Source of the DNA: a virus
Lineage: Duplodnaviria > Caudoviricetes
DNA: 64,000 nt
Reading direction: 5' to 3' (one strand)
Virus record (IMG/VR): IMGVR_UViG_2824139951_000003
Location: 1,313-65,312 of that record
Shown here: positions 1-64,000 of the stretch, one piece after another
Position numbering within the stretch: position 1 is the first letter of the stretch
Layout: each line of letters begins with the position of its first letter
Made by a program: the position numbers and the translations under genes
The notes under the pieces: generated by a model
What the model saw: the letters and a program-made list of their open reading frames with translations, nothing else
Told to the model about the DNA's origin: nothing
The model's database searches: none

Positions 1-76
1 GTGAGACGCCACGTACCACGACCGCTGTTCGTGGCGTCACTGACCAACTCAACTTCGAGATCGGTCAGGAATGCGC

Positions 77-571
77 TCATTGCTGCACTTTGACCGACAT
101 CTTCGCGGCTGCCACAACTGCATCTGCAGAGGCCCCCGAAGCAACCTCTGTTTGCGCCGTCGACAACGCGCTTTCGTACGTACCTACCAGATTCACGACC
201 AGCTCTGCTGCGGCGAAGCCAGCCTGAATTGCCGTCTGCGTAGAGGCCGGCATCGGGACCGTCGCGACGATCGCGGCCACAGCGGGAATGCCTTGGCTAA
301 TCAGGTCTTGCACGTTGGTGGCCGTGACCGTCGCACCTTCGGCGCACACCGCCGTCACCACAGGTTGATACTTCGTCAGAATCTCGTTGCCCGTTTGGAC
401 GGCGGGAAGCGTCGGATAAAGCGCAGCGAATGCCTTGTAATCGGCAATCGCGGTGTTGGTCGGCGCGCAGAGTGCGGTGGCAATTTGAGCGGGCGTAACC
501 GTTACGGTCGCGCAGCCAGCAAAGGCAACAAGCGCGACAATGCCTGCTGCGAGCAGCATGAGCTTCTTCAT
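77..571 (-). CDS. Lipoprotein in lysis region (possibly spanin-like), 164 aa
   Basis: Start chosen at MKKLMLLAAGIVALVAFAG-C (signal peptide plus lipobox), GGAG RBS upstream. Confidence 0.7.
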   Translation of the reverse strand: MKKLMLLAAGIVALVAFAGCATVTVTPAQIATALCAPTNTAIADYKAFAALYPTLPAVQTGNEILTKYQPVVTAVCAEGATVTATNVQDLISQGIPAVAAIVATVPMPASTQTAIQAGFAAAELVVNLVGTYESALSTAQTEVASGASADAVVAAAKMSVKVQQ

Positions 572-642
572 GAGAACTCCAGTGTTTGCGAGGAGGTCCG
601 GATGTTTAGTCCGGTGGTTTGCCGCAGGCGCGGCGAGAGGGG

Positions 643-843
643 TTACTGCGCGGGAGGAGTTTGCTTCGAGGTGGTATTCGTGACGACGTGGTATAGCCCC
701 AGACCACCGAGGCCGATCTTGATGTTCTCGACATAGTCTGTCGCCGGAACTTTGCCGGTATAGACGAGATACGACCACGCTGCGAACAGCACGCCGCCAA
801 CGATGAGCTTTTGGCTAACGGGCGAGATGTTGCTGAGGTTCAT
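643..843 (-). CDS. Small two-TM membrane protein, putative holin
   Basis: 66 aa, two hydrophobic segments, overlaps upstream stop, precedes lipoprotein. Confidence 0.55.
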   Translation of the reverse strand: MNLSNISPVSQKLIVGGVLFAAWSYLVYTGKVPATDYVENIKIGLGGLGLYHVVTNTTSKQTPPAQ

Positions 844-1361
844 GCTTTCTCCGAGGAAGATTTGCCGCGCAATTTGCTATCTTCGGCCTGCGCATGACCG
901 ATGGCCTTCGTGATTTCGACGCCGGGTTTGACGGACTTCAGAGCCAGCCAGGTAGGCATCGTGAGGTCGTGCACGCCGAGATCGACGCCGCGGTGATGGC
1001 CGCCGGGAACCGGAACGCCGCCAATCTCGTGATGCCCGCAAAGGACCAAAAGGTTACGGATGTCGTCTGGCGACTCGATCGGCTGTTCGCCCATCTTGTG
1101 GGTGTAGCCGTAGGGATCGAAGACGTGAAGGGTATCGAGAACCTTCTCGTGGTCGAGTGCTGGCCACAAACTCCATTCGTGGAGGTGGTGAACCTCGCGC
1201 GCCTCGCGTGATCCACAGATCCAGCATGGGACGTCAAGTTGCTTGACCAACAGTCTTTTGTTCTTGCGGAACTCGCTCGATTCGGTGCGCTCTGCATGGC
1301 CAGGAAATTTCACAATTTCGCGGAACGAATGGGCCTGCTCGTGTGTTTCTTCAACGCTCAT
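840..1361 (-). CDS. HNH-like Zn-binding protein
   Basis: CWICG...EVHH...NLLVLCGHH...HH motif pattern. Confidence 0.55.
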   Translation of the reverse strand: MSVEETHEQAHSFREIVKFPGHAERTESSEFRKNKRLLVKQLDVPCWICGSREAREVHHLHEWSLWPALDHEKVLDTLHVFDPYGYTHKMGEQPIESPDDIRNLLVLCGHHEIGGVPVPGGHHRGVDLGVHDLTMPTWLALKSVKPGVEITKAIGHAQAEDSKLRGKSSSEKA

Positions 1362-1378
1362 TGCGTGTCCAGAAATGA

Positions 1379-1400
1379 GAAAAGCCGCCCTGAGGCGGCT
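1379..1400 (-). terminator. Rho-independent terminator
   Basis: agccgcc-tcag-ggcggct followed by T-run on minus strand. Confidence 0.6.
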
Positions 1401-1421
1401 GTGATGGATGATGCTATTGGA

Positions 1422-3200
1422 TCAGTAAACCCAAGAACCCTTGGCGACCATATTCGTTCCGTTCCAGAAAAACTCCAGAAGGAGTGAAGTATTTGCTGCG
1501 ATGGTCGTTGGTGCACCGCTCGGGAATTGAGCAGCGGGCCATTTGTATTTGGAATCCCAGCTCCCAATTGTGAACGCCCCAGCCGTGCTATTGACGAGTC
1601 GCAAAGTCCATCCAGGTCTGCCGAGCGGAACGAGGGGCTGAAATAGTGTGATTGACGTGATGTTGCCTGTCACATTCACATATTGGTTCTGCTGCCCGAT
1701 TGTTGCGTTATGGCTAAAAGCAGCGTTGTAAGCGCGATTTACCTCAGTTTTACCAAGAGGCTCATGTGCGCCGATTAACAGGATGGTTCCGCTTGTGTCA
1801 ACGCATCTGTACCGGACAAGCGTTCCTATACCAACAAATTGAGGAGTGTTAGCCGCTAACTGGACTGTCGAAAAGTTGTCGTTAATCTGAACCCAGAACT
1901 CCTGCCCAAGCATTGCGCCTGTCACGCCGGTAATATTGAATGCCGTCGTGTTACTAGTCTTGTAAACTTGCGCTCGCGCAGATACATTGACTGTCGCCGT
2001 CGATGTGGGGATCGTGAGGGACTGGATTTCGAGGCCGACAGCAGTGCCAGTGACGATCAGATCTGCACTGATTTGCATGTCCTGCACCGCAAATCCTCCT
2101 TGTTGGAGGCTTCCTGTTGTGTCGGCGCTGATATTGTTGTTCGTGTAATTCGTGCCGCTCACGGTCCCGGCTGTGCCATTGCCGCCGGTCGATCCGCGGA
2201 TGCGCAGACTCCCGCACGTTACGACTCGAATGCCATTCCACGCGTTCCCTGAAAACTCTGTATCGATCAGTATGTCCTGCGTGAGCAAACGAGTTTGGCC
2301 CGTCGCGCCGGATCCGGAGAGAATCGTTGTCTCCAGCGTAACTTCATCGCCGATCATCATTCCGTGTTGCAACGCACCGGAATAACTTCCGCCGATGAAC
2401 CGGATATTCTTGGCTGGCTGAACACCATTCGCATTGGTGATGCTGCGAGTATCACGGCTATAGACGTGAGCGCCGTAATACACTCGCTGACCGACAACGC
2501 AGTCGACAAACGATACGTTCTGCGCACGGCTATACAATGTGTTGCCGTTGATATTATCCGACACAGCAACATACGCTTGCGACGTGATGTCGTGTGCGAT
2601 CATTTTTCGGACAACGACATTCAGGCACTTGATGGCGACGCCATTGGGGCCGCCGTGCATCTCTCCGTTTTCAATCAGATGGCCGCCGCCGGTCGCGCCA
2701 TTCGGGTCACTATTGCTTTGCTCAAAAAGGTAATTGTGATTCGCAGCAAATGTCACCAGACCATCACACCAGATCGACTGCGTAGCCGATCCTATGCCTT
2801 GAACGGCGTTGCCAGAAACGTTTGCGGCCCAAACGCCGAACCTGCGCATCGTCACGTTCTGCTTGTTTCCGACGTCAATGACCGCGGTTCCAACTCCCTT
2901 CAGAACAGATCCGCCAGAGAATACGCCGCCGCCAAGACCGTCCATGGTGTAAGCCGGCTGGACGCCTGTGATGACACAATTTGACGGTGGCTGGAATGCG
3001 TTTGATACGAGATAGGTCCCGGGCGGGATGTAGACGTTTTTCGTCAGGAAAAGTAGGTTATACAGAGCCGTATCGACGGCTGTCGCCCCTGTATTGTCGA
3101 TGCCCGCCCGAACAGCATTAACACCAGGCAGATCATTTTGCTGGGCATAGCGCGCATCGGCGGTTGATTTGCTCAGACCCGGCGCGTCGAGAATTCCCAT
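1422..3200 (-). CDS. Tailspike/depolymerase-like beta-helix protein
   Basis: 592 aa, pectate-lyase-3-like start (GIDNTGATAVD...VYIPPGTYLVS), Gly/Asn/Thr-rich repeats. Confidence 0.7.
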   Translation of the reverse strand: MGILDAPGLSKSTADARYAQQNDLPGVNAVRAGIDNTGATAVDTALYNLLFLTKNVYIPPGTYLVSNAFQPPSNCVITGVQPAYTMDGLGGGVFSGGSVLKGVGTAVIDVGNKQNVTMRRFGVWAANVSGNAVQGIGSATQSIWCDGLVTFAANHNYLFEQSNSDPNGATGGGHLIENGEMHGGPNGVAIKCLNVVVRKMIAHDITSQAYVAVSDNINGNTLYSRAQNVSFVDCVVGQRVYYGAHVYSRDTRSITNANGVQPAKNIRFIGGSYSGALQHGMMIGDEVTLETTILSGSGATGQTRLLTQDILIDTEFSGNAWNGIRVVTCGSLRIRGSTGGNGTAGTVSGTNYTNNNISADTTGSLQQGGFAVQDMQISADLIVTGTAVGLEIQSLTIPTSTATVNVSARAQVYKTSNTTAFNITGVTGAMLGQEFWVQINDNFSTVQLAANTPQFVGIGTLVRYRCVDTSGTILLIGAHEPLGKTEVNRAYNAAFSHNATIGQQNQYVNVTGNITSITLFQPLVPLGRPGWTLRLVNSTAGAFTIGSWDSKYKWPAAQFPSGAPTTIAANTSLLLEFFWNGTNMVAKGSWVY

Positions 3201-3208
3201 GTGCTACC

Positions 3209-3604
3209 TCAAGTAATTGTGATGGCCGGTTGCGCAATAACCGCGCCATTGGCATCTCGCGTTACTGCGGGTTGCGTGATCGTATGTGAGACACTTCCGT
3301 TCACATAGGTCGCATGCCACGCATCAATCGCGCCGGGAAATGCTGTACTGGCCACATCAGTAGTGAATGTCCCAGTCGCACCATCCGGCCAGATGATCGA
3401 GGCCGTAACGATTGCCTCGTTACTATCCCGCGTCGCCGAAACAAGACGAAAAATGTTTCCGTATGCCCAGTTGAGCAGTGACGATTGCTGGATCGTATTG
3501 ATCGTGGCAATTGCAGACGTAAGCTGAGCCTGTACAGCGGGAGAAAGATTTCCGATCTGGACGGTCGTAACTTGACCGCCGATGCTGATGCTAAGCGAAC
3601 TCAA
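3209..3604 (-). CDS. Hypothetical virion-associated protein
   Basis: 131 aa ORF coupled to neighbours; TQPAVTRD motif, beta-rich. Confidence 0.65.
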   Translation of the reverse strand: MSSLSISIGGQVTTVQIGNLSPAVQAQLTSAIATINTIQQSSLLNWAYGNIFRLVSATRDSNEAIVTASIIWPDGATGTFTTDVASTAFPGAIDAWHATYVNGSVSHTITQPAVTRDANGAVIAQPAITIT

Positions 3605-4020
3605 ATTGTCACCTGGCGATCAATGTTGATTGAGCCTTCAATCAGATATCCAACGTTGCCTGCGACATCGGTGTACTGAAGGTCATAAACTCCCAGTGGA
3701 GTAATCCGCGATCCGGCTGAAGTGGTGGGCTGCCCATTGCCCTGCAATGTCGCGGTATCTGTGTGCGAGAAGATGAGCGTGATTGTTCCCGCACTGCCTC
3801 CAAGCGCAATGTAGCTACCAGAAGTAGATGCACTGGAAAGCGTGAGCAGAGCAACAGGACTTCCCAGAAACGCGCGGATCTGCATTTTCATGCTGTATCC
3901 GGTCAGGTTGAGCGGAACCCCGTTATCGTCCAGCCAAGTCATGCTGATCGACGTGTCCGCCCCGGCTTTAAGCGTGAACGAGAATTGGCCTACGGTCGGC
4001 ACATTTGACGGGACCGCCAT
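3601..4020 (-). CDS. Ig-like adaptor protein (tailspike-anchoring type)
   Basis: PLNLTGYSMKMQIR...GVYDLQYTD...LIEG pattern typical of phage fibre adaptors. Confidence 0.6.
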   Translation of the reverse strand: MAVPSNVPTVGQFSFTLKAGADTSISMTWLDDNGVPLNLTGYSMKMQIRAFLGSPVALLTLSSASTSGSYIALGGSAGTITLIFSHTDTATLQGNGQPTTSAGSRITPLGVYDLQYTDVAGNVGYLIEGSINIDRQVTI

Positions 4021-4070
4021 CGTGGCTCCAGAGAGTACATTGGATTATTTGCTACAGAGATATTCTCGGT

Positions 4071-4562
4071 TTATGCGTGTGACGTATAAACCGGCGGGAC
4101 GACGTTTAGCATGACCCCGTGTTCCATGGCATAGCAGAGGCGTTGTGCTCGAGCGCCGACTTGCTTCGCCCATTGCGAATTGAGCATTGCAGCCGCAGCG
4201 ATAGCGTACGAACCGCGTTGAACGGCTCCGAGTGCAGTCTTGAACGTCATCAGACCAGCGACACCTAAATTGAACGCCATGTTCGCGATCACGCGCTGAC
4301 GCACCCCGTCGAGCGTTCTCCACCATGCGAGCTTCGCGTCGAGCTGGGCGAATGTGTTTTGCAGGTCCTGCGTCAGGAGCTGGTTGACTTGCGCATCAGT
4401 CAGCGGGCAAGTCCAGCCGGCGGGGAGCGGTGAGACTGAGAGGTTGTGGCCGACGCCGACTGTACTTCTGGGTGGTTTGGCCGTGTCCAGATACGGCGAA
4501 TATCGAACCCCTTCATCGCGCCGAAGATCGGCGATCAGTAATGCCAGATTCGTCGGGTCCAT
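4071..4562 (-). CDS. Endolysin, T4-lysozyme-like (GH24)
   Basis: DEGVRYSPYLDT...TVGVGHNL, NMAFNLG, SQWAKQVGARA. Confidence 0.92.
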   Translation of the reverse strand: MDPTNLALLIADLRRDEGVRYSPYLDTAKPPRSTVGVGHNLSVSPLPAGWTCPLTDAQVNQLLTQDLQNTFAQLDAKLAWWRTLDGVRQRVIANMAFNLGVAGLMTFKTALGAVQRGSYAIAAAAMLNSQWAKQVGARAQRLCYAMEHGVMLNVVPPVYTSHA

Positions 4563-4583
4563 GTGTCACCTCAAATCAGGTTG

Positions 4584-4919
4584 TTACAGCAGCTTGATCA
4601 ACTTGAAAGCCGACTCAATCCACGAAGGCATTACGCCGTGATCGGCGTAGTAGATGAGCGCGTAGATAAGAAGCCCGGGAATACCCACAGGAATGGCTAC
4701 GTGCTTAAGCAAAAAGCGCCACGCCGCCGCAAGACGGCAGAAGAACCTGACCGTGGCGATACCGTCCTTCCATGCATCCCGCATGAATGCAGTGTCCTCG
4801 GCAATACTCTTCGTTAAGGCTGTGTTCTCTTTGATCGCTTCATCCTGGGCGTTCAGTCTTTCGACGACATGGAGTCGAAACTCGTCGTCGGGCATGGAGA
4901 TCATCTTGTCGGCTTCCAA
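4584..4919 (-). CDS. Membrane protein upstream of endolysin, putative holin
   Basis: Coiled-coil N-terminus and C-terminal TM; start TTG 4919 or ATG 4904. Confidence 0.55.
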   Translation of the reverse strand: MEADKMISMPDDEFRLHVVERLNAQDEAIKENTALTKSIAEDTAFMRDAWKDGIATVRFFCRLAAAWRFLLKHVAIPVGIPGLLIYALIYYADHGVMPSWIESAFKLIKLL

Positions 4920-4935
4920 TTCGGCCCCGGAAATG

Positions 4936-4966
4936 AAAAAGCCCGCTTGAGCGGGCTGAGTTTGTT
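4936..4966. terminator. Terminator hairpin between moron and lysis genes
   Basis: aaaaagcccgc-ttga-gcgggct with A/T-rich flanks. Confidence 0.6.
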
Positions 4967-4971
4967 TGTGC

Positions 4972-5000
4972 TTGACTAATAGCCCTTAAGGGGCTAAATT
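4972..5000 (+). promoter_or_regulatory. Sigma70-like moron promoter with palindromic operator in spacer
   Basis: TTGACT-17 nt-TAAATT; spacer contains tagccc-ttaag-gggcta. Confidence 0.65.
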
Positions 5001-5051
5001 GGAATCGTTGGGTAGCGCAATGCGCAGCCCGCTAACTCCGAAAGGAAGACC

Positions 5052-6212
5052 ATGAGAACCACATTTCGCACGCGCGTACGGCGCGCACTCGGGCATGTCT
5101 ATTCGCTATTCGCCTCCGTCGCCGGAGGATTTGCGGGAACTCAAGAACCGCCTCGGTTATACGGGCGAGCAGATGGCCGATCTCTTCGGTTTGGCTGGCA
5201 ACAACCAGTGGCGCAAGTACACGGGTGGAGTCGAGCCGCGGCCAATGAGCCTGCCTATGCTTTTCCTGGCAGGAGCCATGCTCAACCGGACGGCGACCGT
5301 CGATCAGGTATTCGACTGGTGCCGAAGCGTCGGAGCAGTCATCGACCCGGATACCGCTGGAGAGTCGCAGCAGTAACAGCGCTCTCGGTCTTTTTGGCCG
5401 CATGCGGCGGCGGATCCAAGTCTGTCACGCAGGGCGCAGGAGCCGCGTCCGATGCGCAGCCGATTTCCACCGCTCAAGTTAGCGCAGCGAGTGCGGCATC
5501 GTCGACGACGGCTAGTGCGTCAGTCTCGGCATCGGCACCAGCAGAAGCGTCCAGCGCCGCAGCATCTGCACCCACGCCGGCGTCCACGCCAGTGATCGGT
5601 ATCGTCTACTACGGCGATGATCAGGTTTCAGGTGTGTTCGACGATGCATACGGCAATCTCACGATCACGTCGCCGACTGAGCCCGTAGATCTTCAATCGC
5701 TTCTTCAAGCGCAGTTCTCAGATACTGGACTGACCGTCACGAATGCAGCTTCGGGCGGAACATCCTCGTCGCTCCAGAATGAGTTGGCTGGCACAGATGG
5801 CGGTGGCCAAGAACAGCCAGCGCGGATGATTGCTTCAGGCGCCAAGATCGCAGTCGAGGCGCACAGCATCAACGACTTCTACGGCGGCGAGACCGTCGAG
5901 AACTATCAGGCCTATCTCATCCAGTGGGTTGAGGATGCTCAGGCAAACGGCATCACGCCAATCCTTCAAGAGCCCGCGCCCATCTGTAACGGGAACGACC
6001 CGCAGCAGGCCCAATACGTCGCAGCCATCGATAGCGTCGGGCAGCAGCTCAACGTCCCGGTCATTCCCATCTACACGTACGTGCAATCACTGCCGGACTG
6101 GGCCGCGCACATGCAGGGCTGCGAGATTCCGGACGCATATCTGAACAACCTCGAGGCGCAACAGGCTCAAGCCGTCATCGCGCCGCTCGTCAAGACGCTC
6201 ATCGGGAGCTAA
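5052..6212 (+). CDS. SGNH/GDSL-hydrolase-like lipoprotein (start uncertain; overlaps HTH gene)
   Basis: Lipobox FLAA-C, Ala/Ser linker, YYGDD / NAASGG / SIND / IPD blocks resembling degenerate SGNH motifs. Confidence 0.7.
   Translation: MRTTFRTRVRRALGHVYSLFASVAGGFAGTQEPPRLYGRADGRSLRFGWQQPVAQVHGWSRAAANEPAYAFPGRSHAQPDGDRRSGIRLVPKRRSSHRPGYRWRVAAVTALSVFLAACGGGSKSVTQGAGAASDAQPISTAQVSAASAASSTTASASVSASAPAEASSAAASAPTPASTPVIGIVYYGDDQVSGVFDDAYGNLTITSPTEPVDLQSLLQAQFSDTGLTVTNAASGGTSSSLQNELAGTDGGGQEQPARMIASGAKIAVEAHSINDFYGGETVENYQAYLIQWVEDAQANGITPILQEPAPICNGNDPQQAQYVAAIDSVGQQLNVPVIPIYTYVQSLPDWAAHMQGCEIPDAYLNNLEAQQAQAVIAPLVKTLIGS
5095..5376 (+). CDS. XRE-family HTH regulator
   Basis: EDLRELKNRLGYTGEQMADLFGLAGNNQWRKYTGG. 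Confidence 0.85.
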   Translation: MSIRYSPPSPEDLRELKNRLGYTGEQMADLFGLAGNNQWRKYTGGVEPRPMSLPMLFLAGAMLNRTATVDQVFDWCRSVGAVIDPDTAGESQQ

Positions 6213-6216
6213 CAAA

Positions 6217-6930
6217 ATGAAGATCTTTCATACCGCGATCATCGCGGGGATGGCGCTCGCCCTGACGATCTCTAGTGCTCATGCAGATAGCATCAGCGAC
6301 TACGTCCACCTCGAACTCGGCGCAGGCGTATCCTGGTATCAGACGCTCAGCGATGGGGTCTGGTATCAGCAAGGGATGCAGCACAGCCTCGGCCTCAGCG
6401 CGCCGGTATTGATGGGGGGCTTCACGGGGCCACTCTGGAAACGAGAATCGTGGGGCATCGACTGGCACGCCGATTACGTCTCCCTTGGCCACGTATCATC
6501 GCAGTGCGAATGCACCCCCGACGATGCAAATTACAGCACCCAAACTCATTCGCTCGTCGCCAATCAGAATCCGGTGCCGAACGCTAATTTCGTCGGAAAC
6601 GGCAATGCCCAAGGCATCGAGCTAACGCTCGAGCCCTATGTGCTCTATCGCGGGTGGCGCTTCGGTCTGGAAGGCGGCATCTTTCCGTACCGCCCGTCGT
6701 GGGATGAAACGATCTATGGGTGGCAGGGAGACATGAGCGTTGCTCCGAAAACACTCACGGCGCATACGCCGCGGTCAATCCAGCTCGGCGAGGTCGTCGG
6801 ACTCAATGTTGGACGCGGGCCGCTTACCGTCGCACTCCAGCACTACTTCCTCCCGACCCGATTCGATGCCCAACACTCGCCTGCTATCTGGTCCGGGGCG
6901 ACGGTTTTGATGGTGAAATATCGGTTCTGA
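6217..6930 (+). CDS. Outer-membrane beta-barrel protein
   Basis: Signal peptide (AHA-D), amphipathic strands, C-terminal YRF. Confidence 0.75.
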   Translation: MKIFHTAIIAGMALALTISSAHADSISDYVHLELGAGVSWYQTLSDGVWYQQGMQHSLGLSAPVLMGGFTGPLWKRESWGIDWHADYVSLGHVSSQCECTPDDANYSTQTHSLVANQNPVPNANFVGNGNAQGIELTLEPYVLYRGWRFGLEGGIFPYRPSWDETIYGWQGDMSVAPKTLTAHTPRSIQLGEVVGLNVGRGPLTVALQHYFLPTRFDAQHSPAIWSGATVLMVKYRF

Positions 6931-7121
6931 TACGTCAATAATTGGGCCAATAGTAAACGTAGATGACGAACAGTCCGAATGCCAAAAACAATACTTCTCT
7001 GATCCACGACCGGACGGGCGGGATTTTCATGGGAGGACGCTCCGAGTTTGGTCAACTAGCGCAATGATAAACCATGTGCTAGGCACCCAACTTGCAACGC
7101 CGGCAGAATCCCATCCATCGG

Positions 7122-7496
7122 TCAAGTGTCGGACGGATATGCTGGCTTAGACGGCAAAGGCTGTGTGGCATCGCCTGTCACAGCACCGACGATTGCTCGC
7201 AATGCCTTGCGATATGTCGTCCATGCTGTAGGCATCGCGACGCCATTCTCATAGCAGCGCGCCACGGTTATGTCGGACTGGTCCAACAGCGCTTGCGCGG
7301 AAGTTTTGTATGCCGACCACGAAGGGGAGTCAGGATTGTGCGCTTCATATACCGCCTCGATGGCAGAGACCTGAGCCGCAGTGAGTGACGGAGAAAATAC
7401 AAGCGTCCCATCAGCGCTCCACGAAAAGGCAAGTCCGGAGACGCCAGCCTCTGACAACTCGTCCGAAAATGACGGGCCGATAGATTTTTGTGTCAC
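7122..7496 (-). CDS. Tail fibre assembly chaperone
   Basis: LDQSD...WTTYRKALR...P.KP motif; follows fibre gene. Confidence 0.8.
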   Translation of the reverse strand: MTQKSIGPSFSDELSEAGVSGLAFSWSADGTLVFSPSLTAAQVSAIEAVYEAHNPDSPSWSAYKTSAQALLDQSDITVARCYENGVAMPTAWTTYRKALRAIVGAVTGDATQPLPSKPAYPSDT

Positions 7497-7499
7497 AAC

Positions 7500-8855
7500 T
7501 CAACCTCCGGTCGTAGCTTGAATCACAGAGTTGAAAGAGCCTGTCCCGGAAGACACGAAGCCATAGGCCCACAGCGTGTGTGCACCCTCAGCAAGTGCTC
7601 CCGCAGCCTGCGCGCCGTGCGACGTTACCGTCTGCACTTGATTGGCCGATGTGCTCGTCATCGTACTTTGCGTGGACGCACTTGTGCTGCTGTCGATCGC
7701 CAGCGCAAGGTTCGCTGTCGCGCCCGCCGTGCTATTGCTTGCGACGCCGTTCAAAGTGGCATCCAACGCCTCATCGCCCCATGAAATGAACGTAATGGCG
7801 GGGCCGGTCAGCTGCGCGAGCGACGTGCTCGTTGTCGTTGCTGAGGAACCTGCGCTCCCGATCAGTTTCCGTCGCCTCTGGAACCAGTTCAAACACAACG
7901 GGGACGCTGACGTGTCAGTAAATTGCAGGCTGGCATTCACGAAGACCATGCCGACCAGCGTGAGAGCAGTATTGCCAGTCATCGTCTCAACGCCATTCGA
8001 AGCCGTGCCGTGACCGGTCGTAGAAAGCGAGAGAGTCGGCGCGGCCGTGGTGCCCCCGAGATACACATAGTAGAGCGTATTGGCCGTCAACCCACTTGCG
8101 GTGTATGTGACGCCTGCGGCAGGCAGTTGCAACGGTACGCCGTTGACGATGACGTTGTTTCCGTTGTGCGGCTTGAGCACGAGCGTCGTCGTGCTCGACA
8201 CTGAAAGACGGCATTGTCCGTGGCCGACTTGTTGCAGTTGAACCGCATGCTGGCTAGCAGTAGCGGGAGCGACTTGGAGGGCGCCGCCGAGCGATTCGAT
8301 GATTATCCACGCGCCGTTACCGCTGTTCACGCCGGCTTGCACCAGGTACATCAGGATGACTACGCCGACAGGCAATTCGCCGCCTTGTAGCGGTTGCAGG
8401 CCTAGGCCGTAGATCGGCTTTGCCGCCAGGCCGTCAGGCGCATACGTCGACGCTCCGGTGTTTGCATGGGCGATATTGACGCGTTGCGTATAGCCGGTCC
8501 CGGGAAGAATGGTGAGGGCGGGCGTGTTGGTAGCCGTATAGGCGTTGGCCGCGCCCGTGTCGGTCAGGATTACGGTTTGCTTGGCGGCATTGCGGATGGC
8601 TGAGATCAGGTTTGTTTCGAGCGTCGCAGTCGTGCCGTCATCAACCGAGTTTTGTCCCGACTGATCAGCGATGAATTGCGCAAGAACGGCCGCCATGATC
8701 GACGACTGGCGCCAGACCTTGTTGAGCTGGACGGATTGTGCGATCCCGGACTGGAAGCCGTTCTGCAGAACCGACGTCAAAGCCGCATAGGCGGATTGCG
8801 AAAGAACATTCGCGCTGCTGCCTACCGCGAACGGCAGAAAGTCATTAGTGGCCAT
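7500..8855 (-). CDS. Tail fibre protein
   Basis: MATNDFLPFA...GFQSGIA.S.QLNKVWRQSS N-terminal anchor; VAPATASQHAV. Confidence 0.88.
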   Translation of the reverse strand: MATNDFLPFAVGSSANVLSQSAYAALTSVLQNGFQSGIAQSVQLNKVWRQSSIMAAVLAQFIADQSGQNSVDDGTTATLETNLISAIRNAAKQTVILTDTGAANAYTATNTPALTILPGTGYTQRVNIAHANTGASTYAPDGLAAKPIYGLGLQPLQGGELPVGVVILMYLVQAGVNSGNGAWIIIESLGGALQVAPATASQHAVQLQQVGHGQCRLSVSSTTTLVLKPHNGNNVIVNGVPLQLPAAGVTYTASGLTANTLYYVYLGGTTAAPTLSLSTTGHGTASNGVETMTGNTALTLVGMVFVNASLQFTDTSASPLCLNWFQRRRKLIGSAGSSATTTSTSLAQLTGPAITFISWGDEALDATLNGVASNSTAGATANLALAIDSSTSASTQSTMTSTSANQVQTVTSHGAQAAGALAEGAHTLWAYGFVSSGTGSFNSVIQATTGG

Positions 8856-8866
8856 TCATGGATTCC

Positions 8867-8895
8867 AAAAAAGAAAGGCCGCCCGAAGGCAGCCT
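8867..8895 (-). terminator. Rho-independent terminator
   Basis: aggctgcc-ttcg-ggcggcct plus T-rich tail. Confidence 0.55.
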
Positions 8896-8915
8896 GCATG
8901 CGAAAAGGGTATGCG

Positions 8916-9584
8916 TTAGACGGCGATTACCCAGCCGCCCACGTCGAATCCCGATATGGAGGTTGTCTCCACATCGAAACCAAAAACCGGAGAGCCAACA
9001 ACACTTGGCAAGTAATAGTTATTGATGCCAACGCCTGCGGGACGGAGATTTAGATACCCACCCACAAACAATGCAAGCGTCACAGCGTCAGGCTGCGGTC
9101 CGACCAGGACGATATCCATCGTCATGTCCTGGTTGTCGCTGATAAGAATCGAATAACCCAGCGGCTGGAATATAGTGCTCCACGCGTTGTATGCGTCCGG
9201 CACAGTACCGTCCCAGTTGTTCGCTGCTATCGTTGCATAAAGGAGTATTCGATATTGGGAATCTGGCAGCGAAACGAGGCCTGTCGTCGGATCATATGGC
9301 CCAAGCCATGTGCCCTGATCAAATCCAAGACTGGTTGTGTCAAAACTGAAGTAGACACCAGACAAAGGAACAGACAGTGTTCGCTTGACGCCGACCCATT
9401 CGCCGATGAAGTCGAGCTGCTGGCCAATTGCCGAATCGATGTCGAAAAGACCAGGTATCGACGCCAGCATATTCCGCCGATCAACTCCCCACTGAGCTAA
9501 CAGCGAGACCATAGCCATGAACTTTGGCTTGTCTGCGTGCTCGCTCGTTATGAGTGATGTGTAGTCGGTCAGAAGCGCCGTCAT
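8916..9584 (-). CDS. Baseplate protein (DUF2612-like)
   Basis: ITSEHADKPKF...FDIDSAIGQQLD..GEWVG, DNQDM. Confidence 0.85.
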   Translation of the reverse strand: MTALLTDYTSLITSEHADKPKFMAMVSLLAQWGVDRRNMLASIPGLFDIDSAIGQQLDFIGEWVGVKRTLSVPLSGVYFSFDTTSLGFDQGTWLGPYDPTTGLVSLPDSQYRILLYATIAANNWDGTVPDAYNAWSTIFQPLGYSILISDNQDMTMDIVLVGPQPDAVTLALFVGGYLNLRPAGVGINNYYLPSVVGSPVFGFDVETTSISGFDVGGWVIAV

Positions 9585-11014
9585 GGGAGAACCGTTACGT
9601 CAGCGGCGACACACTGCGCGCCTTCGTTGAATGCGATGGACAAGTCCCCGTTGACGAGCACTTGCGCCCCGGTCGCGATGGTCTTGCCTGTTGCGATGGC
9701 CGGCGTGAAGGTGACGGCGTTGCCCGTGATGCTGGTAATCGTCGCGTTCAGTTGCGAACCGTCTGACTGGTTGACGATGATTGACCTACCGGCTGCGAGG
9801 CTCGCCACATTTGCGACGCTGATCGTTGTAGTTCCAGCGCTGTACGGGCCGGCCGTCACAAGCATGTCTCCGCGGCCCTGATATATATTCTGGATCGGCA
9901 GGTTGTATGTGTTGCTCAGTACATCGAGTTCCGCCTGGGTCTGTCCAGAGCTAGACGTGGCTGCATCGCCCGAAAGGTTCGCCGGGCCGAAGAGCTTGCC
10001 AAGGTATGAATCCTGCCCAACTGAGAAGCCCGACAGGTACTTGACCACTGCCCCGCTAATAAGCGTCTTCGTCGTTGACACATAGCCGGTCAGCGGAACG
10101 ACTGTGATCTGCGTGATGATCGCGACTTCAGTCATCTCGAAGAAGCTGATCGCGATCGGCACGCCAGCCGGATCGGTGACTGTGATGCTCGTCGTGCCGT
10201 ATGTGCCGGTGCCGGGTGACTTCTTCTGCTCGATCGTCTGGGCGATAGTCGTCACGTCGCCACCTTCGGCAACCACCGCGATTGAGTGTGCCGGGATGCC
10301 ATTCGAATCAACGGTGCCGGTCGGATTTTCGTACACCTTGTATCGGCCGATTCCCGATACGTTGCCGATCGCCGCAGAGATCGCCTGAAGGGGCGTGAGC
10401 GCAGAGAGCGACGTCGATGTCGATTGCCGCTGGCGCAATGCCGCGTCGGTCTCAACCGCATCGCCCGGCGTCGCGGCGGCCGGGTTGTTGACCGACTGCC
10501 AGCCCGGCTGCGGGTTGTAGATGGTCGTCACCGTGTCGGCCAGAGCTGCGATCGCGCCGGTATTCTGAGCCGTCGCAGTGACCTCGACCGTCCCGGCGAG
10601 GGGAATCGTAACTGTCTCAGGCAGATTCCAGAGATTCTTGTTCGTGTCCTGCACCACGCCACTGGTGATGATCGTTCCAGCAACACCACCGACGTCAACA
10701 GGCACTGTGCTATTGCTCGACACGTCACGTCGCAGGCCGTTGATCTTCACCTGACTTGACAGCGCGGCGCCTTGCGCATACGAAGGCGAATAGCCAGTGA
10801 ACGTCGTGACATCGGCCTGGTTGCCGTCGTTTATGATCTGGGCCAGGAGGGCCAACCACTGGCCGTCTTGGGAGTCGCTTTCGATGTAGATGTCTGAGCC
10901 GTAAATGCTCTGGAACGAAGCTTGCAGAGAAGCGTAAATGTCGGAGTACCCTGGCGCAGAAATACCCGTCGAATCAATTGTGCACGCCAGCGTTGCGAGG
11001 GGGTAGGTCGCCAT
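9581..11014 (-). CDS. Baseplate J-like wedge protein
   Basis: DSQDGQW, ETDAALRQRQ, YENPTG..DSNGIPAHSI. Confidence 0.9.
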   Translation of the reverse strand: MATYPLATLACTIDSTGISAPGYSDIYASLQASFQSIYGSDIYIESDSQDGQWLALLAQIINDGNQADVTTFTGYSPSYAQGAALSSQVKINGLRRDVSSNSTVPVDVGGVAGTIITSGVVQDTNKNLWNLPETVTIPLAGTVEVTATAQNTGAIAALADTVTTIYNPQPGWQSVNNPAAATPGDAVETDAALRQRQSTSTSLSALTPLQAISAAIGNVSGIGRYKVYENPTGTVDSNGIPAHSIAVVAEGGDVTTIAQTIEQKKSPGTGTYGTTSITVTDPAGVPIAISFFEMTEVAIITQITVVPLTGYVSTTKTLISGAVVKYLSGFSVGQDSYLGKLFGPANLSGDAATSSSGQTQAELDVLSNTYNLPIQNIYQGRGDMLVTAGPYSAGTTTISVANVASLAAGRSIIVNQSDGSQLNATITSITGNAVTFTPAIATGKTIATGAQVLVNGDLSIAFNEGAQCVAADVTVLP

Positions 11015-11361
11015 CAGGAAGTAACCGTAGTGGTGCCGTAGTCAGTGTCGATGGTGGCCGCCCACGTGAATGATCGCGTGGCCGGATTAAGATAACTGGC
11101 GTATTCAAGTATTTCCTTCACGCCCTGCGTATCGAGGATGTAGCTCTGGATCGCGAGATCGCGCGTTGATGCAGTGCCAGCACCGAGGATGTCGGCGTTG
11201 TAGGGCATGCCCGCAGTCTGATCGAGGAACCACTCGCCTTGCACGAGCTTGACTCTGGTAGTGACGGCCTGAGCCACGGTCTCTGCGCTATCAACCAGGA
11301 GATTTGATCCGTTCACGCCGAATGTGTAATCGCCGTTGGCGTCGAGCGTCCGGTATCTCAT
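11014..11361 (-). CDS. Baseplate wedge subunit (gpW/gp46-like)
   Basis: MRYRTLDANGDY...AQAV.TR.KL..GEWFLD. Confidence 0.8.
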   Translation of the reverse strand: MRYRTLDANGDYTFGVNGSNLLVDSAETVAQAVTTRVKLVQGEWFLDQTAGMPYNADILGAGTASTRDLAIQSYILDTQGVKEILEYASYLNPATRSFTWAATIDTDYGTTTVTS

Positions 11362-11363
11362 GC

Positions 11364-12152
11364 CTATCCACCCTTGATTGTCGATGTGAGGTGTGAGCTA
11401 CCCATCTGCTGGTTTGGGACTCCCGCGCCTGACGATGCGTGCGTATGCGAGTTGAACAGTGTCGTGAATGCCGATGTCACCAGTGACAGGAGCGCTTGAG
11501 CAGACGCGCCCAGACTGATGGACGGGGCCGTTACCGAAGCCGATGAGGTTGCATTCACAGCAACGTTCTGTGCGGTGATGCTTGCATTACCTGTGACGTT
11601 GATCGTCGTGTTACCCCCGACATTCGCAGACCAGTTGGTTTGCGTCACGATGTCGATTTCGTGCGAAGTCGGATTCAACTGCAGGTACGCTTCGCCATCG
11701 TTGCTGCGAAGCTGGGCTGCGCCCGTGCTGATGTTGCTGATCTTTGTCGACTGCGAGAACGGGCCGGGAAGAGCGAATCCATCGGATAGATCGTGCATCC
11801 GGAATTCGGACTGCACTTGAACTCCGCCCGCCGTGTACCAGGCATCAATGCAGCGCGACGAGAAGACGACAAGGCACTCATCGCCTTGTGCAATCGGGAA
11901 AGTAAGGGTGCACCCGCCACCCCTTGGGAAGACAACTGGACAATCCAACAGTAGCGGCAACGGAACCCATTCCAACGAACCATCTTGTGCGCGTACCTGG
12001 GCCTTGATTGCGGGTTGGATCACACACGTAACAGCGCCCGCATCGAAGCTCTCTATAATCCCCGGAAGCGCCGTCCATACTTGAGCCTGATGTCCCTCTA
12101 ACGCCAAGCGAAGCGCTTCCTGGTTGTCGTTGACTCGTTCTAACTGGAGCAT
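11364..12152 (-). CDS. Baseplate central spike (gp138/gpV-like)
   Basis: ALPGIIESFD, GDECLVVFSSRCID.W, RMHDLSD, C-terminal HTH iron-binding motif. Confidence 0.88.
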   Translation of the reverse strand: MLQLERVNDNQEALRLALEGHQAQVWTALPGIIESFDAGAVTCVIQPAIKAQVRAQDGSLEWVPLPLLLDCPVVFPRGGGCTLTFPIAQGDECLVVFSSRCIDAWYTAGGVQVQSEFRMHDLSDGFALPGPFSQSTKISNISTGAAQLRSNDGEAYLQLNPTSHEIDIVTQTNWSANVGGNTTINVTGNASITAQNVAVNATSSASVTAPSISLGASAQALLSLVTSAFTTLFNSHTHASSGAGVPNQQMGSSHLTSTIKGG

Positions 12153-12162
12153 GAGGTATCAG

Positions 12163-12588
12163 ATGAAGGAAATACTTTTGGCTGCGGCGTTGTTCTCTAC
12201 CGCCGCACTTGCTCAGTCGAATGCACCGAAATACAACTTCAGTTTGAATGCACCGCCTAAGCAACCAGCCGCAAAGGGGATTAATCCTGTAGATGAAGGA
12301 GCAATCGTCTGCTCGTCACTGAACGAAGTGAATTGGCTTTTCAGAGAGATCGGACGAGCTAGAATTGCGCGGCGCTATATGCCAGAAGAGACTAGGCAAC
12401 TTGCAAAGCTCCGAGACGGATACGATCCGTGGGCAGAGCCGAGGCCGTCAGATTATCGATGCCAGTTTGTCCCGACCGGAACTCCAATGACTGTCGAATG
12501 GAAGGGCGGCATCCCTGTTGTATTTGGAAAGATGAGCGATGGACGACCATTTGCTGGCGTCACGAGTCCGATGATGGTCGATCATTAA
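12163..12588 (+). CDS. Exported hypothetical protein (moron, antisense to tail operon)
   Basis: GAGG RBS, signal peptide MKEILLAAALFSTAALAQ; fills the gap between two tail genes. Confidence 0.7.
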   Translation: MKEILLAAALFSTAALAQSNAPKYNFSLNAPPKQPAAKGINPVDEGAIVCSSLNEVNWLFREIGRARIARRYMPEETRQLAKLRDGYDPWAEPRPSDYRCQFVPTGTPMTVEWKGGIPVVFGKMSDGRPFAGVTSPMMVDH

Positions 12589-13544
12589 CCGGCTGCTGCG
12601 ACAGACTGATCCTGATTGCTTGCCGACACATCAACCGCGAGGCAGATCATGTCAACGTACCAATCCTGTCCTCGTGTATCGCCGCTAAACTCAGCGACCA
12701 TTACGCGGTAAAAACCTGCTGCAGTGACAACCGTGGCGATAGCCGGGCTATAGCTCAACCCCTGCTGCTGGGTAGTGATCTGGTTGATGTCTGATTGAGC
12801 AATCTGAACGAGACATCCGATGCGTATCAGTGGATTGAGCAGAGCCCTCGCCCTAACCCCATCCTGGGTTGCCTCAGGAACCCCGATCAGGCCGGTTGTT
12901 GATGAGAGAACGACCGCTTCGCCGGGACGATAGCCAGTGACAGGGACAAGGACGAATTGGCCATTCTGAATCGACCAGCGGAAGCCGTACTTGTTGGCCC
13001 AATCTCTCGCATAGTCCCGGCTCATGCCGAACAGTACCTTGCCACGCGAGAGTGCTTGTGCGGTGCCGGCGGCCGAGCCAGCAATCAGCCCGTTAGCGTC
13101 ATCCGCAAACTTGATCGGCGGCGTACCATTGGATGATGCCGCGCCAGTAATGGCGGTGATTACCTGCTTAGGAGTCTGCCCCGCGACTATGGACTGGCTG
13201 ATGACGGAAAAATTCGACCACTCGTCGCCATCTGCGCCCCAAATGTCTACATAGCTGTCAACATTTCGCTCCCGGCCAGTGGTCGTCTGTTTTATCGATC
13301 CTTGAAAGATGATCCCAAAGTTCCCGGTCTCGTAGCCAGCTTGTAACGTAACCGTCCCGAACTCAGTTCCGATCTTCGCGACCGTCTGCGGAGATAGGTT
13401 ATACACCCGAACATATAAGGTGTTTGGCGTCTGCGCGTCTGAGTTTGTCGTGCGAAACGTGAATCTGAAATCGGATAGGTCAAGCCCCTGCGTTCCCGTC
13501 GAGACGATCAGGCTAGCTTTGCGTCCGAACTGAACGTTGCTCAT
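12585..13544 (-). CDS. Baseplate hub protein
   Basis: VRVYNLS, LQAGY...IFQG.I, TGLIGVP, LLNP.I, GDTRGQDWY. Confidence 0.85.
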   Translation of the reverse strand: MSNVQFGRKASLIVSTGTQGLDLSDFRFTFRTTNSDAQTPNTLYVRVYNLSPQTVAKIGTEFGTVTLQAGYETGNFGIIFQGSIKQTTTGRERNVDSYVDIWGADGDEWSNFSVISQSIVAGQTPKQVITAITGAASSNGTPPIKFADDANGLIAGSAAGTAQALSRGKVLFGMSRDYARDWANKYGFRWSIQNGQFVLVPVTGYRPGEAVVLSSTTGLIGVPEATQDGVRARALLNPLIRIGCLVQIAQSDINQITTQQQGLSYSPAIATVVTAAGFYRVMVAEFSGDTRGQDWYVDMICLAVDVSASNQDQSVAAAG

Positions 13545-13849
13545 ACGATCGCGTAGAGATGTGAAGTGACTCCCAACGTGTCATATGTGGGAACTGTATC
13601 GGGAGAATTGTCGGTTTGGGCGACAAGCTGAAAGCCGAAATCAAGATAGCCGTACTGCGCCAGAAGATCGGCTCCGGTCACCATCGGGATCCCGGACAGG
13701 ATTGCATCACCGCTAGAATCGGCTATGTCGATGATCCACGAAGCATTCTGCACGTTCCATCGCACAGTAAAGCCATAAGTCGTACCGGCAAGCGTGATAT
13801 TGAATGTCTGCGGCTCTGCCGACAACGGAATCTCGTAATACGTTGTCAT
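13541..13849 (-). CDS. Baseplate/tail accessory protein
   Basis: EIPL...PQTF.I.L...GIPMVTGADLL.QY.YL. Confidence 0.75.
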   Translation of the reverse strand: MTTYYEIPLSAEPQTFNITLAGTTYGFTVRWNVQNASWIIDIADSSGDAILSGIPMVTGADLLAQYGYLDFGFQLVAQTDNSPDTVPTYDTLGVTSHLYAIV

Positions 13850-14532
13850 GGCAGGGCGGAAACGTTAATGTTCGACGATGGAAGTGGGTATTTCACGCCG
13901 TAATTCGTTGTTGACGCGTTCTGCTCAGGATTCGCCATGTTCGATGAACCAGGAACCGTCACTGTTTGCGTCTGGGCCATCAGAATCTGACGGCAACCGA
14001 TGCGGATGATCATGCTGTTCTCAGTCTTCGCATCCGTGGTCGTCGCGAGTGACTTGATCAGCATGTTCTGGTATGTACGCTTTCCGGTGTAGATCGTGAA
14101 GAGCGAACGATTAGCCTGCATGGTTAGCAAGCTCTGATATGCCGCCACCGAAGCCGTCGTCGCCCCGGCGCTGCCAAACATACTGACCACACCACCAACG
14201 GCTTGAGCAGCACCAATGACTTCTTGAATTACAGAGCTTGCATTCGCCGCTGCACCAACGATCTGGTTGGCCACGCCGGAATTGTTCGGGCTATCCGACC
14301 AACCCGCCGTAACCATTAATTCTGAAGGGCGCTTGAACGCGTGATCGGAGATCGCCGTTCCCTGTTCGACGGGATGATCAGTGATCTCCATGTCGTCGTT
14401 GTGCATCTCCTCAATGGTGGCATCAGGAATCAGCAACGACCCCGAGCCATCATCGAATCCGCGCTTTGGCTTGTTCGTGAGAAGCTGGATCAAAATCTGG
14501 CCAGCCGACACCACATTTCCCAGAACACTCAT
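13846..14532 (-). CDS. Tail tube initiator/Dit-like baseplate protein
   Basis: EITDHPVEQG..ISDHA, TGKRTYQNMLI; follows tape measure. Confidence 0.8.
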   Translation of the reverse strand: MSVLGNVVSAGQILIQLLTNKPKRGFDDGSGSLLIPDATIEEMHNDDMEITDHPVEQGTAISDHAFKRPSELMVTAGWSDSPNNSGVANQIVGAAANASSVIQEVIGAAQAVGGVVSMFGSAGATTASVAAYQSLLTMQANRSLFTIYTGKRTYQNMLIKSLATTTDAKTENSMIIRIGCRQILMAQTQTVTVPGSSNMANPEQNASTTNYGVKYPLPSSNINVSALP

Positions 14533-16262
14533 CTGAAAGCCCCAGCGAAATTTCTCACCATGTCGCCGTTTATCCGGCTTTGCTCTCCACCGACTGCTCG
14601 CGCTGTCCCTTGCGGGTCAGACGAGCCTTCAATATGGAACGTATAGTCTTGTTGAATATTGACACTTGGAGACGACCGGCCAGCAACACCAAGGCGAGCT
14701 TGGCTCAACGAATTTACATTGCTGACTGCGCGGCCGTTCTCGTGCTGGAAAATTGCCTGCGCGACGCCGCCCAGTTGATCTCCACTCAGGCGCATATCAG
14801 CCGAGATACCAAGCTTCTTCGCGACAGCATCAATGTATGCGCTGGTATTATTTTCGCTGGCAGGAGCCCAGCGGGAAATGATCTTGCGCACCGTGTCATA
14901 GCCCTTGGCGACGTATCCCTTCAACAATTCGATGGCGGCCTTGATGCCATCATCCATAGACTGGAATACAGCGAAACGACCATCCGAACCAGTCGCGCCC
15001 ATCGACTTGGCGAATCCACCATAGACGATGTTTCCCGGATTGTTGTTGCGAATGCCGCGGGGCGCCGTCTTGGTTGCGGCCGGTGGCAATTCAACGATCG
15101 TGCCAAAGGATTGATTGCCGTCATCCTGAGATGCAGTAGAATTCGCGGCCGGAGCAGATCCACCACGATTGGCTGCCCCATTGAAATCGAACGTCGATGG
15201 ATCAATGTTTGCCGCTGCGTCCTGGCGATCCTTCAGATAGCCGCCTTCACCCTCGTTAAGATTCTCGCTATGGAACATCAGCGCGATCGGGCCCAATACC
15301 TTCAACAGACCTCCGATCGCACCGCCGGCCGCAACGGCACCTAACTTGCCAACGGCCGAGACGAGATTGAGGATACTCGTCACCAACGGCATCAACTGGA
15401 TCGCCGCAAGCCCGATCAAGATTCCTTTCAAACCGCCAAGGGCCTGATAGACGGAATCGAAGTCGTCGCCGACCTTCTTCCAGTTGACGCTTTGAATCCA
15501 GTTCGCGAGATTTGCGACCGCATCCGCAATGCCCTGAGCCACTTCGCCAGCGTGGTTCTCTGCGAATTTCTCGAATTGATCGACGAGTGGAGTAAGTACC
15601 GGAGCGAGCTTGGACTCGATGACGATCCAGAGATCGTTGAACGTGTCCTTTACAACGCGGATCGAGTTGTTGAAGTCCTTGCCGGCCGCTGCTGCTTGAT
15701 CTGGATCGATGCCGAACGCAGCGAGTTTCGAAGCGTACTTCTTCTTCTCGTCTTCCAGCTTAGGAAGACCATTCTCCAGCATCAGGAGCGTGTCCGGGTC
15801 GATCCCAAACAGCCCAGCATACGCAGCCGCCACATAGGGCTGCATGCCCTTCATCTTTTCGATGAAGCCAGTGAAGAGCTCTGCCGGATCGCCGCCCTTG
15901 ACGCCGAGCGAGTCAAGCAGTCCACCAGAGCCAGGATTAAGGCGCAGTGTGCGAGCGAAATTCTCGAGCGCGCCTTGCGCTTGATCCGCGCTTAGTCCGA
16001 TCTGGCCTGCAGCATATCGCAACGCCATGATGTTGCCGACCGTGGCGCCAGTCCGCTGCGATGCATAGTAAAGGTTCTCCATTTGACTGGAGATGATCTT
16101 CACGCCTGCAACAACGCCAGTTGCCGCTGCAGCAATTCCCGCGCCGATATTTATCACCGACTTCGTGACGCCCTCGACGGAGTTCTCAAACTTCTTGAGA
16201 CCAGCTTCATCAATCTTGAAGCCTAGAGAAACGAGGAATTCGCGGAGAACGTTATCGCTCAT
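14529..16262 (-). CDS. Tape measure protein with C-terminal lysozyme-like domain
   Basis: LREFLVSLGF start, helical Ala/Gly-rich body, RGIRNNNPGNI...RWAP..ENNT.AY. Confidence 0.88.
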   Translation of the reverse strand: MSDNVLREFLVSLGFKIDEAGLKKFENSVEGVTKSVINIGAGIAAAATGVVAGVKIISSQMENLYYASQRTGATVGNIMALRYAAGQIGLSADQAQGALENFARTLRLNPGSGGLLDSLGVKGGDPAELFTGFIEKMKGMQPYVAAAYAGLFGIDPDTLLMLENGLPKLEDEKKKYASKLAAFGIDPDQAAAAGKDFNNSIRVVKDTFNDLWIVIESKLAPVLTPLVDQFEKFAENHAGEVAQGIADAVANLANWIQSVNWKKVGDDFDSVYQALGGLKGILIGLAAIQLMPLVTSILNLVSAVGKLGAVAAGGAIGGLLKVLGPIALMFHSENLNEGEGGYLKDRQDAAANIDPSTFDFNGAANRGGSAPAANSTASQDDGNQSFGTIVELPPAATKTAPRGIRNNNPGNIVYGGFAKSMGATGSDGRFAVFQSMDDGIKAAIELLKGYVAKGYDTVRKIISRWAPASENNTSAYIDAVAKKLGISADMRLSGDQLGGVAQAIFQHENGRAVSNVNSLSQARLGVAGRSSPSVNIQQDYTFHIEGSSDPQGTARAVGGEQSRINGDMVRNFAGAFR

Positions 16263-16498
16263 ATCTTATTGCGCTCCGCCTGCTGCTTAAGGGTTTCTTC
16301 GTTAGCCGCCCGCACGTCGAGAGCGTCGTTCAAAAGTGCCAGGTCTTCCAGCGCCAGCGTCCCGTCGATCAGAGACTCGTACTTGCACAAACCTTCCATG
16401 ACCGGCCTTAGCAGCCAGTCCTCACCATCCGGCAGCGACAGCAGGGCAACTTGTCCTGAGTTAATGCTCGTTACGCCACTGCCGCGCCGGGAAAAAAA
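16259..16498 (-). CDS. gpT-like frameshift extension of tail assembly chaperone
   Basis: Open -1 frame after T7 run: SRRGSG...LPDGEDWLLRPVMEGLCKYESLIDGTL...NKI*. Confidence 0.7.
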   Translation of the reverse strand, partial: FFSRRGSGVTSINSGQVALLSLPDGEDWLLRPVMEGLCKYESLIDGTLALEDLALLNDALDVRAANEETLKQQAERNKI

Positions 16499-16854
16499 CC
16501 ACCCAGGTTTTCCTGAATGACTTTAACGGCGAGCTGGATCATCTGGCCCATGTCGATGTCCTCAAACATGAGGCCACCACCGCGAGCAATTACTGGAGCA
16601 CCTTGGCCATTCGGCTGCATGCGCTGACATACGCCCAGGCATACATCGAGTACGTAATCGACATCATCATCCGACATGCCAGAGAGCGCATCGGTGAGAG
16701 GGCCAAGAAATGCGGCGAACCCAGCGCTTTTGTCGGCAACGCTGCTCATACCGGCGAGTAGCGGTGCAAGTCGGCGAGCCACGTGGAACTGCTTACGTGC
16801 GTCGATACGGCCGATCCGATACTTCTGTCCACCTACTTCAACGATGTCAGTCAT
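16471..16854 (-). CDS. Tail assembly chaperone (gpG-like)
   Basis: QFHVARRLAP...ENLGGFF; lies between tube and tape measure. Confidence 0.85.
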   Translation of the reverse strand: MTDIVEVGGQKYRIGRIDARKQFHVARRLAPLLAGMSSVADKSAGFAAFLGPLTDALSGMSDDDVDYVLDVCLGVCQRMQPNGQGAPVIARGGGLMFEDIDMGQMIQLAVKVIQENLGGFFPGAAVA

Positions 16855-17295
16855 TTACACCGCCGCAAGTGCTGGGTCCATGATGCCGATGTCGAATACC
16901 CATTCGATTGTGCCGGCTTCCATGGCATAGTTGTTGTTCGGAAATTTGTTAAACGCGACCTGCTGGCAAGAGTACTGCTCCCCGCGAACGATGTCCGATC
17001 CAGCGAGCACGTTTTGTCCCCAGTTCGCCGAACTCGTGCGCTGAAAGTTGTACAGCGCCGAGAGCTTCCCGTTCGTCAGCGACGTCTTGAGCAGACGCAC
17101 AGTGGCGCGCCCACCTTTGCCTGGGTTAAGGCTATGCATAGGCGTGCCGTCCGCACCGATGACCATCGTGTTGGCGTTCTCGACGAATTCGAAGGTCACG
17201 CCTTCTTTTGCATCGCCAGCACCATCGCCAAGCGTGATCGAGCCGCCAGGGCCGGTCAGCGTGAGCGCGAAGTTTTGAAAGCTATAAGTGCTCAT
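16855..17295 (-). CDS. Tail tube protein (DUF3277-like)
   Basis: MSTYSF...IGADG..MHS, follows sheath. Confidence 0.85.
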   Translation of the reverse strand: MSTYSFQNFALTLTGPGGSITLGDGAGDAKEGVTFEFVENANTMVIGADGTPMHSLNPGKGGRATVRLLKTSLTNGKLSALYNFQRTSSANWGQNVLAGSDIVRGEQYSCQQVAFNKFPNNNYAMEAGTIEWVFDIGIMDPALAAV

Positions 17296-17307
17296 GCGTT
17301 ATCTCGA

Positions 17308-19122
17308 TTATTGGTTGACGGTCGCAGCGAAGTTCACCGTATGGACTGCGCCAGCCAGTTTTGCGGCAATCTGGAACGGAACAGATTTGCGTGCAGCCCG
17401 ATCGGATGTACTTTGGGAAGCAACACTAGGCTGATAGACGTAATAGCCCTTGGTCAGGTAATCACCTTGATTCAGCGTCCCGAAGCCGCCAACATCCCAT
17501 GTGCCAGGCGCAAATAGGCCATTGGCTACATACTGCTGACAAATTCCTTCGATCACGGTCGCGAGGACATGCATTCCGGGATCGGTCTGCGGAATCTTCG
17601 TCGTCGTGGTGTAGAGAGCATTGAAGAGGGCGGTCTGAGTGTCGATCAGGAATGCGTCGCAGCCTACGATCGTGTCGATAAACTCGCCCGATGCAACCTT
17701 CGCTGGCTCGATAATCGTCGTTCCATTGTTGTAGGCGACAAACACATTGCAGTTCTTCGCCTCGAGTGCGTCGATCTGCGTTTCGTTGAGCGTTTCAGCC
17801 GTCACACCGGGCTCGTCCTTATACATAAGGGTGATTACGGTGCTGTTTCCGGTGTAATCGACAGTCAACTGACGACCAAGTAGCGAGCACACAGCGTAGG
17901 CGCTGCTGCTCGAATATTGCGCCATCGTCTTGTTGTATCCGGCCTGCGAAAGCAAATAGGCGATATCCGTCGTCGATGTCGAAGTAAGAACGCCAGACTC
18001 CTGCGTTGTCACGCCATAAACGTGCTTATTCGTAGTCGACTCGATGAATGCTGCGACCGCTAAATGGTCCGAATCCGCAGCCTGAGGAATTACCAGCCCA
18101 TACCACTGCTGACCAAACTGGTTATCGAAGAGCGTGGCAGCAGCTACCGCCGATTCGGCAGACACGCCTTGCGCGACGTATGCACCCGATGACGCAGAGG
18201 TCATGCCAAGCATCGAGGAAATGTCGGTGCCAGCGCCGCCCGAGAGCGTTGAGCCTGAGGTGGTGCCAACAGAGGCGGCCAACGTGAAGGTGTTCCCTGC
18301 GGTGCCTGCAGTCTTGTAGATGATCTGCAGTGCAGTGCCAGCCTGATTGACCGAGTAGGTAGCCTTCGACAGGTTGGTATCGCTCGATTGATTCAGGAAC
18401 GTCACAGCATTGGCAAGGGTCGCGGCAAGGTTGGAGCCAATCAGAACCTGGTTGCCGGTCGTCAGAGTAGACACGAACGTGACTACTGTGCCCCCGATCG
18501 TGACCGTTGCAGCCGCACTTGGGTTTGCCGAGTACGTCACCGAGCCAAACGCGGTCGGAGCAGACGCGAAGCTGAGAGTCGAACCTGAACCGGTAACACC
18601 GTCCGTGATCTGGAACTGGGCAAAGCTCGAGTTCCAGACGCACGTCGAATTCGGCACTGCCGCAGCCAGCGCAGTCTGGATCAGTGCTGCGATGCCATTC
18701 AGGTTCGTCGACGATCCAAAGCTTGCTGGCGAGATCGTGTAAGGCGTGCCGTTGATCGTGATCGAGAATGCTGGCGCGGTGACCGCCGTCCATGCTGAAA
18801 TAGCCTGCTGGGTGGCCGAAAGCGTTGCGCCGAACAGTTGTGCCCCAGTAGCTGTTTGTGCCCAGCGTCCGATCAGAATGCTCGATGGCTGCGGGGACTG
18901 CCCAAACCATGCTGCGGCAGCAAGGTATTCAGGAGCAGTCGTGCCAAAGTCGCCAGCTACCGCGCTCGAGCTGGTGTACTCGCGCATGCGCGACGAGACA
19001 TCAATCACGTTCGAGGAGCCGAGCACCAGCAGCGAATTCAGGCTCTGCGCCTGGGCCGCGGCGGGAGACAGATTCACCGTCCCCGAGATCAGCCGGGAGA
19101 TTGAAAGTTGACTCGTCGTCAT
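17308..19122 (-). CDS. Tail sheath protein (DUF3383-like)
   Basis: PEYLAA..WFGQSPQP..I.IGRW, KIPQTD.G, KLAGAVH. Confidence 0.9.
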   Translation of the reverse strand: MTTSQLSISRLISGTVNLSPAAAQAQSLNSLLVLGSSNVIDVSSRMREYTSSSAVAGDFGTTAPEYLAAAAWFGQSPQPSSILIGRWAQTATGAQLFGATLSATQQAISAWTAVTAPAFSITINGTPYTISPASFGSSTNLNGIAALIQTALAAAVPNSTCVWNSSFAQFQITDGVTGSGSTLSFASAPTAFGSVTYSANPSAAATVTIGGTVVTFVSTLTTGNQVLIGSNLAATLANAVTFLNQSSDTNLSKATYSVNQAGTALQIIYKTAGTAGNTFTLAASVGTTSGSTLSGGAGTDISSMLGMTSASSGAYVAQGVSAESAVAAATLFDNQFGQQWYGLVIPQAADSDHLAVAAFIESTTNKHVYGVTTQESGVLTSTSTTDIAYLLSQAGYNKTMAQYSSSSAYAVCSLLGRQLTVDYTGNSTVITLMYKDEPGVTAETLNETQIDALEAKNCNVFVAYNNGTTIIEPAKVASGEFIDTIVGCDAFLIDTQTALFNALYTTTTKIPQTDPGMHVLATVIEGICQQYVANGLFAPGTWDVGGFGTLNQGDYLTKGYYVYQPSVASQSTSDRAARKSVPFQIAAKLAGAVHTVNFAATVNQ

Positions 19123-19133
19123 GGATGAGGTCC

Positions 19134-19162
19134 AAAAAGAAAAGCCCGCTCAATGGCGGGCT
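19134..19162 (-). terminator. Rho-independent terminator
   Basis: agcccgc-cattga-gcgggct plus T-run. Confidence 0.55.
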
Positions 19163-19182
19163 GTATATTCGTGAAGCGAGGG

Positions 19183-19776
19183 TTATTGATTGACGATGAT
19201 CTGTTCGGTGAGAGTGGTCGTCTCTGTTTCGGCCTTGAGCGTTGCCTGTGCGGACAAAACGGTAAGGATCTGGTAAGTACGCACGACTCGACGTCGAATT
19301 CGGAGCGACAGATCGAAACGCCTAATCCATTGTTGATTAACCAACTCAGGAGCGGTCACAATCGAACCAACCTCTACCATTCCCATTTCATACTGGTCGA
19401 GTGTCGCGTTGTTCTGCTGAACATACATTCCGTCTCTAGCCTGTGCAGCGTTGCTCAGCGCATTCGGCCCGTAGAAACTCGCGAGCACGGTGATTATTTC
19501 GTGACGGATAAGAGTATCGGTCCCGCTTCCTGTCGGGTCGTGATGTTCGTAGGAGTTGGCGTCATGCTCGATTCCTGTCACACCGATTGCACACCAGTTG
19601 GTTGATGGCTCCGGTTGTTTCGGAACAGTTGGTTGCCAACGCGGGCGCACCATATTCCCAGGTAAGCCAGTAATACCAACAATCATCTGCTGGAAGATCG
19701 AATCAAGCGCCGAGTCTTCAATTGGCGCCGATCCTACGGGCTGGAGATATCCAGCCACTGTGGAATCATTCGCCAC
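19183..19776 (-). CDS. Neck/tail terminator protein
   Basis: GITGLPG.MVRPRWQ; position before sheath. Confidence 0.75.
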   Translation of the reverse strand: MANDSTVAGYLQPVGSAPIEDSALDSIFQQMIVGITGLPGNMVRPRWQPTVPKQPEPSTNWCAIGVTGIEHDANSYEHHDPTGSGTDTLIRHEIITVLASFYGPNALSNAAQARDGMYVQQNNATLDQYEMGMVEVGSIVTAPELVNQQWIRRFDLSLRIRRRVVRTYQILTVLSAQATLKAETETTTLTEQIIVNQ

Positions 19777-20149
19777 TTGCCCCCCCCGAGAGCGGAATCA
19801 ACTCGCAGTTCGCTGCTGTAAAGCCGCGCCCAAATCGACTCCAGTCGCCGACGTTTGTGACCGTATAGTTCCTGCCATTCCATGTAACGATGTCGGCATC
19901 CTGTCCATCCTGACCTGCGTAGAGTAGGAATTGACTGTGGACAGTGATTGATCCGGATATCCGCGAGCCTTCTGCGAGTCGCATCAGAAGATCGCCAGTG
20001 TTGTTCGTCACGACACCATAGAACGGGTACGTCGCCACAGCATCGGTCGCGATACCGTTGCTGTCGACGGTCTGCGTATTGCGTGCACAGACGAGCGAAT
20101 CCACGAAATCCGGATCGAGCAGGATTTCGGCGACGTCGAGCAGGGGCAT
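19766..20149 (-). CDS. Head-tail adaptor/closure protein
   Basis: MPLLDV..ILLDPDF; neck-module position. Confidence 0.75.
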   Translation of the reverse strand: MPLLDVAEILLDPDFVDSLVCARNTQTVDSNGIATDAVATYPFYGVVTNNTGDLLMRLAEGSRISGSITVHSQFLLYAGQDGQDADIVTWNGRNYTVTNVGDWSRFGRGFTAANCELIPLSGGASGE

Positions 20150-20716
20150 TTACTTTTTCTCGCGAATGACGTGAGTGACGGAATTGCGAAGCTGTCCGGT
20201 ATTAACGAGCGGGATAATCCCGGCTTCGGTCTGCGCCTGAGCCGGGTCAGTGCCTTCGACGACTGATTTGAGGTACTGCTTTTCTTCGGGACGCATACTT
20301 TGCGTCTGTCGGCTGCGCCTGCGGTTCCGAATGGTATCTGGCGAAAGAGCGGGTGGGATGTTGCTGCCGATTTTCTTCTTGACCGATGATTCTGCAATCA
20401 TGCCAGCGGCACTCATAGAGCGCTCTGCCGCATTCTGATTGCCGCTTAGCGCCGCGTCTGCGGCCTTCCCGAGACGATCAGCGCATTCGGATTGAACATC
20501 GGAAACGCCGGGAATGAGGAATGGGCGCGCGGGCACGTTGTGAGCTGGCGAGCCCGTCTCCATGACGTACCCAATTTGAGCGTTCGTCAGCGGGCAGTCG
20601 TCTCGCTCTGGGGCGCTATCCGGGATGCCAACAAGTACGTCTTTCTTCGTCAGATTGTTGATGGCATCAATGATGGCCCTGAAGTTGTCGGCCGTCATCG
20701 TTACGCCAGGTTTCAT
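20150..20716 (-). CDS. Neck protein
   Basis: VLVGIP, NVPARPFL.PG, PLVNTGQLRNSVT. Confidence 0.78.
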   Translation of the reverse strand: MKPGVTMTADNFRAIIDAINNLTKKDVLVGIPDSAPERDDCPLTNAQIGYVMETGSPAHNVPARPFLIPGVSDVQSECADRLGKAADAALSGNQNAAERSMSAAGMIAESSVKKKIGSNIPPALSPDTIRNRRRSRQTQSMRPEEKQYLKSVVEGTDPAQAQTEAGIIPLVNTGQLRNSVTHVIREKK

Positions 20717-20717
20717 A

Positions 20718-21119
20718 TCACCAACATCCGTTCACTTGAAGGCCGCCCGAGCCCATCATGCGGGCGAGAGAGAGATAGCGCATGCCGTAGCTGGTAAGCG
20801 CCCAGAATCCTGCGTTATCGAGCGTTGCTGCACCGGTGTCGTAACTGGTACTAACTTTGTCGACGGCTTTAGCCGACGTCGGGCCGGTCATGGTGCCAGG
20901 TATGCCACCAACCGCTGCAGCATTTTGATCACGAGCACTTAGCGCAAGGTGGTGCGCCGTCACCAGCTCAATGCCCAGATCTGTTAATTCCATCCATCGC
21001 AGAGGATTGACGAGAGAAGTCGCAACCGTGATCCATGTCGACACCATGGTGTCGCTATAGAGCGCGGTATTTGCGAATTCGGGGAACGCCTGCCTGAAGG
21101 TAGTCGGGTCCATGCTCAT
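20718..21119 (-). CDS. Head-tail connector (DUF4054-like)
   Basis: FRQAFPEF...LVTAHHL...VDKVS.SYD...W..T.YG. Confidence 0.85.
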   Translation of the reverse strand: MSMDPTTFRQAFPEFANTALYSDTMVSTWITVATSLVNPLRWMELTDLGIELVTAHHLALSARDQNAAAVGGIPGTMTGPTSAKAVDKVSTSYDTGAATLDNAGFWALTSYGMRYLSLARMMGSGGLQVNGCW

Positions 21120-21304
21120 GCCTTGGCTGGTCGCCCGGGCTTGCGTTTCTCTTCAACCACGGTTTCTTGAGCCGTTTCTTCGCTGTGCATCACGGCCCAC
21201 CAGTGATCCGCATACTCTTCCGGGATCTCCTGGTTAGCAATGAAATAAACGGGGCGACAATCGTCTCGCGTAAGAGTGAAATCTTGCTTTGCAATGCGAG
21301 GCAT
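21116..21304 (-). CDS. Small head-associated protein
   Basis: 62 aa, ADHWW motif, GGAG RBS. Confidence 0.65.
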   Translation of the reverse strand: MPRIAKQDFTLTRDDCRPVYFIANQEIPEEYADHWWAVMHSEETAQETVVEEKRKPGRPAKA

Positions 21305-21361
21305 GCGTTGCTCCAGTGAGGGCCGGGAGACGCCTATAGTACAACGACTCCCGGCTGGCGC

Positions 21362-22426
21362 TTAGATTGCGTCGCGATAGCCGAACGTGGTCGAATAACG
21401 CAACTCGACCTGACCGAAGCGGGCCCAGTACGTCGTGATCTGATACAACGAACGATATTCAAGCGGGGTGCGCTGGAGTTCCGTCATGGGGTACTGGACA
21501 TACTTCTTGTCCTTGTTGTACGCGACCATGCGATCGACCGTGCCGAGCGTACCAGGCGTACCGCCAACACCTGCTCCGATCAGCCACTTCAGCGGGAGGA
21601 TTTCCAGCTTCGTGCCCGACTTCGTGCAGATGTTGTTCTCGAGCAGGTACGTCAGAATCGAGTAGTTGGCCGCAGTGTTAACCATTGTCGATGCGAGATA
21701 GCCGTACTGAGCCGGCGGCAGCAGCAGGCGGTTAGGCATCACCTTCCAGCCCGCGTTAGCCCAAGTCGTCGTCAGGACTTCGTTGACGTCCTTGAGGATT
21801 TCGGCAGGCGTCTTGGTAGTCCATTGCGGCGTACCAGCAGCGCCATTCGCGACATTGCTCGGCGTCACCACCGAGGTGGAATTAACGAGGCCAGCCGTGC
21901 CGATGGTCGAATCGCCGAAGTAGACCAGGTTATCCAAGTCCATGTTGCGCTTGAGGTTCATAGCCTCGACCTTCTGCGCGTCGACCGGCTGGCCGAGGGC
22001 CTGTGCCTTCACCAGTTCTGGCACCGTGTACTTGACTTCGGCACCCCAAAGGCGCAGCGCCTGGGCGGTCTTGCCGATGTCGAGCGACGGGCCTGCAATC
22101 GCATTGCCTTCGTTCGAAATCCAGTTGATGCCGCCCGGCGTCATATTGCCGTTCATGGCGAACGCCGAGTTCGTGAACGACGCGAGTTCGTCGGCCGGCG
22201 AAACGTCCGTGCGGATGTCGATGTCGCGCGACCAGGTAAATTCGACCAGCGGTTCATTCAGAGTCTGGTCGAGGCGTTCGAGCTGACCAACAAGGAACGC
22301 GCCCGTCGAGTCAATCGTCGCAGCGTCATACGTCATCATGCCGTCAGTCGTGTAGGCGCGCACCAATTGGCGCGATGCTTCAGCGACTTCCCGGCGCTTC
22401 AGGAATTTTTGGACAGACAGATCCAT
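21362..22426 (-). CDS. Major capsid protein (DUF2184-like)
   Basis: GAFLVGQLERLD..L.EPL...TWSRDI; 354 aa. Confidence 0.9.
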   Translation of the reverse strand: MDLSVQKFLKRREVAEASRQLVRAYTTDGMMTYDAATIDSTGAFLVGQLERLDQTLNEPLVEFTWSRDIDIRTDVSPADELASFTNSAFAMNGNMTPGGINWISNEGNAIAGPSLDIGKTAQALRLWGAEVKYTVPELVKAQALGQPVDAQKVEAMNLKRNMDLDNLVYFGDSTIGTAGLVNSTSVVTPSNVANGAAGTPQWTTKTPAEILKDVNEVLTTTWANAGWKVMPNRLLLPPAQYGYLASTMVNTAANYSILTYLLENNICTKSGTKLEILPLKWLIGAGVGGTPGTLGTVDRMVAYNKDKKYVQYPMTELQRTPLEYRSLYQITTYWARFGQVELRYSTTFGYRDAI

Positions 22427-22447
22427 TGAGTTAGGCTCCAGAAATGC

Positions 22448-22470
22448 AAAAGCCCCGCCTAGGCGGGGCC
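22448..22470 (-). terminator. Terminator-like hairpin
   Basis: gccccgcc-ta-ggcggggc plus T-run. Confidence 0.5.
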
Positions 22471-22492
22471 AATAGCGTTGTTACGCCGGGGT

Positions 22493-22999
22493 TTAAATGT
22501 TTACAGCGACTTCCGTAATGCCGTAGGCATCAGCGGGGCCGGTGAAGTACCAGTTCGACGGCATGGCGATCGTGTTAGTGCTATCGGCGGCGGCTTCGAA
22601 TCCGCCAAGCGGCTTGCCAGTCGCAGCAGCGGCGACGCGCACATATACCGTGCCACCCTTGGCCGCAGCGGTCGTGCCGCCCAGCAACACGTTCACATAG
22701 CCGCGCTTGAGGATGTCGGTCACGCCCGAAGTCGGAGGCGTAGACGTGCCGAGCGGATCGGTGCCGTTGCCTTGGATCGGGTAGGGGCGCAAGTTCACGC
22801 CCTGAACCAGCGCTGCGGTATCGGCGGCGAGATTGATCGGCTGCACCTTGCCAGATACATACTTGACGGCCACGCCGAAAACGGTCGGCGGCGTCGATGA
22901 GTCGATCAGTTGGGTTTCGATGGTCGCAACTTCAGCACGCTGAAGGTCGCCGGCAAAGCCAGCCGGCATGCGGAATTGATAAGCTTGCAACGAGGGCAT
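22493..22999 (-). CDS. Capsid decoration/cement protein
   Basis: RMPAGFAGD, LKRGYV.V, GG.VYVR; directly upstream of capsid gene. Confidence 0.8.
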   Translation of the reverse strand: MPSLQAYQFRMPAGFAGDLQRAEVATIETQLIDSSTPPTVFGVAVKYVSGKVQPINLAADTAALVQGVNLRPYPIQGNGTDPLGTSTPPTSGVTDILKRGYVNVLLGGTTAAAKGGTVYVRVAAAATGKPLGGFEAAADSTNTIAMPSNWYFTGPADAYGITEVAVNI

Positions 23000-23008
23000 G
23001 TCGGCTCC

Positions 23009-24436
23009 TTACGCTTTACGGGTCGCCCAGAATTCGGCGTGGATTTGGTTGATGTCTTTTGCTTCTGCTGCGGCATCCGTCGTCTTACGAGCGACGTTCA
23101 TGTTCTTGCGCTTGACGAGTTCCGATGCTGCGTGGAAGGCCATCTTTGCAGCGGCGCAATCCATCTTGTCGACTTCTGCATCACCAGTGATGGCGCGCAC
23201 GAGATCGGCGTTGTCATTCGTCAGCGCGGCACGTAGGGCGCGGCGGCGCAGCACGCAGAGAGAATCGGTCGCCTTCTTCGGAGTCGCCTTGGCGTCGTGC
23301 GTCGGAAGCTTCACGCCGGGGGCGAGGATTTCGGCGCGCGACTTGGCATCCTGGAATTCGGCGAGCAGAGATGCGCTGTCGGTCGTTGCCGACGTGTCAT
23401 CCTTCGGGTTGTCCTCGTCGGGATCTTCGTCTTCCGTTTCGTTTGCTTCGGGGTCGACCTCGGATTCATCCTTGGTCTCGTCCTTCTTGTCGCCCTCCAG
23501 TTCTTCGTCGGCGGTTTTGCCTGCCTCGTACTTGTCCATGCGCTCACTCAGCGCGGCAACGGAATCGGCAATGCCCTTGATCGAATCCATGACCTGAGTC
23601 ATCTGATCGGCTGGCGCATCCTCGTCTTTCGTGTCTTCCGATGCGTTGGCCTTTTCGGAGCCGGGCATATGGATGTGGATGTTGGGCATGTTCGGAAGCT
23701 CGCCTTCATCCTTGACTTCCTCAGACAGCGCTTTTTCAAAGGCTTCCGAATCGCGCGTCATGAAGAGTTTGCGCAACTTGTCCTTAAAGGACTCGGCGCC
23801 TTGCTTAATGGCCATCTGTGGTTCTCCTAGGGATGGATGTCGTGAATCTTGGACGGAACAAACCGGACCACATCGAGGATTCGGCACAAGTGCCGCGTGA
23901 TTTGCCACGATGGTGGTTTGTCGCGCTCGTCCTGGCGCGATTTGCTCATAGTCAGCGTCGTATCCCACGCTGATACCGCGTAGGCCGTTATTGCGGACTT
24001 CGTTGATTGCGAATTTGTCGGTGATCAGCAGATCGGCCAGCAGGAGGTCGTCTTGGTCGCCTTCGCCGCGGCGCGGGTTGTGCACCGTTCCTTTTGTCAG
24101 GATCGCCCACGTAGCGGGCGTGACGAATTCCTTGGGATGGCCGATCGTTACTGACTTTCCAAGCAGGCTGGCAAGAGTCTCGGGAGCAAATACGACTTCA
24201 GGCGCGCGCTCAACGTAGATGATCCCGTCAGGCCCAGCCTGGAGATCTGGAAATTCGATGTCGGCGTATTCCTGAATTCCGGTGCGCGCGATCGGCACTC
24301 CTTCGCAGATCAGATAGCCCTCGGGCGTCTCCGACATGTGCGGGCCAAGCTGCTCGGTTGCGAAGAATCCCGACGTTTGGATAGAGTCAGTTGTGCGCGT
24401 TGTCTTGCACGAGTCGCATTGGCAGGGTTCTGGCAT
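23009..24436 (-). CDS. Prohead protease/scaffold (DUF2213-like)
   Basis: TPEGYLIC..VPIARTG, S.GYDA.Y, NH.ALV...RCG; acidic C-terminal scaffold. Confidence 0.88.
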   Translation of the reverse strand: MPEPCQCDSCKTTRTTDSIQTSGFFATEQLGPHMSETPEGYLICEGVPIARTGIQEYADIEFPDLQAGPDGIIYVERAPEVVFAPETLASLLGKSVTIGHPKEFVTPATWAILTKGTVHNPRRGEGDQDDLLLADLLITDKFAINEVRNNGLRGISVGYDADYEQIAPGRARQTTIVANHAALVPNPRCGPVCSVQDSRHPSLGEPQMAIKQGAESFKDKLRKLFMTRDSEAFEKALSEEVKDEGELPNMPNIHIHMPGSEKANASEDTKDEDAPADQMTQVMDSIKGIADSVAALSERMDKYEAGKTADEELEGDKKDETKDESEVDPEANETEDEDPDEDNPKDDTSATTDSASLLAEFQDAKSRAEILAPGVKLPTHDAKATPKKATDSLCVLRRRALRAALTNDNADLVRAITGDAEVDKMDCAAAKMAFHAASELVKRKNMNVARKTTDAAAEAKDINQIHAEFWATRKA

Positions 24437-24438
24437 AT

Positions 24439-25182
24439 CTATCTAGGTAGGGCGACACGCGCCCAGCAGCGGCAGTTGTAAATGCAGCCTGGATGCGCGC
24501 GGGCGCCGGTTCGCTTGTCGGCCACGGGAGGGTTATCCCACGTGAAGAACTTGCCATCGAGCTCACGATGGTCGGAGCGGACGGTGCCATCGTGGCTCGT
24601 TTCCCAGAAGTAGCCTTCCGATCCGATCGATACTGCGCGGGCCTGAGTCAATGTCGTCGCACTTCGGCTAACTTCTGTACGGGCGATCAGAACCGCTTTG
24701 CTCGTCGAAACTTCCTCGGAGCGCTGAATCTCTTTGGCGATTTCCTGAAACCGCGTGGAGTCTTCGATCCCTTCGAGCGTCAGCCGATGTATCCGCTGCG
24801 CCGCCTCAAGCGGAATGCTCTGAATCAGCGCGACCTGTTCGGCCAGCAGCGCCTTCATCACTTGACCAGTCGGCGCGTTGCGAATCTCTTGCCGCAACCC
24901 GGCTGATAACTCGCGCGCCATCGTCTGCCACGCATGCTCATCACGTAGCGCGACGTCCATCAGCATGTTCGATGCCGTTTGCGTCGCCCAACCCTTGAGC
25001 ATGTCCGAGTAGGCTTTGAGCAACTGCTCGATGGTCGGCACTGCGCTCATGTCGCCGGGCGTGAATGGCGAGATGATGGATCCGACTTGCTGCGCCACCT
25101 TACGGAGCTGAAGCGCGTACCGCTGCTCGATGCGCTGCGTCTTGACCGGGTTGCGGTTGCGCTTGCGGTCAAGGGTTAGCAC
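24439..25182 (-). CDS. Head morphogenesis protein (SPP1 gp7/Mu F family)
   Basis: LIARTE, W.T..D..VR..H, HPG.IYNCRC; start set at GTG 25182. Confidence 0.88.
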   Translation of the reverse strand: MLTLDRKRNRNPVKTQRIEQRYALQLRKVAQQVGSIISPFTPGDMSAVPTIEQLLKAYSDMLKGWATQTASNMLMDVALRDEHAWQTMARELSAGLRQEIRNAPTGQVMKALLAEQVALIQSIPLEAAQRIHRLTLEGIEDSTRFQEIAKEIQRSEEVSTSKAVLIARTEVSRSATTLTQARAVSIGSEGYFWETSHDGTVRSDHRELDGKFFTWDNPPVADKRTGARAHPGCIYNCRCWARVALPR

Positions 25183-25415
25183 CTTTTGAAACCTTGCGGC
25201 TGGGGGATGTTCGGACGATCGGGATGTTCGTCGTCTTCGATGGACTGTTCGGCCAATTCGAGCCAGTAGCGCACAGATCGAAGTGCGTCCCGCATCTGCG
25301 CCTTCGTCCATGCCTGATTCGCGCGGCCAGCGGCTTTGACAAGATCATCAGTCGCCAGCCTGGCCGCTTTGATGTTTGGCATTGGAGGCGGGGGAGGCGG
25401 CATGCATGACATCAT
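25176..25415 (-). CDS. Hypothetical protein with poly-Pro
   Basis: ATGA overlap with portal stop; fills the gap exactly. Confidence 0.55.
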   Translation of the reverse strand: MMSCMPPPPPPMPNIKAARLATDDLVKAAGRANQAWTKAQMRDALRSVRYWLELAEQSIEDDEHPDRPNIPQPQGFKRC

Positions 25416-26860
25416 TTCTTCCTCCACCGTTTGATCCAATCGAGCGCAGATCCAGAATCAGCCGTCAGCCCCGACACATCAGGCAAGTCGGCCTCGCCAG
25501 GAGGCGGGGCGAGCCTCGCAGCCTCTTCAGCCTGCTCAATCGAATCATCATCAATCGAACCGAACATGCCAGTTACTGGCGCCGAGTTTTTCAGCTCCTT
25601 CATGCCGGTCGGAATGTCTATCAGGCCAGAATCGAGTGCTTGCGCCACGGCTGCGACCTTCTTCGTCACGATCTCGGCCTTCTCAGACTCCGGCGCGTCA
25701 TCCAGCGTGCGAAACTGATACTGGAAATCATCTGGCAGCGGCTTGCCGAGCGATGACATCGACATCACCTCAAGCAAACGATGCAGAGGGGTGCGGAGTT
25801 CCTTTTCCTGCTTTTGATGGACCTTCTCATGATAGAGACGGCGCGAGCCTTCCCCCGTGTCGCTGAGCCCCGCAGGCTGTTGGCCAAACAGTCGGTCGAG
25901 CGGAATACCCGTCGCACCACTCAGTTGCATGGCGAACTGGATCAGGACGTCGGATAGACCAGAGAACGAATACTGGTGCGTCGCAAAATCGTCCTTCGAA
26001 TCGAGAACGGTGATGCCCTCGTTCGTCTGCGCCATGCGCGTGAATTCGATCTGCGCTTTCAGGCCCGCGAGAGCGGGGCCACCCGCAGCCACGATATTCC
26101 GCATGTCCTCGATCTTCATCACGCGAAGGTGCGCTTTGTAGACGAGCTGGCCGACACCTACTGTGGCGCTGTCAAACGCGATCAGACGGTCCCACAGCGG
26201 CTCAAGAATGGACAGGCCCCAGCCGTTCTCAGCGACGCGCTGATAGAAGGGCAGATCTGCGCCCTCCATGCGAATCACGCGGCTGTAATGGATCTTTGCC
26301 TTCGGGATGGCCGCATAGTCTGCGATGACGTTGTAGTAGACCGGCTTACCCATGTCTGGGCCGAACTCGGTTACGACCTCGCCAACAGGCGGATTCAGCA
26401 TCCAGCGGTCCAGAATCAGCAAGCCCTTGAACTGGTCCTTGCCGATCGTTTCGGGTCGCAGTGGCGTCGACAGATCCTGACCGTCGATCAGCATCACGGC
26501 AACAGAACCCCCATACAGGCGCGCCCACTTCCCGTTCTCGCACAGACGATCCCAGATCGCCATACGAACCATGTCGTTCTCGAGTTGCGTTATCTCATCG
26601 GGATCAAGGCCCGACATCTCGATCCCGCAGCGAGTCATGTCCTCGGGGATGGCGTCGACGGCCTGACCCACAATCCACGATCCGCGGTAAGCCGCCTCCA
26701 TCTGGATGCGGTTACGGCTCTGATATGAGAGCTGATACGTCGATGCGGACGACTGGTTATTCGTGCCCCAGCCCAATTGAGCTACCGCGTTCTGGAACGA
26801 ATCGTTAGTGCGGACCGGTTGCGCCACGCCTACGCTACGGTTTCGACGTGACTTAGCCAT
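25412..26860 (-). CDS. Portal protein (DUF1073-like)
   Basis: AYRGSW....VD...EDMTR, WARLYGG, IHYSR, GATGIPL.RLFGQ.P.G. Confidence 0.9.
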   Translation of the reverse strand: MAKSRRNRSVGVAQPVRTNDSFQNAVAQLGWGTNNQSSASTYQLSYQSRNRIQMEAAYRGSWIVGQAVDAIPEDMTRCGIEMSGLDPDEITQLENDMVRMAIWDRLCENGKWARLYGGSVAVMLIDGQDLSTPLRPETIGKDQFKGLLILDRWMLNPPVGEVVTEFGPDMGKPVYYNVIADYAAIPKAKIHYSRVIRMEGADLPFYQRVAENGWGLSILEPLWDRLIAFDSATVGVGQLVYKAHLRVMKIEDMRNIVAAGGPALAGLKAQIEFTRMAQTNEGITVLDSKDDFATHQYSFSGLSDVLIQFAMQLSGATGIPLDRLFGQQPAGLSDTGEGSRRLYHEKVHQKQEKELRTPLHRLLEVMSMSSLGKPLPDDFQYQFRTLDDAPESEKAEIVTKKVAAVAQALDSGLIDIPTGMKELKNSAPVTGMFGSIDDDSIEQAEEAARLAPPPGEADLPDVSGLTADSGSALDWIKRWRKK

Positions 26861-26905
26861 GCTGGAGAAAAATCCTTGCTTGTGGCGCAATGGCCGTTGG
26901 TAGTT

Positions 26906-28294
26906 TTATCCTGCAAGCGCAGCCCATTGAGCCAAACCGCCGCCAATCAAATGTGAGAACGCGCGAGACAGCGAATCGATCTGGTCGTCGAAGGTGCCGT
27001 TGGGGAACATACGCATTTCGTCGATCAGTGCTGCATTCCAACTACCGCGCAACATCACGACATTCCCGACATTGACCTGCGCTGCGAACGGCTCGGCGCG
27101 CGTCACCTTGTCTCCAGACTCAGGAGATGTAGTGACTGAATATCCGACCAGCTCGCGCGTCAGGTAGAGAACCTGCGTCTTGCCGGCTTGCCCGGGATCT
27201 TGCGGAATGCTGATCTTGGTCGACACACCATCTTGCGAGGCGGTATTGACCATCGCCGCGTCACGCTCGTCGGGGCCAACGCGAAGCCGTACCATGTCGC
27301 CAATGACGAAACGGCCATCAGGCAATCGACCAAGCTTGCCGCCCGCGGTGAAGTCGCCATCGGTCGTGCTCGCCAAGTCCCAGCCGCGCACCCATTGGAT
27401 ATGGCCGTAGGGCAGTGCGTCGATGACCTGAATCTGGTCGGGCTTAAAGATGCCACCTTCAGCCGGCGCCGGGCGCTGCTGATACTGTCCAGCGAACGTA
27501 TAGGGCGATGCCGCTTCCATTCGGCGTAACTCAGCGACTGAATGCTTTTCTGGCCAAAGCGCTGTGCCGTCATCTTGAAGCGCGGGGAGGCAAACATGCT
27601 CCCACTTCTCACCGTTGCCGCCATTCAGCAGCCAGCCAGCGAGATCGCTCTCATGCAAGCGCTGCATGATGAGAATGATCGGTGTTTCGGGTGAGTTCTT
27701 ACGGGATTCGAACGTGTTCTGGAACCAGTCGATCACGTTTTGGCGCATCGTGTCTGAGCGCGCCTCGTCGGCCTTGTGCGGGTCGTCGATCAGCAGCGCG
27801 CCGCCGAACCCTGGGCGAAGTTTGCCAGCCCCATATCCAGTAATCGTGCCTTCGGAACCGACCGCGTAGACGATACCGCCCGCAGTGGTGCGCCATTCGT
27901 CCTTGGCCTTACTGTCATCGCGCAACTGGACGGCGGGGAAGATCGCCTGGAACTCCGGCTCTTGTACGAGCCCGCGCACATCCCACGATGACGCTGCGGC
28001 GAGGCGCCCGGAGTACGAGGTATAGATGAACTCGCAGTCTGGGTACTGGCCAAGTGACCACCCAACGAAATTCTTGACGATCTCAGTCTTGGAGTACCGC
28101 GGCGGGATATTAATAATCAGCCGCTTACACTCGCCGCGAAACACTCGCATCAGCGCTTCACAGACCGTCTTGTGATGGTTAGCCTGTTGCCATGTGTAGC
28201 CGCGGCGATTGACGAACATCCAGCGCGTGAACCAGAACAGATCGGCCATCGACAGCGAGCGATATACGCGGCGCTCCTTGTCGGAAAATTCCAT
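26906..28294 (-). CDS. terL: Terminase large subunit
   Basis: INIPPRYSKT Walker A, LLIDDPHK Walker B, IMQRLH, WDLA, FP.G..DDQ.D. Confidence 0.95.
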   Translation of the reverse strand: MEFSDKERRVYRSLSMADLFWFTRWMFVNRRGYTWQQANHHKTVCEALMRVFRGECKRLIINIPPRYSKTEIVKNFVGWSLGQYPDCEFIYTSYSGRLAAASSWDVRGLVQEPEFQAIFPAVQLRDDSKAKDEWRTTAGGIVYAVGSEGTITGYGAGKLRPGFGGALLIDDPHKADEARSDTMRQNVIDWFQNTFESRKNSPETPIILIMQRLHESDLAGWLLNGGNGEKWEHVCLPALQDDGTALWPEKHSVAELRRMEAASPYTFAGQYQQRPAPAEGGIFKPDQIQVIDALPYGHIQWVRGWDLASTTDGDFTAGGKLGRLPDGRFVIGDMVRLRVGPDERDAAMVNTASQDGVSTKISIPQDPGQAGKTQVLYLTRELVGYSVTTSPESGDKVTRAEPFAAQVNVGNVVMLRGSWNAALIDEMRMFPNGTFDDQIDSLSRAFSHLIGGGLAQWAALAG

Positions 28295-28297
28295 GGG

Positions 28298-28819
28298 CTA
28301 GACCTTCGGTGCGGCGGCGCTCTCCTTCAGAACATCGCGGATTTCATCTACTGTCGCCTGCGGTCCGCCAACCTGGCTAACCGTGACATTGGTTACCGGC
28401 GCTATCTGTGCATCGATTCCCCAAGCCTTGCGCTCGGCCTCCTGGCGGATCTTCAGCGTTTCAGCCGTGATCTTGGCTAATTTGGCGGTCTCGAAATCTT
28501 TCGTGCCGATCGCCGTGTCGACGATCTCTTTGTGCTCTTCCCATTCGTCACGGTGGCGTTGAACCACGTCAGCGCGGCGGGTAGCTTCTGCATCAAGCGC
28601 AGCGGCCTTTTTTTTCGGGTCGCAGCCTGCTACTACCCCTGCTACTTTCTCTGCTACTTTCCGCTGAATGGCCGGCTCAAGATCCTGCGTCCAACCGTCG
28701 GCAGCAATGTGTTTTTGGATTGCGCCACGGCTTACGCCGAACTTCTTGGCGAGCGACGCCTGACTGGCGCCGGCCTCGTACTCAGCGCGGATAGCGTCCC
28801 AATCAATGTCGCGTGCCAT
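28298..28819 (-). CDS. terS: Terminase small subunit
   Basis: DWDAIRAEYEAG...LAKKFGVS HTH; directly upstream of terL. Confidence 0.85.
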   Translation of the reverse strand: MARDIDWDAIRAEYEAGASQASLAKKFGVSRGAIQKHIAADGWTQDLEPAIQRKVAEKVAGVVAGCDPKKKAAALDAEATRRADVVQRHRDEWEEHKEIVDTAIGTKDFETAKLAKITAETLKIRQEAERKAWGIDAQIAPVTNVTVSQVGGPQATVDEIRDVLKESAAAPKV

Positions 28820-28876
28820 GCTGCTATATAAGAAATGCCCCTACGGGCGAAAGCCGCGTGAGCGACCTGAGGAAAA

Positions 28877-29383
28877 TCAATTCAGCAGCGAGGGCTGCAT
28901 TTGGCTTTCGAGAGCGAACCGTGCTGCATCAAATTGCGGGATCTCGCGCTTGCGCTCCAGCATCAGGTGCGAACCAAACGAGGCGCGGACTTTCGACTCA
29001 ACCTCCCGCGCGATCAGTTCCTGCATCTGCTGCCAGAGATTCTTGTCTCGGTTTTGCAGTTCGTCGCGCAGCCGGAAGAATTCCTTCACAAGGGCGATCT
29101 TGAACTGGATGACCTTCGGCGAGTTGCGCATGAAAGCCAACAGGAGGGTAGCCTGTTGCTCGTTCAGCATGGCGTACTCGACGGGGCGGCCGCCGCCTTG
29201 CGGGGTTTTTGCCAACCGCGTTTGAAACGCGGGTGGGCCGAACTCGGCCAGGTCGCTCTCGTACTTGCGAACCATCGCAAGCAAGTTCTTGTGCTGCACC
29301 TCGACGCCGCGGGCGATGATCTCAGACGATGCACGAGGCTCACCATCGACAGCCAAAACGAGTGCGAACGGAAAGTTGCTCAT
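28877..29383 (-). CDS. Rha-family phage regulatory protein
   Basis: SS..IA..V..QHKN, LNEQQATLL..FMRNS..V..FK..LV..F. Confidence 0.88.
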   Translation of the reverse strand: MSNFPFALVLAVDGEPRASSEIIARGVEVQHKNLLAMVRKYESDLAEFGPPAFQTRLAKTPQGGGRPVEYAMLNEQQATLLLAFMRNSPKVIQFKIALVKEFFRLRDELQNRDKNLWQQMQELIAREVESKVRASFGSHLMLERKREIPQFDAARFALESQMQPSLLN

Positions 29384-29477
29384 AGGATTTCCCTGATAAT
29401 CCCTGTCATTGAAACCCCCGAGGGCGCGTGCAGGGAAACGCGCTTTCGATCCGTCGATCTATCGGGAGCCAGAAAAG

Positions 29478-29504
29478 CAAAAAGCCAGCGCAATGGCTGG
29501 CTTC
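29478..29504 (-). terminator. Rho-independent terminator
   Basis: agccagc-cattgc-gctggct plus T-run. Confidence 0.6.
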
Positions 29505-29726
29505 AATAAGAAGGAAAGCTACTTTGTTACGACCGCATGGCGCAGTGGCATCCGATCGGATCGCGCGTCGCTAATTTCGCCTTCGTAGATGATGGATGCA
29601 AGGGATTGCGCAGTGCCCCGGGCGCTCTTTCCACCAGCCGGTCAGGTCAACCATCATTCACGAAGGCCCCGCAGGGGAGCGCACAGGGACACCGCCCATA
29701 CATGCGCCGCCATCGGGATTGGTAAT

Positions 29727-29888
29727 CTATGCCTTGAAAAACTGTTCCATTGCGGTTTGCGATTGAGACTCCACCCAAGCTGCCATAATCTTCGGGTCGA
29801 CGTCAGGCGTTAGCAGCGAGACCAGAACTTCCGGTGCGCAATGGATGCGCGGAAATTTTGTCGGTTCAAGGCCAATGTATTGGCTCAT
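29727..29888 (-). CDS. Small hypothetical protein (53 aa, MSQYIGLEPTKFP...)
   Basis: ORF read by hand; GAAGG RBS. Confidence 0.45.
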   Translation of the reverse strand: MSQYIGLEPTKFPRIHCAPEVLVSLLTPDVDPKIMAAWVESQSQTAMEQFFKA

Positions 29889-30109
29889 CTCACACCTTCA
29901 GGTACCACGCGACCCAATCATCCGCCCAGCGCGACCATAGCCACGCATTGCGCGCGCAGGCGTTCCAGTACTGTCCAACGAGGCAGCTCCAGTTCATTTT
30001 GGTTCTCTTTGGGGTTACGGTGAGAGCGGTTCGCGCTGATCTCGAACTTGTCCGACCTCCACTTGAGATTCCCCAGAAATTTCGCGAGGCCTCGCTTCTG
30101 GATCACTAC

Positions 30110-30830
30110 CTCGGACGGCTTCCAAAGGACATCATCCGCCCCGACGCGCAGTCAGCACCTGCGCATTCGCTCTCATGGCTGCACGCCGCCAAGGCCGGTT
30201 TTGACCTCTTATCGATAGGCTCCGCGAAAGCCCCGGCGACTCGATTTGGACATCACATCCGGCGTGCATGCATGAGACGCCTCATTAAAGAGGCGAATTG
30301 CCCTCTTACGACTGGAGATTGCCTCGTATATGCAGCATGCCCCGAGGTCGGCACCTCAATCTCCATGCTCGAAAGCCGTCCGTTGTGCCGCAGGGGTGGA
30401 CGAAGCCCTGGTACTATCGGCAGTCGAGTCCCTTACTGAACGCCAAGTCGTTGCGCACCATACTCGCGGAGAGTGCGCACACTTTGGCTCTGCGTCAGCC
30501 CATCCCTTGCGGATGGTGGCCGTTTCGTGTGCCTACGGCTTCATTGCGCGCCGATGCACGCGAAGCTCCAAAGTCGGGCGAGCCGTTTGTACTTTCGCGG
30601 CTGCGATTTCCCCCACCCACGCGGAGCATTCCTGAGTTTCGCTGGCCGAGTAGTTCGCGCCCCGGAACAACAGCTACTTCCTGCGGCCCGCGTAGACCTG
30701 GGAGGGATGCTTCGTATGAGTGCTGGTTACGGCTCCAGCGTCCGCCTGATCTTGCGGTCGATTGTTCCTGCGATATGCGAATAACCGGCGATTCTGCGCC
30801 GATGTAAGGCTTTATTCCGCTTTTGTCGGA
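30110..30830 (-). ncRNA. Putative structured non-coding RNA region (stacked hairpins) in late operon
   Basis: No convincing ORF; multiple inverted repeats, e.g. ctcatggctgcacgccg/cggcgtgcatgcatgag. Confidence 0.4.
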
Positions 30831-30887
30831 ATTATTCGGCCTGTTACCAGTATTTGTCCGCTATTTGCGTACAGGATCGGACAGCGA

Positions 30888-31187
30888 TTAAGCCGACATA
30901 CAACTCGATCCACCAAGCCCGGACGGGCATTGCGCGCCATTCGGACAGACATATCCCATTACTTCGCCTAGATTCATCCCACATTTACTGCAAGACATTT
31001 TATCCGCTTGGGGAAACTGGTATGGCCACGTGATAGAAGGCGTCGGCATCTCAACATTTACATGCACCCTGATTTGGCCATTCCGCTCAAGCCTCTCCGA
31101 CATTTCATTGACGAGCTGCGCCATACGTTTGGTTGTTTGGACGAGTTGGCTTAACAGTTCAAGAATCTGAGTTTCTGCTTCGCTCAC
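30888..31187 (-). CDS. Hypothetical protein with C-terminal Cys cluster
   Basis: GTG start overlapping upstream stop, GAGGAGG RBS; CSKCG...MGYVC...C. Confidence 0.65.
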   Translation of the reverse strand: MSEAETQILELLSQLVQTTKRMAQLVNEMSERLERNGQIRVHVNVEMPTPSITWPYQFPQADKMSCSKCGMNLGEVMGYVCPNGAQCPSGLGGSSCMSA

Positions 31188-32368
31188 GTTGCCTCCTCGA
31201 ACATATCTGGTACGACTGTATGACGCGAAACTTGACCAAATTTTTCGTGGTATGTAATGGCCGTGGCAGATCGCTCGGAAAGCCATCCGCCGCGCGCGGC
31301 ATACGCGTCTCGTGCGGCTAACGTTGGGTGTTGAATCACAGTGAATCCACTGTGTTCCTTTTCTTCCACATGATGCCTATGCCCGGTATGGCAATACCGC
31401 TTCGTCGTTTCGCCCCAGACCTTCGGGAACTGTGCCGCGAATAGCAGCGGGAGATCCTGATTTTTGCGGAGGTGACCGTGATGGAACGCCAGCATCGTCT
31501 TGCCGTGCTGGTAGACGTAGTAGGGCAGCTCCGACTGAATCACCGTGACGCGCGGCTCGTTCTCGTAGAGCGCGCTGAACATGGCGCGCAACCAGATCGA
31601 GCTTGAGATGTCGTGGTTGCCTTCGGCGAGCAGCACAACGACCTGCTCATGCTTCTCAAGCGCGAAGTCAACGATCCGCCGAAGGACGCGGATCGCCGTC
31701 GCTACGACCTTCGCGTACCGGCCGTCCTGATCGAGGATGTGGCCATGCATTGGCGTGACCGGCATCAGACCATTCGACCCGTCCGAATGCAGGAAGTCGC
31801 CAAGCTGATTGATGAAGCCAACTTTGGCCGATGGCGCCGCCTGCACCATATGCGCAAACGCTGCCACAAGAGTCTGCTCCGCAATCTTCAGGTCCCAATC
31901 GTGACCTCCTTCGCGATGCCACGCAAGCGCGCCTACGTGGCTGTCCGTAAAGGTGTAGAGATTGCACAGGGCATCATCAACCTTTGACGGACCGCGTGCA
32001 GCGTGAACGCGGGGCAGCGTTTCGGCCATGGCAGCGAACGCCTCGCGCAGGATTTCTTCCTGGCGATCTCGATCAACAGACGACTTTACCCATTGACCGC
32101 GGGGCTTACCCTCGTCGTCGTAATATGTGCTGACGCCCTTGACGATGAAGCCGTCAGGGACGGTATGCGTCATATCATGCGCCGGCGACCAACCAATTTT
32201 CGTTGCACGCTGCTCGAGCCGATCAAGCGCGCGAATTAGAACGCTGTGATGGACGCCGACTGCGGCTGCCGCAGCCGTAGCCGACTTATGCTGCTCAACA
32301 GCGTCGAGAAACGTGGCTTCGCGCGCGTCTGCCCACTCTCGCAAGCGCGTGTCATAGGTTTTCGCCAC
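31184..32368 (-). CDS. Calcineurin-like metallophosphoesterase with N-terminal HTH
   Basis: DSH.G, GDFLH.D, GNHD, HHGH, GH.HH motifs. Confidence 0.85.
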   Translation of the reverse strand: MAKTYDTRLREWADAREATFLDAVEQHKSATAAAAAVGVHHSVLIRALDRLEQRATKIGWSPAHDMTHTVPDGFIVKGVSTYYDDEGKPRGQWVKSSVDRDRQEEILREAFAAMAETLPRVHAARGPSKVDDALCNLYTFTDSHVGALAWHREGGHDWDLKIAEQTLVAAFAHMVQAAPSAKVGFINQLGDFLHSDGSNGLMPVTPMHGHILDQDGRYAKVVATAIRVLRRIVDFALEKHEQVVVLLAEGNHDISSSIWLRAMFSALYENEPRVTVIQSELPYYVYQHGKTMLAFHHGHLRKNQDLPLLFAAQFPKVWGETTKRYCHTGHRHHVEEKEHSGFTVIQHPTLAARDAYAARGGWLSERSATAITYHEKFGQVSRHTVVPDMFEEAT

Positions 32369-32377
32369 GCCAGTCCC

Positions 32378-32596
32378 TCAGGATGAAAGTTGGGGAGCCC
32401 ATTGACCGCACCAGTGTTGCGGATCGACTTCAGGATTCTTTAGCTCGCTAACGCCCGACTGGTAGTCATAGACGTATTGCGGCGGATTGAATCGACAGAA
32501 AAATCCCTCGGCACGCTTGTAGAATGCGAACCGGCACTCTTTACAAATGTGCTGCGCTTCCGCCATCACGACCTTGATCGTCTTTCTAGCCGCCAT
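32378..32596 (-). CDS. Small Zn-finger protein
   Basis: CKEC...C.FNPP...WCGQW. Confidence 0.7.
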   Translation of the reverse strand: MAARKTIKVVMAEAQHICKECRFAFYKRAEGFFCRFNPPQYVYDYQSGVSELKNPEVDPQHWCGQWAPQLSS

Positions 32597-33345
32597 TATG
32601 CGTCGCCCTCAGTCGCATACCGCCACCGGTAACCATATGCGCTTTTCGCCCGACTCCTGCAAACAGCAGTGATCGAGCTTCTGCTGGCTTTAGGGTGACC
32701 ATTCTCCGCAAGCCATCGCGCAGCGGTTTGTGTCGACCCAAACCGAATCCCATTCTCAATACATACAACAGGTGTAGCTTGGACGGAAAGATCGCCGCGA
32801 GTTTTCGCAACTCTGTCTTCTTCCGTCACCCGCTGCATAGGGCCTTTCACAATCTCGCGCAGTCTTTCGGCGGTAATTTGCCCGTCACCCGAATTGGCAA
32901 ATTCCCCATGTAGCCGAGCAGCCGTCGCGCAGTAAGCGCGGTGCGCCTCTTCAGCAGTCAGATACGAGCCGAGGAAGACCGTCTTGCCGTCGGCTTTGAT
33001 GTTTGCCAGCCAGCGATTGGTCTTCGCACGCCAGTACACTCCTTTATAGCCAGAGGCAGCGACGCATCGCCTGTTCTCGGCGTTCTCTTTGTGGGTGCAC
33101 TCCCGCAGATTGCTGCGTTGATTGTTCAGCGGGTTCCCATCAATATGGTCCACTATGCGACCGTCATTGAGCGATAAGCCCATGAGGCGTCGATGTAAGA
33201 ATTCAACATATACTCGACCACGGACCTTATAAGACCTTACGGCATAACCTTTTGTGCTTATAGACCAGGTCAACTGCCGTAAATCCAGTAAATCCTCAGT
33301 ATCGACAAGGATTTCTTGACCCTTGTTGGTGTACAGAATTGCCAT
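32596..33345 (-). CDS. HNH endonuclease with AP2 and NUMOD1-like DNA-binding domains
   Basis: VDHIDGNPLNNQRSNLR, SGYKGVYW...LG.Y.T.EEA..AY, SAYGYRWRY. Confidence 0.9.
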   Translation of the reverse strand: MAILYTNKGQEILVDTEDLLDLRQLTWSISTKGYAVRSYKVRGRVYVEFLHRRLMGLSLNDGRIVDHIDGNPLNNQRSNLRECTHKENAENRRCVAASGYKGVYWRAKTNRWLANIKADGKTVFLGSYLTAEEAHRAYCATAARLHGEFANSGDGQITAERLREIVKGPMQRVTEEDRVAKTRGDLSVQATPVVCIENGIRFGSTQTAARWLAENGHPKASRSSITAVCRSRAKSAYGYRWRYATEGDA

Positions 33346-33439
33346 GCTGCCTCGCTCTAAGGCTGCTCGAATAGGCCGATACGGCACCGCGCGAGCGACG
33401 CGGGCTTCGGATGCCTCCTAGCCGTATCGGGAAAGTTGG

Positions 33440-33568
33440 TTAGTTCGCTGAAACCAGTTTTCGTAAATCGTCGAGTTGCGTGACATACCACGCCAACAGA
33501 GCCGGATCGAGGTTGCGCTGACGTTCTAGCGCTTGCTCGATGCTGTCGATAATGGCTTGCGGGGTCAT
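33440..33568 (-). CDS. Small hypothetical protein (42 aa)
   Basis: MTPQAIIDSIEQALERQ...; ATGA coupling. Confidence 0.45.
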   Translation of the reverse strand: MTPQAIIDSIEQALERQRNLDPALLAWYVTQLDDLRKLVSAN

Positions 33569-33693
33569 GAGAACCGTTTCCGAGACGAGATGCGGCGCGT
33601 GTTGCTGCTCGGCCAGTGGAGCGGGGCTTTCACCTCACCAGCAAGCAAAGCCACGATGCGCGAGAAGGTATCGAACTTCGTATTCTTACTCAT
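33565..33693 (-). CDS. Small hypothetical protein (42 aa)
   Basis: MSKNTKFDTF...; coupled to next ORF. Confidence 0.4.
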   Translation of the reverse strand: MSKNTKFDTFSRIVALLAGEVKAPLHWPSSNTRRISSRKRFS

Positions 33694-33791
33694 CAATTTA
33701 ACGTTCTCAGGTCGCAATGACTGGTACGGCCGGCGCTTCACAGCGAGCAGCCCACACAAGGAAGTAGGCCAATCATTGCGCCTGAGAACGC

Positions 33792-34064
33792 TTATGCTTT
33801 ACTGAAAATGGATTCCAATCGCTTCCAAGCCTCGCTTCTTTTCTTGGGAGCGATTTCTTCGCCGAGAAAGGCTTCGAACGTCTTGTGCGCCGGCTTCTCG
33901 CCTTCATCCGGCGTGCGACGCCCTGATTCAGACAATGGGCGATTACCCATTTCAAGGCGCTCGCGTTTCGTCGGCGTCTTGCCCGATGCCTCAGCCCGAC
34001 TGCGCTCAAGATTCGCCAATGGATCGCCGCCGAACGAACCGGAGAATGTTGCGGAACGGGCCAT
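33792..34064 (-). CDS. Hypothetical basic protein, first gene after tR'
   Basis: MARSATFSGSFGGDPL..., 90 aa. Confidence 0.55.
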   Translation of the reverse strand: MARSATFSGSFGGDPLANLERSRAEASGKTPTKRERLEMGNRPLSESGRRTPDEGEKPAHKTFEAFLGEEIAPKKRSEAWKRLESIFSKA

Positions 34065-34075
34065 GACGGAGCCAA

Positions 34076-34112
34076 AACGAAAAGCCCCGCGAGCAATTTG
34101 CTGGCAGGGCTT
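34076..34112 (-). terminator. tR'-like terminator downstream of late promoter
   Basis: agccctgc...gcggggct followed by tttcgtttt. Confidence 0.65.
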
Positions 34113-34229
34113 AGGGAATTCTGGGGACGAGTTTACCCACTCGCGGAGGAAATCTGTGAGCCACTTGGCTCTACTATTCGACTCAATAGCCTGTAGGGCT
34201 AAAGAACCACTACTGAACAGTACGCTCAT

Positions 34230-34259
34230 AGTATAAACACAAGATTTAGGACCGCGCAA
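34230..34259 (-). promoter_or_regulatory. Late promoter pR'-like
   Basis: TTGCGC-18 nt-TATACT downstream of Q-like gene, about 120 nt before a terminator. Confidence 0.6.
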
Positions 34260-34293
34260 GATTTATTTTCTAGATGTTGTTTACTCGCGCCTA

Positions 34294-34608
34294 TCAAATG
34301 TTGCCCTTTAGCTTTCCGGTGAAAGTAGGGAGGTTTCCCGCGTAGGGGTTCCCGCTCACGCCCTTAACTACGCGCCTGCCTTTCCGGCTAATAGTGGTCT
34401 CACGCGGGTCTGACCATCCTTCCCCAAGTGCAGGATTTAATTCGGTCGCTGTCGTCGGAGCGGTTACGCGTCTCGGAATCCACTGCATGAAGGGCGTGAG
34501 ATTCTCGGCGTCCTTCACAAACCAGCGTCCCGTCTCAAGCGAAAGCTGCGCCCCTTTGCGCTTCGCAGATTTCTCCTGAGATTCCGGCACATCAAGCCAC
34601 ACGATCAT
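34294..34608 (-). CDS. DUF5710-like domain protein
   Basis: WLDVP..(Q)EK.AK.KGA......RWFV......F.QW. Confidence 0.6.
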   Translation of the reverse strand: MIVWLDVPESQEKSAKRKGAQLSLETGRWFVKDAENLTPFMQWIPRRVTAPTTATELNPALGEGWSDPRETTISRKGRRVVKGVSGNPYAGNLPTFTGKLKGNI

Positions 34609-35159
34609 GTTGGCTCCTTGAGCAATGCATTTGCTTTCGCGCCGGTTGCAGCAATAGATCCCATTAGGCACGTCATCACGCGGTCGAAGTTCTTTTGGTG
34701 CTTTGACATTGAACCACTCGGCAAGCCAGCGTTTTTTTCGCGCTCACCATCGCTGTAGCGTTTAACGCCAGAGCCATCGCATTTGTTGCATTTATCGTAG
34801 TGCGCGCCGAGAAGAACCGTCCCGGTTCCGTTGCAGGTCGCACATGCGTCGCAAGCGAATTCCTTGAGGCAAGCCGTTGCGAGCATCGTGGCGTAACTCA
34901 ATTCGACGCCAAGTGAGCATTTCGCTTTGTGCGCGAGCAAGGAAAGGGCGCGCTTGCCCGATGCAGCGTCTGATCCGTATTTGAATCGGAAAAGTGCCGC
35001 GCCCAAATGATCCGTAAGGCCAAGCGCAGTGATGCGATCGATGGCCTTCTGTTCGCGCTCGTTCCACGCGAGATTAGAGCTTCGGACATCGCTTGCGATC
35101 TTGTCTTTGAACATCTCAACCCCGCACATTAAGGATTCCATAATTATACTTCGATTCAA
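34605..35159 (-). CDS. Late antiterminator Q-like protein
   Basis: C..C.G.G...C.KC.G.G Zn finger; last early-right gene before pR'. Confidence 0.7.
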   Translation of the reverse strand: MNRSIIMESLMCGVEMFKDKIASDVRSSNLAWNEREQKAIDRITALGLTDHLGAALFRFKYGSDAASGKRALSLLAHKAKCSLGVELSYATMLATACLKEFACDACATCNGTGTVLLGAHYDKCNKCDGSGVKRYSDGEREKNAGLPSGSMSKHQKNFDRVMTCLMGSIAATGAKANALLKEPT

Positions 35160-35171
35160 TCACTTGCGCTT

Positions 35172-35489
35172 TCATCGGAAGCCGTATTTACGCTGCACAT
35201 CAAGCGCTTTTTCGCGCGCCTTGCAGCGCGGATAATTCCCCGGCAAGAACAATTCGACATCTGCCGATAGGACGCGGCCACATAACGAGCGTCGCTGGCG
35301 AAATCCGATCAGATCCCCAAGCATCCAATGCACCTTGTTTCCGCCAAACGCCTTGAGCGCCCATTGCGGAAAGCCACGTCCTTCTGCCGCGCCGCCGCTA
35401 AAGAAGCCCTCCAGAATCTTTCCGTCGACGAATACGACTGGCTGCATTTGACCCGGCACGATAGGCGTCAGACGCACAACACTCTTCAT
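35172..35489 (-). CDS. Hypothetical protein
   Basis: Coupled ORF in nin region. Confidence 0.55.
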   Translation of the reverse strand: MKSVVRLTPIVPGQMQPVVFVDGKILEGFFSGGAAEGRGFPQWALKAFGGNKVHWMLGDLIGFRQRRSLCGRVLSADVELFLPGNYPRCKAREKALDVQRKYGFR

Positions 35490-35710
35490 TCGCACTCTCC
35501 TGCAATGTTGATCCATTCATACCCAACGTTTCGCTCCGATTGCACCCTAGCCGGATCATCCACCCCATCAGGCAACGGTTGATCGCGGAATTGTCGGCGT
35601 CGCAGTGTCGGTGTAGGAGTGCGGTGAGAGGCGATGAGAATCACCAGAATGAGCCACGCGAAGGTGCCGAGGATGAATCCGGTTGCGAGACCGGCGAGGA
35701 AGGGGTTCAT
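35486..35710 (-). CDS. Small membrane protein
   Basis: MNPFLAGLATGFILGTFAWLILV; ATGA coupling. Confidence 0.6.
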   Translation of the reverse strand: MNPFLAGLATGFILGTFAWLILVILIASHRTPTPTLRRRQFRDQPLPDGVDDPARVQSERNVGYEWINIAGECE

Positions 35711-36309
35711 GACCATTCCTTGATGTTGACCGTATTGACGGTCACCACACCATCGAGAACCGCATCCATTGCCTCCCACGATCCAGCATGCACCGTGAGG
35801 AATTCCTCTTTGGCGAGCGACGCACTATGGGCATTCGACATCGTGCGGATGTTGTAGCTCGGATCCGCGAATGATTTCAGGCGCCGATAGCGGTCAGCGT
35901 CGATGCGCAGCACTTCATTCTCCTCCGTCAACATCGCATTCATGGCTCGCTCAGACGCCAGGACATCTGGCGATGACTCGGCACGAGCCTTGTCGGCTTC
36001 CGCGTAGAGGATTGTTGCAGCGCGCTTGGCGGCGTCCATGCCAGTGCGGGCTGCATTCGCCTGGAGGCGGGTGGTCTCCCGCAACCTCCTTACCTCCGCA
36101 ATCAGTTCGAGAATCGCTTTCGGTTGTGCTGCCGCCATGAATCTCGTAATTCCGGTCGGGCAGGGATGAGCGATCTCGTCGCACTCGCCAGCGAAATCGC
36201 CGCCGTCCGGATACTTGCACATGACCGTGTTGCATCCGGCGTCATACCAATCTCCAGTCCAAAGCGCGCCCTTCGCCAACTCTTCTAGTTTTTCCAAGTC
36301 GATAGTCAT
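35707..36309 (-). CDS. Ead/Ea22-like protein
   Basis: IDLEKLEELAK.A..G.W, FMAAAQP.AILELIAEV, DADRYR. Confidence 0.75.
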   Translation of the reverse strand: MTIDLEKLEELAKGALWTGDWYDAGCNTVMCKYPDGGDFAGECDEIAHPCPTGITRFMAAAQPKAILELIAEVRRLRETTRLQANAARTGMDAAKRAATILYAEADKARAESSPDVLASERAMNAMLTEENEVLRIDADRYRRLKSFADPSYNIRTMSNAHSASLAKEEFLTVHAGSWEAMDAVLDGVVTVNTVNIKEWS

Positions 36310-36497
36310 TTCGATTCCTTCAGAACGCACCAGGTATGCGTGCTTCCCATCATTGAGGTATCGTCGCTCATCTGACGAATTGCACTGGCCGCATATTCGC
36401 AAGCAGGGCGATCATAGAATTCCTGCATCGCCACCGACGTCCCTGCATTGACATGCGATACAGCCAACAGCACCCAAGTAACCACGCTCGTTGTCAC
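36306..36497 (-). CDS. Small exported protein
   Basis: Hydrophobic N-terminus, QEF.....CE.A...WCV.K. Confidence 0.6.
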   Translation of the reverse strand: MTTSVVTWVLLAVSHVNAGTSVAMQEFYDRPACEYAASAIRQMSDDTSMMGSTHTWCVLKESK

Positions 36498-37135
36498 GCT
36501 GCCTCCCTCATACTTTCTCTCCTAGCCTTTGCACGTCTTGCTTTCTTGCGGAAAATCCGCTTGATTCGGGTGAGGTATTCAATGTCGAATTTCCGTGGCG
36601 TCTGATCCGCTTCAAGCGCTTCGATAGCCTCAAGCCCAAATCTGGCCACCATTCCTTTTCTCATTTCAACGGTGTTCGATCCCAAGTACCTATTGCATTT
36701 CACACATTGCGCCGCACAATTTTTCAGGTTGAAGCGGTGATGTGCAGCGCTGCCGGTGCTCCGATAGTGACCGCAATCGACAGCGCCCCCAAACGCCTCC
36801 CTCGATGGGATGCCACAACTAATGCAAGGCAACCCGTAATCGCGTTCCCGCACATAGGCGTTAAAGGCTGCTTGCGCTTCCTTCAAATGCGCCCCGCGTG
36901 TCTTCGCCTTCTCCAGCGCCTCACGAATGGACTTGCGCTCGTCGCGTTTGGCTCGGGCCTCTTTCTGCGCCTTCTGCTTTGCTGCGATGGCTACGGCGCA
37001 CGAAACGGAACATGCAGCCTGGAGCGATCGCACTGGAACGAACGCAGTGCCGCAAGACTTGCACTTGCGCGGCCTCAACGCCTTCTTGACTGGGAGAGTG
37101 GCGCGGATCAAGCCAGCCCCCAGTCTTTTCGCCAT
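36494..37135 (-). CDS. ninG: NinG/Rap recombination endonuclease
   Basis: AQAAFNAYVRERD...PCISCG, DCGHYRS.G, QCVKCN. Confidence 0.92.
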   Translation of the reverse strand: MAKRLGAGLIRATLPVKKALRPRKCKSCGTAFVPVRSLQAACSVSCAVAIAAKQKAQKEARAKRDERKSIREALEKAKTRGAHLKEAQAAFNAYVRERDYGLPCISCGIPSREAFGGAVDCGHYRSTGSAAHHRFNLKNCAAQCVKCNRYLGSNTVEMRKGMVARFGLEAIEALEADQTPRKFDIEYLTRIKRIFRKKARRAKARRESMREAA

Positions 37136-37584
37136 TGCACCCACGGCTTGCGGATATGGGTGTGGAAGTAGTCGGCTGCGCCTTCGTTCGAATCCAGTTC
37201 GGCGCGACTCTTGATTTCACACTGGCAGCGAACCCAGAGGGCGCATTGATCGGAGTCGTGTACCTCATCGCCGAACGTCTCACCGATGAATCGCCAGAAC
37301 TGCTCGTCGGCGCAAAACTGAGCTGCCAACTTTGCCAGCGCGCCGCCCTTAGCCGCTTCGGCTTTCGGCGGCTGCACTGGCTGTTCGTCATCGCCTATTT
37401 CGACCAGCACCGCGGCGAGACGATGGCCAGCCTGTTGTCCCTTGCGTACCGTCAGCGCGCGGAACGCATCGAGGTCGCTCGAATCGGGAAGCCAGAATGT
37501 CACCTTGCAGCCACCGTTGTGCGATTCGCTCCAGCCTGCTAGCTGGAACTCTCCCGAGAATGTCGGAGTGATCGTGCTCATCAA
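37108..37584 (-). CDS. Hypothetical nin-region protein
   Basis: C.IKSRAELD.N..A...F motif. Confidence 0.7.
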   Translation of the reverse strand: MMSTITPTFSGEFQLAGWSESHNGGCKVTFWLPDSSDLDAFRALTVRKGQQAGHRLAAVLVEIGDDEQPVQPPKAEAAKGGALAKLAAQFCADEQFWRFIGETFGDEVHDSDQCALWVRCQCEIKSRAELDSNEGAADYFHTHIRKPWVQWRKDWGLA

Positions 37585-37808
37585 TAACTCCTTGACCGCG
37601 TAACATACGAACGCGCAAATTCTTGTTGTGCGGCATCGATCGGCTGATGCCCGCCATCTACACGACCGTTTCGCCAGCCGTGGAAAAACGAACGGCTTTT
37701 GTCGCTTCCTGGCTCGGGGTCGCCCGCATAGCCGGACCGATAACCGGCAATCACGTCGTCATCGATCCACTCAAACTCTATGAATTCGAAAGGCTTGAAT
37801 TCGCTCAC
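37581..37808 (-). CDS. Hypothetical protein
   Basis: GY..GY...PEP....SRSF.HGWRNG..D. Confidence 0.6.
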   Translation of the reverse strand: MSEFKPFEFIEFEWIDDDVIAGYRSGYAGDPEPGSDKSRSFFHGWRNGRVDGGHQPIDAAQQEFARSYVTRSRSY

Positions 37809-37947
37809 GCAAACCTCCCCACACAGAAAGCCCCAACAATCGCTACCTGAATCGCCCACCACGTCACGCTACCCGGGCCAATTCTTCGATTAGCGAGAGC
37901 CGTCGTAGCACCCACTAAAGCAGCAGCCAGAAAGAGTCCGCTTGCGT

Positions 37948-38169
37948 TCATGCCGCCTCCTTAGCCTCAAACCAGCGCCCGCGTTCGCCACAGACTCCAA
38001 TCGCCATCGCCATCAGCCATCCCTCGCCATTGCGATGTGTGTCGCAATATTCCCAGCGCGGCTTCGCGCCACCGGTAACGCGATCAATTTCCATGTTGCG
38101 CGGCGATTTGCAGATAAGTGCTCCGGCGCGGTCGAGCTTCGAATGCTTGCAGTTATTGCACGTCTTCAT
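37948..38169 (-). CDS. Small Cys-rich protein
   Basis: CNNCKH...C...C...CG..G.WFE. Confidence 0.7.
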   Translation of the reverse strand: MKTCNNCKHSKLDRAGALICKSPRNMEIDRVTGGAKPRWEYCDTHRNGEGWLMAMAIGVCGERGRWFEAKEAA

Positions 38170-38402
38170 GCGTCCTCCGTTATCGCTGCTTCGATACGTG
38201 CTTGTCGTGCACGGCTCTCGTCGGCCTGCCGCTCTGCCAATTCTTCTTCGGCGACGTAGTGAAATTTCTTGGCGAGGCCAGAGAATTCGGCGATCTCGAA
38301 GATCGCGACACTATCGACACCCTTAGCGGTGACGTTCTCAACATGTGCAAGCTTTGCCTTGAGAAGGGCGATCAATTCCGCAGTATTGGTCTGCATGGTC
38401 AT
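38166..38402 (-). CDS. Hypothetical protein
   Basis: Coupled ORF MTMQTNTAEL... Confidence 0.55.
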   Translation of the reverse strand: MTMQTNTAELIALLKAKLAHVENVTAKGVDSVAIFEIAEFSGLAKKFHYVAEEELAERQADESRARQARIEAAITEDA

Positions 38403-38403
38403 G

Positions 38404-39471
38404 TTATTCCCCGTGTTTGAGCAGGTAGCTGTTGCTGATGGCCTTGAAGCTGAAGCCCGAATCGACGTGTTTGAACACGATGCCCTCGCGCTTGGCTCCG
38501 TTGATGCCCTGACCTTCGGCGCGGTCGAGAATCTGGCTGATGGTTTGGCCGACGTCGTTAAGAACGATGTAGCCGTGAACCGGCACATGCTTCAGTCCGA
38601 GTTGATCAGCTAATGCGTGCGTTTCAGTCGGCGATAGGTAGGCTTGCGCGTCGATGTCCCACACGTCATAGACGAAGAAGTCGTGGAAGCCATCGGGGAA
38701 CTTCTCGAAATTGCTCTGGATGCCCGATCCGCACAGTTCGCCCTGGATGGCGAGGTTTCGGCCCAGCGCGCGAAGCTTTTCGATGATCTGGTTCTGACGC
38801 GCCGTGATCCAGAACTGATTGCCTTCGGCCTCAACCAAATCGAGATTGCGCGAGCACACTCCGCTGAGCTCGTCGGGCATGTTGCCTTCGCCATCCGGCT
38901 TGGCGTTCTGATCGTAACGATCAGTGCCCTTGGCGACGTAATAGACGGTCATCGAACTGCCGTCCATCTTGGTCGACTCTTGAAACGTGTGTTGGCCCCA
39001 GTCTTCGAACAGATCGCGGATGTTCTGGACGCGCTCTTGGTCGGTCTTCGGAATGAACGACGGGAAGTTGCCGCGCGCCGTACCCCCCAGGCATGCGGGA
39101 AGTGGCTTTTCCCACTTTTCGATACCTAGCGCTTCGGTCACATCCGAATCCTCAACGGCATCGATTTCCGGGTATGCCATAGCGGGCAACAATAGCCCTT
39201 GCGACAGTTGCCCCTTCAGCTTCATCGTCTTGATGCGCGCGCCGATCTTCCCTTCCCATTTGATGAACTTCGTCTCAAGGAACGCATAGCGCACATCCGT
39301 CGACGGCAGGAACGAATCGATCTCGAAGTACACACCCAGATCGCCGATGGCGAATTCGCCTTTCTTCACGACGCATTGCCAGCCGTCCACAATTGCGAGC
39401 TCGATCATGTCTGCACCTTCAATTGGGCGCAGGGCGGAAACACGACGGATCGTTGCAAGTTTGCGGCTCAT
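38404..39471 (-). CDS. ATP-dependent RNA ligase, DRB0094/Rnl2-like family
   Basis: MSRKLATIRR N-domain, VYFEIDS, KMDGSS (motif I), QGEL, FFVYD, EGIVFK, FKAISN.YLL. Confidence 0.92.
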   Translation of the reverse strand: MSRKLATIRRVSALRPIEGADMIELAIVDGWQCVVKKGEFAIGDLGVYFEIDSFLPSTDVRYAFLETKFIKWEGKIGARIKTMKLKGQLSQGLLLPAMAYPEIDAVEDSDVTEALGIEKWEKPLPACLGGTARGNFPSFIPKTDQERVQNIRDLFEDWGQHTFQESTKMDGSSMTVYYVAKGTDRYDQNAKPDGEGNMPDELSGVCSRNLDLVEAEGNQFWITARQNQIIEKLRALGRNLAIQGELCGSGIQSNFEKFPDGFHDFFVYDVWDIDAQAYLSPTETHALADQLGLKHVPVHGYIVLNDVGQTISQILDRAEGQGINGAKREGIVFKHVDSGFSFKAISNSYLLKHGE

Positions 39472-39647
39472 TCAGATTTCTCCTGCTTATCGTTGAGGTT
39501 GTTGGCGGCCAGGGCGCGACGCTGCGCCAGATACATGATCTTTTCAACCGCTTCTACTCGGCACGGCAGATCGAGCTTGTGCATCAGGTCGATCACTTCT
39601 CGGCGCGTGAATCCCGAAGGCTGCTCGATTACGTTTGATCCGCTCAT
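39468..39647 (-). CDS. Small hypothetical protein
   Basis: Coupled ORF, AAGGAG RBS. Confidence 0.5.
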   Translation of the reverse strand: MSGSNVIEQPSGFTRREVIDLMHKLDLPCRVEAVEKIMYLAQRRALAANNLNDKQEKSE

Positions 39648-39910
39648 GCTGGCTCCTTTATTCCTTGATCTACCTCGTCGTTGACGGGCACGCCGCTGAT
39701 TGGGCGCAGCCACGAATCACGCACACGAAACCGAGTGGCCATAGACCGCGCCCGACTTTTGCGCTTGACCGTTTCGAGTGGTTCTCGGCTCGTCGCCACC
39801 CATGCGGGGCTACCATCCCAAAATGGATCTGCGGCCTTCTCAACCGTCACGACGACACCAATCTGATAACCGCACACCACGTATGCCAAATCACCCGGCT
39901 TGCAGTTCAT
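39644..39910 (-). CDS. Hypothetical protein
   Basis: MNCKPGDLA...D.WLRPI motif common in betaproteobacterial phages. Confidence 0.7.
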   Translation of the reverse strand: MNCKPGDLAYVVCGYQIGVVVTVEKAADPFWDGSPAWVATSREPLETVKRKSRARSMATRFRVRDSWLRPISGVPVNDEVDQGIKEPA

Positions 39911-40641
39911 GCCGCTCTCCTCCGATCCTCGAGCGATTCGCCCGTCATGTCCTGCTGGAAGATCCTGCCGGCCGATCCCGCTGGCGCCTGAACCTGTCCA
40001 GCCGCAACCGCGAAGGGATTGCGCGCCGACTGTTTGCGGGTGCGGTAGATACGGCACGATTCAGTGTTGGTGAGTGGATCGGGCATCGGTGCATCCTCGC
40101 CTAGGCCAAGCACGTAGATCGGCGTTGGCTTGCCGCCGCTTGAGCGTCGATTCCATTTGACGATGTGAATCAGCCCCGCCTTATGGGCGATATTGATTTG
40201 TGCGTAGACAGTGGACGGATGCAGTGTCAGCGCTGCGGCAATGAAACGGCGATCGGACGGACCTTTCGCCATCTCACGTTCGATCAAGGTCCATGCGATT
40301 GCGGATTGACCGCGCGGGCAGTTGGGACGCTTGCCTAGACCGAGTTCGTACGCACGGTTCATGATCGCGAAGTAACTGCGACCGCCGAACAGATCCATGT
40401 GCGCCTTGAATCGCTCTCCGGTAGGCCAAAGACGGCGAATGTGCGCGTCTTCTTCTTCGCTCCACTCCGTAGACCGCACGCGCTTTCCGAGCTTCATGTA
40501 CTGGCCATGTTTCTCGATTGCGATGATCGTGCGCCCAGGGAGAAGGTGCGCCCAACTTTCGACTGGCGCACCCGAGTGCCAATGCTCGCGGATGACCGTG
40601 TTTTCGGGTTCTGTCCAGCGATTTTCGAATCGATTGCTCAT
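39907..40641 (-). CDS. Myb-like repeat/HTH protein
   Basis: Two WT/SEEE...GRS/T...I repeats followed by winged helix. Confidence 0.7.
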   Translation of the reverse strand: MSNRFENRWTEPENTVIREHWHSGAPVESWAHLLPGRTIIAIEKHGQYMKLGKRVRSTEWSEEEDAHIRRLWPTGERFKAHMDLFGGRSYFAIMNRAYELGLGKRPNCPRGQSAIAWTLIEREMAKGPSDRRFIAAALTLHPSTVYAQINIAHKAGLIHIVKWNRRSSGGKPTPIYVLGLGEDAPMPDPLTNTESCRIYRTRKQSARNPFAVAAGQVQAPAGSAGRIFQQDMTGESLEDRRRAA

Positions 40642-41141
40642 GCTGCCTCCGCAGGCGTTTTCCAATAGATGCTGTCGACGAGTTCCGCAACCTGCTGGAA
40701 CTCCGAAATCGTCAGCATGCGAATCTGTTGCGACCAGATCGATATCGCGTTTTCGACTGCGACTTGATCGGCTTTTGAAACGAACGTCAGAAGCCCCGTG
40801 CGGTTGAATTCCGGCACACAGCGATTCATGGCATCCTGCGCATTAGCAACAATGTCCTTTCCTTCGTGGCCGACACCTCCATTGCACATCGCCCACGACT
40901 GATTCAGAGCCTCTGCGAGGGCGTTCCAATGCACGCGGGTGCCGCGACATTGGCAGACCATCTCCAGCGCCGCCAGAACGCTCGTTTCCGACTCGGCGGC
41001 AAAGCTCTCGGGCATCTCGCTCTTTAGAACCTGCGAGCGCGCCAATGCGGTCACAGCAGACATCGGATCGACCTGCACTTTCGCAACGCTGGATCGGGCT
41101 TGTCTGGCCCAGCCCGGATGACCTTTTCGTCCTTTGCTCAT
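40638..41141 (-). CDS. Hypothetical protein
   Basis: 167 aa coupled ORF. Confidence 0.65.
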   Translation of the reverse strand: MSKGRKGHPGWARQARSSVAKVQVDPMSAVTALARSQVLKSEMPESFAAESETSVLAALEMVCQCRGTRVHWNALAEALNQSWAMCNGGVGHEGKDIVANAQDAMNRCVPEFNRTGLLTFVSKADQVAVENAISIWSQQIRMLTISEFQQVAELVDSIYWKTPAEAA

Positions 41142-41791
41142 GCCGACTCCCCAAAAAGTGCTGTCTGTTCCGCCTTCGGTGCTTCTGGCTCGAATAGCGA
41201 TGTCTGGCGCTGGGCGTCTTCGATGCGGCGACAGGCGATTTCGAAGTACTTGGGCTCGCGCTCGATGCCGATGAATTTGCGACCCATTTGGATAGCAGCC
41301 ACGCCCGTGCTACCCGAGCCCATGAAAGGATCTAGAATCACTGACGCCCCCCCCAATTGGTCTATGCACCACTTCATCAACTCAACCGGCTTTTGGGTCG
41401 GGTGCTCTTTCCGGTATGAAAGAACCGATTGGCGATACAACTTTGCTGGACCTTTCTTGTTCGTCCATGCCTGCTCGCACATCGCGAGCGAGAATTCTTG
41501 CGGCTGCATCTTGTCCCACACGAAGAAGCACTGCGCAGGCGGAAGTCCAAAATAGTTCCCACCCCACAGAACGGCGACCTCGCCAGCGTCGACACATGCT
41601 TTGATCAGATCTACATCAGGCGCGGAGGAATCCCAATCGAGCCTCTCGTGCATCTGGCGCACCGGGTTGGCGGCAATGCCAATGCCGTAGGGCGGGTCCG
41701 TGATTACGGCATCGACATGGGGCAGCGTGGCCAGAATCTCCCGGCAATCGCCCAGATACAGAGTCGCATCCCCGATAACAACCTTGCTCAT
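41138..41791 (-). CDS. Orphan DNA methyltransferase (N6A/N4C, beta class)
   Basis: ITDPPYG, HPTQKP, LDPFMGSGSTG, FIGIE. Confidence 0.93.
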   Translation of the reverse strand: MSKVVIGDATLYLGDCREILATLPHVDAVITDPPYGIGIAANPVRQMHERLDWDSSAPDVDLIKACVDAGEVAVLWGGNYFGLPPAQCFFVWDKMQPQEFSLAMCEQAWTNKKGPAKLYRQSVLSYRKEHPTQKPVELMKWCIDQLGGASVILDPFMGSGSTGVAAIQMGRKFIGIEREPKYFEIACRRIEDAQRQTSLFEPEAPKAEQTALFGESA

Positions 41792-41856
41792 CTCATCACC
41801 TCATTCGCAGTACTACGGACATTTGGAACTTCTGTGCTCTGTTTCATTTGGGGGGC

Positions 41857-43257
41857 TTACTGGAAGCCGCGCTTGTTGGTTTGCGGCTTTTCTTCTGGTT
41901 CTCCAAATCTCGTACCGGGCATCAGGTCGGCAAACATGGTCCTTTCGCCGATATATGCAGCGCCGATCGTTCCGGTAGGGCCGTTACGCTGCTTCGCGAT
42001 ATGAATCTCGCCAATTCCGCGATCACGCGTATTGGGGTTGTAGACCTCATCGCGGTAGAGAAAGAGCACGATGTCGGCGTCCTGCTCGATCTCACCAGAA
42101 TCCCGAAGATCGGAAAGCATCGGGCGTTTGTCGTGGCGCTCCTCGAGCTTCCGGTTTAGCTGGGCGAGCAAAACGACCGGCACCTCCATTTGCTTTGCAA
42201 GGGCCTTTAAACCGCGGCTGTTGGCTCCGACCTTTTCGTTGCGGGTGTTCCCTTCGCCATCAGCCATAAGGCCCAAGTAATCGACTACGATCAGTCCTAG
42301 ACCGTGTTGGCGCTTGACACGACGCGCGCGGCTGCGCATTTCCGCCAAACTGAGTGCTGGCTGTTCGTCAACGATGACCTCCAGATCGGTCACCTTTAGC
42401 GTGCCAGCCGTCAGGCGGTCGAAGTCTTCGTCGTTATCGAATTTGTGCCCGTCCAGGATCTTGTCGAGCGACAGACCAGAGGCGCGGGAAAGCGAACGGT
42501 TCGCTATTTCCTCGCCAGGCATTTCCTGAGAAAAGAAGAGAGTGGCACCGCCAACGTATGCCGCCGATTCAGCGACACCCAGGGCAATCGCCGTCTTGCC
42601 CATTGCGGGACGGCCGGCAATGACGATCAGTTGTCCTGGTCGCATCCCGCCGCCGAGCTTCGCATCAAGATCGCGCAGGCCCGTTGACAGCGTTTTGACC
42701 TTCGCTTCGCGACCGTGGTACTGGTCGTCAATGCGCTCGATGACCGGCGCGAGGAAAGCACGGATGTACTGAGGATCTTTGCTCGTCGTAACTACAAGCG
42801 GCTCAAACTTCGATTGCGCCTCGTTCAGAATCTGCTCGACAGTGCGGCCCTCGCGGTGATAGGCCATAGCTGCGATTTCATCGGCGGCCGAGATAATTCC
42901 GCGGAGCTTCCAGCGATCAATCACGATATCGGCATAGCGGCGGATATTTGCGGCGCTGGGCGAGTTCTGGGCAAGGCTGTTGAGGTAGGGCAGCCCCCCA
43001 ACATGATCGGCCTCATGCGAAGCCGTCAGGGCCTCGTAGACCGTGATGAGATCCGCGTGGCGGTTGCTGACGATCAGCTTCTGAATCGCGCCAAAGATCA
43101 CGCGATGGTCGTGACGGAAGAAGTGCTCGACGCGCAGATGGCCGATGCGATCGAAACCGTCGTTGTCATTCATCAGTGCGCCAAGGATGGACTGTTCGGT
43201 TTCCACCGACGCCGGCACTTCGCGACGTTGATCGAGGAATTGGTCAGGTGCGTTCAT
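41857..43257 (-). CDS. dnaB: Replicative DNA helicase
   Basis: GRPAMGKT, FSQEM, VVDYL, QLNR, SDLRDSG.IEQDAD, KQRNG. Confidence 0.96.
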   Translation of the reverse strand: MNAPDQFLDQRREVPASVETEQSILGALMNDNDGFDRIGHLRVEHFFRHDHRVIFGAIQKLIVSNRHADLITVYEALTASHEADHVGGLPYLNSLAQNSPSAANIRRYADIVIDRWKLRGIISAADEIAAMAYHREGRTVEQILNEAQSKFEPLVVTTSKDPQYIRAFLAPVIERIDDQYHGREAKVKTLSTGLRDLDAKLGGGMRPGQLIVIAGRPAMGKTAIALGVAESAAYVGGATLFFSQEMPGEEIANRSLSRASGLSLDKILDGHKFDNDEDFDRLTAGTLKVTDLEVIVDEQPALSLAEMRSRARRVKRQHGLGLIVVDYLGLMADGEGNTRNEKVGANSRGLKALAKQMEVPVVLLAQLNRKLEERHDKRPMLSDLRDSGEIEQDADIVLFLYRDEVYNPNTRDRGIGEIHIAKQRNGPTGTIGAAYIGERTMFADLMPGTRFGEPEEKPQTNKRGFQ

Positions 43258-44255
43258 TGTTCCTTCCGGTTGAATTGGCCGCCCGAAACTTTCGAGAAGC
43301 CGTCTCGGCCGATAAGCCAGTCAAAACCGCAGTGCGGCGGCACGTCAACATTGCCAGCCACCCACGGGAAATATCGCTGCCAGAAATCCGGATCCTTCGG
43401 GCGGAACCCGAGGAAATCCTCAATCGCCTGCGCACGCTCCGGACTGAAGACCGAATGGTCGATCTCACCAAGTGCCACACCCAGAGACGTGTTAAACGAC
43501 TCAATCACGGCGACCTGCTCATTCGTATGTGCTGCCAACGTGTATTCGTCCATCCATCCGCCGTCTTCCAGCCAGGATGACGGGTACGGGATGTACTGCT
43601 TGTCCAGCCACTCAACCGAAGTCTTGGCCCGCTCCAGTCCCGACATGATGTCGGCAAAGAGCTGCTCGTCCGGTTTGCATTTGGCCCAAGCCTTTTCCGC
43701 CGCCTTCTTGGACTTCTTCTTCGGATGGGCTTCCCAGAAGGAATCAAAGCGTTCGCGAAGCGAGCGCGAAAGATTGTCTTTTGGAGTTGTCTTTCCAGTG
43801 TCTTTTGAAGACGTATATTGTGGTTGCTCATTCAGCAACCCTAAATGTGCCGAATCAGCAACCCCCGGAGTTGCCGAATCAGCAACCCCCCGTTGCTCCT
43901 TCAGCAACGGTTGCTCTTTCGGCAACTGGGGTTGCTCTTTAAGCAACTCCCATTGCTTGTACTTCTTATTGATGCTGAGGCTATGCCCATGCACTCCGGC
44001 TGCGCGATGGATCACCTTTGCAGCCTCCAGTTCGCGGACAGTTCGGCTCAGATGCGCCTTGTCGATCCCGGTCATGGCGCTCAACTGCGACAGACCGATC
44101 TCGTCAGCCTTTTTGTTGAACCCGTACGTTTTCCGGATGATCGCCATAATGACTGCCCATTGCCTCGCTGTTAGACCCGCACCGATGAGCGCATCCAGAA
44201 GCTCGTTCGCGAGTCTGGTGTACCCATTCTCAAGTTGCGGAGATGCGTCTTGCAC
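43254..44255 (-). CDS. Replication initiator (lambda O-like)
   Basis: LENGYTRLANELL...RKTYGFNKK.D.I; contains iterons. Confidence 0.9.
   Translation of the reverse strand: MQDASPQLENGYTRLANELLDALIGAGLTARQWAVIMAIIRKTYGFNKKADEIGLSQLSAMTGIDKAHLSRTVRELEAAKVIHRAAGVHGHSLSINKKYKQWELLKEQPQLPKEQPLLKEQRGVADSATPGVADSAHLGLLNEQPQYTSSKDTGKTTPKDNLSRSLRERFDSFWEAHPKKKSKKAAEKAWAKCKPDEQLFADIMSGLERAKTSVEWLDKQYIPYPSSWLEDGGWMDEYTLAAHTNEQVAVIESFNTSLGVALGEIDHSVFSPERAQAIEDFLGFRPKDPDFWQRYFPWVAGNVDVPPHCGFDWLIGRDGFSKVSGGQFNRKEQ
43823..43947. repeat. Origin iterons: six ~17-bp GTTGC-N7-GCAAC palindromes
   Basis: Copies at 43823, 43846 (imperfect), 43870, 43892, 43910, 43931 inside O-like gene. Confidence 0.88.
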
Positions 44256-44264
44256 GCGAACGCC

Positions 44265-44687
44265 TTATTCAAATCCACGAAATTTTGACCACGCCAAAGG
44301 ATCGGCGCACTGAGAGAAGAAGTGACCCCGCTTCTCGTCAAGCTCCTTATCCTTGCCTTCGCAATAGTCCTTGTACTTGCCATCAATCTCCCAGTGCGGG
44401 TCCTCGCCAAAGCACTCACGGATGGCGAGGCCAATTTCCCCCAAAGACGCGCGGAAGAATTCACGCGACCGGCTGACGCGAGCATGGTCAAGTTCTTGAT
44501 GAACCTGACGCTCCGAATCTAGCGGGTTCTCGACCTGGATGTACATTGCCAACCAAAACGGCGTGGGGCAGGCCGTCGCCATCGACAGTTGCTCCATGCG
44601 CTCCAAGGGTGCCTTTTCGGTCATGCCAATTTTGTATATCCCTGGCATGGATGCGTTGCCGAGCACGTACACAAACCCGTAGGCCAT
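44265..44687 (-). CDS. GIY-YIG / T5orf172-domain protein
   Basis: GFVYVL.N.SMPGIYKIGMT, E..VH..L...RV...REFF. Confidence 0.88.
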   Translation of the reverse strand: MAYGFVYVLGNASMPGIYKIGMTEKAPLERMEQLSMATACPTPFWLAMYIQVENPLDSERQVHQELDHARVSRSREFFRASLGEIGLAIRECFGEDPHWEIDGKYKDYCEGKDKELDEKRGHFFSQCADPLAWSKFRGFE

Positions 44688-44864
44688 TTACTTCCCCTCA
44701 GTAACCTGTTTATTCCGAACCTGCTCTTCGTACGAACGAAGCTTGTTGATCGCATCGCGCGCCATCCAGACGAACGGCTCGGACTGGCAAAGCTCCATGC
44801 GATGCAGAAGTTCGAACACCTCGCCGATGAGCGGGTGGACGTGAAGAGGTGCGTTGGCATTCAT
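44688..44864 (-). CDS. Small hypothetical protein (58 aa)
   Basis: MNANAPLHVHPLIGE... read by hand; overlaps upstream stop and abuts next start. Confidence 0.5.
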   Translation of the reverse strand: MNANAPLHVHPLIGEVFELLHRMELCQSEPFVWMARDAINKLRSYEEQVRNKQVTEGK

Positions 44865-45220
44865 GCTGCGACTCCCAATGCGGCCAGTTGGGCCTTGAGC
44901 GCAATAATCTGTGCATCCTTAGACTTCTCCACCAGATCGCAACCCGTCATGATCGCGTCGTATTGAGCCGGCGCACGGTTTCCGCACAGATTCATCAGCT
45001 CGATGCGTTTGGTGTCTGGAAACCATGCCTTGCCCTGCATGATTCTGGAAAAGTGGCCCTTATCGATACCCAACTCGGCACACAGATACTCATGCGTGTT
45101 ACCCGAGAGTTGGATGCACAACCGGATCGCATCCAGACCATGTCGGCACTTCTGCACCAATTCATTCGGTGCGTTCTGAAGGCCGCGGGTCTCGGCGAGG
45201 AAAGGCATTTCCTTCTGCAT
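44861..45220 (-). CDS. CII-like HTH regulator
   Basis: LGIDKGHFSRIMQG HTH; position between cro and O. Confidence 0.65.
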   Translation of the reverse strand: MQKEMPFLAETRGLQNAPNELVQKCRHGLDAIRLCIQLSGNTHEYLCAELGIDKGHFSRIMQGKAWFPDTKRIELMNLCGNRAPAQYDAIMTGCDLVEKSKDAQIIALKAQLAALGVAA

Positions 45221-45334
45221 TTTTGACGTCCTATTGCGAATGCTTGCCTATGGTTGCGATTGGTTGACTATCCCTGTTGGGCGAAAAAAAACGATGATCT
45301 CGTCATCGCTACCCAAATTTGGACTGCTAACGTG

Positions 45335-45874
45335 TTAAACCAAAACTTTCGCCAGCTTCTCTTTCCCACTGGAACCGCCTGTGGGCGGCTGGGTGTCGTT
45401 TTCGATAGATTGAATCTCTTCCGCGCTAAAAATATCGAAAGCCAGATCATGCAGTCCGACAACTCCATCGGATCCCTTCCAAAGGGCAATCGTCATCTGT
45501 TTCAAATCATCCATGGCCATCAAGTATCGGTCTCGACTCAGATGGCGGATTTCTCCGAAAGAGTGATAACGAACTGCGGAATGCCAGAACGGATGATTAG
45601 CAAGAAGCGCGCGACCATAGGCGATCGCCTCGTTTTTTTCCCAGATCTTCGGGTTCGCTCGTCCGCGACGAGCATTGCAGGAGCGGCAAACCGGCTCTAC
45701 TGCGAGAGGATAGTTGTAATCCCTGTGGTCGTATTCAGTGGCTGCACGGCCACAATCGGAGCACGAATAGAGTTTGGGATCGCTAAGAATTCCTTTTTGC
45801 CTGGCACAATAAACCGCACTGCCAGCCAGCGAACCGCCGCTCCAATATCTGGTCCGCAAATATTGGTCTCTCAT
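45335..45874 (-). CDS. HNH-like Zn-binding protein inserted after cro
   Basis: CSDCG...YDHRDY..PL.VEPVCRSCN. Confidence 0.7.
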   Translation of the reverse strand: MRDQYLRTRYWSGGSLAGSAVYCARQKGILSDPKLYSCSDCGRAATEYDHRDYNYPLAVEPVCRSCNARRGRANPKIWEKNEAIAYGRALLANHPFWHSAVRYHSFGEIRHLSRDRYLMAMDDLKQMTIALWKGSDGVVGLHDLAFDIFSAEEIQSIENDTQPPTGGSSGKEKLAKVLV

Positions 45875-46138
45875 TTAAGCCACCATCTTCATCATTTTCG
45901 AACCATTAACATCCCCACCGGTCGGCGGCTGGGCATCATCACTAGCGGCCGGGCTTTCGGCCATCACCTGATCGAGCAGTCTCTGCAGTTTCATGACAAC
46001 CTCGTACGAAACTCGTTTGCCACGCCGACCGGTATGAATCGCGGATACAGTGGACTGATCAACGCCGCACCGACGTTCAATCTCCTTTTGCGTAAGACCG
46101 CGCCGGAGGAGTTCGGCAATGATGGTTTGTGCGTTCAT
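45875..46138 (-). CDS. cro: Cro-like repressor
   Basis: GLTQKEIERRCGVDQSTVSAI HTH; divergent from cI. Confidence 0.85.
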   Translation of the reverse strand: MNAQTIIAELLRRGLTQKEIERRCGVDQSTVSAIHTGRRGKRVSYEVVMKLQRLLDQVMAESPAASDDAQPPTGGDVNGSKMMKMVA

Positions 46139-46144
46139 GTCTCC

Positions 46145-46212
46145 ATGATATTGCATTTGTACTTGTGCCGCAAGTACCAAAGAACTGTTTGGGTGTATTA
46201 CGATTGCAATAT
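46145..46212. promoter_or_regulatory. OR region: pR, pRM and operators
   Basis: pR (minus) TTGCGG-17-TATCAT; pRM -10 TACGAT 8 nt before cI ATG; repeats resembling AGTACAwwTGCAATA also found at OL. Confidence 0.75.
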
Positions 46213-46971
46213 ATGAATACGTTTGGCGATCGTGTGCGCGAAAAGCGCGAAGAACTGGGGATGTCCCAAGAGGGCTTGGGCAAAGCGGCAGGTATTTCCC
46301 AATCGACTATTGCTCAGATTGAGCGCGGCAGGAACCAAGGGACAAAACACATCCTTTCACTTGCCCGGGCGCTTGGGGTTGATGCTGAGTGGCTCGAAAC
46401 CGGCCGTGATGCCAAGCATATCCCCGCTAAAACTGACGCCTCGGACATCGACCAAACCTGGGATCTGATGCGGCGTTTGCTTCCAGAGGACAAGGGTAAC
46501 GTCGTTGTCTGGGAGCGGCCCGAAGACCTTGAGCCGGATGAAAACCGGGTGTGGATCGACCGCTATGACTACCATTTTTCGGCGGGGACAGGGTTGATCC
46601 AGTGGGAAATCCGGGAGAAGAAGGCCCTCCCATTCGATGTAGGGTTCTTCAAAGCGCTCGGCTCCAGGCCGAAAGATTGCAAGCTTTTGACAGTGCGTGG
46701 CGATAGCATGGAGCCGTTTCTGTTCAACCGCGACATGATGATGGTCGACTCGACCAAGGTGAATGTGCGCGACGGCCAGGTCTATGCGATCTACTTCGAG
46801 GATGAGCCGCTGGTGAAGCAGGTATTCAAGCAGGTTGGGGGCGGCATCATGCTCCACTCATACAACGGGAAATACCCAGATCGCATAGTGCCGGCCGAGA
46901 GCATGGAACTGATTAAGATCGTCGGTGAGGTCATCTATCGGTCGGGATCGGCGATGGCGGGCGGCAACTAA
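46213..46971 (+). CDS. cI: CI-like repressor (HTH plus S24 peptidase)
   Basis: MSQEGLGKAAGISQSTIAQIERG; VRGDSMEP; LVKQ. Confidence 0.95.
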   Translation: MNTFGDRVREKREELGMSQEGLGKAAGISQSTIAQIERGRNQGTKHILSLARALGVDAEWLETGRDAKHIPAKTDASDIDQTWDLMRRLLPEDKGNVVVWERPEDLEPDENRVWIDRYDYHFSAGTGLIQWEIREKKALPFDVGFFKALGSRPKDCKLLTVRGDSMEPFLFNRDMMMVDSTKVNVRDGQVYAIYFEDEPLVKQVFKQVGGGIMLHSYNGKYPDRIVPAESMELIKIVGEVIYRSGSAMAGGN

Positions 46972-47252
46972 TGAAGATCACCACCGAGCAATTGACCGCC
47001 TACTTTGATTCGAAGGGAGCTAAAGGCGCATGCCCCATTTGCAGCACGGACAATTGGTCGGTAACACCCGTTGCCGGGCCGGATGGGGAAGTGCAGGCCG
47101 GTGAGATCGCCCTTGAGATCTCGACGCAGATGGTCCGATCACATTCGTGGGTTCCGGTGTTGCCGGTCGTCTGCCAAAACTGCGGATTCGTCAGGATGCA
47201 TCACACCTTCTGGATTCAAAAGTGGCTCGCGGAGCAAACCGATGGCGGCTAA
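46971..47252 (+). CDS. Zn-ribbon protein co-transcribed with cI
   Basis: CPIC...CQNCG; abuts cI stop. Confidence 0.75.
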   Translation: MKITTEQLTAYFDSKGAKGACPICSTDNWSVTPVAGPDGEVQAGEIALEISTQMVRSHSWVPVLPVVCQNCGFVRMHHTFWIQKWLAEQTDGG

Positions 47253-47643
47253 TAATCCACGCCAGATATATCAAATTTCGCCCAGGCCGCTAACTGTCGC
47301 ATCAGATGGTGCGCCAGTTGACGGCGGCGGCGGCGGCGGGGATGATGGCGGCATGGACGAACGCCTGAAATCTCTGGAGCACGCCGTGGCCGTCATTGAA
47401 GCGAAGTTGCCTGATCTCGCCACCAATGATGGCGTCGAGTCGCGCTTGGCGAAAACCGAGACAAAGATCATCCTGTGGATCGTGGGCGTCGCAATCGCCA
47501 GCGGTGTTGCGGGACGATTCCTTGCGGGCGCGCCGACTGCGGCGCCAGCACCCAGCCAGGTTCCGATAGTGATTCAGGTTCCGGCTGCAGTCCCAACTCC
47601 CGCCGCTCCCACCGCCGCCCCGCCGCAACAACATAAGCCATGA
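47242..47643 (+). CDS. Single-TM coiled-coil membrane protein
   Basis: GGGGGDDGGMDERLKSLE...IILWIVGVAIA; Pro/Ala tail; start 47242 or internal Met. Confidence 0.7.
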   Translation: MAANNPRQIYQISPRPLTVASDGAPVDGGGGGGDDGGMDERLKSLEHAVAVIEAKLPDLATNDGVESRLAKTETKIILWIVGVAIASGVAGRFLAGAPTAAPAPSQVPIVIQVPAAVPTPAAPTAAPPQQHKP

Positions 47644-47816
47644 CGACAAAACGGGACCTCTTTTCGGAGCTCAGGGATGGTATGGATGCGCTCCGTGCCG
47701 AGCGAGAAGGCGGTCCGCAACTCCGCAGGGTCATCGTGGAGGCTGCTCAAGAGACGCCTCGCATGTACTTCGCGCCTCTTGGCCGTCTCTGGCGTTTTAT
47801 CAAGTCTCTGGCGTAA
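47640..47816 (+). CDS. Small hypothetical protein (58 aa)
   Basis: MTTKRDLFSELRDGMDAL...; ATGA coupling. Confidence 0.55.
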   Translation: MTTKRDLFSELRDGMDALRAEREGGPQLRRVIVEAAQETPRMYFAPLGRLWRFIKSLA

Positions 47817-47882
47817 GCCAGCTTTGAGTCTGCCGCACTAGGTGCGACAGCCGCCCGCGAATCGGGCGTAGTTATCCCCCCC

Positions 47883-47908
47883 AAGCCCGCCTCGCGCGGG
47901 CTTTTTTG
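47883..47908 (+). terminator. Terminator of immunity operon
   Basis: aagcccgc-ctcgc-gcgggctttttt. Confidence 0.8.
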
Positions 47909-47946
47909 CGTCTAGCTGTCACCCCACACGAAATATTAGAAATTAA

Positions 47947-47988
47947 ATCGCGAATGTACTTGACCTCGTCGAGTACATTTGCAATACT
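47947..47988 (+). promoter_or_regulatory. pL promoter with OL operators
   Basis: TTGACC-17-AATACT; gagtacatttgcaata and inverted atcgcgaatgtactt resemble OR repeats. Confidence 0.78.
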
Positions 47989-48031
47989 TCATCTCATGCA
48001 AGCAACACATCGCAACGAACCGGGAGCAGAG

Positions 48032-48370
48032 ATGAGCCAACCGACGATTGTTCCTGCTCTGGAAAAGTTCATCGCAACGCGAGACAAGCGGAACACGAAG
48101 TACGACTGCCTGCGTAGCGGTGACCGCCTCGCTGGCACATTCAAGGAACTGATCGAGAAGGGTTCCGTGACGATGGGTGGCCGAACCACCTGCGGATCAT
48201 ATCTTGACCCGACTTGGGCAACCTTCTGCATGTGGAACGAGATCATCGCCAAAGCCCAGAGGCTCGGTTACCGAATAGAAGTGACGAGCGTGAAGCATGG
48301 GAACAAGTCGCCGACGACGTCCGGTGGATTCTGGAACGAAAACGTGTACACGATGCAGGAAGCAACATAA
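48032..48370 (+). CDS. Hypothetical protein, first early-left gene
   Basis: GGAG RBS, 112 aa. Confidence 0.65.
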   Translation: MSQPTIVPALEKFIATRDKRNTKYDCLRSGDRLAGTFKELIEKGSVTMGGRTTCGSYLDPTWATFCMWNEIIAKAQRLGYRIEVTSVKHGNKSPTTSGGFWNENVYTMQEAT

Positions 48371-49700
48371 CTGTTCGTAGCGATCAGCCCAAGGGTTGAT
48401 CAGTGCGAATAGCACAGAAGTAGAAGTGCCGCCCCGGCAAAGCGATCGGAACCAAGCGGAACGTTTCTTTAACAATGCAGCATATCGAGTGGCATCAGAG
48501 TTGGTGGCTGAAACAGTGGCCAGCGCTGATGGCATTCGAGGCTGCAAGATGGATAAAAGGTGTCACGGCGAAAGCCCGAGCGCACACATGTCTGATTCCC
48601 ACCGCATGAGTAGCTGGAAGAGTGGAAATATCGAGCCGGCTGGTCCGGCGAGATGTCCTCGGAAGAGGCGCCCAGTGTTGAGTGGCGTGGTAACTCGACA
48701 CAACGTCCCCGGCCCGGAGCTGGCAATGCCAGGTGTTGCCGTGGCGGGGACGCAAAGCAATGTTGAGTGTTGGGGGTTGTTGAGTCGCGCACTCGATGAC
48801 TAACCGAAAGGAGGTCGCAGCCTTCAACACTGAGCGTTGCAGTTTTCCGTGAATGACGTTGTGCGGCGTGGAGAGACACGCGCAGTAGGCGTAGAAGGCG
48901 CTGCCCGCCTGCGGCCAACATGGATCGCGTGCGGGGCGTTGGAGCCAAAGATACCCGAGCGGAGCTTAAGTGCGTCGAAGCTGCGGGGCATACAGATCGG
49001 AGCTAGCGATTCCGACGCAGCGTCATTCACCGAACACTGCAAGCAGTTTCAGTGGAGCGCCCTAGAGATCCAGTGGGCGCGGCCTTAACCGGAAACGGTA
49101 GGGCGACACGAGTGGTGGCGCACTCAAAATCAAAAACGCTTAACGAGCGAACCGGTGTGAACTCCGGTAGCAGGGTTGGTGAACCTAACCTCCCTGTGAT
49201 GTTTCCCGAAGTGGCGATCGGGGTATAGGGCGCTCCACTGAGATTGTTGTACCGAAATTGCACCCAGGTAGGAGGGCAGCAAACCCCTCCGGTGTGTGCG
49301 ACTCGCTGGTGGACGAGTGATAAAGACTTTGCCTCCGCGCCTTGAGTTGGGGTAGCTGCCTGCGGATAAGGCCTGAGATCTTGAGTCAGTAGCGGGACTC
49401 AAGCGTTTGCCGGTACGAGAACCGGCACGAATTGCATCACCGAGCAGAGGGAATCCATCGAAACCCAGCATGAGTTGAGAATCTGCACTCGCGAGCATAG
49501 GCGGAGGATCGGCAAGCAATAGTGCGAAACACCGATGGTGGCAGCCGGGAATAGACTGGCACGAACAACCAGCAAGCCAATGCGACCGCCTAGCCCACGT
49601 ACGGGCTCCTCGGGTAGTTTGCTGAGGCGCTACGACTGCTGCGGAAGCGGTGCAGGCATCATCGGTGGGGGGCCAGCCTTAAGAACAGTCGTTACGACCT
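48371..49700 (+). ncRNA. Putative structured non-coding RNA array in pL leader
   Basis: At least six consecutive long-range stems with G-U pairs; no credible ORF. Confidence 0.6.
48462..48476 (+). promoter_or_regulatory. boxA-like antitermination element
   Basis: cgtttctttaacaat versus consensus cgctctttaacaa. Confidence 0.6.
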
Positions 49701-49755
49701 GAGCAAGTTGTCATTCCATTTCAACCCGCACGATCCTCGCTAAGGACTACATATC

Positions 49756-50097
49756 ATGGAGCAAACCGTAACGGTCAACCTGAAGTGGTTCCGATTCGGC
49801 CAAAACAACAGTGGCGGCTACTTCGTTGAAGACGAAAACGTCTGCGAAGACGTTTATGTGCAGGCCCGCAGCGCCGAAGAGGCAATCGCCAAGGCCGAGA
49901 CGTTCTGCGACAACAGTGATTCGTGCCCGTGCTGCGGTGACCGCTGGTCATTCTGGGTTGATGATTCGGACGGCACTGACGAGCCGATGCGTTACGGCGA
50001 ACCGGTCAGAACGCTGACGAAGGGCTTGTACAGCACGAAGGCGAAGTTACACCACTTCGACGGCACCATCGAAACCATCAAACTTCAAGACGCCTAA
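49756..50097 (+). CDS. Hypothetical phage protein
   Basis: QNNSGG.F...V.VQA.S.EEA...CPCCGDRW. Confidence 0.8.
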   Translation: MEQTVTVNLKWFRFGQNNSGGYFVEDENVCEDVYVQARSAEEAIAKAETFCDNSDSCPCCGDRWSFWVDDSDGTDEPMRYGEPVRTLTKGLYSTKAKLHHFDGTIETIKLQDA

Positions 50098-50126
50098 CGC
50101 CTCACGCACCGCAAATAGGACAAACA

Positions 50127-50510
50127 ATGAACACGCAAACAATCGAACAACCGGCCGTCATGCTTCCCGAACTGGCTGAAGGCGAAACCTACCTCGGCGA
50201 CTTCATCGGTGCCGATGGCCGAATCACCCACACGATCCTGCTGCCCGGTGACAATGCCGATGCGAGCTGGCAGACGCAACTTGAGTGGGCGAAGTCGATC
50301 GGTGGCGATCTGCCGACACGCGTGGAGCTCTCGGTGGCTTTCGAGAAGCATCGTGACCAGTTCCAGCGCGATTGGTACTGGTCGAATCAGACCGATGAGG
50401 ATGATGACGCCTACGCGTGGTGTCAGCACTTCCTCAACGGCAGCCAGACCTACTACCACAAGGACTACGACTATTGGCGCGCCCGCGCAGTCCGCAGATT
50501 TGTAATTTAG
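50127..50510 (+). CDS. DUF1566 (Lcl/C-type-lectin-like) domain protein
   Basis: LPTR.EL, WYWS, AW.Q.F..G.Q, RARAVRR. Confidence 0.82.
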   Translation: MNTQTIEQPAVMLPELAEGETYLGDFIGADGRITHTILLPGDNADASWQTQLEWAKSIGGDLPTRVELSVAFEKHRDQFQRDWYWSNQTDEDDDAYAWCQHFLNGSQTYYHKDYDYWRARAVRRFVI

Positions 50511-50713
50511 TCTTTTATCAATTCTCGAGCGCACGCTCACGCGGTCGCGCTAGGAGATCAACGTGTTCTATTCAGATCTTCGGCGTGAGCCGATCCGGCA
50601 TCACATTTCGCGGTACATGCTGACTTTCGTGTCGCATTTCGCGGAATACGAAAACGCGCGACTAGTTCGCGTCGTCCCACTCTCGGCGATCTGCTGGTGC
50701 TAGGAGGGAAATC

Positions 50714-50923
50714 ATGGACTGGAATCGAGGTGACCTATCTCTAAACGATGGGATGTTGTACTCGAATGACCGTTACCTTGGCACGTTTTCGTGCTGGGCC
50801 GCCGGTCGTGAGGCAATCGGCATCATGCAGGAAGGCCGCAAGGTGCTGACTGCCGGAGACACGTACTGCATGACCGAAGACGATGTTGATCTGATGGCGG
50901 CCATTGACGCCGATGAGATATGA
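50714..50923 (+). CDS. Hypothetical protein
   Basis: AGGAGG RBS, 69 aa. Confidence 0.65.
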   Translation: MDWNRGDLSLNDGMLYSNDRYLGTFSCWAAGREAIGIMQEGRKVLTAGDTYCMTEDDVDLMAAIDADEI

Positions 50924-51105
50924 GCGACGAATCGTGGCGCCGCCGTCCGCTCGAAGTGCGCATTCTGGATCGCTGCGACGAATGTGAAACGCTGCAGCCA
51001 GATGTGCGAAAGCGCGTTAACTACTGGCCTTCGTTCACTGTCATCTGCTGCGCTGCGTGCTATGCGAAGCGCTTGGCGGAATACGAAGGACTTAGTTACG
51101 GATAG
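50920..51105 (+). CDS. Small Zn-finger protein
   Basis: CDEC...CCAAC; ATGA coupling. Confidence 0.6.
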   Translation: MSDESWRRRPLEVRILDRCDECETLQPDVRKRVNYWPSFTVICCAACYAKRLAEYEGLSYG

Positions 51106-51271
51106 GAGAGAGTCATGCCCGAATGGACCTACTGGGCCGCAGCGATTGCTGTGGCTGACGCCCTGATTCTGTTGTTCTTCCGCGGCGCCGATGATCGAAG
51201 CGATATTCCGGAGAAGTGTCGACGCGCAAGAACACTTTCTTGGAAGGATTAGGAACAATACTGAGGATTAT

Positions 51272-51520
51272 ATGCAAACTGTTTTGATATGGGATGAGTG
51301 CGGCCAGAATGACATTCGATTCGTTGTCCTTGATGACGACTACAGCGAACTGAATGGCATCTATGTCAATAATTCATTGCAGGAAAGCGAGGATCAGGAT
51401 CGCGTCAACGATCTGATCTACGACGATGAGGGTCGGTACAAGGTTGAATTCCTGGTGGAGTTCCCCGTCGAAGCCGTCAAGGCTGGTGCGATCGTCATTG
51501 TGGCGGGGTTCTTGCCGTAA
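51272..51520 (+). CDS. Acidic hypothetical protein
   Basis: GAGG RBS; MQTVLIWDECG... Confidence 0.65.
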   Translation: MQTVLIWDECGQNDIRFVVLDDDYSELNGIYVNNSLQESEDQDRVNDLIYDDEGRYKVEFLVEFPVEAVKAGAIVIVAGFLP

Positions 51521-51720
51521 CGAGCAGATGCCGAGAGCAGCGCATAGCGCACGAGATCGAACTGATGCAATGCGTGTAGCGCGAGACTGAACCTTCCCCG
51601 TTTCGGCAGCGGGGAACCCTGACGGCTGCCTAAATCCCACTGCAAGAATGCTGGATAACCGGGGACCAGCGGGCAGCCGTCAGGGTATTCGATTCACAAA
51701 ATAGATTCGGAGTACAGATC

Positions 51721-51873
51721 ATGACTCAAGTAGATACGTCCGATCCTGATGTAGATCGGGTTCAAAAACTCTGGTGCGACGAGTGCCGCCGCAAGACGGC
51801 TTTCCGGTGGGACCAGTTCGGCCTGCCTATGTGCATCGAGCACAACGAGGAAGCGGGGGTGAGCAATGTGTGA
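51721..51873 (+). CDS. Small Zn-ribbon protein
   Basis: GGAG RBS; CDEC...C.EH; read by hand. Confidence 0.5.
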   Translation: MTQVDTSDPDVDRVQKLWCDECRRKTAFRWDQFGLPMCIEHNEEAGVSNV

Positions 51874-52028
51874 CGTTAAACATACCCATGCCGTCTTTGC
51901 GCTTACGGATGAATTGCGTGAAGCAATCGCGTGGGCAATTCACGCGTCGCGCCTCGATACAGGATGGCGCGCGGATGCAGCGCGTGAAGCATTTGAAAAG
52001 CTGCTTTCCGACGACACCGGAGCCAACC

Positions 52029-52262
52029 ATGTGTGATGCTCAAGACGCCATGTTGTTTCTCAAGCCGCTCTCAGGCGACCGCGTCGAGATCAGAGCCACC
52101 GGAACACGAAACCAGATCCGCGAGGCCGTTGGCGCGCCGAACAGCATCATCGACTGGCAGTCGGATGTCGTAGCGGCGATCAGGTACACGCTTGAACACG
52201 AAAAAATCAGCACCGGCACGCAGTTGTTACTGCAATCAGTGCTTGCCAATTTGCCGCAGTGA
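52029..52262 (+). CDS. Hypothetical protein
   Basis: GGAG RBS; MCDAQDAMLF... Confidence 0.5.
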   Translation: MCDAQDAMLFLKPLSGDRVEIRATGTRNQIREAVGAPNSIIDWQSDVVAAIRYTLEHEKISTGTQLLLQSVLANLPQ

Positions 52263-52275
52263 TATGGGGGTGGAT

Positions 52276-52743
52276 ATGAGTGAGAAAAAAGTTACAGATT
52301 CCGCCTATAAGCCGTGCGGTGATGAAAGACCATGCACCGCCTGCTTTACGGACAATGGCCCATGCGAACGACCGTCCCTTGAATCGCTGATCGCACAAGC
52401 TGATTTGCAGATTGGCGACGGGCATATCGACCGAGCTCGCGAAACCTTGCAGCGTGCGATCGAACTCGCTCATGACAAAACCGTCGCCACAGATACGGCA
52501 GCGCCGAGCGTGAGTCAGTGCGGAGAGTGCGAGCGTGCGGGAATTGGCCTGTGTGCGCCCGGTACGTGCTGTAAATCAGCAGCGCAGCCCGACGCCCGCG
52601 CGGCAGCACCGCAAGCAGCGCTGAAGGATGAAGAAGCCTGGATGATGTTTGATCGAATTTGCGCAGAGAACAAAGGAAAAACTATGTTCTCCGCAATAGG
52701 AATATTCGCCCGCGCCCTTCTCGAAGCCAGATCGAAACCATGA
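52276..52743 (+). CDS. Modular hypothetical protein with shared linker repeats
   Basis: TVATDTAAP and AQPDARAAAPQAAL linkers shared with 58786..60510. Confidence 0.65.
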   Translation: MSEKKVTDSAYKPCGDERPCTACFTDNGPCERPSLESLIAQADLQIGDGHIDRARETLQRAIELAHDKTVATDTAAPSVSQCGECERAGIGLCAPGTCCKSAAQPDARAAAPQAALKDEEAWMMFDRICAENKGKTMFSAIGIFARALLEARSKP

Positions 52744-52840
52744 CCACCCTAACCGAATCCCGCGCCCGTGAAATCAATCGGTTGCTATTTGCAGCTATGG
52801 GTGTGGCTGCGATTGCTCTTATTACTGTGATGGAGTTGCT

Positions 52841-53059
52841 ATGCAAATGATCGATTTGCGCACGGTTATCACCAATGTGCGCCTTACCGATGCCGAACGC
52901 GCTGAAGCGCAACTTCGTCACTTGGCGGCAATGAATGATGCGCAACTGGCCGAGAAGAAAGCTCGCAACGCGCGCCGCGGTCTTGTGCCGATGGTGATTG
53001 GTACGGCGCATGTTCCAGCCAGCGTGGCTGCGGCATATGCGTATGTGAAGGTGGCGTGA
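52841..53059 (+). CDS. Hypothetical protein
   Basis: GGAG RBS, 72 aa. Confidence 0.55.
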   Translation: MQMIDLRTVITNVRLTDAERAEAQLRHLAAMNDAQLAEKKARNARRGLVPMVIGTAHVPASVAAAYAYVKVA

Positions 53060-53268
53060 TGAGCGACTGGCAACCGATTGACACCGCGCCGGAAGACGGA
53101 CGCTGCCTGCTGGCCATTGCAACAGATGACGGCTACACGTTCGGAGTTCTAGAACGCGATGAGCGCGGCAACTGGATCCATGAGGGTGAGCCGACATTCT
53201 GTCACGGCTACTACTTTGAGCCTACTCATTGGATGCCATTGCCGCAACCGCCGGGAGATACCGAGTGA
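53059..53268 (+). CDS. DUF551-like protein
   Basis: WQPIDTAP.DG...PTHWMPLP.PP. Confidence 0.85.
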   Translation: MSDWQPIDTAPEDGRCLLAIATDDGYTFGVLERDERGNWIHEGEPTFCHGYYFEPTHWMPLPQPPGDTE

Positions 53269-53453
53269 GCCCGATCGTCCACAAACGCATTCTTGGTGAG
53301 CGCGTGCAAGCGATCATCAAAAACAACGATCCCGACTTCGACGACATGATCGCCGTGATGGATGCGCTATCTGACGTGTTTTCGGACTTTCTTCAAATGC
53401 CGGTCAAGGTGAGCGCGAAGATCGGCTTGGAATTGCCGGGAGATTCGACTTGA
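53265..53453 (+). CDS. Small hypothetical protein
   Basis: GTGA coupling. Confidence 0.45.
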   Translation: MSPIVHKRILGERVQAIIKNNDPDFDDMIAVMDALSDVFSDFLQMPVKVSAKIGLELPGDST

Positions 53454-53604
53454 TCCAAAAACTCGACGAGATCTACGACAAACACCCGCGTATCACTATG
53501 TCTTGCATGATCGCGTTGGCGTTCATCGCGCTGTACATCGGCGCGCAGATTGATACCGAAAACGACGCCGCTATTCGATGGTCGATGGTGGTTGCGAGGA
53601 CAAC

Positions 53605-53910
53605 ATGAAAATCAAGATCGAAGGCTGGCTCTACGCAAAGCCGAACGAATGGAATGTTTCAAATCCCAAAATTCAATTCTGGGAAGGCGCCGATACGAAA
53701 TACTGGGTTGCAGAAGGTTATATCCCACTTTGCGCGCACACCATTGAAGCGGAATCTCCGGAGGTCGATATCGTCGCAGGACAAGTGCAGTGTCTGCTTG
53801 TGAAGCGCGAAAAGCTGACGAAGGAATACGAGGCGTCAACGACGAAGATCGACGATGCGCTTGCGAAGCTCAAGTGCCTGACGTTCGACGAGAAGGGGGT
53901 TGCAGCATGA
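53605..53910 (+). CDS. Hypothetical protein
   Basis: GAGG RBS; MKIKIEGWLY... Confidence 0.7.
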   Translation: MKIKIEGWLYAKPNEWNVSNPKIQFWEGADTKYWVAEGYIPLCAHTIEAESPEVDIVAGQVQCLLVKREKLTKEYEASTTKIDDALAKLKCLTFDEKGVAA

Positions 53911-55091
53911 GCGAAACCAAAGAATTGACCGTTCCTGAGCGCGCCGCCGTTGCGCTGGGCACAGCGGAGCATGAGAAGAACCTGATCGCACTCTCGACGA
54001 AGTATGCCGACCTCGTGGAGATCAAGAATACGGCCGGCCGCGACCAGGTTCATTCGGCCTACATGGAACTGAAGAACACGCGTGTCGCGATCAAGAGTGC
54101 TGGCGAGGCCGCCCGCGAGGATGCAAACGCATTCCAGAAAGCTGTGATTGCTGAGGTGGCGCGATTGACGGCCATCACAGCAACGGAAGAGGCGCGGCTC
54201 CAGAAGCTCCGCGACGATTACGACGCCGAACGAGAACGCGAGAAGCAAGCCAAGGCAGAAGCCGAACGAGTGCGCGTCAACGCCATCCGCGTCCGCATTG
54301 ACGAGATGCGAACGATTCCTTCCGCGATGGTCGGCAAGACTGCCGAGCATATTGCTCGGTGCATTGAGGGTGTGGAGAAGTCGCCGGTCACGCTGGAGGA
54401 ATTCCAGGAATTCGCCGGGGAATGTGAGATGGCGAAAGTCGCCACGCTCGACAAGCTCCGCGAAATGCTTGCCGCTCAGCAAGCACATGAGCAGGAACAG
54501 GCTCGAATCGCTCAGGAGCGCGCTGAACTCGAACGACTCCGCGCCGAGGCTGCTGAGCGTGAACGTGTGGCCGCAGAAGAGCGCGCCGCACAAGAGGCTC
54601 GCGATCGCGCCGAACGCGAGCGCATCGCAGCCGAACAACGCGCGGCGCAGGAGAAGGCCGAGGCATCAATGCGCGTTGAACGCGAAGCACACGAAGCACG
54701 CATGGCTGCCGAGCGCGCCGAGATCGAGCGGCAACAAGCTGAAATCGCAGCAGCCAAAGCGGAGCAGGATCGCATCGAACGCGAGCGCCAGGAGGCGATT
54801 GAAGCCGAATCCCGCGCCAAGCGCGAGGCAGATGAGGCCGCAACGCGTGCCGAGGCGCAGCGAATCGAAGCCGAACAGCGCGCCGCAGTGCAAGAACAGA
54901 TGCGCCGCGAACAAGAGCAGTTTGCCGCCAACGGCCCTGGCGACGTGGAGCTCGTGAAGCTCCTAGCCCATCAGTACGACGTCGAAATTGGCGATGTGAT
55001 GGGCTGGATGAAGAAATTCGACTACGACGCAGCGGATGAGTATTTCGCTGCCGCGAACGTCGCAGCTAACCAAATGGAGAAAGCAGCATGA
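53907..55091 (+). CDS. Long coiled-coil protein preceding recombination genes
   Basis: E/A/R/Q-rich heptads; ATGA coupling. Confidence 0.8.
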   Translation: MSETKELTVPERAAVALGTAEHEKNLIALSTKYADLVEIKNTAGRDQVHSAYMELKNTRVAIKSAGEAAREDANAFQKAVIAEVARLTAITATEEARLQKLRDDYDAEREREKQAKAEAERVRVNAIRVRIDEMRTIPSAMVGKTAEHIARCIEGVEKSPVTLEEFQEFAGECEMAKVATLDKLREMLAAQQAHEQEQARIAQERAELERLRAEAAERERVAAEERAAQEARDRAERERIAAEQRAAQEKAEASMRVEREAHEARMAAERAEIERQQAEIAAAKAEQDRIERERQEAIEAESRAKREADEAATRAEAQRIEAEQRAAVQEQMRREQEQFAANGPGDVELVKLLAHQYDVEIGDVMGWMKKFDYDAADEYFAAANVAANQMEKAA

Positions 55092-55888
55092 GAGAAGCAA
55101 CGATGGCGGATGTGGTGGAGGTTGATCTGGCTCAGCCGGTAGCGGCAAAGCCTCCCGCAGTACAGCAGTCACATGCAGTCACGGCGGCATCCGCCACTCC
55201 GGCCGACCTTCTGCGCATCGCAGTCGAGAGCGGCGCGGACCTCGACAAATTGGAGCGTTTAATGGCGCTCCAAACGCAGTGGGAAGCGAAAGAGGCAAAG
55301 CGTGCCTTTGATGCGGCGTTCGCGGCATTCAAGGCCGAGTCAGTGACGATCCTGAAGGGCCGCAAGGTCACGGACGGACCACTTAAGGGCAAGAGCTACG
55401 CCGAGTTGCACGACGTCGTAAATGCTGTCACGCCTGCGCTATCGAAATATGGCCTTTCGTCGTCCTGGAAACTTACGCAGGACACAAAGGACTGGATGGA
55501 AGTGACGTGCTACCTGCGCCACGTCAACGGCCACGAAGAAAGCGTGTCTATGGGAGGCCCTCCCGACGCGGGCGGCGCGAAGAACGCAATCCAAGCCCGC
55601 GCCAGCACGAAGACTTACCTTGAGCGTTACACCCTCAAGGCGATCACAGGCCTGTCGGAGCAGATGGACGATGACGACGGCAACGGAAAGGCTCCGCAGG
55701 GCAATCCAGACGAAGTTTTCATGAAGTACGAGAGCCAGTTGCTGGAAGCCACGACGGCCGATGATGTGCGCCGCGTCCGAGCATTAGCCGGCGCCGCGTT
55801 CGAAGCAGTCAAGGATGTAAAGGGATGGAACCAGTTCAAGGCGATGGCAGATAAGAAGAAGGCCGAATTCGAAGGAGGTGCGAAGTGA
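55088..55888 (+). CDS. ERF-family ssDNA annealing protein
   Basis: YAELHDVV.AV.P.LSKYGL, L.H..GH.E, QA.AS..TY..RY.L.A..G. Confidence 0.88.
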   Translation: MREATMADVVEVDLAQPVAAKPPAVQQSHAVTAASATPADLLRIAVESGADLDKLERLMALQTQWEAKEAKRAFDAAFAAFKAESVTILKGRKVTDGPLKGKSYAELHDVVNAVTPALSKYGLSSSWKLTQDTKDWMEVTCYLRHVNGHEESVSMGGPPDAGGAKNAIQARASTKTYLERYTLKAITGLSEQMDDDDGNGKAPQGNPDEVFMKYESQLLEATTADDVRRVRALAGAAFEAVKDVKGWNQFKAMADKKKAEFEGGAK

Positions 55889-56532
55889 AGCGAAATTTCA
55901 TCGTCTCAGAACACCTGCAAAACACGCCTGAGTGGTTTGCTGATCGAAGCGGCCGTGCGACCGGCTCCAAGGCCAACTGCGTGACTGCCAAGATTAAATC
56001 GGGCGAAGCCGCTACGCGAGCCGACTATCGAGTCCAATTGGCGCTTGAGCGCCTGCTGTGCAAGCCGTGCGCCGATGAGTTCTCCAACGACGACACGGAC
56101 CGCGGTCACGATCGCGAGCCATTCGCTCGCATGAAGTACGAGATTAGAACCGGCATCACTGTCGAGCAGTGTGGCTTTGTCTATCGCGAAGACATGATGG
56201 TCGGGTGCAGCCCTGACGGGTTGCTTGAGGATGGCGGACGCCTCGGTTTGTGGGAGGGAAAGTGCCCGCGCAGCAAGACGCACTTCAAGTACCTGATTGA
56301 ACAGCGCGTGCCGCCGACGTATCAGAACCAAGTCTTGCACAACATGCTAGTGACTGGCGCGGAGTTTGTCGACTTCGTCAGTTTCGATCCAGACATGCCG
56401 GAAAAGCTTCAGTTGTTCATTTTCCGCTGGGAGCGCGATGAGGAATTGATCAAAGAGTATGAGATCGAGCTTCGCCAGTTCCTTCTTGAAGTTGACGCCA
56501 CCCACAAGCAAATTGCGGCGATGGCCGCCTGA
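55885..56532 (+). CDS. YqaJ/lambda-type exonuclease
   Basis: Q.TPEW...R.G..TGS, GCSPDGL, EGKCP, Y..QV, DFVSFDP. Confidence 0.92.
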   Translation: MKRNFIVSEHLQNTPEWFADRSGRATGSKANCVTAKIKSGEAATRADYRVQLALERLLCKPCADEFSNDDTDRGHDREPFARMKYEIRTGITVEQCGFVYREDMMVGCSPDGLLEDGGRLGLWEGKCPRSKTHFKYLIEQRVPPTYQNQVLHNMLVTGAEFVDFVSFDPDMPEKLQLFIFRWERDEELIKEYEIELRQFLLEVDATHKQIAAMAA

Positions 56533-56556
56533 TTCACCTTACACAAGAGCGAAACC

Positions 56557-57000
56557 ATGATTCAGATATTCGGACTGGCCCGTGTGGGCCGCGATGTTGA
56601 GGTGCGCAATACAACGAATGGCGATGCGGTCGCAAGCGTCTCGCTGGCCTTCAGTTACGGCCGCAAGGGCGACGATGGCAAGAAGCCGACGCAATGGGTT
56701 GATGGGGCACTCTGGGGCAAACGTGCCGAGGCGCTGGCACCATATCTCACGAAAGGTACCTTGGTAACGGTCGCGTGCGAAGACGCTCACATCGAGACAT
56801 TCCAGAAGCAGGGCGGCGGAGAGGGCGTGAAGCTGGCCGCACGCATCACGGCTATCGACTTGGCCGGGAACCCGCCGCAAGCCGCGCAGCAGCCGCAGCA
56901 ACGTCAGCAACAACGACAGGCGCCGCAACAACGCCAAGCTCATCAGAACATTCCTGCGGGCGGCGGCTTCGACGATATGCAAGACGACGTGCCTTTTTGA
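56557..57000 (+). CDS. ssb: Single-stranded DNA-binding protein
   Basis: GRDVEVR, WGKRAE.L..YL.KG, DDVPF tail. Confidence 0.93.
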   Translation: MIQIFGLARVGRDVEVRNTTNGDAVASVSLAFSYGRKGDDGKKPTQWVDGALWGKRAEALAPYLTKGTLVTVACEDAHIETFQKQGGGEGVKLAARITAIDLAGNPPQAAQQPQQRQQQRQAPQQRQAHQNIPAGGGFDDMQDDVPF

Positions 57001-57101
57001 TGACTACCGCCTCAGCGTCGCACGGATTGGCCAACCCGGCGTGCTCCCGATAAGTCGGTGCAGGGGCCCCATCTTGCCGGTCACTTCTGACGTGGCCCTC
57101 C

Positions 57102-57126
57102 ACGCCCGATGTCTGGGCGTTTTTTA
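57102..57126 (+). terminator. Rho-independent terminator
   Basis: acgccc-gatgtct-gggcgt plus T-run. Confidence 0.7.
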
Positions 57127-57172
57127 TTCCAGTTCCGTCGACGGCGCCCCCGTGCTCTCGGCGTGTGTCTTG

Positions 57173-57198
57173 ACCCGGCTTCGGCCGGGTTCTTTTTT
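57173..57198 (+). terminator. Second terminator with UUCG loop
   Basis: acccggc-ttcg-gccgggt-tctttttt. Confidence 0.75.
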
Positions 57199-57220
57199 GA
57201 ACCGCAAACCTGAGACGACC

Positions 57221-57481
57221 ATGAACTGCAACTGCGTTCGCGACAACGAGTCGCGCATTGCCGATCACTACACCGAATTGCTCGGCACGCCAGCGACGGC
57301 GCAAGCCAAGAACGTCGCTTTCATGCTGGGCAGCAAGGTGAGCGAGGCGGCCTATCTGCCGTACGCCGTCAAGGCCGACAAGCCGGGCTATCGCGGCGCG
57401 AAGGGCAAGGAGGTTTCGATGTTCTTCAGCTTCTGTCCCTTCTGCGGCAAGTCCACGGAAGATGAGCCTGCCAAAGCTTGA
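57221..57481 (+). CDS. Small Cys-containing protein
   Basis: MNCNC...FCPFCG. Confidence 0.75.
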   Translation: MNCNCVRDNESRIADHYTELLGTPATAQAKNVAFMLGSKVSEAAYLPYAVKADKPGYRGAKGKEVSMFFSFCPFCGKSTEDEPAKA

Positions 57482-57507
57482 ACCGCAACCGATTGAGTGA
57501 GGCCAGC

Positions 57508-57981
57508 ATGAGCTTGGTGATTGTTCCGATCGATTTGGCAGAGGCGAACGCATTCGTCTCCGTACACCATCGTCACCACAAGCCGGTTATCGGTCACAAA
57601 TTCAGTATTGCAGCCGCCGATCCAGGATTCTGGCTGATCGACACGAGAGCGCCAATCGTACGCGGTATCGCGATAGTCGGACGCCCCGTAGCGCGAGGCA
57701 ACGACGACGGCTGGACGCTTGAGGTGAACCGTTGCTGCACCGACGGCACCCGGAACGCGTGCTCAATGCTCTACGGCGCTGCGTGGCGCGCGGCGAAGGC
57801 GATGGGCTATGCGCGCCTCATCACTTACACGCTGCCGGCTGAAGGTGGCGCGAGTTTGCGCGCAGCTGGCTGGAAGCTAATCGGCCAGCGCGGCGGCGGC
57901 AACTGGAATACCCCGGCGCGCCCGCGCGTCGACACCGACGAACTGCTGCGAGGCCAGAAATCACTCTGGTCCGCCGCCTGA
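57508..57981 (+). CDS. XF1762-family protein
   Basis: EANAFV..HHRHHKP..GHKFS, GRPVAR..DDG.TLEV.R.CTDG..NACS.LY. Confidence 0.85.
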   Translation: MSLVIVPIDLAEANAFVSVHHRHHKPVIGHKFSIAAADPGFWLIDTRAPIVRGIAIVGRPVARGNDDGWTLEVNRCCTDGTRNACSMLYGAAWRAAKAMGYARLITYTLPAEGGASLRAAGWKLIGQRGGGNWNTPARPRVDTDELLRGQKSLWSAA

Positions 57982-58018
57982 CTCCCCACCCGTAACTAAG
58001 AAACAATCACAGATTCGC

Positions 58019-58150
58019 AACCCCGGCACGGCCCGGCGTGGAAAGGCCCGGCGGCGCCAGGCTAGGAGAGGCGAGGCGAGGTGCTACGGCAGTGCGTAGC
58101 GGGTCGGAGATTGGCAACAGTCTCCTTCCCGGTGCACACGGCGAGGGGTT
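58019..58150 (+). ncRNA. Candidate guide-like RNA (GGY/NN tract plus two hairpins, closed by AACCCC/GGGGTT)
   Basis: Intergenic; hairpins gctacg/cgtagc (58083-58100) and ggagattg-gcaa-cagtctcc (58106-58125); adjacent to RAMP-like gene. Confidence 0.7.
58025..58084 (+). repeat. 5-nt-periodic GGN-NN repeat tract (12 units)
   Basis: GGCAC GGCCC GGCGT GGAAA GGCCC GGCGG CGCCA GGCTA GGAGA GGCGA GGCGA GGTGC. Confidence 0.9.
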
Positions 58151-58168
58151 TAAGAATGAGGAACGGAA

Positions 58169-58783
58169 ATGACGACGACAACGAAATCGGACACGCGGCT
58201 GGAGAAGGTATCCAGAACGGTAGTGCTCAAGGGCGTGCGGGACATCATGTTCGACCGCTACGCGGGCGACAACAAGACGAAGCTGGAATGGCACCAGAAG
58301 ATCTATCAGGTGCCGGGCACGGACATTTTATGTCTGCCGGCCATCAATATTGTGTCGTTTCTCACCGCGCACAACACGAACAGCGCGCCGAAACGACTCC
58401 GGGACAAGCGGGCATACAAGGACATCGCTAACGCGTGCCTGAGCTTCACGAGCATCGTGGGCCACTCGATGAACCCGAACTATGTACCGATTCTCCGCGA
58501 TGGTTGCCCGGTGCGCGTCGGGAAGTTCGGGGACGATCGCGACGCGCTGAGCGGCATCTACCTGCATCGCTCCGTTGCGCGCCTCGACAAAGGCATTCCA
58601 AACCCGAAAGAGCGGCCTGTACTGCCCCTTCCGTGGTCGATCGAATTCACGCTTGATATTTTCCCGAACAAGGAAATCAAAGAGCAGGAGATTCGGAACC
58701 TCGTGGAGGAAGGCGGTTTGGCAATTGGCCTAGGCACGTTCCGCGGCGTGTTCGGCAAATTCATCATCGAATCGTGGGAGTGA
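58169..58783 (+). CDS. Orphan RAMP/Cas7-like RNA-binding protein (Vipr-like)
   Basis: VVLKGVRDIMF first strand, LCLPAINI, ERP.LP.PWSIEFTL, C-terminal G-rich loop GGLAIGLGTFRGVFGKF; GAGG RBS. Confidence 0.75.
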   Translation: MTTTTKSDTRLEKVSRTVVLKGVRDIMFDRYAGDNKTKLEWHQKIYQVPGTDILCLPAINIVSFLTAHNTNSAPKRLRDKRAYKDIANACLSFTSIVGHSMNPNYVPILRDGCPVRVGKFGDDRDALSGIYLHRSVARLDKGIPNPKERPVLPLPWSIEFTLDIFPNKEIKEQEIRNLVEEGGLAIGLGTFRGVFGKFIIESWE

Positions 58784-58785
58784 AA

Positions 58786-60510
58786 ATGGACAACCAACTG
58801 AAGCCGTGCCCGTTCTGCGGGAGCCGGAATATCAGCGAAGGCGAAGTGCTTTCGACTAACCCGAACGGCGCCGCATCCACGCAGTCGATGTGCCGCGAGT
58901 GCGGCGCGCTTGGGCCCGAAGCACATCTGCGCGACGGCGAAGTAGATTTCGGCGACGAGAAAGCAACGACTGCGTGGAACACGCGCGCCGCTCTCCCTTC
59001 CGATTCGGCGGGAGCGCCGCTGACCGATGTGCAGCGTGCAGCTATTCAGGCAGCGGTGGATACGGCGAGTCGAGTGCTGCGCGCAGGCGGCGACGGCGGC
59101 GATGAACTGAGCGATGCGGGCCTTCGCCGAGAATTGAAAGAATCGCGCGACATGCTGCGCGATATGCTCGCCGATCCCGTCGCCCCTGCTGCGCCGTTCG
59201 ACATGCTGGCGCATCTGGCGCGTCAGCGTGAATTCTCGGAGCGCACGTTCGGCCCCGGCGCGCGCACGAAAGGCGTCTGCGATCACATTCGCAAGGAACT
59301 GGTCGAGATCGAAAGCAATCCGGCCGATCTCACCGAATGGATCGACGTGGTGATTCTCGCGCTCGACGGCGCATGGCGCGCGGGCGGCTCGCCACAGCAG
59401 ATCATTGACGCTATCGTTGCGAAGCAGACGAAGAACGAAGGACGCACGTGGCCTGACTGGCGCACCGTCGATCCCAACAAGGCTATCGAGCATGACCGAT
59501 CGCACGATACCTGCGCTCAGTGCGAAGGGAAAGGCACAGTTTTGTTCCGCGAACCCGAAGACGCGTGGGACATGGCGTGCGGTATGTGCGACGGAACCGG
59601 CCGCGCCGCTCGTACGCCCACCGTCGCCGCAGATGCGGCAGCGCCGATAAGCCAGGGGTCTACGGTTGATGTGGATGCCGAGACCGTGAAGATGGTCGAC
59701 GAGGAATTTTGGAACCTGATCGACACGAAGGTAGCGCAGCCCGACGATAACGATGTCGCATGCTCGTCGTGTGGCTTGACGATGGCTGAATCGCGCACCT
59801 TGTTCGCATTGAAGGCGCAGCCCGACGACCGCGCGGCGTTGCCAGCAGGATGGAAGCTCGTGCGTGTCAATCAGCACTTCGATGCGCTGATCGAAGCATT
59901 GGAGCACGCCGAAAGCAAAGGTTATCTGCCGGATGCCTTGAAGGAAGAATGGGCCAGTTTCGCGTGCGATGAGAACGTAGCGCAGCCCGACGAGCGCGCG
60001 GCAGCACCGCAAGCAGCGCTGACGGATGAGCAGCTTGCAGGCCTCGCGTATCGCAACTGCTCGAAATATGGCGACAACCCGAAGCGCGAATACCGCAGTT
60101 ACACGTTCGGAGTTCGTGCGCTGCGCAACTTCGCAGATTCACTTCTCGCCACGCCGCCAACCGAGCGCATGAGCGACGCAATGCGCGATGTGATCGCCGA
60201 GAGAGGCCGACAGGTGAGCGGGGAAGGATTCACGCCGACGCGTGATGACAGCTACGCAGACGGCCAGCTTGCGCAAGCTGGGGCTGCATATGCCATCGCA
60301 GTTGCCGACCACACGAACCACATTATCAACAGTGGCGCGGCTTTCTATACGCGTTCGCCCGACATTTGGCCGTGGTCCGAGAAGTGGTGGAAGCCAACTA
60401 ATCCGCGACGCGCACTCGTGAAGGCAGCAGCCCTGATCCTCGCTGAGATCGAGCGTATCGACCGCGCCGCCCGCAAAGCCGAGATCGAGCGCAGCGGAGA
60501 AAAATCATGA
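58786..60510 (+). CDS. Mosaic protein: Lar-like Zn finger, DUF550-like (MazG-type) dNTP pyrophosphohydrolase, Zn fingers, conserved C-terminal phage domain
   Basis: LKPCPFCG; FSERTFGPG...DHIRKEL.EIE...EW.DV.ILALDG; DVIAER.RQ...WPW...WWKP...LVKAAALILAEIERIDR. Confidence 0.82.
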   Translation: MDNQLKPCPFCGSRNISEGEVLSTNPNGAASTQSMCRECGALGPEAHLRDGEVDFGDEKATTAWNTRAALPSDSAGAPLTDVQRAAIQAAVDTASRVLRAGGDGGDELSDAGLRRELKESRDMLRDMLADPVAPAAPFDMLAHLARQREFSERTFGPGARTKGVCDHIRKELVEIESNPADLTEWIDVVILALDGAWRAGGSPQQIIDAIVAKQTKNEGRTWPDWRTVDPNKAIEHDRSHDTCAQCEGKGTVLFREPEDAWDMACGMCDGTGRAARTPTVAADAAAPISQGSTVDVDAETVKMVDEEFWNLIDTKVAQPDDNDVACSSCGLTMAESRTLFALKAQPDDRAALPAGWKLVRVNQHFDALIEALEHAESKGYLPDALKEEWASFACDENVAQPDERAAAPQAALTDEQLAGLAYRNCSKYGDNPKREYRSYTFGVRALRNFADSLLATPPTERMSDAMRDVIAERGRQVSGEGFTPTRDDSYADGQLAQAGAAYAIAVADHTNHIINSGAAFYTRSPDIWPWSEKWWKPTNPRRALVKAAALILAEIERIDRAARKAEIERSGEKS

Positions 60511-60806
60511 GCACGCGCCGAGAATATCCGCGCGTTGGAAGTGATCATTCTATCAAGCGCGGTCAGTGTTCGTGCTGCAACCGATTTGCAACGAGAAAGG
60601 TCGACATACAAGTTAGCTGGTTTCGGGGCGATGACGAAGTGCTGCAACTTTGCGAGCTGCACTACGCATTCGTCGGAAAGCAGGCATGGAAGGAATTATT
60701 CGATGCAGCTACTGCCGAAAAGGATCGCCGCAGGAAGAATAACGAGATAGCGCGTGAGCGTTCGGCACAACGCAAGGCGCTTAAGGCGCAAGGAGCACAG
60801 TCATGA
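60507..60806 (+). CDS. Zn-finger hypothetical protein
   Basis: CSCC...WFRGDDEV..LC..H. Confidence 0.7.
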   Translation: MSTRREYPRVGSDHSIKRGQCSCCNRFATRKVDIQVSWFRGDDEVLQLCELHYAFVGKQAWKELFDAATAEKDRRRKNNEIARERSAQRKALKAQGAQS

Positions 60807-61096
60807 GCACGCGCGAACAGTTCGAGGCGTGGTTTGCCGAATATCACGATGATGCCTGCACGAATTTCGGCGGCATCGACTGCACGAACCCGAAGGGTAT
60901 TGCGGAAGATGCATGGCAAGCCTCGCGCGCCGCAGCGATGGAGGAGGGGGCGACCACTGCGCTTTCGAAACTCAAGGCTCTCACAACCGAGATGGAGGGA
61001 TATGCCTACTTCGGCAGCAATCCCGGCGTAAAAGAGGATGACTACGAGGACGTAGCCGACGCCATCCGCGCTCTCGCCAAGGCAGAAGGAGATTGA
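60803..61096 (+). CDS. Hypothetical protein
   Basis: REQFEAW...AWQASRAAA.EE...ADAIRAL. Confidence 0.7.
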   Translation: MSTREQFEAWFAEYHDDACTNFGGIDCTNPKGIAEDAWQASRAAAMEEGATTALSKLKALTTEMEGYAYFGSNPGVKEDDYEDVADAIRALAKAEGD

Positions 61097-61097
61097 A

Positions 61098-61514
61098 ATG
61101 GCCGAAGACGCATTGAAGCGCTATGTGCTAACCGTACCGGAATTCCCCGATGAGCCATACATGGCAGAACATCCGGCTGGAGCGTGGGTAGAGCATCGGG
61201 ACTACCGAGCCATGGTTGAAAAATTCGAAGTGGCTGATCAAGAGCTGCGAAGCTATTTGGCGGAGGTTTCGGATCAACTGATCTATGCCCGTCGCGATCT
61301 GGCGGCGCTCCGCGAAGACATCGAATCGCAAATCAGGATCGCAAGTGAAGAGGCTGCGCGGGCGGATTCATTCGGGAGGGACACGGCGCGGTATCGGTGG
61401 ATTCGAAACGGGCATATCTGCATAGGCCGTCAATCGACTTTGCTGATGACGGGCGGCGCGCTCGATGATGCGATCGATGCGGCTATTTCGAAGGAGAAGG
61501 AGCAAACATCATGA
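61098..61514 (+). CDS. Hypothetical protein
   Basis: D.ARYRW.R...LD.AIDAA. Confidence 0.7.
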   Translation: MAEDALKRYVLTVPEFPDEPYMAEHPAGAWVEHRDYRAMVEKFEVADQELRSYLAEVSDQLIYARRDLAALREDIESQIRIASEEAARADSFGRDTARYRWIRNGHICIGRQSTLLMTGGALDDAIDAAISKEKEQTS

Positions 61515-61981
61515 AAATGGCCCGCGCAAGCGACGCGGATATCGATGCCGTGCTTGAAATCTCGCAGATCCTCAGTGACCTTGACCGAGGCTACATGCCC
61601 GCGTCAGACGAGGACGAGCGTATCGAGTGGTTCGATGAAGACGACGCCGAGCAGTGTCAAGTGGTTCTGAAGAAGATCCTCAAAGTGTGCCAAAAGGGGA
61701 ATGTCTTCCGCGTCGCGTTCGGCATGGCCGTCGTGCTAGATCCGCGAAACGAATTGCTCGACCCGGATGCCGATACGATTGAAGTGCATCCGAAGATCGT
61801 GGCAGCGATGAAGAGTGACGAGCGCTATCAATGGCTTCGCCGCCGTGCCGTGATGATCGACGGCTCCAGCGATACCGCAATGACGCTCACGCTGTTCTAC
61901 GACGAGGGGCCAACCGGCGAATTTCTGGACGATCAGATTGATGATTTCCTCAAGGCCCAAGGCAAGGAGGCCCAATGCTAG
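61511..61981 (+). CDS. Hypothetical protein
   Basis: MKMARAS.AD...; ERYQWLR. Confidence 0.7.
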   Translation: MKMARASDADIDAVLEISQILSDLDRGYMPASDEDERIEWFDEDDAEQCQVVLKKILKVCQKGNVFRVAFGMAVVLDPRNELLDPDADTIEVHPKIVAAMKSDERYQWLRRRAVMIDGSSDTAMTLTLFYDEGPTGEFLDDQIDDFLKAQGKEAQC

Positions 61982-62126
61982 GCGATATGTGCAGCCACGG
62001 TATTACGTGGTCTTGTCAGTGTAAGGAATGCGATCTCGTCTCTGCGAGGGAATTCGTGAAGCGATGGGGACCACAGGTCGATGAGTATCGCAAGCTGATT
62101 GAACAGGAAGAGAAACGGGAGGAAGC

Positions 62127-62459
62127 GTGAGCGACGTCTACCTAGACGAAGACGGATATCCGACCGACGTTGCGCTCAAGCGCGTCGAAGAATGGCCGCA
62201 TGTCGACATCTCCGGGATGCTGGATTTCATCTTGGGCATATGGTGGTGTCCGCATCTTCTGTGGGATATCGAAGGCGTGAAGCTGCATGCATCAACCGGG
62301 GGATGGTCGGGAAACGAAAGTCTGATCCGAGCGATGCAAAACAACCGACCGTTCTGGGCAACATGCTGGGAGCAGTCGAGGCGCGGCGGTCACTTCATTT
62401 TTGATCTGACTAGGGCCGATCAGCGATTGGTCGAGATTGCGAGGGCTCAGGCGCAGTAA
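62127..62459 (+). CDS. Hypothetical protein
   Basis: D.DGYPT...STGGWSGNE..I.A...W...W..S.RGGH. Confidence 0.75.
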   Translation: MSDVYLDEDGYPTDVALKRVEEWPHVDISGMLDFILGIWWCPHLLWDIEGVKLHASTGGWSGNESLIRAMQNNRPFWATCWEQSRRGGHFIFDLTRADQRLVEIARAQAQ

Positions 62460-62550
62460 TGGAAGCCGCAGCACTGAAAATCATCGAAACGACTGCGAGA
62501 AATTGGGGGATGGTATGGACCTATCCAAAGGAAAGCGGGTGAGCGCTAGC

Positions 62551-62790
62551 ATGAAGCCAATTTATCTTGATCTGACCGGCGTGTCCGAGGCCGTGTCTCT
62601 GTCGGAATCAAGCGTCAAGAAGCTGGTCCGTCAAAACCTGTTCCCGCAGCCCCGGCTTCTGTCCGGTCGCCGCGTTGCGTGGCTTGTGCGGGAAGTCGAA
62701 AGCTGGGCAGAAGCTAGGCCGGTTTCGGATCTGCTCCCGCCTGGGATTGGCGGAGCGCAATCCCTTCAAGATGAGCAGAAAGCCGCGTGA
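62551..62790 (+). CDS. AlpA-family excisionase/regulator
   Basis: VSLSESSV.KLV....FPQPR.LS.RRVAW...EVE.W. Confidence 0.85.
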   Translation: MKPIYLDLTGVSEAVSLSESSVKKLVRQNLFPQPRLLSGRRVAWLVREVESWAEARPVSDLLPPGIGGAQSLQDEQKAA

Positions 62791-64000
62791 GCCATTCCCG
62801 CTTCTCCTTATCGTAGGAGTGCCTGTTGTATATCCCCTCGACGCCCGGCAGGATGTGCCCGAGAATCGCTTCGGCGGCTTCGCGTGGGCATCCTATCGCG
62901 GCGAGCATGGTCCGCGACGTGCGGCGCAAGTCATGCGGCGCCCAATGCGACACAGGCAGGACCGGCCGCAATGTCTGACCCGGCTCGAGCGAGTAGGGCT
63001 GATGCGCCCACACTACCGCCTGGACGCTCTTCTGAGGAATGTACGGGCTGTCGGCAGTGGGGAATAGATATCCCTTCCCATATAGCTTGAGTCGGCGCTG
63101 GACGATTTCATGCGCTCGGCCGGCGAGCGGCACCCGATGATCGGTAGCGTTCGCCCGGTTCTTGTTCTTGGTCTTCGCCTTCGGGATCGTCCACCACAGG
63201 CCGTCCGATTCCTTCGAGACTTCCTTGCCCTCGATCAGCACGATCTCGCCGCCGCGCAGACCGGTCCAAAGGTACATGGTCAGCACGTCAGATATCGTTT
63301 CGGAGAGGTTGGGAAGCCAGGGGATCAGTATCGAAAGCTCGTCTTCGCTGAGGACGCGCTTGATGTTCTGGACGGTACCGCCACGCTTGCGGCCAACGCT
63401 GCGGAGCTTCCCGCGCATGACTTGCCGCCACCAGTTGGGCGCGTCTTCGGGGATGCGACCGGCGTCCAGAGCATAGTCCCATGCGGCCCCGAGTTCGGAT
63501 CGGAAGACGGCGGCATTGCGTGGCGCTTGTCGCTGCCCTTCGAGTAGTTCGAACGCTTGGCGACGTGTAATCGAGGAGGCTGGCAGATCGGCGACGGGCG
63601 CAATTTTGGCCATCATGCGCTGACGCGTTTTCTGCGCCCCATACGAATCGCGGTGACGCTCAATGTGCCCGGTGAGGAAATCTTCACATAATTGCTTCAC
63701 CGTGTATGATTCCGGCGTCATTGCGACGATGGGCTTCGCAGCCTTGCGAGTCAGAACCGGATCTTCGCCAGAATCGCGCCGGGCCCGCACTTCCTCCCAT
63801 GCGGCAATCGCAGCGGCGTAGGACATAGCTGGCCACTCGCCAAGCTTCTGCTGGCGCATACGGCCATCGACCGGAGATTTGAATCGATAGATCCAGCTAC
63901 GCTTCGAGACGGTCGCCTCGAGACGCAAGCCAGGAAAGGCTTCGAAGGTAAGATGGGTGTCGGGCTGGAGTTGCTTTGCGGCCCTAGCATCGAATCTCAT
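62714..64000 (-). CDS. int: Tyrosine integrase with N-terminal arm-binding domain
   Basis: GLRL......SWIYRF; TGLR..E; K; HDLRRT; LGH...GV..IY. Confidence 0.95.
   Translation of the reverse strand: MRFDARAAKQLQPDTHLTFEAFPGLRLEATVSKRSWIYRFKSPVDGRMRQQKLGEWPAMSYAAAIAAWEEVRARRDSGEDPVLTRKAAKPIVAMTPESYTVKQLCEDFLTGHIERHRDSYGAQKTRQRMMAKIAPVADLPASSITRRQAFELLEGQRQAPRNAAVFRSELGAAWDYALDAGRIPEDAPNWWRQVMRGKLRSVGRKRGGTVQNIKRVLSEDELSILIPWLPNLSETISDVLTMYLWTGLRGGEIVLIEGKEVSKESDGLWWTIPKAKTKNKNRANATDHRVPLAGRAHEIVQRRLKLYGKGYLFPTADSPYIPQKSVQAVVWAHQPYSLEPGQTLRPVLPVSHWAPHDLRRTSRTMLAAIGCPREAAEAILGHILPGVEGIYNRHSYDKEKREWLTRLSAHLEGIALRQSQAGADPKPA

Follow-up and report, generated by a model that had tools for sequence, protein, structure and literature searches.

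VIPR (Viral Interference Programmable Repeat) was described in April 2026 in a bioRxiv preprint (10.64898/2026.04.26.720920) as a system consisting of Vipr, a RAMP protein, and of vrRNAs, in which GGY and NN alternate; seven types have been published, and further preprints deal with the structure (10.64898/2026.04.26.720927) and with competition (10.64898/2026.10.15.759431). In Escherichia phage SUSP1, cryo-EM placed one Vipr protomer on each unit, with GGY buried and NN displayed (10.64898/2026.04.26.720927), double-stranded DNA is paired with one target base skipped per unit, and competing phages or satellites are silenced at the level of transcription (10.64898/2026.04.26.720920; 10.64898/2026.04.26.720927). 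Roles have been assigned to single residues of this protein: R138 belongs to the thumb and D177, W178 and R179 to the G-loop, K33 contacts the DNA backbone, its bundle segment shaping the pocket of the one-nucleotide skip, and the pocket for the third position of the unit is said to exclude A (10.64898/2026.04.26.720927). According to the discovery preprint, the accessory gene vap is typical but not obligatory, a minimal SUSP1 construct consists of 'vrRNA1 plus vipr CDS', degenerate internal units occur in published tracts as well, and targets were found for part of the guides, for example for 20 of 41 SUSP1-clade vrRNAs, with no self-targets among them (10.64898/2026.04.26.720920). So far, most of what is known about the natural diversity of VIPR comes from a single phage of E. 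coli and a single prophage of Pseudomonas.

Here we describe a locus in a stretch of viral DNA of 64,000 nucleotides (the window), which makes up nearly all of a virus record of 65,312 bases, classed in IMG/VR as a provirus with an estimated completeness of 100%. In our opinion this locus is very probably the minimal VIPR system of a complete provirus, comprising one vrRNA, one vipr gene and no accessory gene. VIPR being already in print, the locus would therefore be a further example of a published system, and it leaves the picture of what VIPR is unchanged. A sequence-only reading of the same DNA had noted a resemblance to VIPR-type systems, which is borne out by the homology to SUSP1 Vipr and by the GG-periodic tracts beside the genes of relatives. 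The mechanism proposed there, in which one protomer binds each GGN and displays NN, so that the RNA forms a non-contiguous guide, is the one given for SUSP1 in the cryo-EM report (10.64898/2026.04.26.720927).

The tract, its tail and the vipr gene

The vipr gene sits in a rightward gene block, and the element assigned to the vrRNA lies in the gap directly upstream of it. The features discussed below are the following:

55088-55888, plus strand: ERF-type recombinase
55885-56532, plus strand: YqaJ exonuclease
56557-57000, plus strand: SSB
57478-57981, plus strand: Mom-like DNA-modification gene (PHROG 1384, E 4e-38)
57982-58168, plus strand: intergenic gap of 187 nt between the Mom-like gene and vipr, taken from the ORF list and containing the whole vrRNA
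58025-58069, plus strand: predicted vrRNA guide, units 1-9, with NN = AC CC GT AA CC GG CA TA GA
58070-58084, plus strand: constant 3' handle, units 10-12 (GGCGA GGCGA GGTGC), identical in the window and in the related loci L017 and L018
58084-58099, plus strand: tail hairpin 1, CUACG / loop GCAGUG / CGUAG, 5 of 5 pairs kept in three sequences
58100-58131, plus strand: tail hairpin 2, CGGG..GGAGAUUG / loop GCAA / CAGUCUCC..CCCG, 12 of 12 pairs kept in three sequences
58140-58151, plus strand: conserved box GGCGAGGGGTTT directly before the ribosome-binding site, GGCGAGGGRTT in the window, L017 and L018
58158-58162, plus strand: ribosome-binding site (GAGGA, with 6 nt between it and the ATG), read from the sequence
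58169-58783, plus strand: vipr gene (ORF), 204 aa, starting 18 nt past the end of the element as drawn in the sequence-only reading (58150)
58712-58762, plus strand: glycine-rich loop, residues 182-198, GGLAIGLGTFRGVFGKF, aligned to the SUSP1 G-loop
overlapping the vipr stop codon: gene for a 578-aa fusion of a Lar-like part, a dATP/dGTP pyrophosphohydrolase and a phage domain of unknown function

The position between the Mom-like gene and the Lar-like fusion suggests a conflict island.

Read directly on the plus strand, positions 58025-58084 give GGCAC GGCCC GGCGT GGAAA GGCCC GGCGG CGCCA GGCTA GGAGA GGCGA GGCGA GGTGC, which amounts to 12 units kept in exact 5-nt register. Eleven of these start with GG, and the third position is C in nine, A in two and T in one. 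This is the count that had been made in the sequence-only reading, and the direct reading confirms it. In 200 dinucleotide-preserving shuffles of the whole window the maxima lay at 5 to 8 of 12, and none reached 9. The second-best 12-unit stretch in the 64 kb has GG in 6 of its 12 units, and a caller set to at least five GG units returned 58025-58084 as its sole match on both strands of the whole 65,312-base record. Tandem Repeats Finder detects the 3' end of the tract alone (58059-58081, period 5), because the NN positions vary. From the end of the tract to the ATG of vipr, on the same strand, there are 85 nt.

The two hairpins that were said to follow the pentamers were both found, and all 17 of their pairs are preserved across three sequences, those of the window and of its closest relatives L017 and L018, with a two-sided change in two of the pairs, while slid controls pair at 41-63%. 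Hairpin 1 contains one two-sided change from G-C to A-U and one change from A-U to G-U across the three sequences, hairpin 2 one two-sided change from A-U to G-C. It should also be noted that with three sequences only the shuffle control of the hairpins is not significant, 52 of 500 shuffles equalling the real pairing. Hairpin 2 is present in the minimum-energy as well as in the centroid fold, and the folding of the region stands at z -2.37 against shuffles (3 of 200 as good); as an alternative around hairpin 1, 58092-58098 may pair over a long range with 58133-58139. Viral contigs yielded no copies of this tail type beyond the two already known. Less durable was the claim that the ends of the element are complementary: AACCCC at 58019-58024 does match GGGGTT at 58145-58150 in the window, but the same positions are not complementary in L017 and L018, and the complementarity is therefore probably due to chance.

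The sequence GGCGA GGGNT precedes the ribosome-binding site of vipr in every locus of the clade of at least 85% (loci that include the best 80 of 185 IMG/VR relatives). In the proviruses L001 and L020 the first vrRNA, whose hairpin tail is similar, is followed by a full second vrRNA, which is closed by the same box; in the window, the box at 58140-58151 may mark the 3' end of the vrRNA or be what is left of a second vrRNA that was lost. No sigma-70-like promoter and no intrinsic terminator were found in 57700-58900, and Rfam, including its hammerhead ribozymes, gave no match in 57900-58300 at E up to 1.

The gene is as the sequence-only reading had it, 204 aa long, 18 nt downstream of the element and with a glycine-rich loop at its end, since ORF 58169-58783 ends with GGLAIGLGTFRGVFGKF. 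Pfam (nothing above cut-off), PADLOC and the ESM Atlas provided no name for its product, the match to PHROG 4652 (E 1.5e-6) leads to a family of unknown function, and the named homologues, including entries of Paraburkholderia phenoliruptrix and Burkholderia multivorans, are all called 'hypothetical protein'. Homologues of the 204-aa protein number 2391 in 90% clusters and form 256 clusters at 50% identity. As a single sequence searched against all PDB chains (phmmer), the protein hits 36pp_D, 'SUSP1 Vipr protein', alone (E 0.0045); a profile of 28 close relatives finds 36pp at E 0.023, and a profile of 68 diverse relatives finds 36pp_D at E 7.5e-9 over the C-terminal 65 residues. With hhalign the comparison to the SUSP1 sequence gave 96.8% (E 3e-10), and that of the window family to the SUSP1 family a probability of 98.9% (E 1e-17, 167 columns, 16% identity), joining residues 10-204 of the window protein to residues 1-192 of SUSP1, which is nearly full length. 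The SUSP1 reference was NC_028808.2 (vipr at L109 1198-1785), and its alignment, A4, holds 41 of the 120 relatives listed; against the PDB this profile recovers 36pp at E 3e-82 and is thereby confirmed as representing the SUSP1 Vipr family.

Of the RAMP architecture, which comprises an RRM core, a thumb and a glycine-rich loop, the thumb arginine and the G-loop can be followed at sequence level in this comparison. R149, the counterpart of SUSP1 R138, is invariant in the alignment of 68 sequences, and SUSP1 D177/W178/R179 pair with T190/F191/R192. The vipr ORF is intact and keeps all invariant or nearly invariant residues of the family. Judged by these profiles, the 204-aa gene encodes a Vipr protein and thus a homologue of the SUSP1 protein whose structure has been solved.

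Some departures from the published consensus deserve mention on their own. Unit 7 of the tract (CGCCA) is degenerate, lacking the first G, and two units are GGA. In the profile-profile alignment about 23 SUSP1 residues, K33 and its segment included, have no counterpart in the window family, and SUSP1 H17 falls in a gap of two residues.

Tracts beside related genes and natural exchange of guides

That homologues should be flanked by GGYNN tracts of variable NN, as the sequence-only reading expected, was found to hold on the gene's strand in 95 of 96 loci, which comprise 15 genome loci, Burkholderia phage vB_E436 and the best 80 of 185 confirmed IMG/VR relatives (97 loci with the window). All 15 genome loci, taken as one genome per species, carry their tracts on the strand of the gene, just before or after it, and none on the opposite strand. 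With the stricter caller, which produced the count of 95, the only miss is L006, where a tract is present according to a looser caller (at least 7 GG in 8 units). The stricter caller placed 208 tracts of the 96 loci near the gene, 11 farther away on the same strand and one on the opposite strand, a count that includes the best 80 of 185 IMG/VR relatives and for which most IMG/VR loci were given gene coordinates of 2501-3100, which are not their exact ends.

The composition of the units was counted in 200 unique tracts (3622 units) from the same loci, again including the best 80 of 185 IMG/VR relatives. Positions 1 and 2 of the counted units are prescribed by the caller. At position 3, C accounts for 87.3% of the units, T for 5.2%, A for 6.0% and G for 1.4%, and the entropies of positions 4 and 5 amount to 1.88 and 1.95 bits. 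In the close clade A occupies position 3 in 22.5% of 160 GG units, as against 5.3% of 3254 elsewhere (best 80 of 185 IMG/VR relatives included). Other loci, too, often contain degenerate internal units. Towards the end of the tracts the variation declines: of the 200 unique tracts, whose loci include the best 80 of 185 IMG/VR relatives, 103 have GGCAA and 45 have GGCGA as their second-last unit (148/200), and 86 have GGCAA and 30 have GGCGA as their third-last (116/200). It is because of this family-wide preference that we read units 10-12 as handle and units 1-9 as guide. The sequence-only reading, in which NN was taken as variable in all pentamers, is thus correct for units 1-9, which vary among close relatives, and has to be amended for the last three, which form the constant handle.

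Regarding accessory genes, no conserved vap gene emerged from ORF clustering of the 97 loci, the best 80 of 185 IMG/VR relatives included, vipr alone being common to 97 of 97. The largest real cluster besides vipr is a YqaJ-type exonuclease, present in 13 of the 97 loci, and relatives of the 578-aa gene that follows vipr occur in 3 of 96 (both counts likewise with the best 80 of 185 IMG/VR relatives). One ORF cluster found in 87 of 97 loci was rejected as an artefact, consisting of antisense ORFs that overlap vipr.

The layout of handle and tail is common to the window, L017 (92% protein identity) and L018 (91%), the closest relatives among the best 80 of 185; both have handle, tail and gene in common with the window, and the variable units are different. 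The same was seen when contigs of public runs were compared over 57700-59000. A 52-kb contig of run X2 keeps 57972-57996 and 58070-58792, and 57997-58069 is replaced by 90 other letters. In run X3, 20 letters are missing at 58050 and other GG-periodic units stand on the 5' side. A contig of 254 nt from X4, which is a plant-metagenome RNA library, is identical to 58060-58147 and has other GG-periodic units 5' of it; as DNA may have been present in the library and the contigs show neither ends nor strand, this is a weak hint of expression. The differences in length, 5 and 20 nt, are multiples of the unit and not of the codon. Close relatives exchange the variable units alone and keep handle, tail and gene, a natural guide swap. 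Judging from these alignments, variable units are exchanged on a fixed scaffold, as would be expected of a programmable guide; this does not in itself prove transcription.

Proposed action, target searches and rival readings

At the level of its sequence, the window locus combines the traits by which VIPR is recognised, i.e. Vipr homology, at least four units, the GGY/NN pattern and a structured tail, and a mode of action can be sketched. The RNA would probably be made within the rightward early transcript and then be cut out, the cutting being proposed because no promoter-like or terminator-like site was found. By homology to SUSP1, Vipr protomers would sit one per five-base unit, holding GG and the third base and exposing the two variable bases, and would assemble on up to 12 units. 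Following the published rule, the nine variable units would serve as a gapped guide that pairs with double-stranded DNA and passes over one target base in each unit, and the three constant units together with the two-hairpin tail would act as a fixed 3' handle and cap. Binding may then lead to the silencing of transcription in a rival mobile element that shares the host.

Under the published rule of one skipped base per unit, the predicted target takes the form ACxCCxGTxAAxCCxGGxCAxTAxGA. Searches for it were shallow, covering one genome per species and allowing few mismatches or exact matches only, and in this range no target was found. The best match within the record itself reaches 16/24 and lies inside the range of 15-19 obtained with 200 shuffled guides. 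The 12-unit pattern with up to 3 mismatches was found in 0 of 2 genomes, in 0 of 401 in the family of G001 and in 0 of 151 in its genus; the 9-unit pattern was found in 0 of the 401 genomes of that family with up to 1 mismatch (the reversed control giving 1 match) and in 0 of 5 related phage records with up to 3. Exact 12-unit and 9-unit patterns had 0 matches each in viral contigs, and so had the 12-unit guide of the vB_E436 type, searched for exactly. Ten exact 9-unit matches in metagenome contigs were judged to be chance, their GC ranging from 35% to 60%, their frames being mixed and the constant units matching at 0-3 of 6 positions. Three exact matches of the 9-unit guide of L017, all in unrelated Thr-rich coding stretches, were judged likewise.

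The lack of a target under the one-base-skip rule may be taken to speak for a true VIPR relative, of an accessory-free clade, with another target rule: a different skip length, an RNA target, or A tolerated at the third position. The missing counterpart of the SUSP1 K33 bundle segment points the same way, as do the frequency of A at position 3 in the close clade (22.5% of 160 units and 5.3% of 3254 elsewhere, on loci including the best 80 of 185 IMG/VR relatives) and the lack of a conserved accessory gene. We nevertheless regard such a rule as unlikely, given the shallow searches (a single genome for each species, with few mismatches or none), the partial targets of the published systems themselves (20/41 SUSP1-clade vrRNAs; 10.64898/2026.04.26.720920), and the conservation of G-loop, thumb arginine and five-base unit. 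Equally doubtful appears to us the proposition that the Burkholderia-type clade reads its target by another rule or needs the constant GGCRA units as a fixed target anchor; if true, it would explain why no target was found. Improbable, and more so, is a locus in decay or idle, whether as a worn guide without a live target or as a structured 5' leader controlling the translation of vipr. Degenerate unit 7, the GGA units and the missing target would suit such a fate, as would the lack of an own promoter in 57700-58900 and the resemblance of box 58140-58151 to the end of the second vrRNA kept in L001 and L020. Degenerate internal units are, however, common elsewhere and noted in the published account too (10.64898/2026.04.26.720920). 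Moreover, the ORF is intact with the invariant or nearly invariant residues of its family, handle and tail are kept in relatives with compensatory changes, and the guide part turns over between close relatives without drift, all of which argue against a decaying or idle locus.

GG recurring every five bases could in principle form a G-quadruplex, and an ORF of 44 aa (58038-58172) overlaps the tract, which might lead one to interpret the period as a structure unrelated to a guide (a two-tier G-quadruplex) or as a short Gly/Arg-rich peptide. We consider this highly improbable: the tract is tied to one protein family and to the strand of its gene in 95 of 96 loci (including the best 80 of 185 IMG/VR relatives), no reading frame would survive the changes in length by 5 and 20 nt, and Vipr binds such RNAs unit by unit, as reported in the structural preprint (10.64898/2026.04.26.720927). 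The idea that the protein is an orphan Cas7 of a CRISPR-Cas system, with array and partner genes elsewhere, could appeal to the glycine-rich loop and to RAMP ancestry, but the only PDB relative found by sequence is SUSP1 Vipr. The sequence-only reading had reported no CRISPR array and no other cas gene; indeed, 0 families of CRISPR-like direct repeats were found in the window, and neither Cas1 nor Pfam RAMPs matched in the complete 65-kb record, for which an orphan Cas7 is refuted. We consider this reading exceedingly improbable.

Comparison with Cas7, SUSP1 and vB_E436

Read as a minimal VIPR system, the locus would be about the smallest complete one, with a protein of 204 aa and an RNA of about 110-130 nt in a gap of 187 nt, and would come from a different host group. 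Features of its clade, namely the constant GGCRA-GGCRA handle, A at position 3 and the shortened bundle, bear on the question of how fixed the published recognition code is.

According to the VIPR preprints, Vipr resembles Cas7 of class 1 CRISPR systems (type I Cascade, type III Csm3) in being a RAMP that polymerises on a guide RNA with a fixed period and whose thumb flips bases out (10.64898/2026.04.26.720920; 10.64898/2026.04.26.720927). The two differ in the period, which is 5 nt in VIPR and 6 nt in Cas7, and in the number of guide bases hidden per unit, three as against one. The window also differs from such systems in having no CRISPR array, Cas1 or other cas genes and no match to the Pfam RAMPs model.

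Much closer is Escherichia phage SUSP1, a VIPR of type II with vipr, vap1 and four vrRNAs (PDB 36pp). Both systems are phage-borne and encode a protein of about 200 aa with homologous thumb and G-loop. In both, a vrRNA with fixed GGY and variable NN immediately precedes vipr on its strand and ends in a 3' tail that is constant, structured and about 40-50 nt long; the 12 units of the window fall within the published range of 9-16. One vrRNA plus vipr is also the layout of the minimal SUSP1 construct of the discovery preprint. In contrast to SUSP1, the window has no vap gene and one vrRNA instead of four; Y is C in the window and mostly T in SUSP1; the clade of the window tolerates A at position 3 and keeps the last two to three units constant. 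The tail in the window consists of two hairpins, and no pseudoknot was demonstrated in the analysis of folds and pairs. In the protein, the window family is without the K33 segment, H17 lies in a gap, D177 is replaced by T and W178 by F. Finally, SUSP1 is a lytic phage of the Ounavirinae, whereas the window is a provirus of a Burkholderia-type host.

The Burkholderia phage vB_E436 (PQ789831.1), whose vBE436_00039, a 'hypothetical protein', is 86% identical to the window Vipr, differs from the window in its guide, and its units are not separated from the box by a hairpin tail. The two also have features in common: vB_E436 has a tract of 15 units directly upstream of the gene, which ends in the same GGCGA GGCGA GGG box, and its setting is that of a temperate phage, with an exonuclease upstream and an integrase nearby.

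Genes around vipr

The vipr gene lies between two genes that look like a counter-defence island, one Mom-like and the other encoding a 578-aa fusion protein, in which a Lar-like restriction-alleviation domain is combined with a dATP/dGTP pyrophosphohydrolase domain and, at the C-terminus, with a phage domain of unknown function. A recombination module belongs to the same rightward block, and YqaJ-type genes are found close to vipr in 13 of the 97 loci (the relatives together with the window).

Window 53790-55091: 433-aa protein, matching only PHROGs of unknown function
Window 55088-57000: recombination module (ERF-type annealing protein, YqaJ exonuclease, SSB)
Window 57478-57981: Mom-like DNA-modification gene (PHROG 1384, E 4e-38), one flank of the vipr locus
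Window 58007-58294, - strand: long antisense ORF
Window 58558-60012, - strand: long antisense ORF
Window 58774-60510: 578-aa fusion protein, the other flank

The middle part of the 433-aa protein is long, repetitive and rich in Glu, Ala and Arg; no Pfam family was found for this protein. The two antisense ORFs overlap with the vrRNA and vipr and were rejected as genes, since their apparent homologues at other loci only mirror the conservation of vipr, which is encoded on the other strand.

A near-identical guide in five records

A 15-unit guide recurs almost unchanged, with few differences in NN or at the third position, in five separate phage or provirus records carrying related vipr loci.

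L016 3907-3981: 15-unit guide
L022, L023, L024 and L026, each 2407-2481: near-identical 15-unit guide

That separate records have nearly the same guide suggests a common, conserved target. An exact search of viral contigs with this guide gave no matches.

Two-guide loci and long tracts

The closest relatives with two guides are L001 and L020. Their first vrRNA has a hairpin tail made up of CTACTACGTAG and then a longer stem, and the second, located 3' of it, closes with the box that the window retains at 58140-58151.

L001 2778-2981: two-guide vrRNA region
L020 2292-2449: two-guide vrRNA region
L031 (another vipr relative) 3109-3348: unbroken tract of 48 units

In some relatives, between 32 and 74 units follow one another in register without a break. 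'Staggered' arrays of overlapping vrRNAs are mentioned in the VIPR discovery preprint (bioRxiv 10.64898/2026.04.26.720920), and these 32-74-unit tracts are probably arrays of that kind.

Follow-up and report, generated by a model that had tools for sequence, protein, structure and literature searches.

The stretch of DNA analysed here (the window, 64,000 nucleotides) makes up nearly all of a 65-kb IMG/VR provirus. In its rightward early operon, the 187-nt gap between a Mom-like gene and an ORF of 204 aa holds an array of phased pentamers and, directly after it, two predicted hairpins. The genes and features of the region are the following:

55088–55888, rightward: RecT-like gene of the early operon
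55885–56532, rightward: exonuclease gene of the early operon
56557–57000, rightward: SSB gene of the early operon
57221–57481, rightward: small zinc-ribbon ORF (86 aa), directly upstream of the Mom-like gene
57508–57981, rightward: Mom-like DNA-modification gene (phrog_1384; weak Pfam Mom match)
57972–57996, + strand: left boundary 'island', a conserved block of 25 nt within which the stop codon (57979–57981) of the Mom-like gene lies
58022–58069, + strand: predicted guide part of the vrRNA, variable and made of ten Y-NN-GG units, with a 20/20 gapless match to phage contig L058
58070–58131, + strand: predicted conserved 3′ tail of the vrRNA, i.e. GGCGA GGCGA GGTGC followed by hairpins 1 and 2
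58083–58100, + strand: predicted tail hairpin 1, GCTACG/CGTAGC stem
58106–58125, + strand: predicted tail hairpin 2, 8-bp stem with GCAA loop, enclosed in an outer CGGG/CCCG stem (58100–58103/58128–58131)
58169–58783, + strand: vipr gene, 204 aa, minimal Cas7-like RAMP as judged from the ORF, a profile and an AF2 model
58774–60510, rightward: fusion ORF of 578 aa, overlapping the end of vipr

The ORFs of the wider region (54000–62000) comprise phage recombination, SSB, Com/Mom-like, Lar/MazG-like and small unknown genes, with no CRISPR array or other cas genes among them, and a tandem-repeat scan of 55000–61000 returned short repeats only. The zinc-ribbon ORF and the Mom-like gene, taken together (57221–57981), bear what we take to be a resemblance to the com-mom pair of phage Mu. 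The 578-aa ORF has a Lar restriction-alleviation domain at its N terminus and a phage domain of unknown function at its C terminus, along with a dATP/dGTP pyrophosphohydrolase domain and a DnaJ-type zinc finger; since homologues are also present in relatives that are devoid of Vipr (contigs L058, L080, L186 and L189), it is probably not specific to the system described below.

The array, the adjoining gene and the tail

Positions 58025–58084 consist of 12 in-phase GGYNN pentamers (in order, GGCAC GGCCC GGCGT GGAAA GGCCC GGCGG CGCCA GGCTA GGAGA GGCGA GGCGA GGTGC), 11 of which start with GG, the exception being unit 7 (CGCCA); the third base of the 12 units is C in nine cases, A in two and T in one. 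Nowhere else in the whole 64-kb window, whichever strand is read, do GG pentamers stay in phase for as many as six units, the runners-up having five and four; when 64 kb were simulated 100 times under a first-order Markov model, the longest GG run had a mean of 5.0 units and a maximum of 7, as compared with 11 here. Tandem Repeats Finder picks up the 3′ end of the array only, and a permissive Rfam scan of 55000–61000 yielded four sub-threshold matches, none of which overlaps it.

The product of the downstream gene is, on the grounds of sequence comparison and of its modelled fold, a stand-alone RAMP of the Vipr family. The AF2 model of the 204-aa protein (pLDDT 86.6) has Csm3/Cmr4 chains of type III CRISPR complexes as its top PDB matches in Foldseek (E ~2e-6), and in BFVD it is similar to three small RAMP-like proteins of phages (TM 0.54–0.67). 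A profile of 30 homologues matches one PDB sequence, namely 36pp_D, annotated as 'SUSP1 Vipr protein' (E = 1.3e-4), in the region of the G-loop; this C-terminal glycine-rich loop, GLGTFRGVFGKF, in which the product ends, is strongly conserved in the alignment of relatives (A1, 30 sequences with 44 invariant columns). Pfam gave no match for the protein, and PHROGs a weak C-terminal match to phrog_4652 and nothing else. Its database relatives number 2391 at E ≤ 0.001 (of 2817 candidates of similar length), and the names among the 120 matches listed are 'hypothetical' or 'uncharacterized' throughout. Because of the Cas7-like RAMP fold, along with the profile match to SUSP1 Vipr, the locus is assigned to the VIPR systems, which are made of a vrRNA and Vipr.

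The association of array and gene extends well beyond the window. A set of 56 loci with a vipr homologue was assembled from the window, the phage vB_E436, 34 viral contigs and 20 contigs of genomes, the latter ranging from Paraburkholderia to Planctomycetota and Desulfovibrio. In 55 of them, the fetched flanks hold one or several arrays in which GG recurs in phase over six units or more, and the single locus that is devoid of an array, L037, is cut inside the gene. Given this pairing, a sequence-only reading of the window, according to which the variable dinucleotides are a guide code giving a testable target, is upheld, with the array as the vrRNA of a VIPR system beside a Vipr-like RAMP. Arrays occur upstream and/or downstream of vipr, often several per locus, and share its strand in 241 of the 247 cases of a larger set; the third base, counted across 1824 units, is C in 83%, A in 9%, T in 6% and G in 2% (C/T in 88%), and all 16 NN dinucleotides are used.

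The same reading had listed the NN series of the window as AC CC GT AA CC GG CA TA GA GA GA GC, which is exact for the letters at 58025–58084. As a target, the series holds for units 1–9, but one CC had been missed and the last three units turn out to be tail. In the YNNGG register, this CC (58023–58024) precedes the first GG and participates in the target match, and the last three units, GGCGA GGCGA GGTGC (58070–58084), are the same in relatives with different guides and have no match to targets. Since GA GA GC lies in the constant tail, outside the target matches, and the extra CC is to be added, the informative series becomes CC AC CC GT AA CC GG CA TA GA, with the letters at:

58023–24, 58028–29, 58033–34, 58038–39, 58043–44, 58048–49, 58053–54, 58058–59, 58063–64 and 58068–69, + strand: NN positions of the guide

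Beyond its three constant pentamers, the tail is predicted to fold into the two hairpins listed above (MFE −37.7 kcal/mol, z = −2.4). Paired changes are seen among three full sequences, i.e. G-C to A-T in hairpin 1 and GGAGA/TCTCC to GGGGA/TCCCC in hairpin 2, and this covariation is suggestive of both stems.

Several comparisons separate the parts of the locus. The tail is kept behind different guides in the closest relatives, L003 and L004. The same tail is also found from 58070 in X2, another strain with the same species label, and from 58060 in X4, with other guides in front. The X2 DNA contig aligns with 57971/57972–57996, then carries 90 different letters in place of 57997–58069 and realigns from 58070 through vipr with 13 differences, and the X4 metatranscriptome contig has yet another pentamer series joined to the identical tail. 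Taken together, these comparisons lead to a cassette with a left boundary that is conserved, a guide that can be swapped, a tail that stays constant, and vipr. In a second X2 contig the same 25-nt block is followed by 1018 other letters, where the window has the 789 nt of vrRNA and vipr, and the alignment resumes at 58786. As an observation apart, two alleles of the region between the boundaries at 57971–57996 and 58786–58824 are found in the X2 strain (runs X2 and X21), and the site is a hotspot of cargo exchange.

The vipr locus of a related prophage is transcribed in the lysogen: stranded RNA reads from a related strain lie on the + strand, with a depth of ~20–37 over a near-identical vipr and of ~2 over the tail, and three reads extend into the array. 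The vrRNA as a discrete small RNA is a prediction. A promoter/terminator scan of 57850–58250 found nothing, a sigma-70-like promoter included, so that the vrRNA may arise by processing of the transcript of the operon. Between tail and gene, the segment at 58138–58165, ACGGCGAGGGGTTTAAGAATGAGGAAC, resembles the 3′ end of a second, vipr-proximal type of array in vB_E436, L006 and L038 (..GGCGAGGGCT..ATGAGGAAC), and may be what is left of a second vrRNA that has been lost; two arrays are found upstream of vipr in both L006 and L038.

Decoding of the window guide

VIPR systems have been described as the combination of Vipr, an ancestral RAMP of ~20 kDa, with vrRNAs of 9–16 YNNGG repeats and a conserved tail (10.64898/2026.04.26.720920). 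A locus of this kind has four or more tandem YNNGG units beside vipr, and its vrRNA is expressed as an RNA of ~100 nt that co-purifies with Vipr. In the published type II rule, the NN dinucleotides pair with dsDNA while one target base is skipped per unit, the skip usually falling on the codon wobble position, and the targets are competing phages and satellites, with no self-targeting (10.64898/2026.04.26.720920). A cryo-EM preprint places the skipped base in a one-nucleotide pocket between the alpha-bundle and the thumb of SUSP1 Vipr; further preprints comprise a SUSP1-satellite study and a language-model survey that recovered 99 VIPR-like clusters. The decoding put forward in the sequence-only reading (one base skipped per unit, the gap being aligned with the wobble position) is the same as this published rule.

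For the window guide, the collections searched give it no support. When the exact nine-unit 18-mer was searched in the viral_contigs collection, skip 0 gave one match (L058) and skip 1, with units 1–9, none. The match to L058 covers 20 of 20 letters, including those of the pentamer before the first GG unit, runs to unit 9 and ends at the boundary between guide and tail. As a consequence, the one-base skip of that reading is not sustained, and with it fall the wobble-aligned peptide that had been read from the series and the argument that targeting would be insensitive to synonymous escape.

L058 is a 40-kb phage contig that is collinear with the window (RecT-like gene, exonuclease and short conserved patches of DNA in the same order) and is without vipr at that place. 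The target is on the sense strand, with 2 nt between its end and the ATG with which a small early gene starts, and lies at the syntenic spot, where it spans the breakpoint between the shared 25-nt block (24/25 identical) and an 87-aa ORF (phrog_28528). This block is the island that forms the left boundary of the window cassette, its last 11 nt (57986–57996) being the first 11 nt of the zero-skip target. The island is the sole BLAST-alignable patch in this neighbourhood between the window and L058, and its intact form, with 2–3 mismatches allowed, is confined to the window and L058/L215. L058 (from the viral contigs) and L215 (a metagenome record) are the same contig of 40,242 bp, which is the sole in-context target of the window guide.

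The window itself has no comparable site: self-matches reach at most 14/18 when no base is skipped and 12/18 with one skipped base, shuffled guides giving ~13 (13.2 at skip 1), so that no skip rule does better than a shuffled guide, and the window's own flank matches the guide at 12/18. The window's own copy of the junction matches the first half of the guide only, and on this account the prophage would spare itself.

Other collections added background rather than targets. Ten exact matches of the window 18-mer are found in metagenome_contigs, one being the L058 contig with the junction context and nine being unrelated; the CC that precedes the 18-mer is absent from all nine of the latter. Among 401 Burkholderiaceae genomes there is no exact match, and matches with up to two mismatches are about as frequent as with a reversed-pattern control; one of these background matches, with two mismatches, is in the unpublished genome G221, and no claim depends on it. 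The sequence ..CCCGTTACCGGCATAGA.. that recurs in Burkholderiaceae sits in a conserved chromosomal gene and was set aside as background. No GenBank phage record was found with the target junction of the window guide or of the guide of L107, one of the sibling guides described below.

Sibling guides and the weighing of rival readings

In a local test, every guide was compared with the fetched loci, with arrays masked, at skips 0–3 and with shuffled controls. Within the Burkholderia subclade, represented by 12 distinct arrays with 70 windows of eight units, exact window matches numbered seven at skip 0, corresponding to three guide–target pairs, and none at skips 1–3; shuffled means were 0.02–0.08, and none of 300 shuffles reached the count at skip 0. 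Thus, the comparison of gap sizes 0–3 with shuffled NN that the sequence-only reading had called for shows, within the subclade, enrichment at gap 0 only. The pair formed by the window and L058 had been brought in by the skip-0 scan itself, so that the unbiased pairs are L106 with L107 and the E436-type guides with L080. The L106 guide matches L107 over a 21-nt run located ~65 nt upstream of L107's own array. The E436-type guides (L116) match L080, also over 21 nt, at codons 6–12 of a 468-aa ORF; this target region recurs with 100% identity in 22 records of Burkholderia phages in GenBank and, in phiE12-2, corresponds to the 5′ end of gp17, with the methyltransferase gene gp16 and the replication gene gp15 downstream.

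Two further guides were followed across the whole collection at skip 0. The L107 guide matches 14 contigs, with a 22-nt run and the same flanks in all 14, at a site where the end of a Lar-like or other gene overlaps a GTG start and diverse genes follow; at skip 1 it has one match, which is unrelated. In three of the 14 (L186, L187 and L189), Mom-like or MazG-like homologues lie beside the site, which is the zone of the window's cassette. The L109 guide matches ten contigs: seven are GC-rich phages with shared flanks, where the runs are of 20–27 nt and cover the Shine–Dalgarno sequence and the ATG, and three are AT-rich contigs, in which the match stays at exactly 18 nt and which look like one chance family. 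Overall, the gapless in-context runs of five subclade guides measure 20–27 nt, and all targets are on the sense strand, like the local genes; with this orientation, the RNA would pair with the template strand of the DNA and could not pair with the mRNA. The targets fall in the corresponding early-operon zone of relatives, and no vipr match or array was found in the fetched flanks of any target contig.

The sites of the sibling guides (L185–L198, L200 and L202–L207) share a further trait, as they are sequences of 25–40 nt that are conserved between otherwise different flanking genes, at a gene end, ribosome-binding site or start codon. The comparison suggests that the guides aim at conserved linkers at the module junctions of mosaic temperate phages.

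All five positive guides belong to this one subclade. When the test was extended to all clades, L058 being left out, nine units gave 3, 0, 2 and 2 exact matches at skips 0, 1, 2 and 3, values that were reached by 0, 100, 4 and 0 of 100 shuffles, respectively, and ten units gave 1, 0, 1 and 0; with eight units skip 0 is not enriched (5 vs 2.9; 23 of 100 shuffles) and skip 3 is nominally high (8 vs 3.1). The skip-2 match joins L165 (10824–10903) to L135 (11709) at 20/20, with 1 of 100 shuffles reaching it at ten units; the L165 guide is G-rich, and the L135 site falls in a tail-fibre-like ORF that appears AT-rich by eye. The skip-3 match joins L057 (2848–2937) to L155/L156 at 18/18. These isolated skip-2 and skip-3 matches, between distant clade members and coding DNA that looks unrelated, are probably due to chance, skip lengths specific to a clade being the less likely reading.

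In the light of these data, it is quite likely, although the argument is built on sequence comparison, that the window locus is a VIPR system with its vrRNA at 58022–58131 and Vipr at 58169–58783, the NN dinucleotides of which would read an uninterrupted 20-base target with zero skip. One alternative is a vrRNA that obeys the published one-skip rule, with a true target of the type AC.CC.GT... that is aligned with the wobble positions of a coding sequence which the searched collections do not contain. The rule itself has been demonstrated, experimentally and structurally, for the VIPR systems of SUSP1 and P. fulva (2026 preprints), and the collection-wide scans accepted exact matches only, so that imperfect one-skip targets would be missed. 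However, one-skip decoding gives no match in the subclade test and none in the all-clade nine-unit test, and it sets no exact match of the window guide, and the lone unrelated match of the L107 guide, against the 14 that the latter has at skip 0; it also leaves unexplained why five sibling guides have gapless runs of 20–27 nt at syntenic sites in related phages. We therefore regard it as improbable.

A different objection concerns not the length of the matches but what they stand for: they might be footprints of the origin or recombination of the arrays (e.g. guides built from the neighbouring junction) instead of present-day binding sites. The proximity of the targets to the position of the cassette in relatives speaks for such an origin, as does the presence of the first 11 nt of the window's 20-nt match in its own left flank (57986–57996). 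It is, however, difficult to reconcile with the L107 and L109 guides, which match 14 and 7 contigs in the fetched flanks of which neither vipr nor an array was found, with the E436-type guide, the matches of which are in a family of P2-like phages that has no relation to the site of the cassette, with matches that stop exactly at the boundary between guide and tail, and with the avoidance of self-matches; besides, such a mechanism of genesis would anyway yield guides complementary to those contiguous sequences. The footprint explanation is accordingly given very little weight.

The TRAP protein of Bacillus recognizes a conserved triplet with a 2-nt spacer, repeated ~11 times in RNA, and a leader of this type, in which a ring or filament protein binds the conserved triplets to autoregulate the downstream gene and the NN are meaningless spacers, would account for a triplet-plus-2-nt periodicity directly upstream of a gene, but it is scarcely credible here, where the NN strings are informative (20–27-nt matches to other phages that are absent in shuffled controls), many relatives have their arrays downstream of the gene and in multiple copies, and the window protein is a RAMP and not of a TRAP-like fold; the likeness is one of pattern only. 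G-quadruplex or R-loop DNA was likewise dropped, as the NN strings carry target information.

Relation to known systems and possible role

Zero-skip decoding by the VIPR system of the window would leave the locus within a known kind of system, of which it represents, from the sequence matches, a probable new variant of the code. The closest systems are the type II VIPR of Escherichia phage SUSP1 and of a Pseudomonas fulva prophage (10.64898/2026.04.26.720920,.720927, 2026.10.15.759431), where, as here, a small phage RAMP adjoins a GGY/NN RNA with a structured tail, the NN are hypervariable between near-identical cassettes, and competing phages are targeted while self is spared. The differences lie in the targets, which are uninterrupted (zero skip) here and of the NNx form there, and which here are not wobble-aligned, three of the five covering a ribosome-binding/start-codon junction or a gene end. 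Furthermore, all five guides here match the sense strand, whereas either strand has been reported for SUSP1; the window locus has a single vrRNA and no recognizable accessory (vap) gene, which is a typical though not universal neighbour of vipr; and the sequence identity between the window Vipr and SUSP1 Vipr is too low for tblastn. In the portions of text available for the 2026 VIPR preprints, there is no mention of a Vipr clade with contiguous targets.

A more distant relation is to the effectors of class 1 CRISPR systems, the Cas7 backbone subunits of which (Csm3/Cmr4) are the best structural matches of the predicted window fold. Cas7-type proteins have an RRM core, a thumb and a glycine-rich loop, with one protomer per guide repeat. 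In contrast to these effectors, the window array has a period of 5 nt instead of 6 nt, three of the five guide bases would be sequestered, and vipr sits in a phage early operon.

By analogy with SUSP1 and P. fulva, one Vipr protomer per pentamer would sequester GGY and present NN for pairing with one strand of dsDNA, and the Vipr filament on the DNA would block transcription of the competing phage; in the clade of the window, the target strand would be read without flipped bases. With conserved junction/start regions of early operons as the chosen sites, a lysogen could silence incoming or co-resident sibling phages, and exclusion or silencing of sibling temperate phages by the lysogen is the likely role. 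The window guide, which straddles the boundary where its own cassette replaces another gene, would in this way tell self from the alternative allele.

A wider proposal, towards which we lean only slightly, is that a large Vipr clade (2391 proteins at E ≤ 0.001) stores its guide in GGY/NN pentamers and yet reads unbroken DNA of 20–27 nt, the skip length being specific to the clade and the guides being aimed at the junction/start sequences of sibling early operons. In the case of the window, the cassette would silence the 'other allele' and its own insertion would protect the carrier, which would amount to a homing-like exclusion.

When VIPR was presented in 2026, it was as the first RNA-guided system whose target code is noncontiguous, and three published arguments hinge on the one-base skip: the model of the structure, the argument from wobble and escape, and the way targets are predicted. 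Should contiguous targets prove to be read by a large clade, skip 0 must be tried when targets are predicted for many VIPR loci, the rationale based on wobble would not be general, and some Vipr filament must be able to pair two of five guide bases to an unbroken strand. A protein of ~23 kDa with an RNA of ~100 nt that recognizes an ordinary 20-nt sequence would also be a simpler programmable binder. The decoding leads to named predictions of phage–phage exclusion, such as that of phiE12-2-like phages by vB_E436-type guides, and it indicates conserved module junctions as a battleground between phages.

Finally, some relatives carry very long arrays (26–39 units) or have as many as 11 arrays in succession next to vipr (L025, 2574–2703; L030, 2777–2971 and 3616–3775; L040, 1552–2839), which are possibly multi-guide or staggered arrays.
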